Position numbers and translations under genes: made by a program. The notes below the pieces were generated by a model that saw nothing but the letters and a program-made list of their open reading frames with translations, made no database searches and was not told where the DNA came from. From a virus (taxonomy: Duplodnaviria > Caudoviricetes), in the IMG/VR virus record IMGVR_UViG_3300023246_000155, positions 1 through 41,679 of that record: a stretch of 41,679 nucleotides of DNA. One strand, written 5' to 3'. Shown one piece after another: positions 1-41,679 of the stretch. Each line of letters starts with the position of its first letter. Positions within the stretch are counted from its first letter, which is position 1.

Positions 1-846
1 ATTTGTTGAAACATTACTAACCAATCCGCTATAATTAGAATTTACTGCATTATCTCCAGAATTAGCACCACTTGTATTTCCTAGAAGTGTTATATCATCA
101 TCAGTAACATAATTTTGGTCGCCTGTTAGGGCTGGTGCGAATCCTGTGTGTCCTGCACTAGCATAGTCTAATTGTGAAAAAGAGGCATGGGCTGTTGTGT
201 CTCCGGTATTCGTATAATTACCTGCATTGATGTTTTTCGCTCCCTGGTCTGCTGTCCAATCTAAATGGTCGTTTACTGGAATACTTGCCAAACTATCATG
301 CGCGAAATCTCCGGCTGTGTAGGTTGTGTTTGTATCAGTGTAGTTTGCCGCATTAATCACAGCCGGATTTTGGTCTACTGTCCAATCGACTTCCACATCT
401 TTTGTATAACCAAATGCTCCAATGTCTCCATCACTTAATTGGGTATTTGTATCTGTGTAGTTTCCTGAATGAATGTTTATTGCTCCCTGGTCTGCTGTCC
501 AATCGAGATGCTCGTTTGCTACAAAATCAGAGAACCCATCATGGAAGGCTCCTCCTGCCATTGCCGCACCTGCTGAGGCAACGTTTGTTGAATCTGTGAC
601 ATCTGCTCCATCTTCAATGTTTAGAGCGCTTCTAGTCTCAGTATAAGAAAGACCTGCAATCACTGCTCCGGCTGAAAATCTTGCGAAGTCGTTTGCTATT
701 GGGGTTCCTGAGGTGCTTACGTTTCCACTAACACCAGTTAAATTTGAACCATCTCCATAGAATTCTGTGGCTGTGACTTTTGTAGCGCCTTCTAGTTCAT
801 AAGTATCTCGTAGGTTAATATCGCCCTGTGGTGTGAAGTCTGACAT
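1..846 (-). CDS. 5' part of repetitive fibre/adhesin-like virion protein; runs off the left edge and continues at the right end; not in ORF track
   Basis: ATG at 846 overlaps the TAA of the upstream gene (TAATG). Hand translation MSDFTPQGDINLRDTYELEGATKVTATEFYGDGSNLTGVSG... is open to position 1, with a GDGSNLTG fibre-type motif and LDWTADQGAxNIxxGNYT repeats shared with 39817..41679. Confidence 0.8.
   Translation of the reverse strand, partial: MSDFTPQGDINLRDTYELEGATKVTATEFYGDGSNLTGVSGNVSTSGTPIANDFARFSAGAVIAGLSYTETRSALNIEDGADVTDSTNVASAGAAMAGGAFHDGFSDFVANEHLDWTADQGAINIHSGNYTDTNTQLSDGDIGAFGYTKDVEVDWTVDQNPAVINAANYTDTNTTYTAGDFAHDSLASIPVNDHLDWTADQGAKNINAGNYTNTGDTTAHASFSQLDYASAGHTGFAPALTGDQNYVTDDDITLLGNTSGANSGDNAVNSNYSGLVSNVSTN
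71..233. repeat. Near-identical copy of 41315..41477
   Basis: Direct comparison shows 4 substitutions, all synonymous in the fibre frame; offset differs by 81 nt from the 126-bp repeat. Confidence 0.88.
229..354. repeat. 126-bp exact direct repeat of the window end (41554..41679)
   Basis: Base-by-base identity from gatgtttttcgctccc to tgccgcatt; suggests circularity or an assembly overlap. Confidence 0.92.
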
Positions 847-1679
847 TAGAATATTGCTGGTCTGATGCTTATCCTCGACATCATCTCATCTCTTTGTTTA
901 ATTAACTGATTTGCTGTCTCACGCCATTGTGTGTACGGCTCTCCTTTTTGGACATGCATCTCTGCTAATGTGTAGCCTACGATGTCTGTGTAGGATTGTC
1001 CGATAATTCTTGCAACGCATGCAATTGCGCAAACCGTATTCATTAATTCGATGAAGATGTGCTCTACTTCTAATTTCACAATGCTGCTCCCGGACTCATG
1101 TGTTAAAACTAATTGGTCGAGTGTTATGCTTCCTACTCCTGTTGCAGTTATCTTTGCCGCTTCTCGGTATCCGTCCATTCCTAAAATTTCAACCCAATCA
1201 TTCTCAGCGAATCCCGTTTCGCTTGCAACGGAGACTGAGACCCCCGTACCTGCGATGGTTGCCGCCGAGGATGTTGTGCTGACTGTCTGTGAATGTATGA
1301 CACTGCCATACACATATTTGACTACGACAGAATTACGCTTGCTTGAAAATGTTGGCACTTCTGCCCCTGTTCCTAAAAAAATATAACCCGATTCCTTCTG
1401 AAGCTCCAAGTCGTCTGGATCCACTGTGGTCCCGTCGATTTTTAAGGCTCTCACGCCCAACACGGGGTTCTTTTCGAGGTGATGCCTACTAGTTCCTTCC
1501 CCATCATTAATCTCGATTACCTCTGTCGGTTTGAAATATGTATTAAAAAATCTTGGAATCTTAGCCTCTGCGTCCACTATCATAAGTCCAACATCCGTGT
1601 CGCTTATCTCTGCTGCAGCAATTCCACAAATACGCCTAACCTCAGCCACAGTTGCGAAGTCTCCGTCATCTTCAGCCAT
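846..1679 (-). CDS. Head-tail adaptor/connector protein (gp6/gp15-like) with inserted beta domain
   Basis: N-terminal FATVAEVRRICG motif typical of adaptors; lies downstream of the capsid block. Confidence 0.6.
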   Translation of the reverse strand: MAEDDGDFATVAEVRRICGIAAAEISDTDVGLMIVDAEAKIPRFFNTYFKPTEVIEINDGEGTSRHHLEKNPVLGVRALKIDGTTVDPDDLELQKESGYIFLGTGAEVPTFSSKRNSVVVKYVYGSVIHSQTVSTTSSAATIAGTGVSVSVASETGFAENDWVEILGMDGYREAAKITATGVGSITLDQLVLTHESGSSIVKLEVEHIFIELMNTVCAIACVARIIGQSYTDIVGYTLAEMHVQKGEPYTQWRETANQLIKQRDEMMSRISIRPAIF

Positions 1680-1899
1680 TGAATATCCCCCTTCCGATAA
1701 CTCCTAGTAATGCTCCAACCAACATTGTTAAAAATGATAATGCTATTGTTGCCCATGTTGGAAGTCTGTTCGATTGATGATTAAATAATTGTGTGACTTT
1801 GGTATCTAGGCCATCAATTTTCTTTTCGACCTTCTCAAACCCTGCTTTAATATTTTCTATCTTTTCCCTGGACACCTTTCCAAACGCACACCCCGCCAT
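1672..1899 (-). CDS. Small coiled-coil protein with C-terminal transmembrane helix
   Basis: Likely start MAGCAFG at 1899; heptad region then hydrophobic WATIALSFLTMLVGALLGVIG. Confidence 0.6.
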   Translation of the reverse strand: MAGCAFGKVSREKIENIKAGFEKVEKKIDGLDTKVTQLFNHQSNRLPTWATIALSFLTMLVGALLGVIGRGIFNG

Positions 1900-1900
1900 T

Positions 1901-2275
1901 CTATTTGGAGCCATAGGCCTCCTCCAAAATCTTAGCAATATCATCCCTGAATGGAAGTGCATATTCATCGGTACTAGCCCGAATCGTTTTTATTAGTTCT
2001 TCTCTTGCAGGGAATATTTTTGTAATGTCCTGGGCCGTCTTTCGACCTATGCCTTTGATTTTTATTAATTCTTCTAGAAATGTGTTTTGGATTTGTTTTG
2101 TTTCGACTTTCTTGGATCCAATTTGTCCTTCAGTCGTTTTGACGGAGAACCCATAAGAAATTCCAGCCCTAGCTGTTAACTCTACACTTTCTCCTTTTCT
2201 TATTGTGGCCCAATGACAATCCCTTGCTTTCCCGATACGAATCTTAATTGTCCCACCTCTATTGATGAACCACAT
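1901..2275 (-). CDS. Helix-hairpin-helix DNA-binding domain protein
   Basis: LIKIKGIGRKTAQDI HhH motif; likely start MWFINRGG. Confidence 0.6.
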   Translation of the reverse strand: MWFINRGGTIKIRIGKARDCHWATIRKGESVELTARAGISYGFSVKTTEGQIGSKKVETKQIQNTFLEELIKIKGIGRKTAQDITKIFPAREELIKTIRASTDEYALPFRDDIAKILEEAYGSK

Positions 2276-2276
2276 T

Positions 2277-2651
2277 TTATTCCTCAACCATCAAGTGTAC
2301 TGATACGGTTTCTGTTGCTGTTCCAGATGCAAGTGATAATTTAACTCGTCCGTAAACCGTGAATGGCTCATAAACTTTTAATCCTGTGTACGACAATACT
2401 GTTTCTGCTCCAGTATTTATGCAAACTGGTGTTCTTGGATAATAAGTCTTATCTGTTGTCGCTGCTGCCAAGTCTAGGATTTTTTGAGCCGAAGCTTCTC
2501 CATCCGTGTCTAGGTCAACGGTACAACTGTGCGTCGGATAGTCAACTCCTACTGCAATAACCCTTCCTCTTATAGGTACGCTATAAGCTGAGGCTGAGGT
2601 CGCACCTGCTGCAATTGTTGCCGATATTTTGTACTTTGTTATTTTTGACAT
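2277..2651 (-). CDS. Putative virion structural protein
   Basis: Ala/Thr-rich beta-type ORF in the head module with GGAGA RBS. Confidence 0.55.
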   Translation of the reverse strand: MSKITKYKISATIAAGATSASAYSVPIRGRVIAVGVDYPTHSCTVDLDTDGEASAQKILDLAAATTDKTYYPRTPVCINTGAETVLSYTGLKVYEPFTVYGRVKLSLASGTATETVSVHLMVEE

Positions 2652-2707
2652 GTTTGTTTCTCCATTTAGTTGACTTAAGGTCCCTCGACCTCTTGTTTCT
2701 TAAAACA

Positions 2708-2738
2708 AGAAAAATAAATAAAATAAATAAAAAAAATT
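2708..2738 (-). terminator. Oligo-T archaeal-type terminator
   Basis: Long T-rich tract on the minus strand immediately after the stop at 2743. Confidence 0.55.
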
Positions 2739-2742
2739 GTGT

Positions 2743-3009
2743 TTATTTAACTTCAACGAGTTTGTTTCTTTGTGCGATTCTTCTTGATACGGTCACTACT
2801 TCTCCAGGCTTAACTGTTAACCATTTGACTTTCCTTCCATCTACAAATTTAATCTTTATTCCCTTATTGGAAACATTCTTAAATTGTTCAACTTTTGGTT
2901 GTTCTGTCTTTGCTTCAACGAGTTTTTCAACTAGTTTTGCTTCGACTGGTTTAACATCTGCTACTTTAACTTCCTTTTGTTGTTCGATTGGTTTAATTTC
3001 TTTTGCCAT
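2743..3009 (-). CDS. Hypothetical Lys/Glu/Val-rich protein
   Basis: 88-aa ORF tightly coupled to the upstream gene. Confidence 0.6.
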   Translation of the reverse strand: MAKEIKPIEQQKEVKVADVKPVEAKLVEKLVEAKTEQPKVEQFKNVSNKGIKIKFVDGRKVKWLTVKPGEVVTVSRRIAQRNKLVEVK

Positions 3010-3010
3010 C

Positions 3011-3787
3011 TTATTCGAATAACACTCGAGAGATTTTCTCGTAGTAAACTGTCAACACTCTAGCTCCTGCTCCCAGGTTTTGCATTCCGATGTATGGAAT
3101 TAAATCCACGTCATTTGTCAAAGCTGTAGTCACTTCTACACATTTATCATTGATGTAACAATGTGCTTTTCGGTCTGAATCTATTTCAATTCTAAATCGA
3201 TAAACTGTGCTTGCCGCGCATGTCACTCCACTTGCTTTCGCTGTGTCTGTGCCACCAATTGAACTTTCAACTACCCATCCTGCATCCGTATCGTCAGTTG
3301 AATATCTGAAGAATACTTTGTCATCGTCGGTTGCTATTACGGGTGTGTTTGTTAATTTCAAACCTGCCCAGAATAGAATTGTCGCTACTGATGCCGGTGT
3401 TTTTATTGCTGCTTCCCAGATTACCTGGTTTTCAGTTCCCCATTTTACTCCCGTCCATGGCGAGTATTCAGAGTCTAGATGTGGCAATAAAATCACTTGA
3501 TCGTTATCAGCTGCAGTTGTTGTCAAAAGCATAGCCGCGTCCGTTGCCGAATACGTACTACAAGTTGTAACTGCATTTTCTCCCAAAAGTTCGAAGTCTG
3601 TACTAATTGCTCGAGCTATTTCAGTTGTGTACACTGCATCAATATCTCCGTTAAGACCAACCTTTCGTCCCATCCATTCAAGATAATATCTCTCTGGACT
3701 TCGACTAAAATTTCCCTCAACTTTAACTTTGTCTTTGTACACTCGGTCGCCAGTCATGTTTCCGCTTACTATTCCTTGTCCTACCAT
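3011..3787 (-). CDS. Putative minor capsid/decoration protein (beta-sandwich-like)
   Basis: 258-aa ORF two genes downstream of the capsid gene; beta-rich pattern. Confidence 0.5.
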   Translation of the reverse strand: MVGQGIVSGNMTGDRVYKDKVKVEGNFSRSPERYYLEWMGRKVGLNGDIDAVYTTEIARAISTDFELLGENAVTTCSTYSATDAAMLLTTTAADNDQVILLPHLDSEYSPWTGVKWGTENQVIWEAAIKTPASVATILFWAGLKLTNTPVIATDDDKVFFRYSTDDTDAGWVVESSIGGTDTAKASGVTCAASTVYRFRIEIDSDRKAHCYINDKCVEVTTALTNDVDLIPYIGMQNLGAGARVLTVYYEKISRVLFE

Positions 3788-3807
3788 TTTAATTCAAAAA
3801 CGGCAAT

Positions 3808-4080
3808 CTAAAGACGGCCCATTACGTAGATTGTTCTTGCTTCGCTATCAGCTGCTCCTGGAATCAGTAGTCCTGTCGCGTCTGTAATTACTAGGATTGG
3901 TTCCCAGTCGTCAGTTGCTCCATAACTTGAAGCGCATACTATCTTTGAGATATCCACAAGTGAACTGATGTCAATCGTATCTGCGTCATCAGCTGTTGCT
4001 GGTGTTACTATCTTGTAAACATTAAACCCAACTTGTGGGTCGTTTGTTACCGTACAATCATCTATATCTATTGCTGCTAT
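3808..4080 (-). CDS. 90-aa putative capsid-associated protein with apparent ATA start; not in ORF track
   Basis: AGGAGGT RBS followed by A7 and ATA GCA GCA ATA...; open frame (M)AAIDIDDCTVTNDPQVGFNVYKIVTPATADDADTIDISS...RTIYVMGRL to TAG at 3808; fills the gap after the capsid gene. Confidence 0.75.
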   Translation of the reverse strand: MAAIDIDDCTVTNDPQVGFNVYKIVTPATADDADTIDISSLVDISKIVCASSYGATDDWEPILVITDATGLLIPGAADSEARTIYVMGRL

Positions 4081-4161
4081 TTTTTTTACCTCCTGTGTGA
4101 TTTAGTTGGGATGCCTGTTCTGGCACTGTCGTATGTTTTTTTTCTCCGACCGAGAAAATTC

Positions 4162-4185
4162 AAATAAAAAAATAAAAATAAAATT
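4162..4185 (-). terminator. Oligo-T terminator after major capsid gene
   Basis: T-rich tract on the minus strand directly after the stop codon. Confidence 0.55.
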
Positions 4186-4190
4186 GTTAT

Positions 4191-5291
4191 TTATAATATA
4201 TTGTCAATAAACGCGTTGAACTTTGGATTTTTCATCACTAGACATTGGTACTGCTTTAGATAGAACTTATCCGAATCGTTAGTTTTACCTAGCGCTTCGT
4301 ATGTTGTATCCTGCAAAACCCTCATCTCGATGTAATCTGTATCAAGGAAGTAAATCTGTTTAGCACCTGAAGTATTGCTCAAATATTGAGAATAAATCAT
4401 TGGTATTGGACCAGCAATTGTCATTACTGATATAGCAGCTGGTACACCAAATGGTAAGATACCATTAGGAACATCGCTTGGAGAATATCGGTATGTATCC
4501 AACATAATCTTTCGCACGTCCTGTAGTGCTGCGCTAGAAGCGATTGCTAACTTAGGGTTACCCGAGTCATCAATAGCGTATCTAACCGCTGTTTCAATAT
4601 CATTGTATGTTAATGCTGCGCCGTCCAAATCAAGCTGATTTGTTGTACTCTGTAACTTTACGATACCTGAGAATTCAGTTGCGTCTGTGGATGCGTCACC
4701 ATTAACGATTAAACTTTCTTCCAATTCCTTTAGTGCTCTTGCCGCGGTTAGAACTCTTAATTGCATAGCGTTAGAGGCTGCAACGTTTCCGAATGCACTA
4801 CCGCCTAACCCAGAACCAGTTCCCTGAAAGCCTTCAAGAACGAACGCAGGTTGCGCTGCTCGTGCAGGTCCAGTAACTCGACCAACTGAATAAAGGAATT
4901 TGATTGGCGTAGAGTACCTATCGATTGTATCGTTAGCTTCTCCAAATGCACCATCTTCTAGTGCTGTAAACGCAGCACCTTTTTCAGTTATCTCGTTCCA
5001 GTCAGCGTACATTCCCAAGTTTGTCACTCGAGGAATTAGCTCAACTAATGGTGTTCTCTTCCTCGTCTGATCAATCAGCAAAGGAGATAAATAGACTGGA
5101 ATCATTGCATATCCTGCAGTTCCAGTTCCACCCTGAGTTGTAGTAGTTGCTTTCATGCCGGCCTCTGGCCTCATGTCCACACCACTTACTGGGTCCCAAT
5201 ACATGGTTTTGCTCTTAAGGTTTGCGAACGATTGGAAGTAGGCGTCTTGAAAATCAAGGCCATCTGTACTTCCTGTGAATGCTTGTCCCAT
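4191..5291 (-). CDS. Major capsid protein (HK97 fold)
   Basis: 366 aa after the protease gene; TPLVELIPR, ELEESLIVNGD and EFSGIVKL motifs typical of HK97-type capsids. Confidence 0.85.
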   Translation of the reverse strand: MGQAFTGSTDGLDFQDAYFQSFANLKSKTMYWDPVSGVDMRPEAGMKATTTTQGGTGTAGYAMIPVYLSPLLIDQTRKRTPLVELIPRVTNLGMYADWNEITEKGAAFTALEDGAFGEANDTIDRYSTPIKFLYSVGRVTGPARAAQPAFVLEGFQGTGSGLGGSAFGNVAASNAMQLRVLTAARALKELEESLIVNGDASTDATEFSGIVKLQSTTNQLDLDGAALTYNDIETAVRYAIDDSGNPKLAIASSAALQDVRKIMLDTYRYSPSDVPNGILPFGVPAAISVMTIAGPIPMIYSQYLSNTSGAKQIYFLDTDYIEMRVLQDTTYEALGKTNDSDKFYLKQYQCLVMKNPKFNAFIDNIL

Positions 5292-5292
5292 T

Positions 5293-6309
5293 TTAGCAAA
5301 GGTCTAAAGGATCAACAGATTTTAAATCAGCTTCAGCTGCTTTCTTATCTGGTTCATTCTCATTGTTGTTCAAGGACTTATGTACGGGTTGTTTTAAAGC
5401 ATCTGTAATCTTAGCAATGTTCTCTTTCATTTCTGATTGAGCTTCCTTCATAGAAACATTATCTTTCACAACAGCGTCGTACTTTTCGTTCATAGACTTC
5501 AATTCGTTTGAAATAGATTTAAGCATCTCAATTGATTTACCTTCAACGTCATTCGAACCTTCGCCTTCTCCAGCATCGCTGCCTTCGTCGGTTTCAGTTT
5601 CTTTGTCGTTTTCGTCATCTGTCATCTTAGAATTTTTTGTGTGTAATTTAGTTATATCTTCCGATTTAACGGTTGAATGTGATTTGCTCTTAACTTCGAG
5701 TTGTCCTTCTACGCTTGGATCTAGTGATTTTCTTTTCTTATATTCTTCTAGTGCATCCATTGATTTCGTGAATACTTCTGCCATTTGGGCCCGTGTGTTA
5801 CATGGGTTTCCTGTCATTGCTACATTTAATAGAGTAACATCATTAAGCATTCGAATTGATTTCCCTTCTCTTTGATCGTACGAGATGTCGGTTGGTAGAA
5901 ATGCCACCGAGAAAGCATCTAAATATTTTTCTATTAGATTTCCTTTGATTGATTTATAGTTTGGATTGTACCTATTGATCTCACACTTGACGCTTGTTGA
6001 GTATCTTCCTTTGCCTAAATCTTTAATGGTTGCATCGATTATCTTTCCTGCAGGGATCCTTGTTTTGTTAATTTCTTTTTCCTCATGAGTATCTCCCTTA
6101 AACGCTTCGTGTTCTAAATCTAATTTCATATTTCTTTCTAGAATTTGTTTCTGCATAGACTTTTGACAATCCTTTGTCATAATATCGTTTACGAAGTCTA
6201 TATCGTTTGTGGAAATATCTCCCTCAACATACAGGTGCTCCTCTCCCTTCAGGTTAACTATATTTACGTTGAGGGGAGTAGTGAATGTGAAGCTTGCTTC
6301 TTGATCCAT
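5293..6309 (-). CDS. Prohead protease with C-terminal scaffold region
   Basis: YVEGDISTNDIDFVND..EH..AFSVAF..LLNVAMTGNPCN protease motifs followed by an acidic coiled-coil tail. Confidence 0.8.
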   Translation of the reverse strand: MDQEASFTFTTPLNVNIVNLKGEEHLYVEGDISTNDIDFVNDIMTKDCQKSMQKQILERNMKLDLEHEAFKGDTHEEKEINKTRIPAGKIIDATIKDLGKGRYSTSVKCEINRYNPNYKSIKGNLIEKYLDAFSVAFLPTDISYDQREGKSIRMLNDVTLLNVAMTGNPCNTRAQMAEVFTKSMDALEEYKKRKSLDPSVEGQLEVKSKSHSTVKSEDITKLHTKNSKMTDDENDKETETDEGSDAGEGEGSNDVEGKSIEMLKSISNELKSMNEKYDAVVKDNVSMKEAQSEMKENIAKITDALKQPVHKSLNNNENEPDKKAAEADLKSVDPLDLC

Positions 6310-6371
6310 AATCAGTCTAACTCTTTTTTTATTATAAATCTACTTTCAAAATTTTAGAAGTATTATTCTGT

Positions 6372-6875
6372 CTATTTACGTAATGCCTTACTTATTTTTT
6401 CTCTTGTTTTCTTAGAATGTTTAAATCCAGTCTTTAAATCGGTATTTGTTCTAGCTTCTAATCCTAGTTTTTTAAATCTATCATATATTGCTGATTTTGA
6501 TTTAAAACCAAAAAAGTCTGCTATTTTTTTATAATCCCACTTCTTTTCATAATATAAATTTTTCATTAATTCCAAATCAATTTCTATTTTATTAGCCCCG
6601 GGTATTCCATGAAGTTTCAAATGTGCCTTCTGTGTCATTAACATAAGATTTTCTATTCTGTTGTCTGAAGGATTGTTGTTTAAATGATGCAATATTAAGC
6701 CTTTTTGTATTTTTCCAAATTTCTTCTCCCACAAGTATCTATGTTCTAAATATTTTTTACCTTTAATCTCTATGCACCTATAACCATCTTTATTGATAGT
6801 TCCACCCTTATAATTATGTGGTCGTTTTCCATACATTATATTTTCTTTTCCGGGTTTGAATTTCATAAACAACAT
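6372..6875 (-). CDS. Free-standing HNH homing endonuclease with HTH and NUMOD3-like tail
   Basis: EHRYLWE..LHHLNNNPSDNRIENL HNH motif; C-terminal HSKKTREKISKA. Confidence 0.85.
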   Translation of the reverse strand: MLFMKFKPGKENIMYGKRPHNYKGGTINKDGYRCIEIKGKKYLEHRYLWEKKFGKIQKGLILHHLNNNPSDNRIENLMLMTQKAHLKLHGIPGANKIEIDLELMKNLYYEKKWDYKKIADFFGFKSKSAIYDRFKKLGLEARTNTDLKTGFKHSKKTREKISKALRK

Positions 6876-6886
6876 AAGAAATCTAT

Positions 6887-6900
6887 CCTTTTAAAAGTTT
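6887..6900 (-). promoter_or_regulatory. BRE/TATA-like promoter for the HNH gene
   Basis: AAACTTTTAAAAGG shortly upstream of the start; similar motifs recur across the genome. Confidence 0.5.
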
Positions 6901-6906
6901 CTGTTC

Positions 6907-9900
6907 TTATTCAGAACTGATACTATCTTCTTCTTTTTCTAAAAACAGCAAAACAGAACGGCATCTGGGATGTGAGGGAGGACTTTGTCCAGACCAATCC
7001 TTATAATGAAAGTCTTCGTCTAGTCCGACTATCTGACCATCTAAATGCTTACAAATATCTGAGGTTCTGTCATCATGTGCGCTCAACCATTGTTTTTTCA
7101 TATCCAATCCAGAACCCTTCATTGCTAGTAGTTTTCCTTGATTTTCTGCTCTTCCGACTTCTGTTATAGCTATAATTTCGGCCCGATTATCTCCTACGTT
7201 GAATACTTTTGTCACTCTTGCTTTTAGCTTTGTTACCCCTTCCCCGTTGATTATTCCTCTGCCTAATTCGGCTTTTAGGTTGTTTGCTATTTCTTCTGTC
7301 ATTCCCTTTACATTATCGAACGTGTGGTCTTGTAAAAACTGAACTGCATTGTTATTCATTGGGATATTCTTGTCTATTTGCTTCTCTGAGGTGTCCCATC
7401 CAAATTGAAAGTTTACTTTGATGACTTCGTCTACTACCTTTCTAAATGTGAAAATCTCAAATATCTTCTTAATGATTCTTGGCAAATCGTCTATTCCCTT
7501 AATCTGTAGTAATTGTTCAGGCTTGCCTTGTTCTTCTAGTAATTCGAACACCTTCTTTTTATTGACCTTTAGGAGGTCTGTGATGTTCTTCTTTAGCTTC
7601 TTCTCGGATGGACTTAGTTCTTCTCCTGGTCCTAGTGTGTTTGGTGAGTCTGAGGTTGATGCCTTCTTGACATCCTTTGGCTTATCTCCTTTAGCCGGCT
7701 TGCCTGTCATCTTGTCACGATTGTTTGCGCTATCCCTATTGATTTTGTCTGCGTCCTGTTGTCGGGGATCCCCTACGTTTATGTTCGTTCCCTGATTTGG
7801 ACTTCTCTCTCCAACATTCTTGTCACCCCATTCTACATCATCTAATCCTTCTGCGTTACGCACTTCGTTGATTGTCTTAAGGTCTGATTCGGTCTGCAAC
7901 TTGTATAATCCCCACTTCTTTGTTTCTTCGTCTATGTCAAATATCTTGTATTTGTATCTTACACCTTCAACTCCAAACTCCGGGATGATTTCCGTGTTGA
8001 CGTGGTATTCGATTAATCTTAGTAAAGGGTAGATGATTCGTTTCTTTGCTACGCTTGTCTGTACGATTTGGTTTGCGGATCCTTTTGCATCTTCTGTGTT
8101 ATAATGAATACCTACCTTTCCATTTCTACAAGTAATGAATGGTCTGTTTCTTACGCTTGGACACCACATTGTTCCAGTATATTTTTCATTAAATCTTTGA
8201 GTAGATATAACAACTCTTGGTTCTTTTTGCGAAATATTAACATTAAGTTCATAGGTTTTATTCCATTTTGGGTTATCAAATTCTCTTTCGTAAATAGAAG
8301 CCTTATATCCTAATTTTAAACATATTTCAAACACATCCTCAATTAATCTCTTACTACTGGATGAATAATTAAATGAATCTTCCCCTTCCCTTCTTGAACC
8401 ATCTCCAGATACCAAGGCATCTAATAATATTCTTAATTGTGGCTTTGGTAAATTCTTTATTTCTTGTGGAATATGCTTTTCTAAGCTTCCACCAAATCTA
8501 CTCAAATAAAGGGCTAGAGATTTATTATTAAGTGTCCAGCAAACCTTTTCTCTTCTGAATCCCATTTTTTCAGCTAATGGTTTCATAATTTTAATACCCT
8601 CTGGTTTTACTTGTGCTATTTTAACATGAAATTGTTTTCTTTCTCTCATCTTCTTTAATACAGAACCTTCAGACAAATAATAACCTAAAAATTCACACCA
8701 TTCATCTATATTAAAAGTTGTTTGTTGATATCTTCCCTTATCTTTATTGTTTTCATATTCTACTAAGGGTATGTTGATTTCATCTAAATATTCCCCTTCC
8801 CACCCCAGTCCTCCTTGTAGAAATTTAACCGTATCCACATCTATTTCATTCGAGGGACTACATTTATATTCTTCTTTTTTAGGAGTCCTATAATACATTC
8901 TGTGATTATCGCTAACTAGAACATCTACACAATTATTTTTATAAAAATGAAAGTTTCTATCTTTAACGTCAAATGTATGAATTTTATCTGGTTTTATATA
9001 TTCTATTTCTTTTTGATTTATTATGGTGGCAATTTTATCATCTTCTTTAATTTCCCAATAATATTTGAGTCCGTTGTCTGTTAAAACCTGTGTATCATCT
9101 GAATAACAAAATCCTAGTTCTGTGGCTGTAATCCCGAAGGCTCCCCACACTAGCTTTGACCACCACTTCTGGCTTTCGATAAGTTCTAGCTCCTGGTTTG
9201 TGAATCCTAATCTCTCGAACTTTGGCATCTTGTTAACCATTGGGAGTTTGTGATTCGCTCTCTTCCAGTTACCCAGATCGTCCTGCACCTTTTGCTGCTG
9301 AATCCACTGTTGTCCGAACGCTGTCAAATCCTCACTACTCATCCCTTCTAATCCCAAGACTCCTGGAGGGATTGAGTTGTCGTTGAAATATTCGAGTTGA
9401 CTCTCCACTGCGTAGATTAATGTCTGAACCGTCTTTGCCAAAACTTCCATACTGCTTCGGCCATATAAATTGTCGGTCCTAACTTTCTTCTCAAACCACA
9501 CTACCTCTCGCCTTCCGAATGGGATTGGTCTGGCGCCTGTGTTGAATCCGTATTGGAAGTACGCGCCCTCTTCATGCGCATCCTCAGCCGTCATCTCTGC
9601 TTGGATTGCCGGATATTCCATTGTTTGGGTTTGCTCTTCTCCTTCCCCAAGAATGTTCTTCATTAAAATTAAGTCTGCCCTAGTCGTGTAAAATCCATAA
9701 GGATCGGGATTCTTTGTGAATGCCATTCCATCCCTTGCGCAAATCTCAACCATCTCTCCAAACATGTTAAAAATCTTCACCATGACTCCGGAGTTAAGTT
9801 CTAGTAAATCTGGCAACATCATTCTCACAATCATTTCCCATGACTCTTTGTTTGTGTTTGGGTTCTCGAAGAAGTCCTGCAATCTCTCAACATCTGCATC

Positions 9901-10290
9901 CTTTCCTGGTACTTCGTTTCCTGCTCGGTCCTCTGCTACGATTTCATATTGAATCGAACACACCTCATCGATGATTGCTGTCACACACATATCCACATAA
10001 ATTGAGGCTGCTAGTTGTCTGTAATAATTAAGGTCTTTATATCTTGGATATCCGAATGGTGCTCGGTAGAAAAAGTTTGGAATGTATGCTTTGGGTTGGC
10101 CGTCTCTCGTCTCTTCGTAAACGGTCACTGCATTGCTTCTAGTTGGTTTTGGGTTGCCGGTTGCTTTGTTGTATGGTCCTATTGATTGTCTTGTGTGCTG
10201 ATTTGCTTGCTGGCCGAATGGTTGTAGAACTGATTTACTACCCGTTTCCCAAGGGCAGTTTGAAAATATTGAGGCTGATTTTCTTTCCAT
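6907..10290 (-). CDS. Portal protein fused to MuF/SPP1 gp7 head-morphogenesis domain, containing an intein
   Basis: Portal motifs (YGRSSME, YFNDNSIPPGVL, TINEVRNAEGL); C-terminal WLSAHDDRTSDIC..PPSHPRCRS MuF motif. Confidence 0.9.
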   Translation of the reverse strand: MERKSASIFSNCPWETGSKSVLQPFGQQANQHTRQSIGPYNKATGNPKPTRSNAVTVYEETRDGQPKAYIPNFFYRAPFGYPRYKDLNYYRQLAASIYVDMCVTAIIDEVCSIQYEIVAEDRAGNEVPGKDADVERLQDFFENPNTNKESWEMIVRMMLPDLLELNSGVMVKIFNMFGEMVEICARDGMAFTKNPDPYGFYTTRADLILMKNILGEGEEQTQTMEYPAIQAEMTAEDAHEEGAYFQYGFNTGARPIPFGRREVVWFEKKVRTDNLYGRSSMEVLAKTVQTLIYAVESQLEYFNDNSIPPGVLGLEGMSSEDLTAFGQQWIQQQKVQDDLGNWKRANHKLPMVNKMPKFERLGFTNQELELIESQKWWSKLVWGAFGITATELGFCYSDDTQVLTDNGLKYYWEIKEDDKIATIINQKEIEYIKPDKIHTFDVKDRNFHFYKNNCVDVLVSDNHRMYYRTPKKEEYKCSPSNEIDVDTVKFLQGGLGWEGEYLDEINIPLVEYENNKDKGRYQQTTFNIDEWCEFLGYYLSEGSVLKKMRERKQFHVKIAQVKPEGIKIMKPLAEKMGFRREKVCWTLNNKSLALYLSRFGGSLEKHIPQEIKNLPKPQLRILLDALVSGDGSRREGEDSFNYSSSSKRLIEDVFEICLKLGYKASIYEREFDNPKWNKTYELNVNISQKEPRVVISTQRFNEKYTGTMWCPSVRNRPFITCRNGKVGIHYNTEDAKGSANQIVQTSVAKKRIIYPLLRLIEYHVNTEIIPEFGVEGVRYKYKIFDIDEETKKWGLYKLQTESDLKTINEVRNAEGLDDVEWGDKNVGERSPNQGTNINVGDPRQQDADKINRDSANNRDKMTGKPAKGDKPKDVKKASTSDSPNTLGPGEELSPSEKKLKKNITDLLKVNKKKVFELLEEQGKPEQLLQIKGIDDLPRIIKKIFEIFTFRKVVDEVIKVNFQFGWDTSEKQIDKNIPMNNNAVQFLQDHTFDNVKGMTEEIANNLKAELGRGIINGEGVTKLKARVTKVFNVGDNRAEIIAITEVGRAENQGKLLAMKGSGLDMKKQWLSAHDDRTSDICKHLDGQIVGLDEDFHYKDWSGQSPPSHPRCRSVLLFLEKEEDSISSE
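8098..9108 (-). mobile_element. Portal intein (337 aa) with in-frame LAGLIDADG endonuclease
   Basis: ELGF|CYSDDTQVLTDNG ... FLGYYLSEG ... LLDALVSGDG ... CRNGKVGIHYN|TED. Confidence 0.9.
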
Positions 10291-10358
10291 GAATGTGATA
10301 TTAAGGTGGGCAACCTTGATGAAGTGCTGGTCTGGATAATAACTCTAATTAAAATAAT

Positions 10359-10370
10359 TTTATAAACCTT
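10359..10370 (-). promoter_or_regulatory. TATA-like promoter upstream of the portal gene
   Basis: AAGGTTTATAAA in the TerL-portal intergenic region. Confidence 0.45.
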
Positions 10371-10391
10371 CTTGCGAAAATCGTTAAGCGT

Positions 10392-13300
10392 CTATTCTAC
10401 GAGAATCCTCCCATTAACCATTCGAACTTCTTTGCCATCGACTACCTTTGTTGTTATGCCTCCTTCTCCAAAAACTTTTAATTTGTTATTTTCCTCGATG
10501 GTGTCAATTGGATCCGTAAAAACCCACGCCGATTCGTTTGGGTTAATCTCAAAATACATTCTCATCATTAAGCAATTAGAAACAAGAATATCATTAGCAT
10601 AATAACAATGGTCTTTTTGAACCTTTAAATCATAAACGTCTATTTCCCCACATAAGCTTAGCAGCACAACTTCTTGAACAGCATTTGGTTGAGTCTTGTT
10701 TTTTGACGCTGAATTCTTTTCCGCAGTATAAACAATTTCTTCTTTCAAAATATCTTTTTTCTTTATACTTTGCGTTTTGAAAACATTTGTTTGAGCAATA
10801 TTTACCGCATTGGTGTACACTTTTGTCAATAAATTCTTTTTTACAGAATTCACATATTTTTTTAATGTTTTTGATATTTTGTTTTGCATGAATCCTTTGA
10901 TGTTCCGATGATTCAATGATTGTAAGATTCTTTGGATTATTATTGAAATGGTTTCCGTCAATATGGTGAACCGAGTATCCTTTAGGGATTGGTCTTCCTG
11001 TTGAATCCTCATAAACTCTTCTATGCAATGCTTCGATTTTTCCATTTCTTTTCTTGTAATAATATCTTCCACTGGATAAAAGCCTGTATCTTTCTCCTTT
11101 GTAAATAATCTCTTTATTCTCCATTTTAATAAATTTTTTGTGTTTAATATCTCTCCTTTGTACTCTCTCATCTTAAGGGCTTTAACCTTTTTAAAACTAT
11201 CATTTAGATAAATCTTGTGATTTGGTGTGCAATAAATTTCCTTACCATTATTAAATTTTATTTTTACAATTTGCTTTGATTTCTTCCTTTTTACTTCTAA
11301 AACTTTCCTGCTTCCATATGGAGTTATTACCTTTTCTCCAATATTAATATCCTTAATGAATTTATATCCATTTGTGGTTAATACGTTGGTATTTCCTACC
11401 AGACAATCACCTGCATCCGTTGACCTGCTAAGTGCGGCCGAGTCATGAAGCTCTTTCTTTGTTATCACTCTCATCTTCGCATCTTTGTCTGAGTCCATTT
11501 GCTTCATGACTTCTAAATCCTCAATAATTAATTCTTTGATGTTGATTGGCAGCTCCCTATAAATTCCAATCATCCCAGAGTTAACATGGTTTGCTAATTC
11601 GAACCAACACTGGCTTCTTAGGTTCTTGTAATTGTCCAGCCCCTCATCATCCGTGCTTTGCTTCTTTTTCTTTAGTGGCGCCGCGTTTGCTACGAATCCG
11701 ATAATCTCCGGCATTTCTTTCTTCAATCCGAACCCCACCCCAATCTCATCCACTAGGCAATGGCTTCTTGGGATTGTTCTGCTTGTTAGTATCTCATCCA
11801 ACTCACTACTCGACAGCCCTTCTGAAAATTGTAAAAGCTCAGTAATAAATAACCCATCCCAAATCGACACCATGCAACTATCCCTTCCGAATCCTGACTG
11901 GTCCACTATGCAATACTTCTTTCCTCGCTTGGCCTCATTTGTGAATAAATCAACGATTGAGTCGTAGTTGAATATCTTTGTTGGATCATCATCATACTCC
12001 CAATTCCCATTCAACAATCTCTCCCGGTTCTTTTTGTCTAGCTTCTTCAAATTCTCGATATAATGCACTGAGATAAATGGGTTGTCGTAAACACTCGCCG
12101 GCACGTATGCTTTGAAGGGTTCGAGTTCGTTGTCTCGCCACTTCTTATAAAAATCTCTATAAATAAAAGTCTTACAAGGATTGCTCCCCATCCCAATCTT
12201 TGGGATTAATCCGAACTCATCCAACTTGAACCTCATACGACTTCGAATGATTTGGTACGCCTGTTCAGTAATGTCACCCATCTCATCAATAAAGCCGTCA
12301 GTATACTCGGTCGAACCAAGACTTACAAACTCAGGGTCACTTGGATATAAAAATAAGTCCTTAAGATATTCTTCGCTTCCATTCGAGAAGGTGATATAAG
12401 ATGCCTGAGCATTGTAATTATAGTCTATACCCATTTGTAACCCCATTTTACTCGCAACTTCAAAAAATGTCAAGAGTGTTGATGCTTTCAAATCTTTAAG
12501 ACGTGCTCTCGCGAGAAATCCTCTGGAACCTTTATACTTCAATCTTCGTTTAATTTGCCAATAACATCCTGTAAAACTTTTCGAGTTGTGAATAATTATC
12601 CCATTAGCCAAAACATAGGATTCGTTCTCTGTTTCAATATCATACATTGGTTCATTTTGCCAATAAAATCTAATCTCTAAAATATCATTTAAATTTATTT
12701 CACATGCTTCCAACTTTTTCTTATTATAATGTCCTTTATACAACTTGGTTTTACTCCGTACTCCACTGCCAACTTCTTTCTCCCGTATTTCCTCGGGATG
12801 AATTTCTCCCTTATCTCTTTTACCTGTTGCTCGGTTAGTTTGCTCATTCCGTTCTGACTCCCTGGCTTCCTTTGAAGATTTGCTCGATTCCCTACATTCT
12901 CCATAAATGGGTTCATTCTTCCTAGTTTCTCCGCATGATGGAAGTTCTCCTTTCCAGTCATCCATTCTAGATTTTCTATTTGATTGTTTCGTTTGTTGAG
13001 ATCTTTGTGATTTACTTCTGGTTTGCTTTCCGGATTCGGAATAAATGTTTTGGCTACTAATCTGTGAATTTGTACGCCTTCCTTTCCTGTATTTAAAACA
13101 ATAGTTGTTCTCAAGTAACCCTTCTTTGTTATCCCGGGGTTCATTATCATAATCTTTCCAGAATTTTTCCAATTGATTGTCTTTAATCTCCCTTTGTTGC
13201 TTATCAAATACCGACCATTCGTTTCTTTTACTTCTACCCAATACTCCTCTGGCAAGTTCTCCAATCTCAACCCATTCTCCATCAAATAAGAATTTATGCG

Positions 13301-13613
13301 CTTGTGTGAAGTTGATTTTTGTTCCATCTTTTAATTTTAACTCTATACATCCAACGGAACCACCATTTATAAAAGTTTCTAACACTGGCTTATATTCCAG
13401 AATATTCTTTTTCTTATTAAAAGTAAGCACAATTTCACCTTTTTTAATATCTTTTAGAAACCTTTCCCCTAGGGTAGTGGTGGTTCTGACCTTAGTTACA
13501 CCAACTCCGCAACCACCGGCTGCGCCACCCATAAAGATTTCTGTGTGTTCATCATCATCTAGAGTATTAAGGATCTCACTTTGCTTTTGGCTTAAGGTTA
13601 TTTTTCTTATCAT
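10392..13613 (-). CDS. terL: Terminase large subunit with two inteins
   Basis: Walker A GGAAGG|SKS restored after removing intein 1; Walker B FIDE; GSNP motif; nuclease acidic residues IVDQSGFGRDS and STDAGD|CL. Confidence 0.93.
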   Translation of the reverse strand: MIRKITLSQKQSEILNTLDDDEHTEIFMGGAAGGCGVGVTKVRTTTTLGERFLKDIKKGEIVLTFNKKKNILEYKPVLETFINGGSVGCIELKLKDGTKINFTQAHKFLFDGEWVEIGELARGVLGRSKRNEWSVFDKQQREIKDNQLEKFWKDYDNEPRDNKEGLLENNYCFKYRKGRRTNSQISSQNIYSESGKQTRSKSQRSQQTKQSNRKSRMDDWKGELPSCGETRKNEPIYGECRESSKSSKEARESERNEQTNRATGKRDKGEIHPEEIREKEVGSGVRSKTKLYKGHYNKKKLEACEINLNDILEIRFYWQNEPMYDIETENESYVLANGIIIHNSKSFTGCYWQIKRRLKYKGSRGFLARARLKDLKASTLLTFFEVASKMGLQMGIDYNYNAQASYITFSNGSEEYLKDLFLYPSDPEFVSLGSTEYTDGFIDEMGDITEQAYQIIRSRMRFKLDEFGLIPKIGMGSNPCKTFIYRDFYKKWRDNELEPFKAYVPASVYDNPFISVHYIENLKKLDKKNRERLLNGNWEYDDDPTKIFNYDSIVDLFTNEAKRGKKYCIVDQSGFGRDSCMVSIWDGLFITELLQFSEGLSSSELDEILTSRTIPRSHCLVDEIGVGFGLKKEMPEIIGFVANAAPLKKKKQSTDDEGLDNYKNLRSQCWFELANHVNSGMIGIYRELPINIKELIIEDLEVMKQMDSDKDAKMRVITKKELHDSAALSRSTDAGDCLVGNTNVLTTNGYKFIKDINIGEKVITPYGSRKVLEVKRKKSKQIVKIKFNNGKEIYCTPNHKIYLNDSFKKVKALKMREYKGEILNTKNLLKWRIKRLFTKEKDTGFYPVEDIITRKEMEKSKHCIEEFMRIQQEDQSLKDTRFTILTETISIIIQRILQSLNHRNIKGFMQNKISKTLKKYVNSVKKNLLTKVYTNAVNIAQTNVFKTQSIKKKDILKEEIVYTAEKNSASKNKTQPNAVQEVVLLSLCGEIDVYDLKVQKDHCYYANDILVSNCLMMRMYFEINPNESAWVFTDPIDTIEENNKLKVFGEGGITTKVVDGKEVRMVNGRILVE
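10575..11405 (-). mobile_element. TerL intein 2 (277 aa) in the nuclease domain
   Basis: AGD|CLVGNTNVLTTNG, block B CTPNHKI, C-terminal VYDLKVQKDHCYYANDILVSN|C. Confidence 0.9.
10630..11124 (-). CDS. HNH endonuclease with Zn-ribbon repeats, nested in the -1 frame inside TerL intein 2
   Basis: ALHRRVYE..VHHIDGNHFNNNPKNL plus CxxC..CSxxC repeats; entirely within the intein coordinates. Confidence 0.85.
   Translation of the reverse strand: MENKEIIYKGERYRLLSSGRYYYKKRNGKIEALHRRVYEDSTGRPIPKGYSVHHIDGNHFNNNPKNLTIIESSEHQRIHAKQNIKNIKKICEFCKKEFIDKSVHQCGKYCSNKCFQNAKYKEKRYFERRNCLYCGKEFSVKKQDSTKCCSRSCAAKLMWGNRRL
12695..13327 (-). CDS. NUMOD4-HNH endonuclease with C-terminal HTH, nested in the +1 frame inside TerL intein 1
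   Basis: EYWVEV..YLISNKGRLK NUMOD4; IHRLVAKTFIPNP..VNHKDLNKRNNQIENLEW HNH; alternative start ATG at 13282. Confidence 0.88.
   Translation of the reverse strand: MEQKSTSHKRINSYLMENGLRLENLPEEYWVEVKETNGRYLISNKGRLKTINWKNSGKIMIMNPGITKKGYLRTTIVLNTGKEGVQIHRLVAKTFIPNPESKPEVNHKDLNKRNNQIENLEWMTGKENFHHAEKLGRMNPFMENVGNRANLQRKPGSQNGMSKLTEQQVKEIREKFIPRKYGRKKLAVEYGVKPSCIKDIIIRKSWKHVK
13366..13380 (-). promoter_or_regulatory. Candidate internal BRE/TATA promoter for the nested HNH
   Basis: AGAAACTTTTATAAA about 40 nt upstream of ATG 13327; resembles intergenic promoters at 6887 and 27381. Confidence 0.4.
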
Positions 13614-14001
13614 CTTTGATTTTCATAATTGATTCTTCTTTCATTTTCTTAATTGTCTCATCACTCATGATTACTTCTTGAAAGGTTATACTTTGCTCTC
13701 CAGAGTGTTCTATTTCCTGCTTTTGTCCCCATCCCCTTTGTTTTCCTACTTTGGAGTTTGTTAATAACCACTTGCTTTGGTCTATATCTCTGTTTGATAA
13801 TATTGACATTGCTACTATATCTTCTGCGTTTTCTACCAATTTAACAACTTCTAAATCTAGTAGCTCTCGCATCTTTGGTCGCTTTTTTAAGAATAATCCT
13901 ACTGCTTGTCTGGTCTTCTCCATCTTCTCGGCTATCCTTGCTTGGTTTCCGCCTGAGTTTACGAGTGCCGCCTTGAATGTCTTTTCAGTTATCTTTGCCA
14001 T
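13576..14001 (-). CDS. terS: Terminase small subunit
   Basis: Directly upstream of terL; N-terminal HTH (GGNQARIAEKMEKTRQAV) and KWLL..RGWGQKQEIEHSGE motif; likely start MAKITEK. Confidence 0.75.
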   Translation of the reverse strand: MAKITEKTFKAALVNSGGNQARIAEKMEKTRQAVGLFLKKRPKMRELLDLEVVKLVENAEDIVAMSILSNRDIDQSKWLLTNSKVGKQRGWGQKQEIEHSGEQSITFQEVIMSDETIKKMKEESIMKIKDDKKNNLKPKAK

Positions 14002-14335
14002 GTTAATTTTTCCGCCCAAAACTATGGTTTTTGTCAAGTTTGTCAAGTTTTACTCGCAAATCCGACCGCGCAACTTGACATAAAGCTCCAGATTTAATCA
14101 TTTCCATGCCTTTTTTGAACGATTCCATTGAATTAACCTCATATTCTACTCTTTTTTCGACCATTTTAGTTCGATTTTTCCTCTTTATTTTTATTAAATA
14201 CTCTGTTTAGGAAGTCTTGCATGCTACTTCCGACTTTCATTGGGCTAATTTTTCCTATTTTTTCGTGTGTAATGTCTTCATCTAGGCTTTCGTTGTATTC
14301 TTTTTTACTCCAATCAAACTTCCAATCAAAATTAC

Positions 14336-14551
14336 TCATAATGTATCCGCCTCTTTTATACCAAAAAAGTCACAAAACCAATATATTTGTGCACAGTGTC
14401 CTGCTAAACATTCTCTATTTTTACATTGTTTTTTATCTTTTTGCCATTCTTTAATCATATTGGTTACTTCATTTTTTATGAACTCGTCTAGTCCTTCCTT
14501 TATATCTTCATTATTGAACCACTCATCTGTTAATTCTTCAAATTTTTTCAT
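14336..14551 (-). CDS. Hypothetical protein
   Basis: Likely start MKKFEEL after a GGCGGTGA RBS. Confidence 0.5.
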   Translation of the reverse strand: MKKFEELTDEWFNNEDIKEGLDEFIKNEVTNMIKEWQKDKKQCKNRECLAGHCAQIYWFCDFFGIKEADTL

Positions 14552-14862
14552 AATTTCACCGCCTTCATTTTCGTATGGTTTTCCCATCTTTCTATCCCGT
14601 GTGAGCAAAAGTCCGGGTCTAGCTCTATTGTGTAACAAACACGTTTTCTTTCCTCACAGGCCATTAAAGTGCTGAATGAACCCCCAAATGGGTCGAGTAC
14701 TGCCTGTCCTTTCTTTGTGTTGTTTAATATTGCTCTCTGGGCTAGTTTTGTTGGTTTTTGGGTTGGGTGGATGTAGTTCTTGTTGGAATCCTTCTTGATT
14801 TCCCATACTGTGCTTTGCTCCTTGATCTTGTTTACGAATCGCTTCAGTTCCTCATGGGTCAT
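14548..14862 (-). pseudogene. C-terminal fragment of an N6/N4 DNA methyltransferase
   Basis: HPTQKP and VLDPFGGSFST SAM-binding motif present; catalytic DPPY half absent upstream. Confidence 0.7.
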
Positions 14863-14993
14863 TTTGTTAATGTTGCATTTTCTGCATTTCTTTTTGATGC
14901 ATAGCCTTGGCCCTGCGCCACGATCTTATAATTATCTGCTATCAATCTCCATCTCCAGTCGGATTTGCCTTTGTATATTTCAAATTTGCTCAT
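14859..14993 (-). CDS. DUF1508/YegP-like small protein (44 aa, possibly truncated); not in ORF track
   Basis: MSKFEIYKGKSDWRWRLIADNYKIVAQGQGYASKRNAENA matches the FEIY..WRWRL..N..I...GY..K.NA pattern. Confidence 0.65.
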   Translation of the reverse strand: MSKFEIYKGKSDWRWRLIADNYKIVAQGQGYASKRNAENATLTK

Positions 14994-15380
14994 GATTTTT
15001 CCTCCGGTTGATTTAATTTTTTAAATTTTCTGATTCTTCCACATCTAAAACAAATAGCTTCAAAATAATGATTTTTAGCTCCTAGTCCTCTTAATTGATT
15101 ATATTCTTGATGCCCAAACAACCAGCACAATATTTTGTTTATCATTTCGCTTTCTCCTTGTGTTTTTTCCACATAGACTTTTTATGCTGTTTAAGAATAT
15201 CAATAAGTTCTCCAACAGTCTCAATATCTTTAAGTTTTAAATTTTCTATTTGCTCTATTTTTGATTTAAGATGTATTTTTGCCATTTTAATCATCTTCCT
15301 CTATATCCGGAGCTTCGCCTTCTGGGATTTCTCTTGCAAATTTTCCTGTTTTTGGATGCCTTTCTAATACCATTGTGTTT

Positions 15381-15431
15381 GTTCAGGATTTTTGAACGCT
15401 TTCCTGTTCAGCGTGTTCAATATTTTTGAAC
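15381..15431. repeat. Tandem GTTCA-N7-TGAAC palindromes
   Basis: GTTCAggattttTGAAC (15381-97), extra GTTCA (15406-10), GTTCAatattttTGAAC (15415-31). Confidence 0.7.
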
Positions 15432-15464
15432 GATAAAAAATAAAAAATAAAATTTGTTTTGAAA

Positions 15465-15926
15465 TTAAAGCTTTAATTGGGACCCGATTTCTTCTTTGAT
15501 TTCGTTGATTTCTTTGTTGACTATTTTGAGCCTGTCCTCAGTTGATTCGATTTCCTTTTTGGATTTCTCCGCTTGGTCTATCTTAGCAATTGTCTGCAAG
15601 TCCTCTTTTAGCTTTGTTAGCTCTGGAGTCATTTCGCCTGCTTCTTTTAGGCTGTTATTCATCTCAACAAGATGTTTGTCGTGATATGTTTTCTCCTGGA
15701 CTAGGCCTTTGTATGCAAGTTTGATTCCTTCTTCAGTATACTCAACTTCCATGCTGGATTTGACTGTTGACACGAGTTTGGATTCTACTGCTTCTATGTT
15801 CTTGGATTCGTCTCCAATAACTTCCTCAGTCTTGTTCTCCATGACGTTGGATTTCTTCTGCAATAGGATTTTTCTTCGCTCGTCGTATGTTAACTTAGAT
15901 GTTTCGTCTAGTTTATTCTGTACCAT
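15465..15926 (-). CDS. Coiled-coil hypothetical protein
   Basis: GGAGGT RBS; Glu/Lys-rich heptads; followed by an oligo-T tract. Confidence 0.65.
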   Translation of the reverse strand: MVQNKLDETSKLTYDERRKILLQKKSNVMENKTEEVIGDESKNIEAVESKLVSTVKSSMEVEYTEEGIKLAYKGLVQEKTYHDKHLVEMNNSLKEAGEMTPELTKLKEDLQTIAKIDQAEKSKKEIESTEDRLKIVNKEINEIKEEIGSQLKL

Positions 15927-15933
15927 GTATTTT

Positions 15934-16353
15934 TTACCTCCATTTTTTTTTGTTTAATTTTCCTGAAAATGTATCTGTAGTTTTATGACACTCTTTACAG
16001 AGTGTTCTTCCATTATCTATAGCAAATCTTAATTCTGGGAATAAGGCGAATGGTTTGATGTGGTCTGCATTTAAGTTTCCACCTCTTTGCCCACAAAATC
16101 TACAAGTCCAATTATCTCTTTTAAATACCGCTTCTCTCCATAATCTATATTCCATAGAATTTCTTATTTTTATATTTTTAGAAGATATTCCACCTTTCCA
16201 ATTCCAATGTTTATTCCCGCTTTGTAATTTGTGTCCTTTTTTAAAGCCATTTTCAATACTCTTAGGATTGTATCCTTTATGTTTATAACTCTCCTTCCTC
16301 TTAAGTGATCGTTCTTTCTCTTTCTCTTTTCTATGATATTTTGCGTAGGGCAT
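15934..16353 (-). CDS. HNH endonuclease
   Basis: WREAVFKRDNWTCRFC..ADHIKP..NGRTLCKECH; GGAGGTGA RBS before MPYAKY. Confidence 0.85.
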   Translation of the reverse strand: MPYAKYHRKEKEKERSLKRKESYKHKGYNPKSIENGFKKGHKLQSGNKHWNWKGGISSKNIKIRNSMEYRLWREAVFKRDNWTCRFCGQRGGNLNADHIKPFALFPELRFAIDNGRTLCKECHKTTDTFSGKLNKKKWR

Positions 16354-16726
16354 TTTCACCTCCCTTCTCAGTTTCTTCAATTTTACTAAACTCGCAGCAT
16401 TCCTGTGGACTCCTTGTTAAATTAACAGCCGTCAACTCTATATCACTCAAGACTCCATTTTTGTTGTTATGATAATTTTTCTTAATCTCCTTTAAAAGTT
16501 TGATCTGCGATTTGCCATAGTCTGTAAGTGTGATAACAATTTCCTTCCCGCGCTTTCCATCTCCTTCGGTTTTGTTGACTATGTTTGATCTTGCCCACCT
16601 GGATATTAATGTTGATGCAGCACTCAACGCCAAATCACAACGTTTTGCTAACTCAGAAATATTCCTAGGCTTTTTTGAAATCTCAATTAAGAAATTCATA
16701 TTTTTTTGATTAATTATCTCCAACAT
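16331..16726 (-). CDS. Winged-helix transcriptional regulator (ArsR/MarR-like)
   Basis: PRNISELAKRCDLALSAASTLISRW..IVITLTDYG wHTH pattern. Confidence 0.7.
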   Translation of the reverse strand: MLEIINQKNMNFLIEISKKPRNISELAKRCDLALSAASTLISRWARSNIVNKTEGDGKRGKEIVITLTDYGKSQIKLLKEIKKNYHNNKNGVLSDIELTAVNLTRSPQECCEFSKIEETEKGGENALRKIS

Positions 16727-17328
16727 ACTCTTGACCTCACTTTTTCTCTGAATTGGGATTCTGTACAAACTTCTCTCATTATTGTTGTTCTGGAATCTCC
16801 TGCGAACACTGTTGCTTCACTTACGACTATGCATGCTATTTGTTTTGGAGTAGTCTCAGATGGAAAATTATTATAATATGTTATCTCCTTGACTTGAATA
16901 AATCTTCCTTCTTTAGTCTCATATATCCCATCACAAAAAATATCAAATTCTAATGCCCCAAAATAAACATGGAAAGATTCTGGATCAAGTGTATCATCAA
17001 TAAGAACATCCATCCCTAATAATTTTAATGATTTTCCAAATTTGTCTTTAAGTTTTTTTCCAAGTCTAATCGTGTTTGGTATTTCTCTATTATTCATAAT
17101 ATAAGTTGTTACTGCTCTGTTTATATTATCTAACTGATTCACATCTTTCCATATCTTCCAATCAAATACTTCGGTTTGTCGAAGGTGTACTCTCGCATGA
17201 GTTCCGTCGTGACATACAATCCTCTCAAGTCCATCTTCACTTAAAACCCAAAAATGTTCTGCTTCCCAGCTTGGTCTTGTGATTTTTTCACCATTCCTCA
17301 AAGCAATTTTAATATTATCCCAGTTCAT
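16714..17328 (-). CDS. Protein with N-terminal DUF2829/Tad2-like domain
   Basis: ALRNGEKITRPSW ... QTEVFDWKI resembles the DUF2829 ALxxGxxxxRxxW...DW consensus. Confidence 0.45.
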   Translation of the reverse strand: MNWDNIKIALRNGEKITRPSWEAEHFWVLSEDGLERIVCHDGTHARVHLRQTEVFDWKIWKDVNQLDNINRAVTTYIMNNREIPNTIRLGKKLKDKFGKSLKLLGMDVLIDDTLDPESFHVYFGALEFDIFCDGIYETKEGRFIQVKEITYYNNFPSETTPKQIACIVVSEATVFAGDSRTTIMREVCTESQFREKVRSRVCWR

Positions 17329-17531
17329 TTGAGTTTAATTCTCCCATCTTTATTGATTCGAACGTTTAGCATTGTTATCGCTATCCCAACAGAATAAAAG
17401 TCCACACTTGCGCCCTTCACTATATCTGATTTGAATACTGGCTCGTCTTGTTTTTTTAGAAATTGCTTAACCTTCTCAAGAGTTGCAACGTTTATGTTCT
17501 TCCTGTTAGAATCACCCATAAATATAAACAT
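17325..17531 (-). CDS. Small wHTH-like protein
   Basis: TLEKVKQFLK..VFKSDIVKGASVDFYSV; preceded by AAAGTTTAAATA (17552-17541). Confidence 0.5.
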   Translation of the reverse strand: MFIFMGDSNRKNINVATLEKVKQFLKKQDEPVFKSDIVKGASVDFYSVGIAITMLNVRINKDGRIKLK

Positions 17532-17672
17532 ATATTTTGCTATTTAAACTTTGTGGTTTTGGTTTTTGTCTCAAAAGACAAGGACTCCTGCAGATGTGCC
17601 TTATGCAATCATCGCCCTTATGAAATTAGACAAACATAAATGTTTGGTTTGATGCATACCATATAGGCAAAT

Positions 17673-18233
17673 TTAGTCTTTTGAGTTTTCATAGAATCTC
17701 CAGTATTTTTCTTTGAAGTCATGATAAACGATCACTACTTTATTCTTCACCTTTGTTTTCTCTGCAATTAGAATCTTACTGAATATATTATTGTCTAGCA
17801 TCCACTTACATTTTTCTTTTTCTATTTTGGATAATTCTCCACCGATTTTTGATTCGACCCCAATCACTTCGTATATCTGTCCAAGTTCTTTATTTACATT
17901 TATAACTCTTCTACATTCAGAACATCCGAATCTTTCAAAGTTACTTGGTCTAAATACAACAAAGTCTGGGAATCCTGCGCCCTGGGAGATTGGTCTGCCT
18001 GGTCCTGCCCATTTATTTTTTGCTCTGATTAATTTCGGATGTACCCACTTCTTAACTTCAATATCCTCTATTTTTAATCCTCCGACTCCTTCAACATGTC
18101 CAGGTTCCACATTATTCGTCCACTTGTCAACTGTCCAACCCTTTTCTTCTAGGTCAGAACGTACTCGTAACTCAAAAATTGCTCCCTGGGCTTTGGACTT
18201 CTTGCCCCTCTTAACGTTTTTTTCGTCTACCAT
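17673..18233 (-). CDS. Hjc-like Holliday junction resolvase (PD-(D/E)XK)
   Basis: GAIFELRVRSDLEEKGWTV ... GFPDFVV ... IGVESK. Confidence 0.7.
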   Translation of the reverse strand: MVDEKNVKRGKKSKAQGAIFELRVRSDLEEKGWTVDKWTNNVEPGHVEGVGGLKIEDIEVKKWVHPKLIRAKNKWAGPGRPISQGAGFPDFVVFRPSNFERFGCSECRRVINVNKELGQIYEVIGVESKIGGELSKIEKEKCKWMLDNNIFSKILIAEKTKVKNKVVIVYHDFKEKYWRFYENSKD

Positions 18234-18453
18234 GTTCATCGAATAATAATTTTACTTGAAGTTCGAGATTCTTTTTTGGGATTCTATCCAGTATCACTTC
18301 TTTAAACCATTGCCTTAATTCGCATGGATAAGTATACGAACAAACTTTCTTCTCTCCTTTGCATTGATGCGCTGGTCGATAGTCTCCACAAATATCCATA
18401 TAAGCACATTCTAGTTTTTCTAATGGGAAAGTATCGCTGACATATGTTTTCAT
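18211..18453 (-). CDS. Cys-rich hypothetical protein
   Basis: 80-aa ORF coupled within the operon. Confidence 0.5.
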   Translation of the reverse strand: MKTYVSDTFPLEKLECAYMDICGDYRPAHQCKGEKKVCSYTYPCELRQWFKEVILDRIPKKNLELQVKLLFDEHGRRKKR

Positions 18454-18525
18454 ATTTCTGCCCTGTATTCTTTTAAGTATCTCAACTGCTTTGTTAAAAA
18501 ATCATTATTTATTTCCATAGTGCGT

Positions 18526-19545
18526 TTAGTAAGGCTTAGGCGAATCCTCAATCCTCTGTTTAGCTATCTCAAAGTATTTTTCATCAAGTTCCATTCCAAT
18601 AAAATCCCTGTTTAAATTAACACAAGCTACTCCAGTAGAACCAGAACCCATTGTAAAATCTAAGACAGTATCTCCTTTATTTGAATAAGTTCTAATTAAA
18701 TCTTTTAGTAAATCTACTGGTTTTTGTGTTGGATGAAATCCGTCATAATCTTTCTTGTATTTTAGTATATTGGATTTAATCTTTTTATCAACTGGCAGGT
18801 TAAATATTGATGGATTTATCTTATTTAATTCTTCATTATGGCTACTCTTAAATGGCTTATCTATTTTAATTAATTCTTCAAAGTTAATAAATTTATCCAT
18901 ATTGTTTATGTTAAAATGTTCTACTATTTTACCGTATGTCTTTTTTGTACATAGGCTGAACTGAGAACTTCCGAATCTAAAAGTATGGTCTGCACCTTGT
19001 CCTACTATTTCTACTATGTTCTTTTTTGTTAATCCAATAAATTCAAACACCTCTTTAAAATATGGTCTTAATGGATGTATAAATTCGGTATCATGTAACG
19101 GATTCATTTTACTAAAAACTAAAATATCTTCATAATAACTAACTGGTGCTTTTTTTGCTATAAGGCTATTTGCAAAATGGTCTTTCTCCCAAACCATTCT
19201 ATAACAGAATTGTAAATTTGGTATTGCTTCGGTTATTAATTTTGATGTATATGGCTCTTGACTAAATAGAATTAATTTTCCGTTTCTTCTCAAAACTCTA
19301 TTTGCATAATTGAAAATCTCTTTTATATCTAAGACTTTATCCCATTCTGTCTTGTCTTTCATCCCATGCTCAAAATCACCAGACGCTATTCCATTAACTG
19401 TTCCGTATGGTGGGTCGGTTATTATCAAATCTATACTCCCATGTTTTAACTTCTCCATCTCCTTAAAACAATCTCCGTATAATAGTTGTACATCACTATG
19501 TTCAACTTTCTCGTTTTCTTGTACATTATATTGTTCAGTTCCCAT
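18526..19545 (-). CDS. N4/N6 DNA methyltransferase (beta class)
   Basis: IITDPPYG ... HPTQKP ... VLDFTMGSGSTGVA; likely start MGTEQ. Confidence 0.9.
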   Translation of the reverse strand: MGTEQYNVQENEKVEHSDVQLLYGDCFKEMEKLKHGSIDLIITDPPYGTVNGIASGDFEHGMKDKTEWDKVLDIKEIFNYANRVLRRNGKLILFSQEPYTSKLITEAIPNLQFCYRMVWEKDHFANSLIAKKAPVSYYEDILVFSKMNPLHDTEFIHPLRPYFKEVFEFIGLTKKNIVEIVGQGADHTFRFGSSQFSLCTKKTYGKIVEHFNINNMDKFINFEELIKIDKPFKSSHNEELNKINPSIFNLPVDKKIKSNILKYKKDYDGFHPTQKPVDLLKDLIRTYSNKGDTVLDFTMGSGSTGVACVNLNRDFIGMELDEKYFEIAKQRIEDSPKPY

Positions 19546-19546
19546 A

Positions 19547-20179
19547 TTAATCATTAAGCGAACCACCCCATTGTTCTGCCATTGCCATAGCCACACCAGG
19601 GAAGGTTTTGCTTCTTAGTATTTTGATTTCTGGTGAATTATAAGCTATCTTCTTTCCATTCTCACCTACTGGGTCATGTGACCACTTAGCCATCTTTGCT
19701 CCGTTGGGTGAGACATAAAACTCCCCTTCTCCGACTATGTTTGTTGGCTCTAGTTTTGGAACTCCTTTTAACCACAAACATGTTGTTTTCTTTGCTTCGT
19801 GTCCAAACATAAAAGGTTGTATTATTTGGTCGGGTTTTCTCCATTTACTAGACATAATACAAACTGGATTTTCTATTACTATCTTGGGACATTTACAATT
19901 AGCGAATAACATAAAGAAATCTATACCTTGTTGTTGTCTTCCATCTGCAATCTTCTTCGCAAAATGTCTAGCTCCACTTACTGCTAAGTGTGTGCATGGC
20001 GGAAACGCAATAATCATATCCCATTCTTGTTCTAATAATGACTCAACATCTCCCTGGATATGCCATTCGGGATGCCCTCCGCTACATGGTAGAATGTCAC
20101 AAGAGTAAGCTTCGTGACCTAATCTTCTGAACTCCTTACATACTGCCTGGCTTTCTTCACAGGCTATTAATACTCTCAT
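19547..20179 (-). CDS. Phage-type C5 cytosine DNA methyltransferase-like protein
   Basis: VLIACEES, AFPPCTHL catalytic PC motif, IENPV, FGH..KKTTCLW. Confidence 0.8.
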   Translation of the reverse strand: MRVLIACEESQAVCKEFRRLGHEAYSCDILPCSGGHPEWHIQGDVESLLEQEWDMIIAFPPCTHLAVSGARHFAKKIADGRQQQGIDFFMLFANCKCPKIVIENPVCIMSSKWRKPDQIIQPFMFGHEAKKTTCLWLKGVPKLEPTNIVGEGEFYVSPNGAKMAKWSHDPVGENGKKIAYNSPEIKILRSKTFPGVAMAMAEQWGGSLND

Positions 20180-20335
20180 TTCTTACTCCTATTCGTGAAA
20201 GGTTTGGTAAGCGAATTTAATTGTTTCTTTAGCTTTTCTTTTCTCAAAGTATCTCTTCTGACGTGTGAAACTCCAAATCCACAATCATCATCAAAATCAA
20301 TATCCTGTAATGTTTTTAGTTTTTCCATGTTGTTT

Positions 20336-20740
20336 CTAAGCTTTGATACCCCATGCTTTATTTTTATTTAACAAGTTTAATGTATTTTTAGACAACAACC
20401 TTCCTTCTTTATCCCTTTGTTTTAATAAATTTAATAACTCCTTAGCTTTTTGTTTTTTTACTATTAAGTGTGGAATCATGTCAGCAAGTATATTTTTCAT
20501 TTCTTCTCTTTTAGCTATTATTAGTTCCCAGCAAGTATTCTCATTTTTCTTTTTTGAGATTATTCCACCATACCTTTTTCTTATTTCTTCTAAAACTTCT
20601 TTATTTTGATTACTAACGCCTACTCTATAATAAATTGTAAATCCTCTTATCAATCTTTTATCTTTATGTTTTCCAAAAATTATACATCCTTCTCCATCTA
20701 TAAATCCTGCAATATATTTTTTATCTATCATCTTACACAC
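20336..20740 (-). CDS. Free-standing single-motif LAGLIDADG endonuclease
   Basis: YIAGFIDGEGCI ... PHLIVKKQKA. Confidence 0.85.
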   Translation of the reverse strand: MCKMIDKKYIAGFIDGEGCIIFGKHKDKRLIRGFTIYYRVGVSNQNKEVLEEIRKRYGGIISKKKNENTCWELIIAKREEMKNILADMIPHLIVKKQKAKELLNLLKQRDKEGRLLSKNTLNLLNKNKAWGIKA

Positions 20741-20792
20741 CTAAGTAGATGGTGTTGGTTTATATATCTTTCTATTTTAGCGTGTGGGAGAA

Positions 20793-20993
20793 TCATTTTT
20801 CATCAACTCCGTCATTTTCATGTAAGGCGTCGCCAAAGGCTTCATTAATACAAGAAATATCTTTATCTGGGATAATCCCACCACTATTATACTTTGGAAT
20901 TTCATCTCCAACTTTTCTGCACTTGCTACAAAGTCCTACAACTTTTACTCCAATTATCTTAATTCCTGTCATCTTCCACCTCGCTTGAGACAT
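20793..20993 (-). CDS. Hypothetical protein
   Basis: Short ORF coupled to neighbours; CxxC. Confidence 0.4.
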   Translation of the reverse strand: MSQARWKMTGIKIIGVKVVGLCSKCRKVGDEIPKYNSGGIIPDKDISCINEAFGDALHENDGVDEK

Positions 20994-21255
20994 TTAATGC
21001 GTCGTCATGTCCAAATCTCTTTCTTAATTCTCTCACCAAGATTTTCATCTCAGGAGTAGATATTCTTTTTTCAAAATCTTCAAATGTCATTCCAAATGTT
21101 TTGGGAAAATTTATTTTCATTTCTTCAATTGCTCTTTTTATCTTTGTACAATCAGAACAAATAAATCCCTTTTGACATTTCTCCATTGAAAACCCCTTTT
21201 CTGGATATTCACTATCAAAATATACTTTCATATCTTTTCCACATCCTTCACTCAT
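20959..21255 (-). CDS. Hypothetical protein
   Basis: 98-aa ORF overlapping the recombinase stop; Cys motifs. Confidence 0.5.
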   Translation of the reverse strand: MSEGCGKDMKVYFDSEYPEKGFSMEKCQKGFICSDCTKIKRAIEEMKINFPKTFGMTFEDFEKRISTPEMKILVRELRKRFGHDDALNVSSEVEDDRN

Positions 21256-21806
21256 TTTCCTCTACTCCCAAATTTATTTCTATACTGTGCGATCCTTTCA
21301 GCTGGACAAAGATTAATATAAATTGAAGTTGTTGCAATGTCTGAATGTCCTAGCAATCCTGAAACTGTTGATATGTCTATCCCTGCTCTTATACATTCTG
21401 TAGCAAACCCATGCCTAAGTGAATGGAAATGAATTTTAGGCTTCTTCTTCTTTAGTCCAGTTATTTCTGCTGATTTGATAAAGGCTTTCTGTAATGCTCT
21501 TTGTTGGCATTTAAGAGGTATAAAATTAATGTGTGCAGGTTGCCAAGACAAAGGCAAACTAACTATTCTATCTTTTGAGTTTTTACCCATGTTTACTCGT
21601 ATTTGTTTATTGCCGAAATCGAAGTCTGCTTTTTGTAGATTTACTATCTCGCTTATTCTTAATCCAGATTCAAACCCTAACATAAATGCTACTTTGTGGT
21701 GCATAAATTCTGTAACCTTTAGAAGTTCTACATATTCATCTTGGTTAATCTCTACTGGTAAAGGTTTAGCTTTTACTTTTTGTCCTTTCTTTTTGTGTGG
21801 TCTCAT
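21252..21806 (-). CDS. Tyrosine recombinase (catalytic domain only)
   Basis: SGLRISE, GKNSKDR, HSLRHGFAT, LLGHSDIATTSIY catalytic residues; likely start MRPHKK. Confidence 0.9.
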   Translation of the reverse strand: MRPHKKKGQKVKAKPLPVEINQDEYVELLKVTEFMHHKVAFMLGFESGLRISEIVNLQKADFDFGNKQIRVNMGKNSKDRIVSLPLSWQPAHINFIPLKCQQRALQKAFIKSAEITGLKKKKPKIHFHSLRHGFATECIRAGIDISTVSGLLGHSDIATTSIYINLCPAERIAQYRNKFGSRGK

Positions 21807-22039
21807 ATCAAGTCCTCCCCGAAAGTTTCTAATTCTAATAGCTTTAACTTTTCCCAATCTGCAATTACTATTCTACCCTCTCCAGTCTCTTGCATATATC
21901 CTATTGGGTTTGTTCTAATTCCTTCTATAAATTTATTTAGATAATATTTAACATCACTTCTCAATAGGTAAACAATTTCTGCATCTATTTCAGTTGCTTC
22001 ATCAACTATTATTCTTTTATCACTTAATGTCTTTTCCAT
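21803..22039 (-). CDS. Hypothetical protein
   Basis: 78-aa ORF with GAAAGATATATAAA promoter-like motif at 22074-22061. Confidence 0.5.
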   Translation of the reverse strand: MEKTLSDKRIIVDEATEIDAEIVYLLRSDVKYYLNKFIEGIRTNPIGYMQETGEGRIVIADWEKLKLLELETFGEDLI

Positions 22040-22261
22040 GTTTTTCTTACGTATAGTTCCTTTATATATCTTTCGGTTATTGCGAACTTATGTTTTCTAC
22101 TCCGTAGAGGTTACAACGCTTAATCATTCGTTTGCGTCTTAACCAATCCCTTTTTCTTTAAATCATTAAGTGCATAACAAACTTCTTTACTCCAAATTAT
22201 AGAACCTTTTTTCCATCTTTTTCCCATGATGTAATAACAAATGGCTTGTTTATAAAACCAT

Positions 22262-22774
22262 CTATTTAAATTCTCCCGAATGCATTAATTTATGATGTTC
22301 TTTACACAGTAAAACACAGTTATCCTGATTATATAATCCTCCAGAATTTCCCCTCGTTTTACGGTGACACTCAATCCCTGGATGGCCACATCCTAGCATC
22401 TCACAAATTCCTCCGGACCTATCAAAAATAATTCTTCTTAACTCTGTATCGCATTTGTCGGTCCCTTCCATTGGTTTGGGTTTCTTCAATGTGAATCCTT
22501 GCTCTGCTGCGATGTCTATTATTGGCTTCAAATGTTTGCAAGGTTCTGCATAAAATCTCTTATCGGAAAACTGGCCACTATTCTTTAATCGTTTGCCTGG
22601 GAACCAACTTGCTTCTCTTATTACTTTCCCATTAACAATTTCTTTTGGTCGATACACTCCGCTAAAATTCCCACACGTACAATCAATAAAATAAATCTGT
22701 TTTGATTCTAGAAGGTAGTGAACTCTTTGGGTATACCCTGAGAAATGATATGTCTTTCTTATTTTTTCTTCCAT
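22262..22774 (-). CDS. SWIM-like Zn finger plus HNH domain protein
   Basis: CTC...CKH SWIM pattern; RSGGICE..CHRK..NCVLLCKEHH HNH-like motif. Confidence 0.7.
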   Translation of the reverse strand: MEEKIRKTYHFSGYTQRVHYLLESKQIYFIDCTCGNFSGVYRPKEIVNGKVIREASWFPGKRLKNSGQFSDKRFYAEPCKHLKPIIDIAAEQGFTLKKPKPMEGTDKCDTELRRIIFDRSGGICEMLGCGHPGIECHRKTRGNSGGLYNQDNCVLLCKEHHKLMHSGEFK

Positions 22775-22968
22775 TAGAATTTATCCCAAATATTTAATTT
22801 AGCTGTTTCTAGTGCTAATCTCATAATCTCAAAAATAGTATCTGTTTCTATTGGATCATCTCCTAAAACTTTTGAGAATCTGTAAGTGTCAACTATCAAA
22901 CAGCGATAAGCATCCATGCTCCAATCACTAACATTCCAATATTCCAATTTTCTTACTCTTTTTTCCAT
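22774..22968 (-). CDS. Hypothetical protein
   Basis: Translationally coupled 64-aa ORF. Confidence 0.45.
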   Translation of the reverse strand: MEKRVRKLEYWNVSDWSMDAYRCLIVDTYRFSKVLGDDPIETDTIFEIMRLALETAKLNIWDKF

Positions 22969-23171
22969 TCTTCGTCGTTTTGTTTTTTATGAACATTAAG
23001 TTTTCCATCTTTTCGATAATCAAATTGTTTAGAAAACATTATATTATCTTCTCTTGGCAAAAACCAACCACAATCATTTATTAATTTTTCTACATCTTCG
23101 TTTGAGAATCTTCTCTTAACTGGCAATTTGCCCGACACAATCATATTAACTATTTTGAGATTATTTTTCAC
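22953..23171 (-). CDS. Hypothetical protein with TBP-like N-terminal strand
   Basis: LKIVNMIVSGKL resembles the TBP IxNxVxS motif; the remainder does not obviously match. Confidence 0.35.
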   Translation of the reverse strand: MKNNLKIVNMIVSGKLPVKRRFSNEDVEKLINDCGWFLPREDNIMFSKQFDYRKDGKLNVHKKQNDEEWKKE

Positions 23172-23512
23172 ATTAAATCCCCCTCTAGTCCGGCATCATC
23201 TGTATCTACTTCTTTTGGTTCTTCAACACTCTCACATTCTTCTTCTGGTTCTCCATCCCTTTGCTTTTGTAGGAGTCTGTCGATTTCATTACTCGCTTCT
23301 TGTTTTGACATTGATGGATCGGCTTTTCCACCTAGCTTCTTTATGTAGCCAAGTTGTCCCGGGGTTGATGTTCCTGTCATTGGCTTCTTCTCATGATATC
23401 CTTGTTTGTTTGGGATTGAAATTCTGGAGATTTTATCCTCTAGGACTTCGATTCTCTTTAGGGCGCTTGAGAGGGCCTCTTCGTATATTTTATTATTCAT
23501 AATATTCTCCAT
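23168..23512 (-). CDS. Protein with TxxQLxYIxxLG..SKxEASxxID motif (DUF3072-like)
   Basis: STPGQLGYIKKLGG..MSKQEASNEIDRL. Confidence 0.55.
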   Translation of the reverse strand: MENIMNNKIYEEALSSALKRIEVLEDKISRISIPNKQGYHEKKPMTGTSTPGQLGYIKKLGGKADPSMSKQEASNEIDRLLQKQRDGEPEEECESVEEPKEVDTDDAGLEGDLM

Positions 23513-23694
23513 TCGTATTTTGTTGAGCTCTTTGAGTGATATGCATTCCTTCTTGTTATAAATCCTGTATCATACAATTTCCTCAGGCTTCGATTGACTA
23601 GTCCTGGAGATTGCCCTAGCCTTTCAGCTACCTCTTTTGTAGTTAGCCAGTCATCCTCTTTTGTTAAAATCTCTATACAATCACTTTGCCCCAT
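23497..23694 (-). CDS. Small winged-helix DNA-binding protein
   Basis: WLTTKEVAERLGQSPGLVNRSLRKLYDTGFITR. Confidence 0.75.
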   Translation of the reverse strand: MGQSDCIEILTKEDDWLTTKEVAERLGQSPGLVNRSLRKLYDTGFITRRNAYHSKSSTKYEWRIL

Positions 23695-23799
23695 TGTTTT
23701 TTTTGGTTTCCATTTTATTTGTTTTGCCTTTCGGCATGTCGGTAGAAAATCATCCGACGAATCTAAAATTGTTTGTGTTTATATATTCCTGTTGGCATT

Positions 23800-23997
23800 T
23801 TATTCTTTAATGAAAAGTCCAGAATCCTCCAATTTTTTAAGTTTTAACCTTAGTTCTTCGACTGTGTCAAAATATAACTTAAATCTATTCCCAGCTTTTC
23901 CACATTCATAAGAGTTTGGTTTTTCAGTCTTATTAATAACTACGCTGCTTCTTTGTTCTGCAGTGAATTCTTGTGAGTTCTCAACATCTTCTACCAT
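23800..23997 (-). CDS. Hypothetical protein
   Basis: 65-aa ORF coupled by TAATG to the upstream gene. Confidence 0.55.
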   Translation of the reverse strand: MVEDVENSQEFTAEQRSSVVINKTEKPNSYECGKAGNRFKLYFDTVEELRLKLKKLEDSGLFIKE

Positions 23998-24731
23998 TAT
24001 TTCTTTTTTGAAGATTTAGGTTTTTCGTCTGCTATCTTGATTTCCTCGACATCTAGCTTTTTTTCTTCGACCTTCTTATCTGGCTTGGTTTCTGCATCTT
24101 CGATTGTTCCGCTTGGGAGTTCTTCTTCAGCAACTTCCATGTTGTTTGTTGCCTGCTTTAATGCTCTAACCTGCGCCCTTGTGCTCGCCATCCTTATCCA
24201 TGCATTTCTGATTGACTTTTGGTCGATGTTTCCACCCTGTGCTTCATCCATTCCACATGCATCTCCAACATCCTCATATATGAAATCTCTTGGTGTTATA
24301 ACCCCATCAATAACTACGTTTTTTCTTATCGTTGCAGTTGCCTTAAAACATGCAGTCTTTAATGCTACGTTTGAAAATTCTAGCATTGGTCTAACCTTCA
24401 TACTAACAAGTCCCATCTTGTTTGCTTGGTCTGTTAATGTTTTGTAGTTGACTTTTTCTAGTTGGTCTTGGAACGATCCTTTTTTGGCCGGCTCCTGTTC
24501 AACCGTATCACTTAGGACTTGGATGTTTCTTATAATGTTCAACTCCACACTCAATTCTACTTCAAAACCTTTCTTCAATCTAGTTGCTAGTTTCAACAGC
24601 TTATCTTCTGTTTCGTGAAAATTATAAAATTCTCCGTTGACCTTTATGCTCAGTTGTTGTTGGCCCTGGTATTCGTTCGGCTTCTCTGCCATCCACTCAA
24701 TCTTGCCTCTTACTTTTTTCATTTCTTCCAT
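23997..24731 (-). CDS. Putative single-strand annealing protein (Rad52/Redbeta superfamily) with OB-like N-terminus
   Basis: ACFKATAT..EDVGDA..IRMASTRAQVRALK motif; acidic/basic tail; GGGGTGA RBS. Confidence 0.5.
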   Translation of the reverse strand: MEEMKKVRGKIEWMAEKPNEYQGQQQLSIKVNGEFYNFHETEDKLLKLATRLKKGFEVELSVELNIIRNIQVLSDTVEQEPAKKGSFQDQLEKVNYKTLTDQANKMGLVSMKVRPMLEFSNVALKTACFKATATIRKNVVIDGVITPRDFIYEDVGDACGMDEAQGGNIDQKSIRNAWIRMASTRAQVRALKQATNNMEVAEEELPSGTIEDAETKPDKKVEEKKLDVEEIKIADEKPKSSKKK

Positions 24732-24865
24732 TCTTCACCCCCTTTTTCCCAGTTATTTGATTAGGCAGGCCAGGAGAGTCCGATGAAGAACTCGACCTGC
24801 CCTCTGTGTTTCCACAGATTATAAATGGAAGGAATCTCATGATTTCTAGTCCTTCCTGGGTACAT

Positions 24866-25126
24866 CTAAGCGTTAACATTTACCCACTCCTTTCTGTCTC
24901 GTTGATATGAATAGTGAACGCCGTCATCTAACTTACATAAAATTGTGTCCGGTTGTGCTCCAGTCGCATATAAAAAATCTCCGTTGCCCATTGATAAGTT
25001 GATGGATCCTCCGGCATTAAACACATCTTTGAACTGCTCTAGAATCCTCTCCGGCTTCGTTTTTATTGTTATTTGCTTATCCATTTTTCTCCCCTGTAGA
25101 CAAAACAGCCGCCGCACGCATTGCAT
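24866..25126 (-). CDS. Hypothetical protein
   Basis: ORF; real start probably the internal MDKQ. Confidence 0.45.
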   Translation of the reverse strand: MQCVRRLFCLQGRKMDKQITIKTKPERILEQFKDVFNAGGSINLSMGNGDFLYATGAQPDTILCKLDDGVHYSYQRDRKEWVNVNA

Positions 25127-25397
25127 AATAACTCGTCATCAATTACGATCGTGTTTTTACTTCCGCAGCAATAACACTCTTCCAATAATAACTGTGGCAA
25201 TATTAATTCGTTCATTTTAGCGCCGCCTGTTCTTCGTCTATAATCATTTTTGCATGTTCTAGTCCTGAGGTTTTCAACTCCCACCATCCTCTTTGATTTG
25301 CCATTATTGTGGACTCCCCATTTTCTTCTTCATTTCTTCTGTATATCCTTCTGGTAATAATCCCCTTGCTTCGTCTTGTCTGGATTGCTCAATAAAT

Positions 25398-25901
25398 TCA
25401 TTTATCATTGTTTTCCTCGTTAAGTAGTTTTAATGATATTATTTCCATTCTTCTTAATTTTTCTTCTTCTGCTAGTTCTTCCCATTTCATATCTTTTGCT
25501 TTTCCATTTTTAACAATTTTTTGTCTAGTTACCTCTCTTCCACAGGCATCACAATACATTCTATTACAATTACCAAAGAACTTTTCTCCACATATTTTAC
25601 AAATTTTATCTTTCGTTTTAGTTATTTTAAATTTTTTCCTAAGTTCTCTTTCTTTAGCTTGTCTTTCTTGATATATTTTAAATTTACAGTCATCACAATA
25701 TCTCAACCCAGTTTTTCTAACTTTTAGACTTACTCCGCATCTGTGGCATTTAGCCATAACAAATTTATCTACGCTATAAAACTTATTATATTTGTTGGCT
25801 TTTTTCTTTTTTACATATTCATTACATTTTTTACAATACTTAGATGCATTACATGTTGCTTCATATTCTATAAGGCAAACAGAACATCTCTTTTTTACCA
25901 T
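25398..25901 (-). CDS. Multi-zinc-ribbon protein
   Basis: Three CxxC...YCxxC repeats; likely start MVKKRC. Confidence 0.65.
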   Translation of the reverse strand: MVKKRCSVCLIEYEATCNASKYCKKCNEYVKKKKANKYNKFYSVDKFVMAKCHRCGVSLKVRKTGLRYCDDCKFKIYQERQAKERELRKKFKITKTKDKICKICGEKFFGNCNRMYCDACGREVTRQKIVKNGKAKDMKWEELAEEEKLRRMEIISLKLLNEENNDK

Positions 25902-26173
25902 CAGATTAATCTCCTCACTGCATAAAGTGTTTCTTTTGCATAAAAATTTATGGTCCTTAATAATTTCTTGTAGTCGATTGCTAATAATAAGCATCCACCC
26001 ATAATTAAAAATATTGAGCCTGTTGGGAAAGGTAGAGTTATTGTTCCGATTCCTATCATTGTGTAACCTACTATCTTCTTAAAAAGTGTGATTGGTTTGT
26101 ATGCTTCGACTTGCCCAAAAAATTGCATTCTTTTTCGTGCTTGTTCTAGCGTGATTATTTTTGTTTGTTTCAT
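25901..26173 (-). CDS. Small membrane protein
   Basis: Hydrophobic hairpin IVGYTMIGIGTITLPFPTGSIFLIMGG; AGGAG RBS; TATA-like motif at 26218-26204. Confidence 0.65.
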   Translation of the reverse strand: MKQTKIITLEQARKRMQFFGQVEAYKPITLFKKIVGYTMIGIGTITLPFPTGSIFLIMGGCLLLAIDYKKLLRTINFYAKETLYAVRRLI

Positions 26174-26455
26174 CGTGTTCTCCTAAAATATACACGAATA
26201 CATCCTTTAAAAAAGTTTCTATTGAAATATACCTGTCTATTTCACTAAATAGTTACAGTATTTTGATATAAAAATAATTCAATCACCGTCGGTGAATTTC
26301 CAATTAACAAAACTCTCTCAATTCTCTCTGCCTAATCTCTGGATGTTCTTGCGTTTTTTGTATTTGTTTTTCATAGTTATCGATTATCAAGACATCCAAA
26401 TATATTTCTGGTGTCATGAATTTATTAAGAAATATGGGTTTATATTTGTTACTAT

Positions 26456-26737
26456 TTAGTACTCTTCGATAAGTTTTAACTTTGTTTTCAGATTCATTTT
26501 TTTTATTTGGGTTTCTCGTTCCAATGCTTTATAGTAATCACTTCCAATTAATTCAATATAAACGAATCCTTTTGGTGAGACATTGTTTCTAACCATCCAG
26601 TTTGATCGTTGGCCGTTTCTGTGTTCGCCTAATCTTCTTTTTGGATCCGAAGTCATACCAGTATAATATAGTTCTTTCTGGAACATTCCTTTTGTCCATT
26701 TCTCGCATTTAATTATGTAAACGTAGTATTTTGCCAT
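26456..26737 (-). CDS. Minimal GIY-YIG nuclease
   Basis: YYVYII..LYYTGMTSDPKRRLGEH..ALERETQIK. Confidence 0.85.
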   Translation of the reverse strand: MAKYYVYIIKCEKWTKGMFQKELYYTGMTSDPKRRLGEHRNGQRSNWMVRNNVSPKGFVYIELIGSDYYKALERETQIKKMNLKTKLKLIEEY

Positions 26738-26744
26738 CTTATCT

Positions 26745-27212
26745 CTCTACCATTTCCTGTGGAACTCAAATCTTTTCTCTTCCCAAGCACACTCACTCTC
26801 CTCTGAAACCGAGTGAGTAGCGCTTATCCCACTACGGACTTTGGCTACACACGAAGGTTTTGAGTGATTTTCTTGTAACCGATCGTACAAGTTTTCTTCA
26901 AACCGTGTTTTATGTAAGTCTAACACTTCTTATTAAATCGCCATTGACCTCCAGCACTCCTGCCTTCTCCGGTTACTGACTAGCGTATTCACGCCGTTTT
27001 GTGATTTATTACCAGGTTTGTCCTTAGTCTTGGACCTAATATTATTAACTAGGTGCTTGATGAGATTTGTCCTCATCGTCGAGAGTAGCTGTTCTAAATC
27101 ACTCCACTCGCTTAATATTTCCAGGCGGTCTACTCTGGAATAGTTTTCGTATAACTTCTAACTCGGTTAGATAATTAGTGACACCGCTTACATTTTTTTA
27201 GAATGTAACAAA
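26745..27212 (-). ncRNA. Candidate ~470-nt structured RNA or long leader upstream of GIY-YIG
   Basis: No ORF of 60 aa or more; TATA-like ATTTTAAAAAGG at 27240-27229; about ten inverted-repeat stems found by eye. Confidence 0.55.
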
Positions 27213-27267
27213 AACACAATAATTTTATCCTTTTTAAAATCATCTATTCCAGGTTACTATTTGAAAG

Positions 27268-27362
27268 TAAAAAAATTTGGGGTGATGTGTTACATCCTAA
27301 GGTTAGACTTTTAGAAATCATCACCCCGTGAATAGAAAGGAGGTTAATCAATTCAATTCATT
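27268..27362 (-). ncRNA. Candidate small RNA or 3'UTR element with anti-SD sequence and terminal hairpin
   Basis: AACTTTATAAG TATA-like motif (27391-81); UUAACCUCCUUUCU (27347-34); stem GGGGTGATG/CATCACCCC followed by a U tract. Confidence 0.5.
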
Positions 27363-27395
27363 AAATATAATAATCTATTCCTTATAAAGTTATGT

Positions 27396-27569
27396 TTATC
27401 TATTCTGAGCGTAATTCTTCAACATATACACTATTGGTCCAGCGAGCCATGCGTACTCATTTGGTATACCTGATAATAATGCAATAGCGAATGGGACAAG
27501 CAAGTAAGCTGAATTTTTTACTGTTTTACTTAGCCCTATCCAAAAACTATAATCTACTTTTTTTGCCAT
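27396..27569 (-). CDS. 57-aa holin-like membrane protein; not in ORF track
   Basis: GGAGGT RBS; MAKKVDYSFWIGLSKTVKNSAYLLVPFAIALLSGIPNEYAWLAGPIVYMLKNYAQNR; last gene of the tail operon. Confidence 0.65.
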   Translation of the reverse strand: MAKKVDYSFWIGLSKTVKNSAYLLVPFAIALLSGIPNEYAWLAGPIVYMLKNYAQNR

Positions 27570-27592
27570 GTTTAACCTCCGTTTGGATTTAG

Positions 27593-29032
27593 TTATGTGT
27601 ACAATAAGACCATACTATAAATCTGAGTGTCTGCTGAATTTAGTTCAACTTTGATTCTTAGATTTGCTCCTGGTGGTGATAATGTTTTGAGTGTGTTTTG
27701 GTCGAGTGATTGATAACTTATCCCGTTGTCTATGCTCACATAAAAAACTGTTCCGGGGATTGATTGTCCTTTGACCCTTATCTCGCAAGATGTTGCCGCT
27801 TCTGAGGCCTTTTTAAGATTGCTGATCCATGTTCCGCTTGCGCCTGTCGATTTCAAAACTCCTTCAGTTATCTCTGTTGTTGAATGGGTTCCTGAGATTG
27901 CGTCAAATCCAAAATACCAAGAATAATTCAATTTGTTTATATTGTCTGCAACCTTCAGTCTGTCGCTTTTCTGATTCAGGCCATTTAATATCTGTGAGAC
28001 GTTTTCTTGCTCTTCTTCAACTGACAACTCTGTTCTCCATCCCCCTGAACTTGTTCCGAATTTTTGAGTGATCTTTTTTAACTTGTATTGCCCATGGACT
28101 TGCTGTCTTGGGATTAATAGCCAAATGTTATCTCCTGGCTTGATGGATTCTAGTCCGAATGACTTTACTGTGGCCGTTGGCGTGAGATTTGTTATCTCTA
28201 GTAGTTTTGCTTCTGCTAGGTTCTTCACGCTTGTTTCTGTGTTTGCCGATACATCTTTTATGAAAACTTCTCTTATTTCGGTCCCCTCATCATCACTTAT
28301 TGCGGTGTAGACGATTGGAAGGCCCTCCTCGCTTTGTCCGATGGCCACCACGCGCGTTTTCTCGTAATAATCATTAATCCCCCACCCTTTCGAATCTATG
28401 AGGTTGTCGCCCTCTACAACCGCGTCATCTGTGTTTGCTATTGAATTTGCTTCAAAAAAATGAAAATCAAGATTATTATCCACATAACAGTCAAACCCGG
28501 CATAATTACATATCTCCATGACACAATCCCAAAATTTCTTATAATTCCACTGAACGTTCATTGATGTTTCTGTGGCCGCGACATTCGAATAAGTAAATCC
28601 ATAACTTGTTGGCAATCTCCCAATAATATCCTTTAAAATTTGTGATGGTTCTTCCTCTGTTGCTGAGTAACAAATAAGATATTCTGTTAAGGTGTAGGCC
28701 CTATGTCTGCCTTCTATTTCTAAAACTTGCCCGCGATCGCCAATACTCTCTTTAATATTATCAACTCTCCCCCAAAACTGCAAAGTCGTGCCATCAGAGT
28801 TATCCGCATAAAATTTGATTGCATTTCCTGCAGAATATTTCCCTGATAATTGTCCGGCCGCATTTGAGAAGGTTGCTCTAAAGGTCCCGATTCCACTTGT
28901 TACTGGATATGTGAATAAACTCTCTATTGTTTTGCCTGTCAAATCGTCCCCATCCAGTTCGACCTTAATCTTTCCATTTCTTGGTTTTGGAATTGGAATA
29001 AATATCTCTGTTGATTCTATCATCAGATCCAC
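27593..29032 (-). CDS. Baseplate hub/tail tip protein
   Basis: 479 aa downstream of the tape measure; FWGRVDNI..LEIEGRH..FDCYVD..FHFF..IKPGD hub-like pattern. Confidence 0.65.
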   Translation of the reverse strand: MDLMIESTEIFIPIPKPRNGKIKVELDGDDLTGKTIESLFTYPVTSGIGTFRATFSNAAGQLSGKYSAGNAIKFYADNSDGTTLQFWGRVDNIKESIGDRGQVLEIEGRHRAYTLTEYLICYSATEEEPSQILKDIIGRLPTSYGFTYSNVAATETSMNVQWNYKKFWDCVMEICNYAGFDCYVDNNLDFHFFEANSIANTDDAVVEGDNLIDSKGWGINDYYEKTRVVAIGQSEEGLPIVYTAISDDEGTEIREVFIKDVSANTETSVKNLAEAKLLEITNLTPTATVKSFGLESIKPGDNIWLLIPRQQVHGQYKLKKITQKFGTSSGGWRTELSVEEEQENVSQILNGLNQKSDRLKVADNINKLNYSWYFGFDAISGTHSTTEITEGVLKSTGASGTWISNLKKASEAATSCEIRVKGQSIPGTVFYVSIDNGISYQSLDQNTLKTLSPPGANLRIKVELNSADTQIYSMVLLYT

Positions 29033-31380
29033 TCACAATTAATACAATAACCTTCTATCTCAAGCGATGGCTGAAGTATTCTTTGGTCTGATGCATTGCA
29101 ATTTTCGAAGTCTGCCCAGAACCAAATTTGTGTATTATTTAGATATTCTACATTTGAGTTGATTGTCTGCCATGTCGTGTTGATCACGTTCGATTCATTC
29201 TTTGTTGCATTGTTGCTCCAGGTAAGATTCAAACACTCAAAATCTTCATTAAGTTTAATCGACAAATTCATATCTCCTCCGTAGTTTGTCGTTGTTATAT
29301 TGTAAGCTGGTATTGTTGTTGTTTGGCCATAGGCAGTCACGTTCTTCGAGCTATTTGTTTTTGGAATAAAAAATAATTTGCTCGCCCATGTATATGGGAG
29401 ATTCTTAAAAAAACTAGAATAATAAGCAAACACACTCAACGTTTCATTATTTGATTTATTTGTATACAAAATATCCCAAATCATTGATTCTTCATATACA
29501 TATTGAGCATTTACCCCAGTAGCATCTCTTAATAAAATATAATCTGTACCATTCCAACAACCCCATTTTGTATATCCCAAATAACTACTATTAATTCTAA
29601 ATTGTAAAGGATTTTGATTAAAACATTGTTGTGCAATAGTTAAATTCTCACTCCCAATTTTATCTTTTACTTGCCATAAACTCGAATTCAGTGCTCCATA
29701 AGGTTTGGTATAATTAAAAAATACAAATGATGTTGATGATGATTGAGCAGAACCAAAAGTTCCCCAATTTCCATCATAAATATTTTCAGCAGATGTCCAA
29801 GCTCCTGAAATTAAATAAGCTCCTGTTCCTAATCCACCACAGTCAGTTGAAATATTAGCTGTTTCTTGATAACAATCTATATCACTATGTTCATAAACTA
29901 AAACCTCAATTGTATCATTTCCTCCTAAATAATCATACCTAATATCAGAAATAACCAAAGTTCCATTTTTAGAAGATTGAAATTTTATTGGAATATCTCC
30001 GTAATTAGTTTGACTTTCTAAAAAGGAATTAATTAAATCTTTATCAAGATAAACAGGATTTGGGTCATAAGAATAATTTACTTCAATATCCGAAATCTGT
30101 ATTTTCCCGGCAGTATCACTTATAAAATATAAAGGGACCAAACAATATCCATCTGAATCTAACGCACAAGTAGATAAGAAAGTATTAATTGAACTATTAA
30201 AATTACTTGTTTTATTTGGAGAGAATGTTTCATTAAATTCCCCTGTGTGATTCCATTCATAAGTTCCGTCTACAATTCCTACTTCTAAACTAATATTATT
30301 GAGATATCTTTCATCTAAATAAATATACATTCCAGCGGAATCTACACTCGTTTTATAGTAGGTTACTCCATTCATATATTGAAGCCAAAAACATGAAGTT
30401 GATTTGAATTGAACAGTATAATCTAATTCTGAATTAAAAAAAGTATCAGAGATTGTCTCATTGGCTATTTGCTGGGTACCTCCTGTTGTTGGTGTGAAAG
30501 TGTTCCAATCAATAATTACATTATCTCCTTCTTTTATGATATATAAAGCTTCTGTACTTCCACAATCATCACCCCCTCTAGTAAAGAATCCTATTTTTGA
30601 ACTCCATCCACTTGCAGTTGGTTTAAAGTTAAACACATGCCAAGTAGGATTCCCAGGTCCTATTTGATAAAAATTGCTTCCAGGGAAATTTGCCTTATAA
30701 CCATAATCATACGTAAAACCACTTAAATTCATATATGCAGAAGAAACCGAAGCAGTTTTTGGAATTTTTAAATACTCAATATTTGTTTCAGCTTTATCAA
30801 AAGTTATATTCTTGATTGTAGAACCATCATTTAATTCATCAAGGGCAATCTCTCCATCAAAAACCAATCCAACATTATTACTTAAAGTATTATTTACATA
30901 TATTTTAACATTTGTGGGATATGTTCCATTTGAAATATAACCAGAAACATTAATCGAAACATTTTCTATCTCGTCATAATGATGTCCCTTAATATAAACC
31001 GTATCATTTCCACCATTCACCCAACTAATATTTTTAGAAGTAGAACTGTCATTTAATTCTGTTTTTCTAAAATAAGAAATATTGAGAGTAAAATTTGCGT
31101 TTGGGGTTCCACATGTGTAGTTGTCTCCATAGTTTGGGTGGTCGATATCCACACACGTTGTTGTCGCGCCGGTTAGATTTGTTGTGAAGTTTATTGGGGT
31201 TCCAAGTTCTACCGAAATATTTCCGCTTACTAGATTTGTTGCGGTGTCGTTTACTCCATACCAAAAAGGATCTCCCAAACAAAATCCAGAAGAAGGATTA
31301 ATAACCAATCCTTCAAAAATATATATCCCAGAACAAATAATTAAAATCATCCAAGAATAAAATAAAACTTCCTTTAACAT
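29023..31380 (-). CDS. Large membrane-anchored or secreted sequon-rich protein
   Basis: Likely start MLKEVLF with AGGAG RBS; N-terminal hydrophobic helix; about 40 N-x-S/T sequons by hand count. Confidence 0.7.
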   Translation of the reverse strand: MLKEVLFYSWMILIICSGIYIFEGLVINPSSGFCLGDPFWYGVNDTATNLVSGNISVELGTPINFTTNLTGATTTCVDIDHPNYGDNYTCGTPNANFTLNISYFRKTELNDSSTSKNISWVNGGNDTVYIKGHHYDEIENVSINVSGYISNGTYPTNVKIYVNNTLSNNVGLVFDGEIALDELNDGSTIKNITFDKAETNIEYLKIPKTASVSSAYMNLSGFTYDYGYKANFPGSNFYQIGPGNPTWHVFNFKPTASGWSSKIGFFTRGGDDCGSTEALYIIKEGDNVIIDWNTFTPTTGGTQQIANETISDTFFNSELDYTVQFKSTSCFWLQYMNGVTYYKTSVDSAGMYIYLDERYLNNISLEVGIVDGTYEWNHTGEFNETFSPNKTSNFNSSINTFLSTCALDSDGYCLVPLYFISDTAGKIQISDIEVNYSYDPNPVYLDKDLINSFLESQTNYGDIPIKFQSSKNGTLVISDIRYDYLGGNDTIEVLVYEHSDIDCYQETANISTDCGGLGTGAYLISGAWTSAENIYDGNWGTFGSAQSSSTSFVFFNYTKPYGALNSSLWQVKDKIGSENLTIAQQCFNQNPLQFRINSSYLGYTKWGCWNGTDYILLRDATGVNAQYVYEESMIWDILYTNKSNNETLSVFAYYSSFFKNLPYTWASKLFFIPKTNSSKNVTAYGQTTTIPAYNITTTNYGGDMNLSIKLNEDFECLNLTWSNNATKNESNVINTTWQTINSNVEYLNNTQIWFWADFENCNASDQRILQPSLEIEGYCINCEWI

Positions 31381-31910
31381 TTTCCACTTCTCCTTTTTAT
31401 AAAATAATTTTCCCATTTCTCTTTTGTATAATTTGTTTTGGCATGACATGAAACACACAAACAAATTAAATTATCTGGTTTACTGTTGTTTTTATCATAA
31501 TCTATATGATGAATACTTAATCTTCTTTTTGATTCTTTCTCATGCTTAAAACACTCTTGACATCTAAAATTATCTCTTTTTCTTATATTTTTTTTCAATT
31601 CTTTATTAAAATCCTTTCCATAGGGTTCCAATGATTTCCAATTATCAAAATATTTATGTAATTCTCCTTTTTGAAATTTTGTATTTATCTTATCCCAAAT
31701 TTCCCTACATGAATGTTTTTTATTTTTAGACATTAAACAATTACAAATTGGACATTTAAGTGTTCTATCATAAACTTGTTTAGATATTCTTTTTCTTTTT
31801 TCCAAATCTTTAAAAAATCCATTCTTTTGTCTTGTTTTTGTTCTCCTATCTATTTCTTCTTTACTTTTTTTCCTTCCAACATTTATCTTACTTCCTTTCT
31901 GAAATCTCAC
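31374..31910 (-). CDS. HNH endonuclease
   Basis: IRKRDNFRCQEC..IHHIDYDKNNSKPDNLICLCVSCH; probable GTG start overlapping the upstream TGA, with GAGGT RBS. Confidence 0.85.
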   Translation of the reverse strand: MRFQKGSKINVGRKKSKEEIDRRTKTRQKNGFFKDLEKRKRISKQVYDRTLKCPICNCLMSKNKKHSCREIWDKINTKFQKGELHKYFDNWKSLEPYGKDFNKELKKNIRKRDNFRCQECFKHEKESKRRLSIHHIDYDKNNSKPDNLICLCVSCHAKTNYTKEKWENYFIKRRSGKC

Positions 31911-32413
31911 TTTAATACCTCGTTGTTTATTTCCATTCCCCAAACTATTGTTTCGTCCGGGTTACTCTTAAGCCCAACAAGCATATAATCTTGGCAACTA
32001 TATCTCGCAAATCTGTGAACATAAATTCTATCTTTTCTTGGCTTTGTTGCATTTGTGAAGTTCTCATATCTCCATCCTGCTGTTGATGCCCGTATTCCCT
32101 TGTCATATAAAAATTGTTTCTTGACTCTTCCATCTTTAAAAAAAATCCAATAATCAGGGATCCCTGGTGAGAAGTCCATCTTAAATTCCTCTGGGTTATA
32201 AATATCATAATTGTCTGGTCCTAAGTTACAAATCTTACCATACGAAACACAAGGATCGTCTGGAGTTCCAAGACACACATCATCGCTTCCAGTTATCTCA
32301 AACCCCATCGCCATCAAAACAAAAAATAAAGAAGTCACTGTGATAATCGCACCACCTGCTATCTTTGCGTACTTACTTGATTCTCTTCTTAAGTAAATTC
32401 TTCTATTTCCCAT
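31907..32413 (-). CDS. Membrane-anchored protein (probable N-terminal part of a gene split by the HNH)
   Basis: Start MGNRRIY (TAATG coupling); TM IAGGAIITVTSLFFVLMAMGF; ends WGMEINNEVLK at the HNH start. Confidence 0.65.
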   Translation of the reverse strand: MGNRRIYLRRESSKYAKIAGGAIITVTSLFFVLMAMGFEITGSDDVCLGTPDDPCVSYGKICNLGPDNYDIYNPEEFKMDFSPGIPDYWIFFKDGRVKKQFLYDKGIRASTAGWRYENFTNATKPRKDRIYVHRFARYSCQDYMLVGLKSNPDETIVWGMEINNEVLK

Positions 32414-32844
32414 TATGTGTTTGTACTTGATTGCACAAGCTTTAAGTTCCATCTCAATTTTGTTGGTTCTGCCTCAGTATATGTTGAACTAAAACTTAAA
32501 ACTTTAACCCATAGCCCTCCTCTTATGTCATCATTAAAATATAATGGGTACCCCGAATCATTGTCCTGATGACCTTGTTGAAGGTTCTCTACATCTGCAA
32601 TCCACCCAACAATATTTGCCTTTGATTCATTCAGATATACCCCTGTTAGAGTTATTGTTTTTGTAACTCCTCCATAATCGAATACATCGGTACCATCCGC
32701 ATCGGATAAATAAAGAGGCATGATTGCAAGACTAGAATCTTTACTACAATCATTATCAGTAATAGTAGCATTCCCATCACCATGAAGTGTAACATATTCA
32801 GTATACTCTCCATCGCCTAGAAATCCTAATGTTGTATTTCCCAT
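32413..32844 (-). CDS. Distal tail protein (Dit-like)
   Basis: Immediately after the tape measure; GGVTKTITLTG..WNLKLVQ pattern. Confidence 0.55.
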   Translation of the reverse strand: MGNTTLGFLGDGEYTEYVTLHGDGNATITDNDCSKDSSLAIMPLYLSDADGTDVFDYGGVTKTITLTGVYLNESKANIVGWIADVENLQQGHQDNDSGYPLYFNDDIRGGLWVKVLSFSSTYTEAEPTKLRWNLKLVQSSTNT

Positions 32845-34079
32845 TATGCTATCCCTCGAGATTTTAATTCCATCATTGTAATATTCGAGAATCTTCTCGC
32901 AAGTTCATCCGGATCAATATTCGAAGAGTTCCCGTTCATTTGAATTGTTGGCTTTAGAATAATACTGCTTGAGCTGTTGCTATTATTATTAACTCTTGGA
33001 ATCACGCTTTCTCCCCTATGCAATTTGTACATTCCTGTTTGCCCTACAAACGCTGTTCCTGTTTGATGTCCTTCAACATCATCATCATCATCCCCTTTCC
33101 AGATTGATTTTACTTTCTTCCATAACCATGCACCGAAGTTCCAATGCCAGCTCCAGATTGATTTTACTTTTCCCCAGAGCCATCCTCCAAAGTCGGCCAC
33201 ATAATTCCAAACTGCTTTCATCTTTCCCCACAACCAAGAGCCGAAGTCCATTGTGTAATTCCAAACCGATATCAACACGCCCCATAACCAACTTCCGAAA
33301 TCCATCACATAATTCCAAACTGTCTTCAATTTATCCCAGAGCCATCCTCCAAAATCCCAATACCAACTCCAAACTGATTTCAATTTATCCCATAACCATC
33401 CGGCGAAGTCTGCTGTCCAATTCCAAATTTTCTTAATGTTATCCCACAACCATCCTCCAAATTGTTTCATCTTATTGTATACTGCTCCCCAGTCAATTTG
33501 TGCTAGTAATGCAAGGCCTGCTCCAATTAAAGCTCCGGCTGCTGCTCCGATTGGTCCTCCTAATGCACCGATCGCCGCGCCGGCCAAAGCTCCGCCTCCT
33601 GCGCCCAACGCAGTTCCAACCACCTTCTTCCCGATTCCTGTTCTAGAAAATTTTAGCCATGAGACTGCTGCTTTCATTAACATGATTGCTAGTGGTCGAA
33701 GTAACCCTGCCAAAAAATCTCCAAATGGCCTAAAAAATATTAAAAATGCTCTTCCAAAAACTGACAAAACTCCTCTAAGATATCCGCTTGACTTCTTCAT
33801 TAATCCCAAGGCTGTTCCAGCGATTGCCGCTATTATTCCTAACTTTGCAACGGTTGCACCCATCCCTTTTGATAATCCCATAAACCCTGATCCTGCTGAA
33901 CCTCCGCCTCCGCCTCCACCTGCACTTGCTGAGGATTTGGAACCCCCAAAACCCGCAGATTTTAAGGACTTATTTAGAGACGCCGCTATCTTGTCGCCAA
34001 TCTGCTTGCCGACTTTGTCTCCTTCTCTTCCACCTTTAACGGTGATTGGAACCTTGATTTCCATGGTGCTCTCTGCCAT
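32844..34079 (-). CDS. Short tape measure protein
   Basis: Follows the frameshifted chaperone; Gly/Ala hydrophobic segments, 18-aa Trp-rich repeats, C-terminal HQTGTAFV..LHRGESVIP. Confidence 0.85.
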   Translation of the reverse strand: MAESTMEIKVPITVKGGREGDKVGKQIGDKIAASLNKSLKSAGFGGSKSSASAGGGGGGGSAGSGFMGLSKGMGATVAKLGIIAAIAGTALGLMKKSSGYLRGVLSVFGRAFLIFFRPFGDFLAGLLRPLAIMLMKAAVSWLKFSRTGIGKKVVGTALGAGGGALAGAAIGALGGPIGAAAGALIGAGLALLAQIDWGAVYNKMKQFGGWLWDNIKKIWNWTADFAGWLWDKLKSVWSWYWDFGGWLWDKLKTVWNYVMDFGSWLWGVLISVWNYTMDFGSWLWGKMKAVWNYVADFGGWLWGKVKSIWSWHWNFGAWLWKKVKSIWKGDDDDDVEGHQTGTAFVGQTGMYKLHRGESVIPRVNNNSNSSSSIILKPTIQMNGNSSNIDPDELARRFSNITMMELKSRGIA

Positions 34080-34286
34080 CAATCCTTCATCTCGGCCCCA
34101 ACCTTCTTTTTATATTCCATTTCCATTTCCCTCATATAACACATTCTGTCGTAAGGTAGCGCGTCTACCTGACTCGGGGTGTAATTAAACCGATTAGCGA
34201 AAAACCAATAAATAAATTCTTGTGAAATCTCTGGATCGTCTAGGTAGTGTCCGGAGATGCTTTCTCTGATTTTAAATTTTTTTTTT
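34079..34286 (-). CDS. -1 frameshift extension of tail assembly chaperone (gpGT-like)
   Basis: A10 run at 34286-34277; -1 frame reads KKFKIRESISGHYLDDPEISQEFIYWFFANRFNYTPSQVDALPYDRMC...MKD to a TGA overlapping the tape-measure ATG. Confidence 0.8.
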
Positions 34287-34650
34287 CAGAGGGCTCCGCG
34301 AACTCATTATATGCTTCGAACAAATAATCAGTGACGTCTGCAGGTAATTTCTTTAAGTCTGCAACTGAAGTCTCAAAAGGAGCTTTGATAATTGCCTCGG
34401 CCAGTATCTTCTCCTGAATCTCACTCTCGTCAATTTTAATCTGTGGTTGCCCACCGAGTATTGTTGTCTTAGTGCATTCGGATTTGATTCTGTTCCTTAT
34501 CCCAGTGTTAAGTTTCCGAATTGTGATCATTTCCTCTACTTCTTTATCGTCTCGTTTAATCATCAAAGGGATATCCTTTGTTTGTTCTACGATTTGATTC
34601 TTAGCATTGATCTCCATAATCGGCATAACGGGTTTTTTATCCTCTGCCAT
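34240..34650 (-). CDS. Tail assembly chaperone (gpG-like)
   Basis: Between tail tube and tape measure; EKKN slippery site near the C-terminus. Confidence 0.8.
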   Translation of the reverse strand: MAEDKKPVMPIMEINAKNQIVEQTKDIPLMIKRDDKEVEEMITIRKLNTGIRNRIKSECTKTTILGGQPQIKIDESEIQEKILAEAIIKAPFETSVADLKKLPADVTDYLFEAYNEFAEPSEKKNLKSEKASPDTT

Positions 34651-34651
34651 C

Positions 34652-35656
34652 TTAAATGTTGTCTGCTGCTACAGGTGCTGTCTCGACATCATTTGTATAA
34701 ATAATGTTAGTGCAACCTCTGGCCCAGCCGGTCACATCCTCTTTAATTACTTCTGTTGCATTCTGTGGAAGGGTTTCTTCATTCAAGTGTATTCCAGTCA
34801 AGTTGATGTCCAGGATATCTCCATCGTCATTTGTGAATGTTAACTCTAATGTTGCAATCTCTGTTCCGCTTCCTGCATCTGGTGCAGTTGCTGAATTTGT
34901 CCCATTAAAGAAATATGTCAATAAGTCAGTGTAATCGTTGAACGCTGCTGTCATCGTGAAGTTGTATTCTCGATTTTCAGCAACTACTCCTGTCATGAAT
35001 CTGGACCCTATCCCATAAACTGCTTTCGCGCTATTTCCAATACTCAACTCGAAACTCTGAACCGCTGCGATTTTTGTTCCGTCTGGCATCTCGATGCTCC
35101 CATGTGCGAAAGTGAATATCGGTTCTATCTCTGCGTTGTTTGCAACGAATGTTGTGTTGACTGTTTCGTATCGGTACATTGTTTCTAATGTGAATTTTAA
35201 TGCTTCGTTTACCGCCGCTGTCAAAGTACAATTATTAATAACGTTTCCAATAAGGACAGATGTGAAGTCTGTTGTTCCCAACTCCATGCTTGAACTGATA
35301 GTAAAACTTGGTAGAATATCCGCTTCTGTGTACGTGTGGGTATATGCTTCGCTTGTTCCTCCGTCGGAATTTGCTCCCATAACTCCCAATAGCCAATAAG
35401 CATTTGCGACCATCCCTGTGATGCTTGCCTCTCCTCCGTATTGTTTGTTGATTGTTGCAGTTGCGTTTCGTGCTCCAATTCCATAGACTCTTTCTGCGTT
35501 GTTTGTCCTGGTTATCGTTACTTCAATCCCTTGACCAAACGGCATATAAGTCTCGTCGCTAGCTGTGTGCGATGCGGCCGCTACGCCCCACCCATCCATA
35601 TCTTCGAATGCGAATAAAGCAGTTGAATTTCCTCCTCCAATATAATTGTTAACCAT
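34652..35656 (-). CDS. Major tail (tube) protein
   Basis: 334-aa acidic Thr/Gly-rich protein with GGAGGT RBS, upstream of the chaperone. Confidence 0.8.
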   Translation of the reverse strand: MVNNYIGGGNSTALFAFEDMDGWGVAAASHTASDETYMPFGQGIEVTITRTNNAERVYGIGARNATATINKQYGGEASITGMVANAYWLLGVMGANSDGGTSEAYTHTYTEADILPSFTISSSMELGTTDFTSVLIGNVINNCTLTAAVNEALKFTLETMYRYETVNTTFVANNAEIEPIFTFAHGSIEMPDGTKIAAVQSFELSIGNSAKAVYGIGSRFMTGVVAENREYNFTMTAAFNDYTDLLTYFFNGTNSATAPDAGSGTEIATLELTFTNDDGDILDINLTGIHLNEETLPQNATEVIKEDVTGWARGCTNIIYTNDVETAPVAADNI

Positions 35657-35657
35657 G

Positions 35658-36215
35658 TTAGTTTTTTTTACCTCCCGTGTTATTTAATTTTAGTTTGATT
35701 CCTAATCCTCGTTTCCCAATGTTTTCATCTAGTAAAATATGACAGGGTTTACAATAAGTTATTCCATTTCCTATATCCCATAATTCCTTACATTTTCTTG
35801 CCTGTTCGGATGTAGTTATGTTAAATAGTTTTAATAGTTTTGAAAATGCGATTATATGGTGTGCTTCCAAATATCCTTTTTTTCCACAATGTTGACAATG
35901 ATAATTATCACGTTTGAAAACATCTGCTCTCCATTCTAAATATTCTCTCATCATCATAATTCTTCCCCTTAATTCTCTCTTAAATCCAGTAAATTTTTTA
36001 TCTCCAGTCTGTTCTAAACTTTTATTTATTCTAGATTCCATGCTCCAAGTATGACATTCCTTATGATAATTTGCATGACCTTCTTGGAATCCTGATTTCT
36101 TATTATAATTTCCAGTTTTAACTTTGTAACCTTTCTTTCCCTTGTTCCATGGGATGCATCCCTTTTTGAATTGTGTTTCTGGATTTGCACTCTGTCCTTT
36201 CTCAAATTGTGCCAT
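35658..36215 (-). CDS. HNH endonuclease
   Basis: FKKGCIPWNKG N-terminal motif; WRADVFKRDNYHCQHC..EAHH..NGITYCKPCH. Confidence 0.85.
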   Translation of the reverse strand: MAQFEKGQSANPETQFKKGCIPWNKGKKGYKVKTGNYNKKSGFQEGHANYHKECHTWSMESRINKSLEQTGDKKFTGFKRELRGRIMMMREYLEWRADVFKRDNYHCQHCGKKGYLEAHHIIAFSKLLKLFNITTSEQARKCKELWDIGNGITYCKPCHILLDENIGKRGLGIKLKLNNTGGKKN

Positions 36216-36216
36216 A

Positions 36217-36435
36217 TTAAGAAGACATCTCCTGCTTTTTTAAAATTTTCTTCTTTGGATTTAGTTTTCTCATTTGAGTTTTCTTCTTCTGCGCGGTTAG
36301 TTCGTCGTCGATGATTTCTTTTTCTGAATTATTTTTGTCATCTTGGGCGGGTTCCATTAGTTCTTCAGCCTGAGCCATTGTTAACTTCCCTTTCGCGACA
36401 TCCGTCATTAAACGCTTTTTAGCTTTATTCAACAT
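36217..36435 (-). CDS. Hypothetical protein
   Basis: Likely start MLNKAKK overlapping the end of the upstream gene. Confidence 0.5.
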   Translation of the reverse strand: MLNKAKKRLMTDVAKGKLTMAQAEELMEPAQDDKNNSEKEIIDDELTAQKKKTQMRKLNPKKKILKKQEMSS

Positions 36436-37060
36436 TGAACATCCCCATGATGTCGATATTTTTTTGCATAATCTCATCTTTTTTGTCTTGGGATTTAATT
36501 GTTGGTCCGATAAATGTTGGCTTAACAAATTTTAAATAATAAAAGTTTTTTGCGTTAGAAACGTAGAGTTCTTTGATTGCTTGGATGTAGGTGTCTAGGT
36601 CGTCTGAGTTGTCTGCGTATACAACGATCGTAATTGCTACGTTTGATATAAAGCTGTCTCCGCCTATCCCTAGCGCATCGGTTGCAACGTTTATCACATC
36701 TACTGCGATTCGTGGGTATGAGTTTATTGTTAAATCGTTTCTTGGAAAGTCTGGGTATATTTTGTCTCCGCCATAATCATAAGTCACGACGTATGCCCCT
36801 GTTTGGTCTGCTTCGAATGTAATTAAACAACCGGCCGCATTCTTATAATCTGCATTCCAATCGGTCCCGAGATATTTTGAGGTTCCTCCAACCGTAATGC
36901 TTCGAATGTTCTTAACCGTTGATAGTGCAATTGTGATTGTGTCCTCTGCTGCCAATGTATCCTCTTGAGTATCGGTTGTCACGCCCCTCTCACTGATAGT
37001 AAATACATTATTATTTCTTAGAAAGTCTACCTGCTCTGATTTGATTTTTGGTATGTCCAT
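36425..37060 (-). CDS. Tail terminator/completion-like protein
   Basis: KIYPDFPR..YPRIAV motif; lies between gp10 and the tail tube. Confidence 0.6.
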   Translation of the reverse strand: MDIPKIKSEQVDFLRNNNVFTISERGVTTDTQEDTLAAEDTITIALSTVKNIRSITVGGTSKYLGTDWNADYKNAAGCLITFEADQTGAYVVTYDYGGDKIYPDFPRNDLTINSYPRIAVDVINVATDALGIGGDSFISNVAITIVVYADNSDDLDTYIQAIKELYVSNAKNFYYLKFVKPTFIGPTIKSQDKKDEIMQKNIDIMGMFNVE

Positions 37061-37132
37061 TTGTTTCCTCTTGGAATGTTATGCCGCTTGGCTTAGTATT
37101 CTTAACTCTAGCATGTTTTTAAATCTTGTTTT

Positions 37133-37927
37133 CTAATTCGCGAATTGTTTTGTTATCTCTTCTTGGATAATTCCTGCTAGTTTGTTTCGAATCGTGTTTC
37201 TTATGAATGGGTTTGGTCTTGTTCCTGGATGTTTAACAACCTTAGCGAACACCTTGCCATTTCCTACTTTGAATTTGAGTGCCTTCTTGTCTTTTGGCTT
37301 GATTATATGTGGTGGCGTGTTATGTGTGAATATACCGTTAGCAAAGAACGTATCTTCTCCTTCTAATGTTAAATTATAAATTGTTGATTTATTCATCAAA
37401 ATAGTTTCAATATCAATTATTTCTTCTGTTATAAATTCTTCGAATTGTTTCTTTGTGTTTTTTCCATATCCATATTTTTTATGAAATTCTTTATGATGTT
37501 TTTCACATAAGGCAACTCCATTCTTAACATCATATCTTTCTTTTGGAAATTTATCAAATCCATTAAGATGATGGGATTCTATTTTTTTAATCCCACAAAT
37601 AACACAAAATTTATCACGTTTTTTTACTGCTCTAACCCAAACTTTTTCTTCCTTATTTTTTCTTGGATTTGTTATTCCTCCATTCCAATTGTGATTTTTT
37701 TTCCCAGTCTGAGATAATCCTTGCTTTGTTCTTGTTTCTTTAGATAACTTCCAATGCTTTCCTTTAGAATAATCATGTCTAGAATATTTATGATAGCATT
37801 CCTGTGAACAAAATTTGGCAGTATCTTTTCTTGATGGGCTAACAAAAAACTTTTTCCCGCATTTACATTCTATTTTTATTTCTGTTATAATACCCTTATT
37901 CCAAGGTGTTCCCCCAGCCCTTACCAT
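37133..37927 (-). CDS. HNH endonuclease - intein C-half - gp10 C-extein
   Basis: VKKRDKFCVIC..ESHH..NGVALCEKHH HNH; IYNLTLEGEDTFFANGIFTHN|TPPHII..HPGTRPNPF. Confidence 0.88.
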   Translation of the reverse strand: MVRAGGTPWNKGIITEIKIECKCGKKFFVSPSRKDTAKFCSQECYHKYSRHDYSKGKHWKLSKETRTKQGLSQTGKKNHNWNGGITNPRKNKEEKVWVRAVKKRDKFCVICGIKKIESHHLNGFDKFPKERYDVKNGVALCEKHHKEFHKKYGYGKNTKKQFEEFITEEIIDIETILMNKSTIYNLTLEGEDTFFANGIFTHNTPPHIIKPKDKKALKFKVGNGKVFAKVVKHPGTRPNPFIRNTIRNKLAGIIQEEITKQFAN

Positions 37928-38193
37928 ATTTTTTTTATCCTATCTCTGACTTTTAATTTATGAGCTTTCTTCCATCCTTTACTTGTCCAGATGGGATGGT
38001 CCTCTGTGATTTCTAATTTCTTATTTTTGGTTTTCATAATAATCTTTTTTATTGGATACCCAATCTCCATTTTTTCTTTTTGGATTAATTTTTTGTATTC
38101 TTTTCCAGTCCATATTAATTCCCCTATTTTCAAATCTTTTAATTTTTTGTTTCCTTTCTTAGTTTTAATAGGAATAGTGTCTTTAAAAAAGCA
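37319..38193 (-). mobile_element. Frame-broken (split or frameshift-dependent) HNH intein in the gp10 gene
   Basis: IntN starts at C (38193) and stops at 37921; IntC ends HN at 37319 in the -1 frame. Confidence 0.85.
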
Positions 38194-38376
38194 TCCAAAC
38201 TCCACATAAAAAGCATAATCGACTATTGAGATTGTTAGTGTCATCCCGTCTGATGTGACCCTGATTGAATTTCTTAATCTCCCAGTATCTACTGGAGCTG
38301 CTATAATTAGTTCGTTCTGAATCCTTATTGCTATTCGTGGGATTGCTCTCCAAATCGCTTCTTCAATCTCATTCAT
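37921..38376 (-). CDS. HK97 gp10-like N-extein plus intein N-half
   Basis: APVDTGRLRNSI..YAFYVEFG|CFFKDTIPIKT..ITEDHPIWTSKGWKKA. Confidence 0.88.
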   Translation of the reverse strand: MNEIEEAIWRAIPRIAIRIQNELIIAAPVDTGRLRNSIRVTSDGMTLTISIVDYAFYVEFGCFFKDTIPIKTKKGNKKLKDLKIGELIWTGKEYKKLIQKEKMEIGYPIKKIIMKTKNKKLEITEDHPIWTSKGWKKAHKLKVRDRIKKIW

Positions 38377-38980
38377 CTTCTACATAAAAAAGCATTGCAA
38401 GTTTAAAACTTCCGGTCCCTGCAAAATCTCTCACACTTACTGTGTCGACTCGGTACACTCTGGAATCATGTGTTATCTTATCGTATTTATTTAGCGTTGT
38501 GTCCGGGCCGATGAATGCCATTGCATCGTATGATTTGTTTAAACCTGATTTGTCGAGGTCATATTTTGCTTTGTATGGGCTGATCACTATGTTGATATCC
38601 TCATCAGTTCCGTCAGTATAACTTTTATTTCCCGAGTAGTCTGGCGCCATTGTCACCGGTGTTCGAGTTGCTACAACCCCAAAATCAGAAAGGGGCCCAA
38701 GGTTGAAATCTCCACTTACTCCCACAGTTGCTTTCTCGTAATAATTAACTACAACCGTCATATCATCCCAGAGTCCGTTTAAGAATGTTATTTCTGTTGA
38801 AGCTGATAAGTGACTGACTGTGTATTCTAAATCTAATCCTAAAGGCAATCCACTCGCATAAACTAAAAATCCACTTTGTTGTGTTGTTCCTGTATTTGAC
38901 AGAATTAGGACTCTATTCGAATCTCCTGAAGCTCCACTTGTGTCTGCTCCTGTTCCGTTGAATGTTTTTATTGTTGCCAT
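38369..38980 (-). CDS. Head-closure/stopper-like protein
   Basis: C-terminal LNKYDKITHDSRVYRVDTV pattern; directly upstream of gp10. Confidence 0.55.
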   Translation of the reverse strand: MATIKTFNGTGADTSGASGDSNRVLILSNTGTTQQSGFLVYASGLPLGLDLEYTVSHLSASTEITFLNGLWDDMTVVVNYYEKATVGVSGDFNLGPLSDFGVVATRTPVTMAPDYSGNKSYTDGTDEDINIVISPYKAKYDLDKSGLNKSYDAMAFIGPDTTLNKYDKITHDSRVYRVDTVSVRDFAGTGSFKLAMLFYVEDE

Positions 38981-39022
38981 TTTATTTTAATGTTTTTGTT
39001 TTTTATATATCTAATTGTATAA

Positions 39023-39817
39023 TTAAAAAACAGTTTTCCAGGAATCTCCAACATTTATTTTAACTGATTCTACTGCTTTCCAAGTATCAGCAATATTGAT
39101 TTTCATACTATCTACATCTTTGAATGTATCTCCGATATTGATTTTCATGTTTGTGCCTGTTGCTGCCGAGAAAGGATAAGCCCATCCTGCCCCAGAGTTC
39201 CATAATGCCGTTACGTCGTCGCTGTCTAAGGCTTTTGAAAAAACAAAAGCTTCATCCAAATATCCCTTATACCATCCTATCCTTTCATATCCAAATTTTA
39301 ATTTAGCCGTCGAAGTAGCTAGTCCACTCAAAGCTGCGCTAGAAGTATTATCTACTTCCGTCCCATCAACATATAAATAAAGTGTAGAAGTTGAGCCCGA
39401 ATAAGACATAATAATTAAGTGCCACTCCCCATCATTTAAATCAACATCGTCGGAAATAGAAATAGCCGTGCTCCCGTCACCCATTTGACAGTGGGCAAAA
39501 TTTCCGGCCAAATTAAAAAAGCCGTATCGGTCGTTTAAGTTACGTTTCATAATTACCTCTACTGTCCCAACATCCCCATTAAATTTTGTCCAATATCCTA
39601 TACTAAAATTATCATTCTCATCAAAATTAATGCTAGCGTCATCATCCACTTGTACAATATCGTTTGCTCCATCAAAATAATATCCCGTGTTTATTATTCC
39701 GTCGCTGTTTTGTGTTGTAGAAGTAACTACCCCATCATTAGACCCCTCTGCGTCAATCATGTCTCCCGAAGACTCGTCCATCTTCCAATAAGCAACACAT
39801 GAGTCTATTAATGCCAT
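39023..39817 (-). CDS. LamG/concanavalin A-like domain virion protein
   Basis: Start MALIDSCVAYWKMDESSG; FDGAND, WHLIIMSY, LYVDG, GYLDEAFVFSKAL. Confidence 0.85.
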   Translation of the reverse strand: MALIDSCVAYWKMDESSGDMIDAEGSNDGVVTSTTQNSDGIINTGYYFDGANDIVQVDDDASINFDENDNFSIGYWTKFNGDVGTVEVIMKRNLNDRYGFFNLAGNFAHCQMGDGSTAISISDDVDLNDGEWHLIIMSYSGSTSTLYLYVDGTEVDNTSSAALSGLATSTAKLKFGYERIGWYKGYLDEAFVFSKALDSDDVTALWNSGAGWAYPFSAATGTNMKINIGDTFKDVDSMKINIADTWKAVESVKINVGDSWKTVF

Positions 39818-41679
39818 TATGCCGTGTATTTCACAAACAAACTTCCAATCGTTGTAGTGTTTGCTGTTGGTGGACTTCCCGTCCCGTAACAAACATTAAC
39901 TACTTGGTCGGTTGCTGCTGTCCCGTGGTCTGCTGCAGTTAATGCTCCAGTCAATGTTGCTGCGCTTAATGCACTAACAACATTTGTCGCGTCTGTCACA
40001 TCCGCACTTTCTTCGATTGTTCCTAGTTTAGTTGATGCTGTTGAATTATAAGAAATTTTGTTAGTGTTAGCAACAATCTCATCCCACTTGTCTGCCCCTA
40101 ATAGTCCTGCATTTGTAGTATCTGCTTCAACTAGAGTTGCGTTTGTTCCATCAGAAGAATTAACATCCATCGTAGTGGCTGTCTTTGTTCCTACACTTAG
40201 GTTTGTTGAAACATTATGATTCACATCTGTATCTTTAGCATTATTAACAACATGTTCATCATACATAGTAGTTGTCATAACCCCAGCGTTCGTCGCATTA
40301 GCAGCGGCAATAGTATCATTTGTTCCATCACTTGATTGAATATCTACATTTGTTGGAGCTTCGACTACTGTAATATTTGTTGTTACATTATGGTCTACGT
40401 CCGTTTCCTTTGCTGTGTTTAGTCCGATTGCTGTTTCGAGTTGAGCGTGAGTTTGAGTTCCAATATTACTTAAAGCTGTGTGGTCTGTTGTGTCCCCTGT
40501 GTCTGTATAATTAGCAGCGTTGATATTAGTTGCACCCAAATCGGTTGTCCAATCAAGATGTTCGTTAGCAGTAACTCCAGTTAAACTATCGTGAGTAAAA
40601 TCTGAAGAAGTATAGGTTGTGTTAGTATAATTTCCAGAATGGATATTTGTTGCTCCTCTGTCTGTGGTCCAGTCTAGATGCTCATTAACAACAAAATCAG
40701 AAAATCCATCATGGAAAGCTCCACCACTATAAGCTATATCTCCATCTGTTACTGCTGTATTAAATTGTGATTTGGTTCCAGTAATCCCTACAATGCTTGT
40801 TTGGTCTCCAGAATTTGTATTTGTAGTATTTCCGATTACCGTTACTTGAGCGTCTGTTACATAATTTGAATCTGCATCTACACCTATATCTCCAGTCGTT
40901 AAAACTACTGTTCCTGTTTCTCCATTAACACTCAAGACACTATCTGTTGGAGTTTGTAATTCTGTAAAGTCTGCCATAGTTCCTGCGCTTCCGCCATTGT
41001 GCATATACGATTTATTCTCATCTGTTCGAATAACCACATCACCTTCTTCTGTTGTTAATGCTAACATTGCCACTTCACTTACTGCAGTTTGTACCGAAGT
41101 CAATGCTACTGGTGGTAATACTGCACTTGAAATGGTTCCACTAGAAATATTTGAAGCATTTGTACAGTCAACATTCGGAACATTTCCAAGACTCACATCT
41201 GTTTTGTCTACTGAATGTGGGTTGTTTGTTAATCCCCTATGAGTTGTATTAAAATCGATCGCTGTTGTGTTTGTTCCTATTCCGCTTATATCTTGATCTC
41301 CTGAATTTGTTCCGCTTGTATTTCCTAGAAGTGTTATATCATCATCAGTAACATAATTTTGGTCGCCTGTCAAAGCTGGTGCGAATCCTGTGTGTCCTGC
41401 ACTTGCATAGTCTAATTGTGAAAAAGAGGCATGGGCTGTTGTGTCTCCGGTATTCGTATAATTACCTGCATTGATGTTAGTTGCCCCCTGGTCTGCTGTC
41501 CAGTCTAAAACTTGGTTTGCTGCGTATGTTGTATCAGTATAATTTCCGGAATGGATGTTTTTCGCTCCCTGGTCTGCTGTCCAATCTAAATGGTCGTTTA
41601 CTGGAATACTTGCCAAACTATCATGCGCGAAATCTCCGGCTGTGTAGGTTGTGTTTGTATCAGTGTAGTTTGCCGCATT
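39817..41679 (-). CDS. 3' part of repetitive fibre/adhesin-like protein
   Basis: Frame open from the window end; LDWTxDxGAxNI repeats, VLSVNGETGTVVL motif, SSDGT..AG repeats. Confidence 0.8.
   Translation of the reverse strand, partial: NAANYTDTNTTYTAGDFAHDSLASIPVNDHLDWTADQGAKNIHSGNYTDTTYAANQVLDWTADQGATNINAGNYTNTGDTTAHASFSQLDYASAGHTGFAPALTGDQNYVTDDDITLLGNTSGTNSGDQDISGIGTNTTAIDFNTTHRGLTNNPHSVDKTDVSLGNVPNVDCTNASNISSGTISSAVLPPVALTSVQTAVSEVAMLALTTEEGDVVIRTDENKSYMHNGGSAGTMADFTELQTPTDSVLSVNGETGTVVLTTGDIGVDADSNYVTDAQVTVIGNTTNTNSGDQTSIVGITGTKSQFNTAVTDGDIAYSGGAFHDGFSDFVVNEHLDWTTDRGATNIHSGNYTNTTYTSSDFTHDSLTGVTANEHLDWTTDLGATNINAANYTDTGDTTDHTALSNIGTQTHAQLETAIGLNTAKETDVDHNVTTNITVVEAPTNVDIQSSDGTNDTIAAANATNAGVMTTTMYDEHVVNNAKDTDVNHNVSTNLSVGTKTATTMDVNSSDGTNATLVEADTTNAGLLGADKWDEIVANTNKISYNSTASTKLGTIEESADVTDATNVVSALSAATLTGALTAADHGTAATDQVVNVCYGTGSPPTANTTTIGSLFVKYTA
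41554..41679. repeat. 126-bp terminal repeat identical to 229..354
   Basis: Exact match. Confidence 0.92.

What the first reader, a model, noticed from the sequence alone, without database searches (positions are those of the whole stretch)
12585..13511. Dual-coded intein: a complete NUMOD4-HNH gene hidden in the +1 frame of TerL intein 1
Seen: the intein has normal splicing blocks at both ends, but the ~190 aa between them is charged, motif-free sequence (ARGVLGRSKRNEW...KKKLEAC). That stretch is the alternate-frame reading of an intact NUMOD4-HNH-HTH gene (12695..13327) with its own start and stop. The terminase frame has no stop across >600 nt of AT-rich DNA, which implies selection on both frames. 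A BRE/TATA-like AGAAACTTTTATAAA lies in the IntN coding region ~40 nt upstream of the HNH ATG. Established: canonical inteins carry the endonuclease in frame, and fractured genes place a free-standing endonuclease between split halves. Inference: this is a third architecture, a contiguous intein with an independently expressed overprinted endonuclease, which uncouples homing from late terminase expression. I cannot confirm from here that it is undescribed.
Basis: partly seen in the sequence, partly recalled or inferred. Interest (0 to 1): 0.92.

Follow-up and report, generated by a model that had tools for sequence, protein, structure and literature searches.

The report
Terminase intein hiding out-of-frame HNH gene
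A virus's DNA-packaging gene carries a likely self-splicing insert (an intein) whose middle also spells an intact DNA-cutting enzyme gene in a shifted reading frame, which likely spreads the insert; the layout is real and kept by selection, but this kind of layout is already published for other enzymes.

Summary
Observation confirmed. TerL intein 1 (13511..12585) is stop-free and holds an intact NUMOD4-HNH ORF (13327..12695) in the +1 frame. It is not an artefact: 11 of 11 distinct intein-nested copies are open in the intein frame, against 0 of 152 free-standing relatives. HNH-frame dN/dS is 0.07-0.23 and intein-frame dN/dS 0.8-2.4. Empty alleles with 99.6% identical exteins, and intein 2 identical in 78%-identical exteins, point to homing. 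The closest free-standing HNH1 relatives sit directly upstream of terL, which suggests capture of a terL-targeting nuclease by a mini-intein. The architecture is not new: Gosselin 2025 and Phillips 2026 report out-of-frame endonucleases in contiguous inteins. My searches found no out-of-frame HNH intein in print, so this is a new variant. The internal promoter is plausible but untested; the timing claim is speculation. The scan noted this layout before on other DNA (52 findings).

The parts
10392..13613 (-). terL, large terminase precursor, 1073 aa with two inteins; 487 aa after removing both
   Evidence: extein 37-39% identical to annotated TerL of Cellulophaga, Bacteroides and Flavobacterium phages
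13512..13613 (-). N-extein (34 aa) ending in the Walker A segment GGAAGG
   Evidence: empty alleles read GGAAGG-SKS or -AKS
12585..13511 (-). Intein 1, 309 aa: Cys1, TxxH (T69/H72), D291, H308-N309, +1 Ser; about 185-aa disordered linker
12695..13327 (-). HNH1: NUMOD4-HNH endonuclease gene with a predicted C-terminal three-helix (HTH-like) part, 210 aa, +1 frame relative to the intein
   Evidence: Pfam; I-HmuI 1u3e by profile 1e-20 and by fold 2e-8; helices in model
13366..13380 (-). BRE/TATA-like motif inside IntN codons L-E-T-F-I, 38 nt upstream of the HNH1 ATG; candidate internal promoter
   Evidence: function untested
11406..12584 (-). Middle extein (393 aa, ATPase and most of the nuclease domain)
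10575..11405 (-). Intein 2, 277 aa, at DAGD|C near the TerL C-terminus; Cys1, Ser-Asn end, +1 Cys
10630..11124 (-).
   Evidence: Pfam HNH_3 4.5e-12; frames; dN/dS 0.14-0.33 in 6 of 6 pairs
10392..10574 (-). C-extein (60 aa)

Best explanation
The terL gene carries a contiguous intein with an intact HNH endonuclease gene written in its +1 frame; the intein likely splices itself out of the terminase, while the separately translated HNH likely cuts intein-less terL copies so that the whole insert is copied in (homing). Shown: both frames are open, the HNH protein is under purifying selection, the intein-frame linker drifts freely except that stops are excluded, and the insert is patchily spread among near-identical terL genes. 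Inferred: (1) TerL is made as one precursor, the HINT domain folds around a disordered loop of about 185 aa and splices out; (2) HNH1 is made by its own initiation at 13327, possibly from an internal archaeal-type promoter in IntN; (3) by analogy to I-HmuI it nicks DNA at or near the empty Walker A site in a co-infecting relative, and repair copies the intein with short flanks; (4) the element arose when a free-standing terL-associated HNH gene landed in a Walker A mini-intein in a phase where the -1 frame could be cleared of stops. Intein 2 likely works the same way with a different HNH.
For: Two open frames and domains. Layout kept in 11 of 11 distinct nested copies down to about 35% HNH identity; 0 of 152 free-standing relatives of at least 100 codons are open in that frame, mean 12.6 stops per 100 codons (best 80 loci of each of two capped scans plus earlier loci). 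dN/dS 0.07-0.23 in the HNH frame in 18 of 28 pairs (the other 10 had saturated dS) against 0.83-2.36 in the intein frame in 28 of 28. Of 21 related terL loci covering the site, 6 hold intein 1 (two are identical to the window) and 15 are empty. L017 is 99.6% identical over the 1179-nt middle extein and lacks both inteins; intein 2 is 100% identical over 831 nt in L005 and L035, whose exteins are 78% identical; L007's intein 1 is a mosaic. In L003 and L007 a stop four codons into HNH1 is followed at once by a new ATG with GGAG upstream. Nested HNHs group with six free-standing HNHs lying just upstream of terL (SH-aLRT 86-94, quick tree).
Against: No splicing, expression or cleavage was shown. 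HNH1 has no clear Shine-Dalgarno site in the window, and the TATA-like motif is missing in L011, L062, L091 and L147. Direct evidence of recent transfer is strong for intein 2 but weaker for intein 1, whose alleles differ about as much as their exteins (82% against 78% in L005). The tree does not resolve whether nested HNHs have one origin (the careful search and the one-clade test did not finish). Empty alleles at site 2 all carry a non-nucleophile at +1 (Val, Thr or Ala) in the loci seen, so homing there must also convert that codon.
Confidence: 0.8

Rival explanations
1. Same element, but HNH1 has no promoter of its own and is translated by internal initiation on the late terL message, so it is not uncoupled from terminase expression.
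For: The motif coincides with codons for a conserved IntN strand (L-E-T-F-I); it is missing in four distant nested copies; my search pattern was shaped after seeing it; I saw no comparable motif at that distance before HNH2.
Against: The same pattern occurs at 7 places on the coding strand (2 matches on the other strand); 5 of the 7 are outside ATG ORFs of 80 aa or more, which cover 85% of the strand. Its five codons are identical in 5 of 5 close alleles while 21 of 29 other conserved IntN codons vary synonymously. L059 has a variant plus AGGAG before its ATG.
Confidence: 0.35
2. The HNH is reached by a programmed +1 frameshift from the terminase frame, giving an extein-IntN-HNH fusion.
For: Weak initiation signals at the HNH1 ATG in the window.
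Against: An ATG is kept at the ORF start in 7 of the 8 aligned nested copies and two codons into the eighth; L003 and L007 show a stop-restart; free-standing relatives have the same N-terminus as separate genes.
Confidence: 0.06
3. The HNH has been domesticated as a packaging cofactor, like the HNH proteins that assist some terminases (HK97 gp74, recalled).
For: The family is tied to terL, either nested or just upstream.
Against: A near-identical terL (L017) lacks it, as do 15 of 21 relatives; its structure is the two-domain I-HmuI homing type; being beside terL is also what a terL-targeting homing nuclease would show.
Confidence: 0.05
4. The HNH ORF is a dead relic of a recent insertion.
For: No expression data.
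Against: dN/dS well below 1 across alleles with dS up to about 3; invariant His107, Asn115 and Asn128 in 12 of 12 aligned sequences.
Confidence: 0.02
5. An ordinary in-frame HNH intein misassembled with two compensating indels.
For: None.
Against: Overlapping contigs from three public runs (X11, X15, X16) match the window without differences from 12153 to 13800; the only indels listed are balanced 1-nt pairs within 11 nt in diverged alleles (contigs, not raw reads). Diverged relatives keep the layout. Errors cannot leave the terminase frame open for 211 codons.
Confidence: 0.005

Closest known systems
[quoted passage not shown]
   Same: Contiguous intein, HEN in another frame of the same strand, unstructured in-frame linker, many non-canonical cases in terminase, proposed origin by invasion of a free-standing HEN, signs of continued transfer.
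   Different: HNH HENs there are described as in frame in the parts I read. [quoted passage not shown]
Cyanobacterial dnaX intein with a +2-frame LAGLIDADG (Phillips, DeSimone, Gogarten, bioRxiv 10.64898/2026.09.14.751524; seen: abstract, Results, section 17). It credits Gorbalenya 1998, which I did not see.
   Same: Out-of-frame HE with its own start signals, low omega in the HE frame and high omega in the intein frame, empty and filled alleles coexisting.
   Different: Cellular gene and LAGLIDADG enzyme; mini-intein alleles occur there, and I saw none for intein 1 among 21 loci.
ShiLan domain: out-of-frame HNH in a phage DNA methylase (Arsenault et al. 2025, PMC11855218; seen: abstract, sections 18-19)
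   Same: Hidden HNH gene with its own start and stop inside a stop-free host frame; patchy spread.
   Different: No splicing domain there; here the insert is flanked by HINT blocks and sits in a Walker A motif.
I-HmuI (PDB 1u3e)
   Same: N-terminal NUMOD4 plus HNH core; profile E 1e-20, fold E 2e-8, rmsd 2.6 over 117 columns.
   Different: The match ends at about residue 140; Asn stands where I-HmuI has Asp before the catalytic His; I-HmuI is intron-encoded (recalled).
Fractured genes with split inteins (Dassa et al. 2009, PMC2677866; seen: passages)
   Same: Free-standing-type endonuclease between intein halves, including a terminase case.
   Different: There the host gene is broken into two ORFs; here the terminase frame is unbroken.

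Membership tests
Class 1 intein | Cys/Ser at position 1, block B TxxH, block F Asp, terminal His-Asn, +1 Ser/Thr/Cys | tested here: met
   C1, T69, H72, D291, H308, N309 invariant in 6 of 6 alleles; +1 Ser
Class 1 intein | HINT fold | tested here: met
   Foldseek top hits are inteins (1mi8, E 2.6e-4, N-terminal part; low-confidence model); TIGR01443 above cut-off, TIGR01445 below cut-off for intein 1
Class 1 intein | Removal restores a conserved host protein | tested here: met
   15 empty alleles read straight through the site
Class 1 intein | Protein splicing activity | not testable with these tools
   needs an assay
Non-canonical intein with out-of-frame HEN | Unbroken intein frame with a complete endonuclease ORF in another frame | tested here: met
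Non-canonical intein with out-of-frame HEN | In-frame linker without a recognisable domain | tested here: met
   no Pfam hit at E<=1 in 4 of 4 intein 1 linkers; low pLDDT
Non-canonical intein with out-of-frame HEN | Purifying selection in the HEN frame and patchy distribution | tested here: met
I-HmuI-like HNH homing endonuclease | NUMOD4 plus HNH core with catalytic His and conserved Asn residues | tested here: met
I-HmuI-like HNH homing endonuclease | Site-specific nicking of the empty allele | not testable with these tools
   needs a cleavage assay
Canonical intein with in-frame HNH | HEN in the intein's frame | tested here: not met
   offset 286 nt, frame +1; none of the 182 loci with an HNH1-profile hit was classed in frame
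Fractured gene (split intein plus free-standing HEN) | Host gene in two ORFs | tested here: not met
   one 1073-aa ORF
ShiLan-type insertion | No splicing domain | tested here: not met
   HINT blocks present

The most novel reading that the evidence does not exclude
Out-of-frame nesting is the normal way HNH endonucleases ride terminase inteins, not a rarity: free-standing HNHs that already target terL get captured into mini-inteins at the same target, keep their own start signals (built here into intein codons as an archaeal promoter), and go on homing. This one genome shows four intein-endonuclease layouts side by side (in-frame LAGLIDADG, +1 nested HNH, +2 nested HNH, split intein with HNH fused to IntC), a natural series for how inteins gain endonucleases.
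Probability: 0.45. Interest if true: 0.62.

Novelty: new variant of a known kind. Interest (0 to 1): 0.4.

Why it matters
The layout itself is published, so the surprise is limited. Three things add value. First, the papers call it rare, but for the HNH2 family 36 of 50 distinct relatives are nested this way, and three GenBank phages carry the HNH unannotated inside terL, so gene callers hide these nucleases and their inteins look degraded. Second, the nearest free-standing HNH1 relatives sit at the 5' end of terL, which gives a concrete donor pool for the proposed route from free-standing nuclease to intein HEN. Third, a 200-codon overlap in which one frame only avoids stops is a clean model for how long overlapping genes persist, and cultured phage TJE1 makes homing by such an element testable.

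Tried and rejected
Expression: no RNA holder listed among 24 runs, so nothing can be said on transcription. Sigma-70 scan: 11 sites against 12.8 expected, none upstream of HNH1 on its strand. First genome scan with the single extein found nothing; an alignment then gave a Pacearchaeota MAG contig (72%, 1.6 kb) and a Nanoarchaeota MAG contig (56%, 92 kb) as best of 161, so the archaeal host is inferred only. Integrase homologues gave no host names. No cultured phage holds intein 1 DNA over 80% of its length; the 30 listed of 94 HNH1 protein hits are not under terL. PAE1 looked nested but is free-standing between terL and portal. L060 and L064 look like intron-interrupted terL, but Rfam showed no intron, so this stays open. 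The careful tree and the one-clade test did not finish; only the quick tree is used. Literature searches for an out-of-frame HNH in an intein: searches returned the papers cited; searches returned none. The library lacks most subscription papers, and bioRxiv supplements (Gosselin's cluster table) were closed and may hold HNH cases.
Full report
OBSERVATION. The window looks like a tailed-virus genome (terminase, portal, capsid, tail tube). terL runs 13613..10392 on the minus strand as one 1073-aa ORF. Intein 1 occupies aa 35-343 (13511..12585) in the Walker A motif, with Cys1, T69/H72, D291, H308-N309 and Ser+1, and a predicted HINT fold. A 210-aa ORF (13327..12695) lies in the +1 frame and scores as NUMOD4 plus HNH_3. 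Its only solved relative by profile is I-HmuI, which is also the only fold match at E<=0.001. The in-frame linker has no Pfam hit and is predicted disordered.

NOT AN ARTEFACT. Overlapping contigs from three public salt-lake runs match the window without differences across intein 1; listed indels are balanced 1-nt pairs in diverged alleles, and one contig joins across the intein as an empty allele (contigs only, no piece spans the whole stretch). Diverged relatives keep both frames open: L003, L004, L007, L010 and L059 in related terL genes, L011, L062, L091 and L147 in distant terL genes where the intein sits one codon earlier, and the partial L012.

SELECTION IN BOTH FRAMES. Among 165 distinct HNH1 relatives, the 11 nested copies have no stop in the intein frame; none of the 152 free-standing copies of at least 100 codons is open there (mean 12.6 stops per 100 codons, minimum 3.4). 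Two shorter sequences were left out of that count. In the window, 0 of 46 at-risk codons end in T against 40 of 78 others, and the exact chance of an open frame under genome codon usage is about 1e-9; for HNH2 it is 6e-4. Pairwise dN/dS is 0.07-0.23 in the HNH1 frame (18 of 28 pairs; 10 saturated) and 0.83-2.36 in the intein frame. HNH2 gives 0.14-0.33 against 0.68-1.65 in 6 pairs. So the nuclease is conserved as a protein and the linker only has to stay open.

MOBILITY. Of 26 related terL loci, 21 cover site 1: 6 hold the intein (two identical to the window) and 15 are empty, 9 with Ser and 6 with Ala at +1; Ala could not support splicing (the +1 rule is established knowledge). L017 is 99.6% identical over the middle extein and lacks both inteins. 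Intein 2 is identical over 831 nt in L005 and L035, whose exteins are 78% identical. L007's intein 1 matches L003 at the 5' end (100% over 300 nt) and the window at the 3' end (96.7% over 150 nt). This is the pattern expected from homing. It is direct for intein 2 and less so for intein 1, whose alleles are 82% identical in 78%-identical exteins.

ORIGIN. The best-scoring free-standing HNH1 relatives (L061, L063, L142-L145) end at or overlap the start of a terL gene. In a quick tree of 70 proteins they form one group with all 10 nested copies included and with L060 (support 94 and 86); branching inside is unresolved. I infer that a nuclease already aimed at the 5' end of terL was captured by a Walker A mini-intein. 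The number of captures is open.

BREADTH. For HNH2, 80 best loci of 486 reduce to 50 distinct sequences: 36 nested in +2 in a TerL intein, 12 free, 2 near an intein but with stops. Tetrasphaera phage TJE1, Clostridium phage phiCDHM19 and Acinetobacter phage Highwayman carry the same layout with only terL annotated; a fourth candidate, PAE1, is free-standing. Earlier loci also showed +1 nesting (L049, L052, L053) and in-frame HNH inteins (L054, L055).

EXPRESSION. The host is likely a DPANN archaeon: the best genome hits of the extein are Pacearchaeota (72%) and Nanoarchaeota (56%) MAG contigs, then 46% or less; this is inference. The BRE/TATA-like motif at 13380..13366 matches a pattern found at 7 places on the coding strand, 5 of them intergenic, and its five codons are invariant in five close alleles (about three lineages) while 21 of 29 other conserved codons vary. 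The pattern was chosen after seeing the motif, and four distant nested copies lack it. In L003 and L007 a stop early in HNH1 is followed by a new ATG with GGAG upstream, which favours independent initiation. No RNA data were available, so the promoter and the timing claim remain untested.

COMPARISON. Gosselin et al. 2025 (abstract, passages and section 15 read) describe contiguous inteins with a frame-3 endonuclease VII-like HEN and antisense HENs, and propose invasion by free-standing HENs. Phillips et al. 2026 (abstract, Results, section 17) show a +2 LAGLIDADG in dnaX with the same selection pattern and trace the idea to Gorbalenya 1998 (not seen). Arsenault et al. 2025 (abstract, sections 18-19) describe an out-of-frame HNH without an intein. 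Dassa et al. 2009 (passages) describe the split form. The element meets the tested features of the out-of-frame class and fails the canonical, fractured and ShiLan definitions. My searches found no out-of-frame HNH inside an intein, within a library that lacks most subscription papers and the preprints' supplements. The scan's notes list 52 findings holding my search words, in at least 50 genomes (8 shown); they agree but are not independent evidence.

VERDICT. Real, selected in both frames and likely mobile; a new HNH variant of a published architecture. Interest 0.4.

Noticed in passing
window 38376..37921 and 37927..37133 (-): Split intein in a gene of the tail/neck region: N-extein plus IntN ends in a stop that overlaps the ATG of a Cys-rich HNH protein fused in frame to IntC and the C-extein. 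Contigs of 4 of 4 runs show no indel, and L380 (61% identical) keeps the split with a different junction. An HNH fused to IntC may be less well known than the main finding; I did not search papers for it.
   Followed up: partly
window 10290..6907 (-): Portal-MuF fusion with a canonical in-frame LAGLIDADG intein, so the genome holds four inteins in four layouts.
   Followed up: partly
window 6875..6372 (-): Free-standing HNH_3 gene with a near copy of the same BRE/TATA-like motif 13 nt upstream of its first ATG.
   Followed up: partly
L020, L022-L024, L028, L029 at the terL Walker A site; empty alleles at site 2: Empty alleles with Ala (site 1) or Val/Thr/Ala (site 2) at +1 cannot host a splicing intein unless homing converts that codon; filled site 2 alleles have Cys or Ser.
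   Followed up: partly
L011, L062, L091, L147: The related +1 HNH intein sits one codon earlier in Walker A (before xGK/xAK) than in the window, a shift of insertion site within one motif.
   Followed up: partly
L060:1350-2056 and L064:1-695: HNH1 relatives that seem to interrupt the 5' end of terL like intron-encoded ORFs; Rfam found no intron.
   Followed up: partly
L049:2710-4494: HNH nested in +1 inside an intein of a MuF-like head protein, so the layout is not confined to terminase.
   Followed up: no
window 16380..15934 and 36215..35658 (-): Further free-standing HNH-like ORFs (Pfam HNH for the first; the second by eye): the genome is rich in such nucleases.
   Followed up: no

Follow-up and report, generated by a model that had tools for sequence, protein, structure and literature searches.

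A terminase intein that overlaps an HNH endonuclease gene in the -1 frame, with signs of homing, in a viral genome that carries a second intein of similar layout

Inteins whose nuclease is encoded in a reading frame other than that of the splicing domain have been described before. In brucellaphages, an intein-encoded HNH endonuclease with zinc-binding sites lies out of frame in terL (Tevdoradze et al., 2015, PMC4422536), and actinobacteriophage inteins with separate-frame nucleases were reported recently (Gosselin, Arsenault and Gogarten, bioRxiv 10.1101/2025.01.02.630785). For a cyanobacterial dnaX intein a frame-specific dN/dS analysis is available (Phillips, DeSimone and Gogarten, bioRxiv 10.64898/2026.09.14.751524), and the accessible text on the haloarchaeal MCM-d intein records a Pro-to-Ser co-conversion at the +1 residue (PMC10643990). 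The layout of an out-of-frame HNH gene in a phage intein is common in phages and already published, in the brucellaphage terL of 2015 and in preprints of 2025-26. A literature search, with most subscription journals and preprint supplements outside its reach, returned no paper on a family of such inteins at the terminase nuclease motif, none on a gene with two overprinted inteins, and none on this layout in a virus of DPANN type. What is modestly new here is that a single gene of a probable Pacearchaeota/Nanoarchaeota virus contains two overprinted inteins unrelated to each other, and that the record of homing is clean.

The locus lies in a viral record of 41,679 nucleotides (IMGVR_UViG_3300023246_000155), the whole of which is referred to as the window; all features of terL discussed below are on its minus strand. 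The terminase large subunit precursor (terL, 10392..13613, 1073 aa, with PHROG terminase matches) contains two inteins. Its exteins total 487 aa, and intein-free members of the same protein cluster have 481-490 aa. Intein 2 (10575..11405, 277 aa) is stop-free and of the class 1 type (C1...TPNH...VYDL...VSN), reading from C1 (LVGNT) to VSN|C. It has the class 1 residues C1, TPNH (the TxxH of block B), N277 and a +1 Cys; the penultimate residue is Ser rather than the usual His, and Ser is common in its family. The insertion site, RSTDAGD (11406..11426; RS[PT]DxxD is retained across homologs), is what we take to be the last acidic motif of the terminase nuclease domain, and the RSxDxxD motif is presumably catalytic. 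The first two C-extein codons (10569..10574) are TGC TTA, for Cys-Leu, in the window and GTG ATG, for Val-Met, in the empty allele L031. Intein-free homologs are colinear across the site (48 empty viral alleles; L031).

In the intein frame Pfam finds Hint families only (Intein_splicing, E = 2e-10, above the cut-off); the preliminary description had seen no motif in the intein-frame reading. TIGR01445 and TIGR01443 also match above their cut-offs. The Hint domain lies in two parts in the terL frame, blocks A and B and blocks F and G, the latter forming IntC (10575..10640, TIGR01443). An AlphaFold2 model from a 6-row alignment reaches a pLDDT of 71-88 over residues 1-80 and 241-277 and falls below 50 at residues 80-152 and 188-240, most of the linker; the two ends are modelled as a Hint domain whose best Foldseek matches are inteins, and the linker is without a known fold. 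Sequence and predicted fold are thus those of a class 1 intein, and splicing is predicted. A canonical bifunctional (maxi) intein would carry its nuclease between blocks B and F in the same frame, where no nuclease match is found, the HNH being in the -1 frame; a fractured gene or split intein would have its halves apart, whereas IntN and IntC are contiguous here. As to a self-splicing intron of group I or II, there is no Rfam match at gathering score in the window.

The nested endonuclease gene (10630..11124, 164 aa, MENKE...NRRL*) is offset by +2 (= -1) from terL; this ORF and the stop-free intein around it, both named in the preliminary description, are plainly there. Its ATG arises from Lys-Trp codons of the intein frame and its stop, TGA (10632-10630), from the Tyr-Asp codons of VYDL, so that the overlap, which had been said to reach almost to block F, in fact enters it. 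The gene product has an HNH_3 core (about 10894-11031; residues 32-77, Pfam E 4.5e-12) with the HH-x-D...N...H residues of I-HmuI-like HNH homing endonucleases, presumably catalytic, and two CxxC...CxxxC zinc-binding modules (about 10672-10854), which stand in the place of the NUMOD-type parts of I-HmuI. The protein is modelled with a mean pLDDT of 84.6 (8-row alignment), and I-HmuI (1u3e) is its best Foldseek match, a weak one (E 0.011, TM 0.33). The core residues are invariant in 66 nested members of the family, an invariance set in part by the search pattern; N66, H75, C91 and C94, outside that pattern, are kept in 66/66.

In the accessible text on the brucellaphages, the likeness to intein 2 consists of an out-of-frame HNH with zinc sites within a putative intein. 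That intein is mentioned only briefly; it occupies the mid-portion of terL and occurs in all compared genomes (PMC4422536), whereas intein 2 sits at the last nuclease motif, shares terL with a second such intein, and has empty alleles that point to homing. No Brucella phage is among the matches listed (40 of 56 tblastn rows for the nested HNH). The actinobacteriophage preprint, as far as its accessible portions go, shares with our case terminase hosts, an EndoVII-like nuclease in frame 3, which is the offset of intein 2, and a model in which a free-standing nuclease invades an intein; there, however, the HNH inteins are in frame, the out-of-frame nucleases are EndoVII-like and the antisense ones LAGLIDADG or VSR (10.1101/2025.01.02.630785).

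Openness of both frames exceeds what chance would give, because synonymous re-codings of the HNH almost never leave the intein frame stop-free. With the codon usage of all genes, re-coding produced a mean of 5.4 intein-frame stops, with zero stops in 9/20,000 cases; with that of the free HNH genes of the window the mean was 7.5 and none of 20,000 was stop-free. The five other HNH-bearing ORFs of the window have 9-29 stops per off-frame. In the diverged alleles L006, L007, L008 and L150-152, which differ from the window at 64, 82, 165 and 84 of 831 bases, respectively, both frames are intact and there are no indels. Relative to the window, dN/dS in the HNH frame is 0.14, 0.27, 0.33 and 0.17 in the same order (Fisher p <=1.5e-4), whereas over the overlap it is 1.66, 0.68, 1.17 and 1.02 in the intein frame, which is not significant; these values come from overlapping frames, are not statistically independent and serve as a guide. 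For IntN dN/dS is 0.07-0.18. The comparisons show the HNH frame to be under purifying selection, and the intein linker need only stay stop-free. Decay of HNH residues with conservation of the intein frame, which the preliminary description had proposed as a counter-indication, is the opposite of what is seen: the HNH is conserved and the linker drifts.

The second counter-indication proposed there, assembly indels that would restore an in-frame HNH, bears on the reading that the overlap is an assembly artefact or a decayed in-frame HNH intein, shifted out of frame by indels. In-frame HNH inteins do exist (L024 and L025; also in the accessible part of Gosselin et al., bioRxiv 10.1101/2025.01.02.630785). 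Against such an origin here, the four diverged alleles are free of indels, the identical 831 bases occur in several other assembled contigs, no indel is listed within intein 2 in the contigs of four public runs, and none of the 79 closest relatives (best 80 kept of at least 401) has the HNH fused in frame to the intein; moreover, over the full length of the HNH the intein frame has no stop, an outcome not to be expected from compensating errors. This reading is already refuted, with a residual probability that we regard as negligible, and the overlap of intein 2 and the HNH is real, conserved and dual-coding.

The dnaX intein resembles intein 2 in its overlapping-frame nuclease, its disordered linker, a nuclease dN/dS below 1, and a patchy distribution with co-existing empty and filled alleles; unlike it, its nuclease is a LAGLIDADG and its host gene cellular, according to the accessible text (10.64898/2026.09.14.751524). 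At our site, 48 of 61 viral terL relatives are empty, 8 are filled and 5 unscored, one of the last (L287) being the contig of the filled L008. Empty and filled alleles co-occur in the same runs (joints in X16, X20). In an extein tree the filled alleles are scattered, and the window and the empty L031 are sisters with a support of 1.0. An intein identical to that of the window (0/831 differences) is present in L003-L005 and L146-L149, although in these alleles the flanks depart from those of the window at 51-53/300 bases upstream (about 17%; for L149, 6 differences over the 26 bases compared) and, where counted, at 40/150 bases downstream. Conversely, L031 is without both inteins and differs at 5/1179 bases of the middle extein, three of them at junctions; two of the five are at -4 and -1 of the intein 2 site, and downstream of the site differences fall at +1, +2, +3, +4 and +6.

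The empty site had been given as STDAGD/CLMM in the preliminary description. This does not hold: empty alleles read STDAGD/V[LMW]MM, and Cys is at +1 in 0/48 viral ones (V in 19, A in 15, M in 6, S in 5, I in 2 and T in 1) and in none of the 67 empty alleles of 80 genome loci (13 unscored). By contrast, the +1 residue is Cys in 7/7 readable filled alleles, and Ser in L008. The near-identical empty L031 departs from the window mainly at bases -4 to +6, a stretch in which its Val codon gives way to that of the +1 Cys on which splicing would depend. Intein 2 most likely reached the present terL allele recently, by homing, and in the simplest reading of the alleles a short co-conversion tract at 10569..10574 would supply the +1 Cys nucleophile; among the local viruses a change from Val to Cys seems to be required. 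The identical inteins may also owe their spread to ordinary recombination of viruses that occur together, or to the help of another nuclease. The ShiLan element is alike in being a homing, stop-free insertion with an out-of-frame HNH and in having a +1 residue that differs between filled and empty alleles, but it is without a splicing domain and sits in a methylase, as far as the accessible text goes (Arsenault et al., 2025, PMC11855218).

Taken together, intein 2 has a complete nuclease ORF in another frame with the intein frame open, selection on the nuclease frame and signs of mobility, as expected where the homing endonuclease of an intein is read out of frame. We think it highly probable that terL harbors a two-gene mobile element, a predicted self-splicing intein and a -1 frame HNH likely to be translated separately and to drive homing. 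The 1073-aa precursor would splice via C1, TPNH, VYDL, the terminal Asn and the +1 Cys, while the linker would form a loop outside the Hint fold, and the HNH would be made from the ATG at 11124, probably via an internal TATA-type promoter near 11190. In a co-infected cell the HNH would nick or cut an intein-free terL near the RSTDAGD codons, and repair would copy the 831 bases in. A few flanking bases would be co-converted along with them, turning the +1 Val codon into Cys, a pattern that the alleles display and from which the process is deduced; the element would in this way bring its own splicing nucleophile. As to its origin, it is likely that in another lineage, long ago, a mini-intein was invaded by a free-standing HNH situated beside terL.

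Purifying selection on the HNH is compatible with any function, and the nested HNH might owe its maintenance to a benefit for the virus, either assisting terminase in DNA cleavage as a cofactor or killing competitors as a nuclease, and not to homing. A functional link between a nested HNH and terminase is raised in the accessible text of Tevdoradze et al. (PMC4422536), and free-standing relatives adjoin terL. However, the element is missing from 48/56 scored viral terL relatives, including the near-identical L031, and patchy spread together with identical copies in diverged hosts is a signature of homing. We consider a helper function improbable as the reason for its maintenance, and prefer the mobile two-gene element.

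Expression of the nested HNH probably starts at its own ATG. An ATG is the nearest start in 58/62 nested representatives outside the clade of the window, typically 3-21 codons before the first conserved Gly. A Shine-Dalgarno-like word is present at -18 to -4 in 27/62 nested members vs 29/196 control ATGs; within 18 bases of the ATG no such word is present in the allele of the window, where GGAG lies about 30 bases upstream. The TATA-like motif AGTTTTAAAAAGG (11186..11198), 72 bases upstream of the ATG, had been noted at 11198-11186 and is present as described; it is a candidate internal promoter, near 11190. TTTTAAAAAGG is retained in all 5 alleles, and similar motifs precede HNH1 and two of the window's free HNH genes by 21-46 bases, so that the distance is larger at the nested HNH than at these three; about 34 sites on the minus strand match the TATA-like pattern. 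Codons around the motif are less variable (8/21) than those upstream (22/35), which is suggestive, although recombination could explain it. A sigma-70 scan gave 10 sites vs 11.5 expected, with none before the HNH. No RNA run carrying the sequence is listed among 24 runs, which bears on expression in neither direction. An archaeal-type TATA motif fits the two best MAG matches for TerL, given below.

An A AAA AAT heptamer had been suggested to allow an IntN-HNH fusion by a -1 slip. The heptamer is indeed there and in phase (11139-11133), overlapping a second one, A AAT TTA (11136-11130; together 11130..11139), and in the window, L006, L007 and L008 the two precede the ATG by 15 and 12 bases. With the -1 frame open for 6-16 codons upstream, and in-phase heptamers elsewhere numbering 62 in 8048 codons, a programmed ribosomal slip could yield TerL(N)-IntN-HNH. 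Yet L150-152 are without both heptamers, have kept both frames and have gained GAGG before the ATG; of the other members nested at -1, only 4/60 show a heptamer in the open codons that lead up to the start, and in 37/62 members there are at most 5 such codons. No stimulatory structure is found downstream (z -0.19), and A-rich intein 2 itself holds six in-phase heptamers. The heptamers are probably incidental and the programmed slip very improbable, even more so than a helper function; translation from the ATG at 11124 is the reading that we retain.

Intein 1 (12585..13511, 309 aa, with Pfam/TIGR matches) is likewise stop-free and occupies a Walker A site, GGAAGG|S. Its nested NUMOD4-HNH_3 gene (12695..13327, 210 aa) is in the +1 frame; re-codings of this HNH were stop-free in 0/20,000 cases, and compared with L140 the HNH frame has a dN/dS of 0.11 as opposed to 1.09 for the intein frame, the pattern also seen in intein 2. 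Intein 1 too is patchy (window, L009, L039, L041, L140 and L141), with Ser or Ala at +1 of its empty sites, and in contigs it shows compensating single-base indel pairs. Independence of the two inteins, as claimed in the preliminary description, is borne out by the frame offset, by the best PHROG of the nucleases (15471 and 59) and by the Hint domains, 31% alike over 86 aa. The nested nucleases align weakly (14/43, E 0.099), their accessory domains are NUMOD4 plus a C-terminal HTH-like part in intein 1 vs four CxxC-type pairs in intein 2, and the inteins assort separately among alleles. The assertion that the HNH family also differs stands for offset, accessory domains and lineage, but the Pfam family is the same (HNH_3). 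That overprinting is a recurrent strategy and not an accident is supported; that it arose at least twice in this one gene is not, since intein 2 is one of a large family of mobile elements that occurs in many types of terminase, and arrived recently. Two separate origins of overprinting, both elsewhere, are likely, the elements having met in terL.

The wider family was sampled by scanning viral contigs (6/64 parts) with an 8-row HNH alignment and keeping the best 80 of at least 401 related stretches; one is the window's own sequence, and the 79 others were classified. Such sampling favors relatives of the nested HNH and is uninformative on inteins at large. Among these 79, 62 are wholly inside a longer open frame at the -1 offset and 1 more at +1 (63/79 nested). 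Pfam on 61/63 host ORFs (two near-duplicates omitted) gave a Hint-family match in 60 and a terminase match in 40 (E <=0.001), the host terminases being T4-like, SPP1-like and T7-like. Most insertions fall close to the nuclease domain's last acidic motif, no more than a few residues away, and their register varies (DNH|C, HDDA|C, SPD|C, AADE|C); the +1 residue is C in 57 and S in 8 family representatives, a result partly built into the boundary rule. Six of the 16 non-nested relatives have on one side an IntN closed by a stop and on the other an IntC of its own; 7 stand free next to a terL-like gene, and the remaining 3 are in neither setting. In L094, L098, L102, L110, L133 and L134 the HNH sits between IntN and IntC halves of terL, making these candidate new natural split inteins, and in all but one of the six a Met precedes block F in the IntC ORF. 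Their arrangement recalls the fractured genes of Dassa et al. (2009, PMC2677866), where, in the accessible text, the nucleases are GIY-YIG and Vsr-like; intein 2 of the window is contiguous. L022/L023:3712-4587 and L131 carry the same HNH family at +1 and group weakly on the HNH tree.

Among cultured phages, TJE1 and LS06-2018-MD07 have the nested gene, in both cases without annotation; in terL of Tetrasphaera phage TJE1 (L135:2133-3086), whose host is harmless, an unannotated intein, PDHI|C...VSN|CDA, contains a nested -1 HNH. Word-indexed protein searches with the HNH gave 2 matches at similar length and none at longer length, and are weak in this setting, since the profile-led DNA scan found hundreds. 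With intein 2 as phmmer query, many precursors match over all 277 residues; a genome scan with a single extein found nothing. In a quick tree of 79 HNH rows (omitting L106, L126, L127, L111 and three near-duplicates), 9/76 branches have strong support, and the free and the split members do not group apart from the nested ones but are interspersed with them (12 changes; minimum 3, shuffled mean 15.6), the order of events being unreadable from it. It is possible, and we propose it tentatively, as rather less likely than its alternatives taken together, that this HNH-zinc family colonized the last catalytic motif of nearly every terminase type, mostly in an overprinted form that escapes gene callers, and moves among three states (free beside terL, overprinted in a contiguous intein, between split halves), overprinted inteins being a common, or the main, precursor of terminase split inteins.

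The two best MAG matches of TerL are Ca. Pacearchaeota (72%) and Nanoarchaeota (56%), MAGs that may be mis-binned, and an integrase search for the host returned no taxa; a Pacearchaeota/Nanoarchaeota (DPANN-type) host is tentatively suggested by these matches. Elsewhere in the window, a probable naturally split intein interrupts a neck-type gene (HK97-gp10-like; 37133-38376, minus strand): IntN and a stop close the upstream ORF, and the next ORF, in the -1 frame, is an HNH-IntC-C-extein fusion (..FTHN|TPPH). The break is kept in L299 (61% identity), and an in-phase A AAA AAA just before it is present in the window and not in L299. A portal protein with a Mu gpF-like domain fusion (6907-10290, minus strand) has a canonical in-frame LAGLIDADG intein, absent in L005, L006 and L007. 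Four free-standing HNH genes lie at 6372-6875, 15934-16380, 31374-31943 and 35658-36215, all on the minus strand, two of them with a TTTTAAAA-type motif 21-30 bases before the ATG. A 250-aa ORF (33436-34188, plus strand) overlaps a 412-aa ORF (32844-34082, minus strand), and neither matches Pfam.

The contribution of this locus is breadth and a good test case and not a new principle. It offers a natural record of homing by a nuclease outside the intein protein, in which some alleles resemble donors, others resemble recipients, and the junction tract measures a few bases, and this makes expression, cleavage and co-conversion directly testable. It also exposes a large annotation gap: the exact nested HNH sequences of either intein are absent from a collection of 15 billion proteins in which the TerL precursor is present, and the TJE1 copy is unannotated. 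If the tentative picture of the family is right, split inteins would arise via a stop in an unselected linker and a start before block F, and the intein, by bringing in its own +1 Cys, would be able to move its register around the catalytic Asp. The present DPANN-type virus would then have overprinted -1, overprinted +1, split with HNH-IntC, and canonical LAGLIDADG architectures in a single genome.
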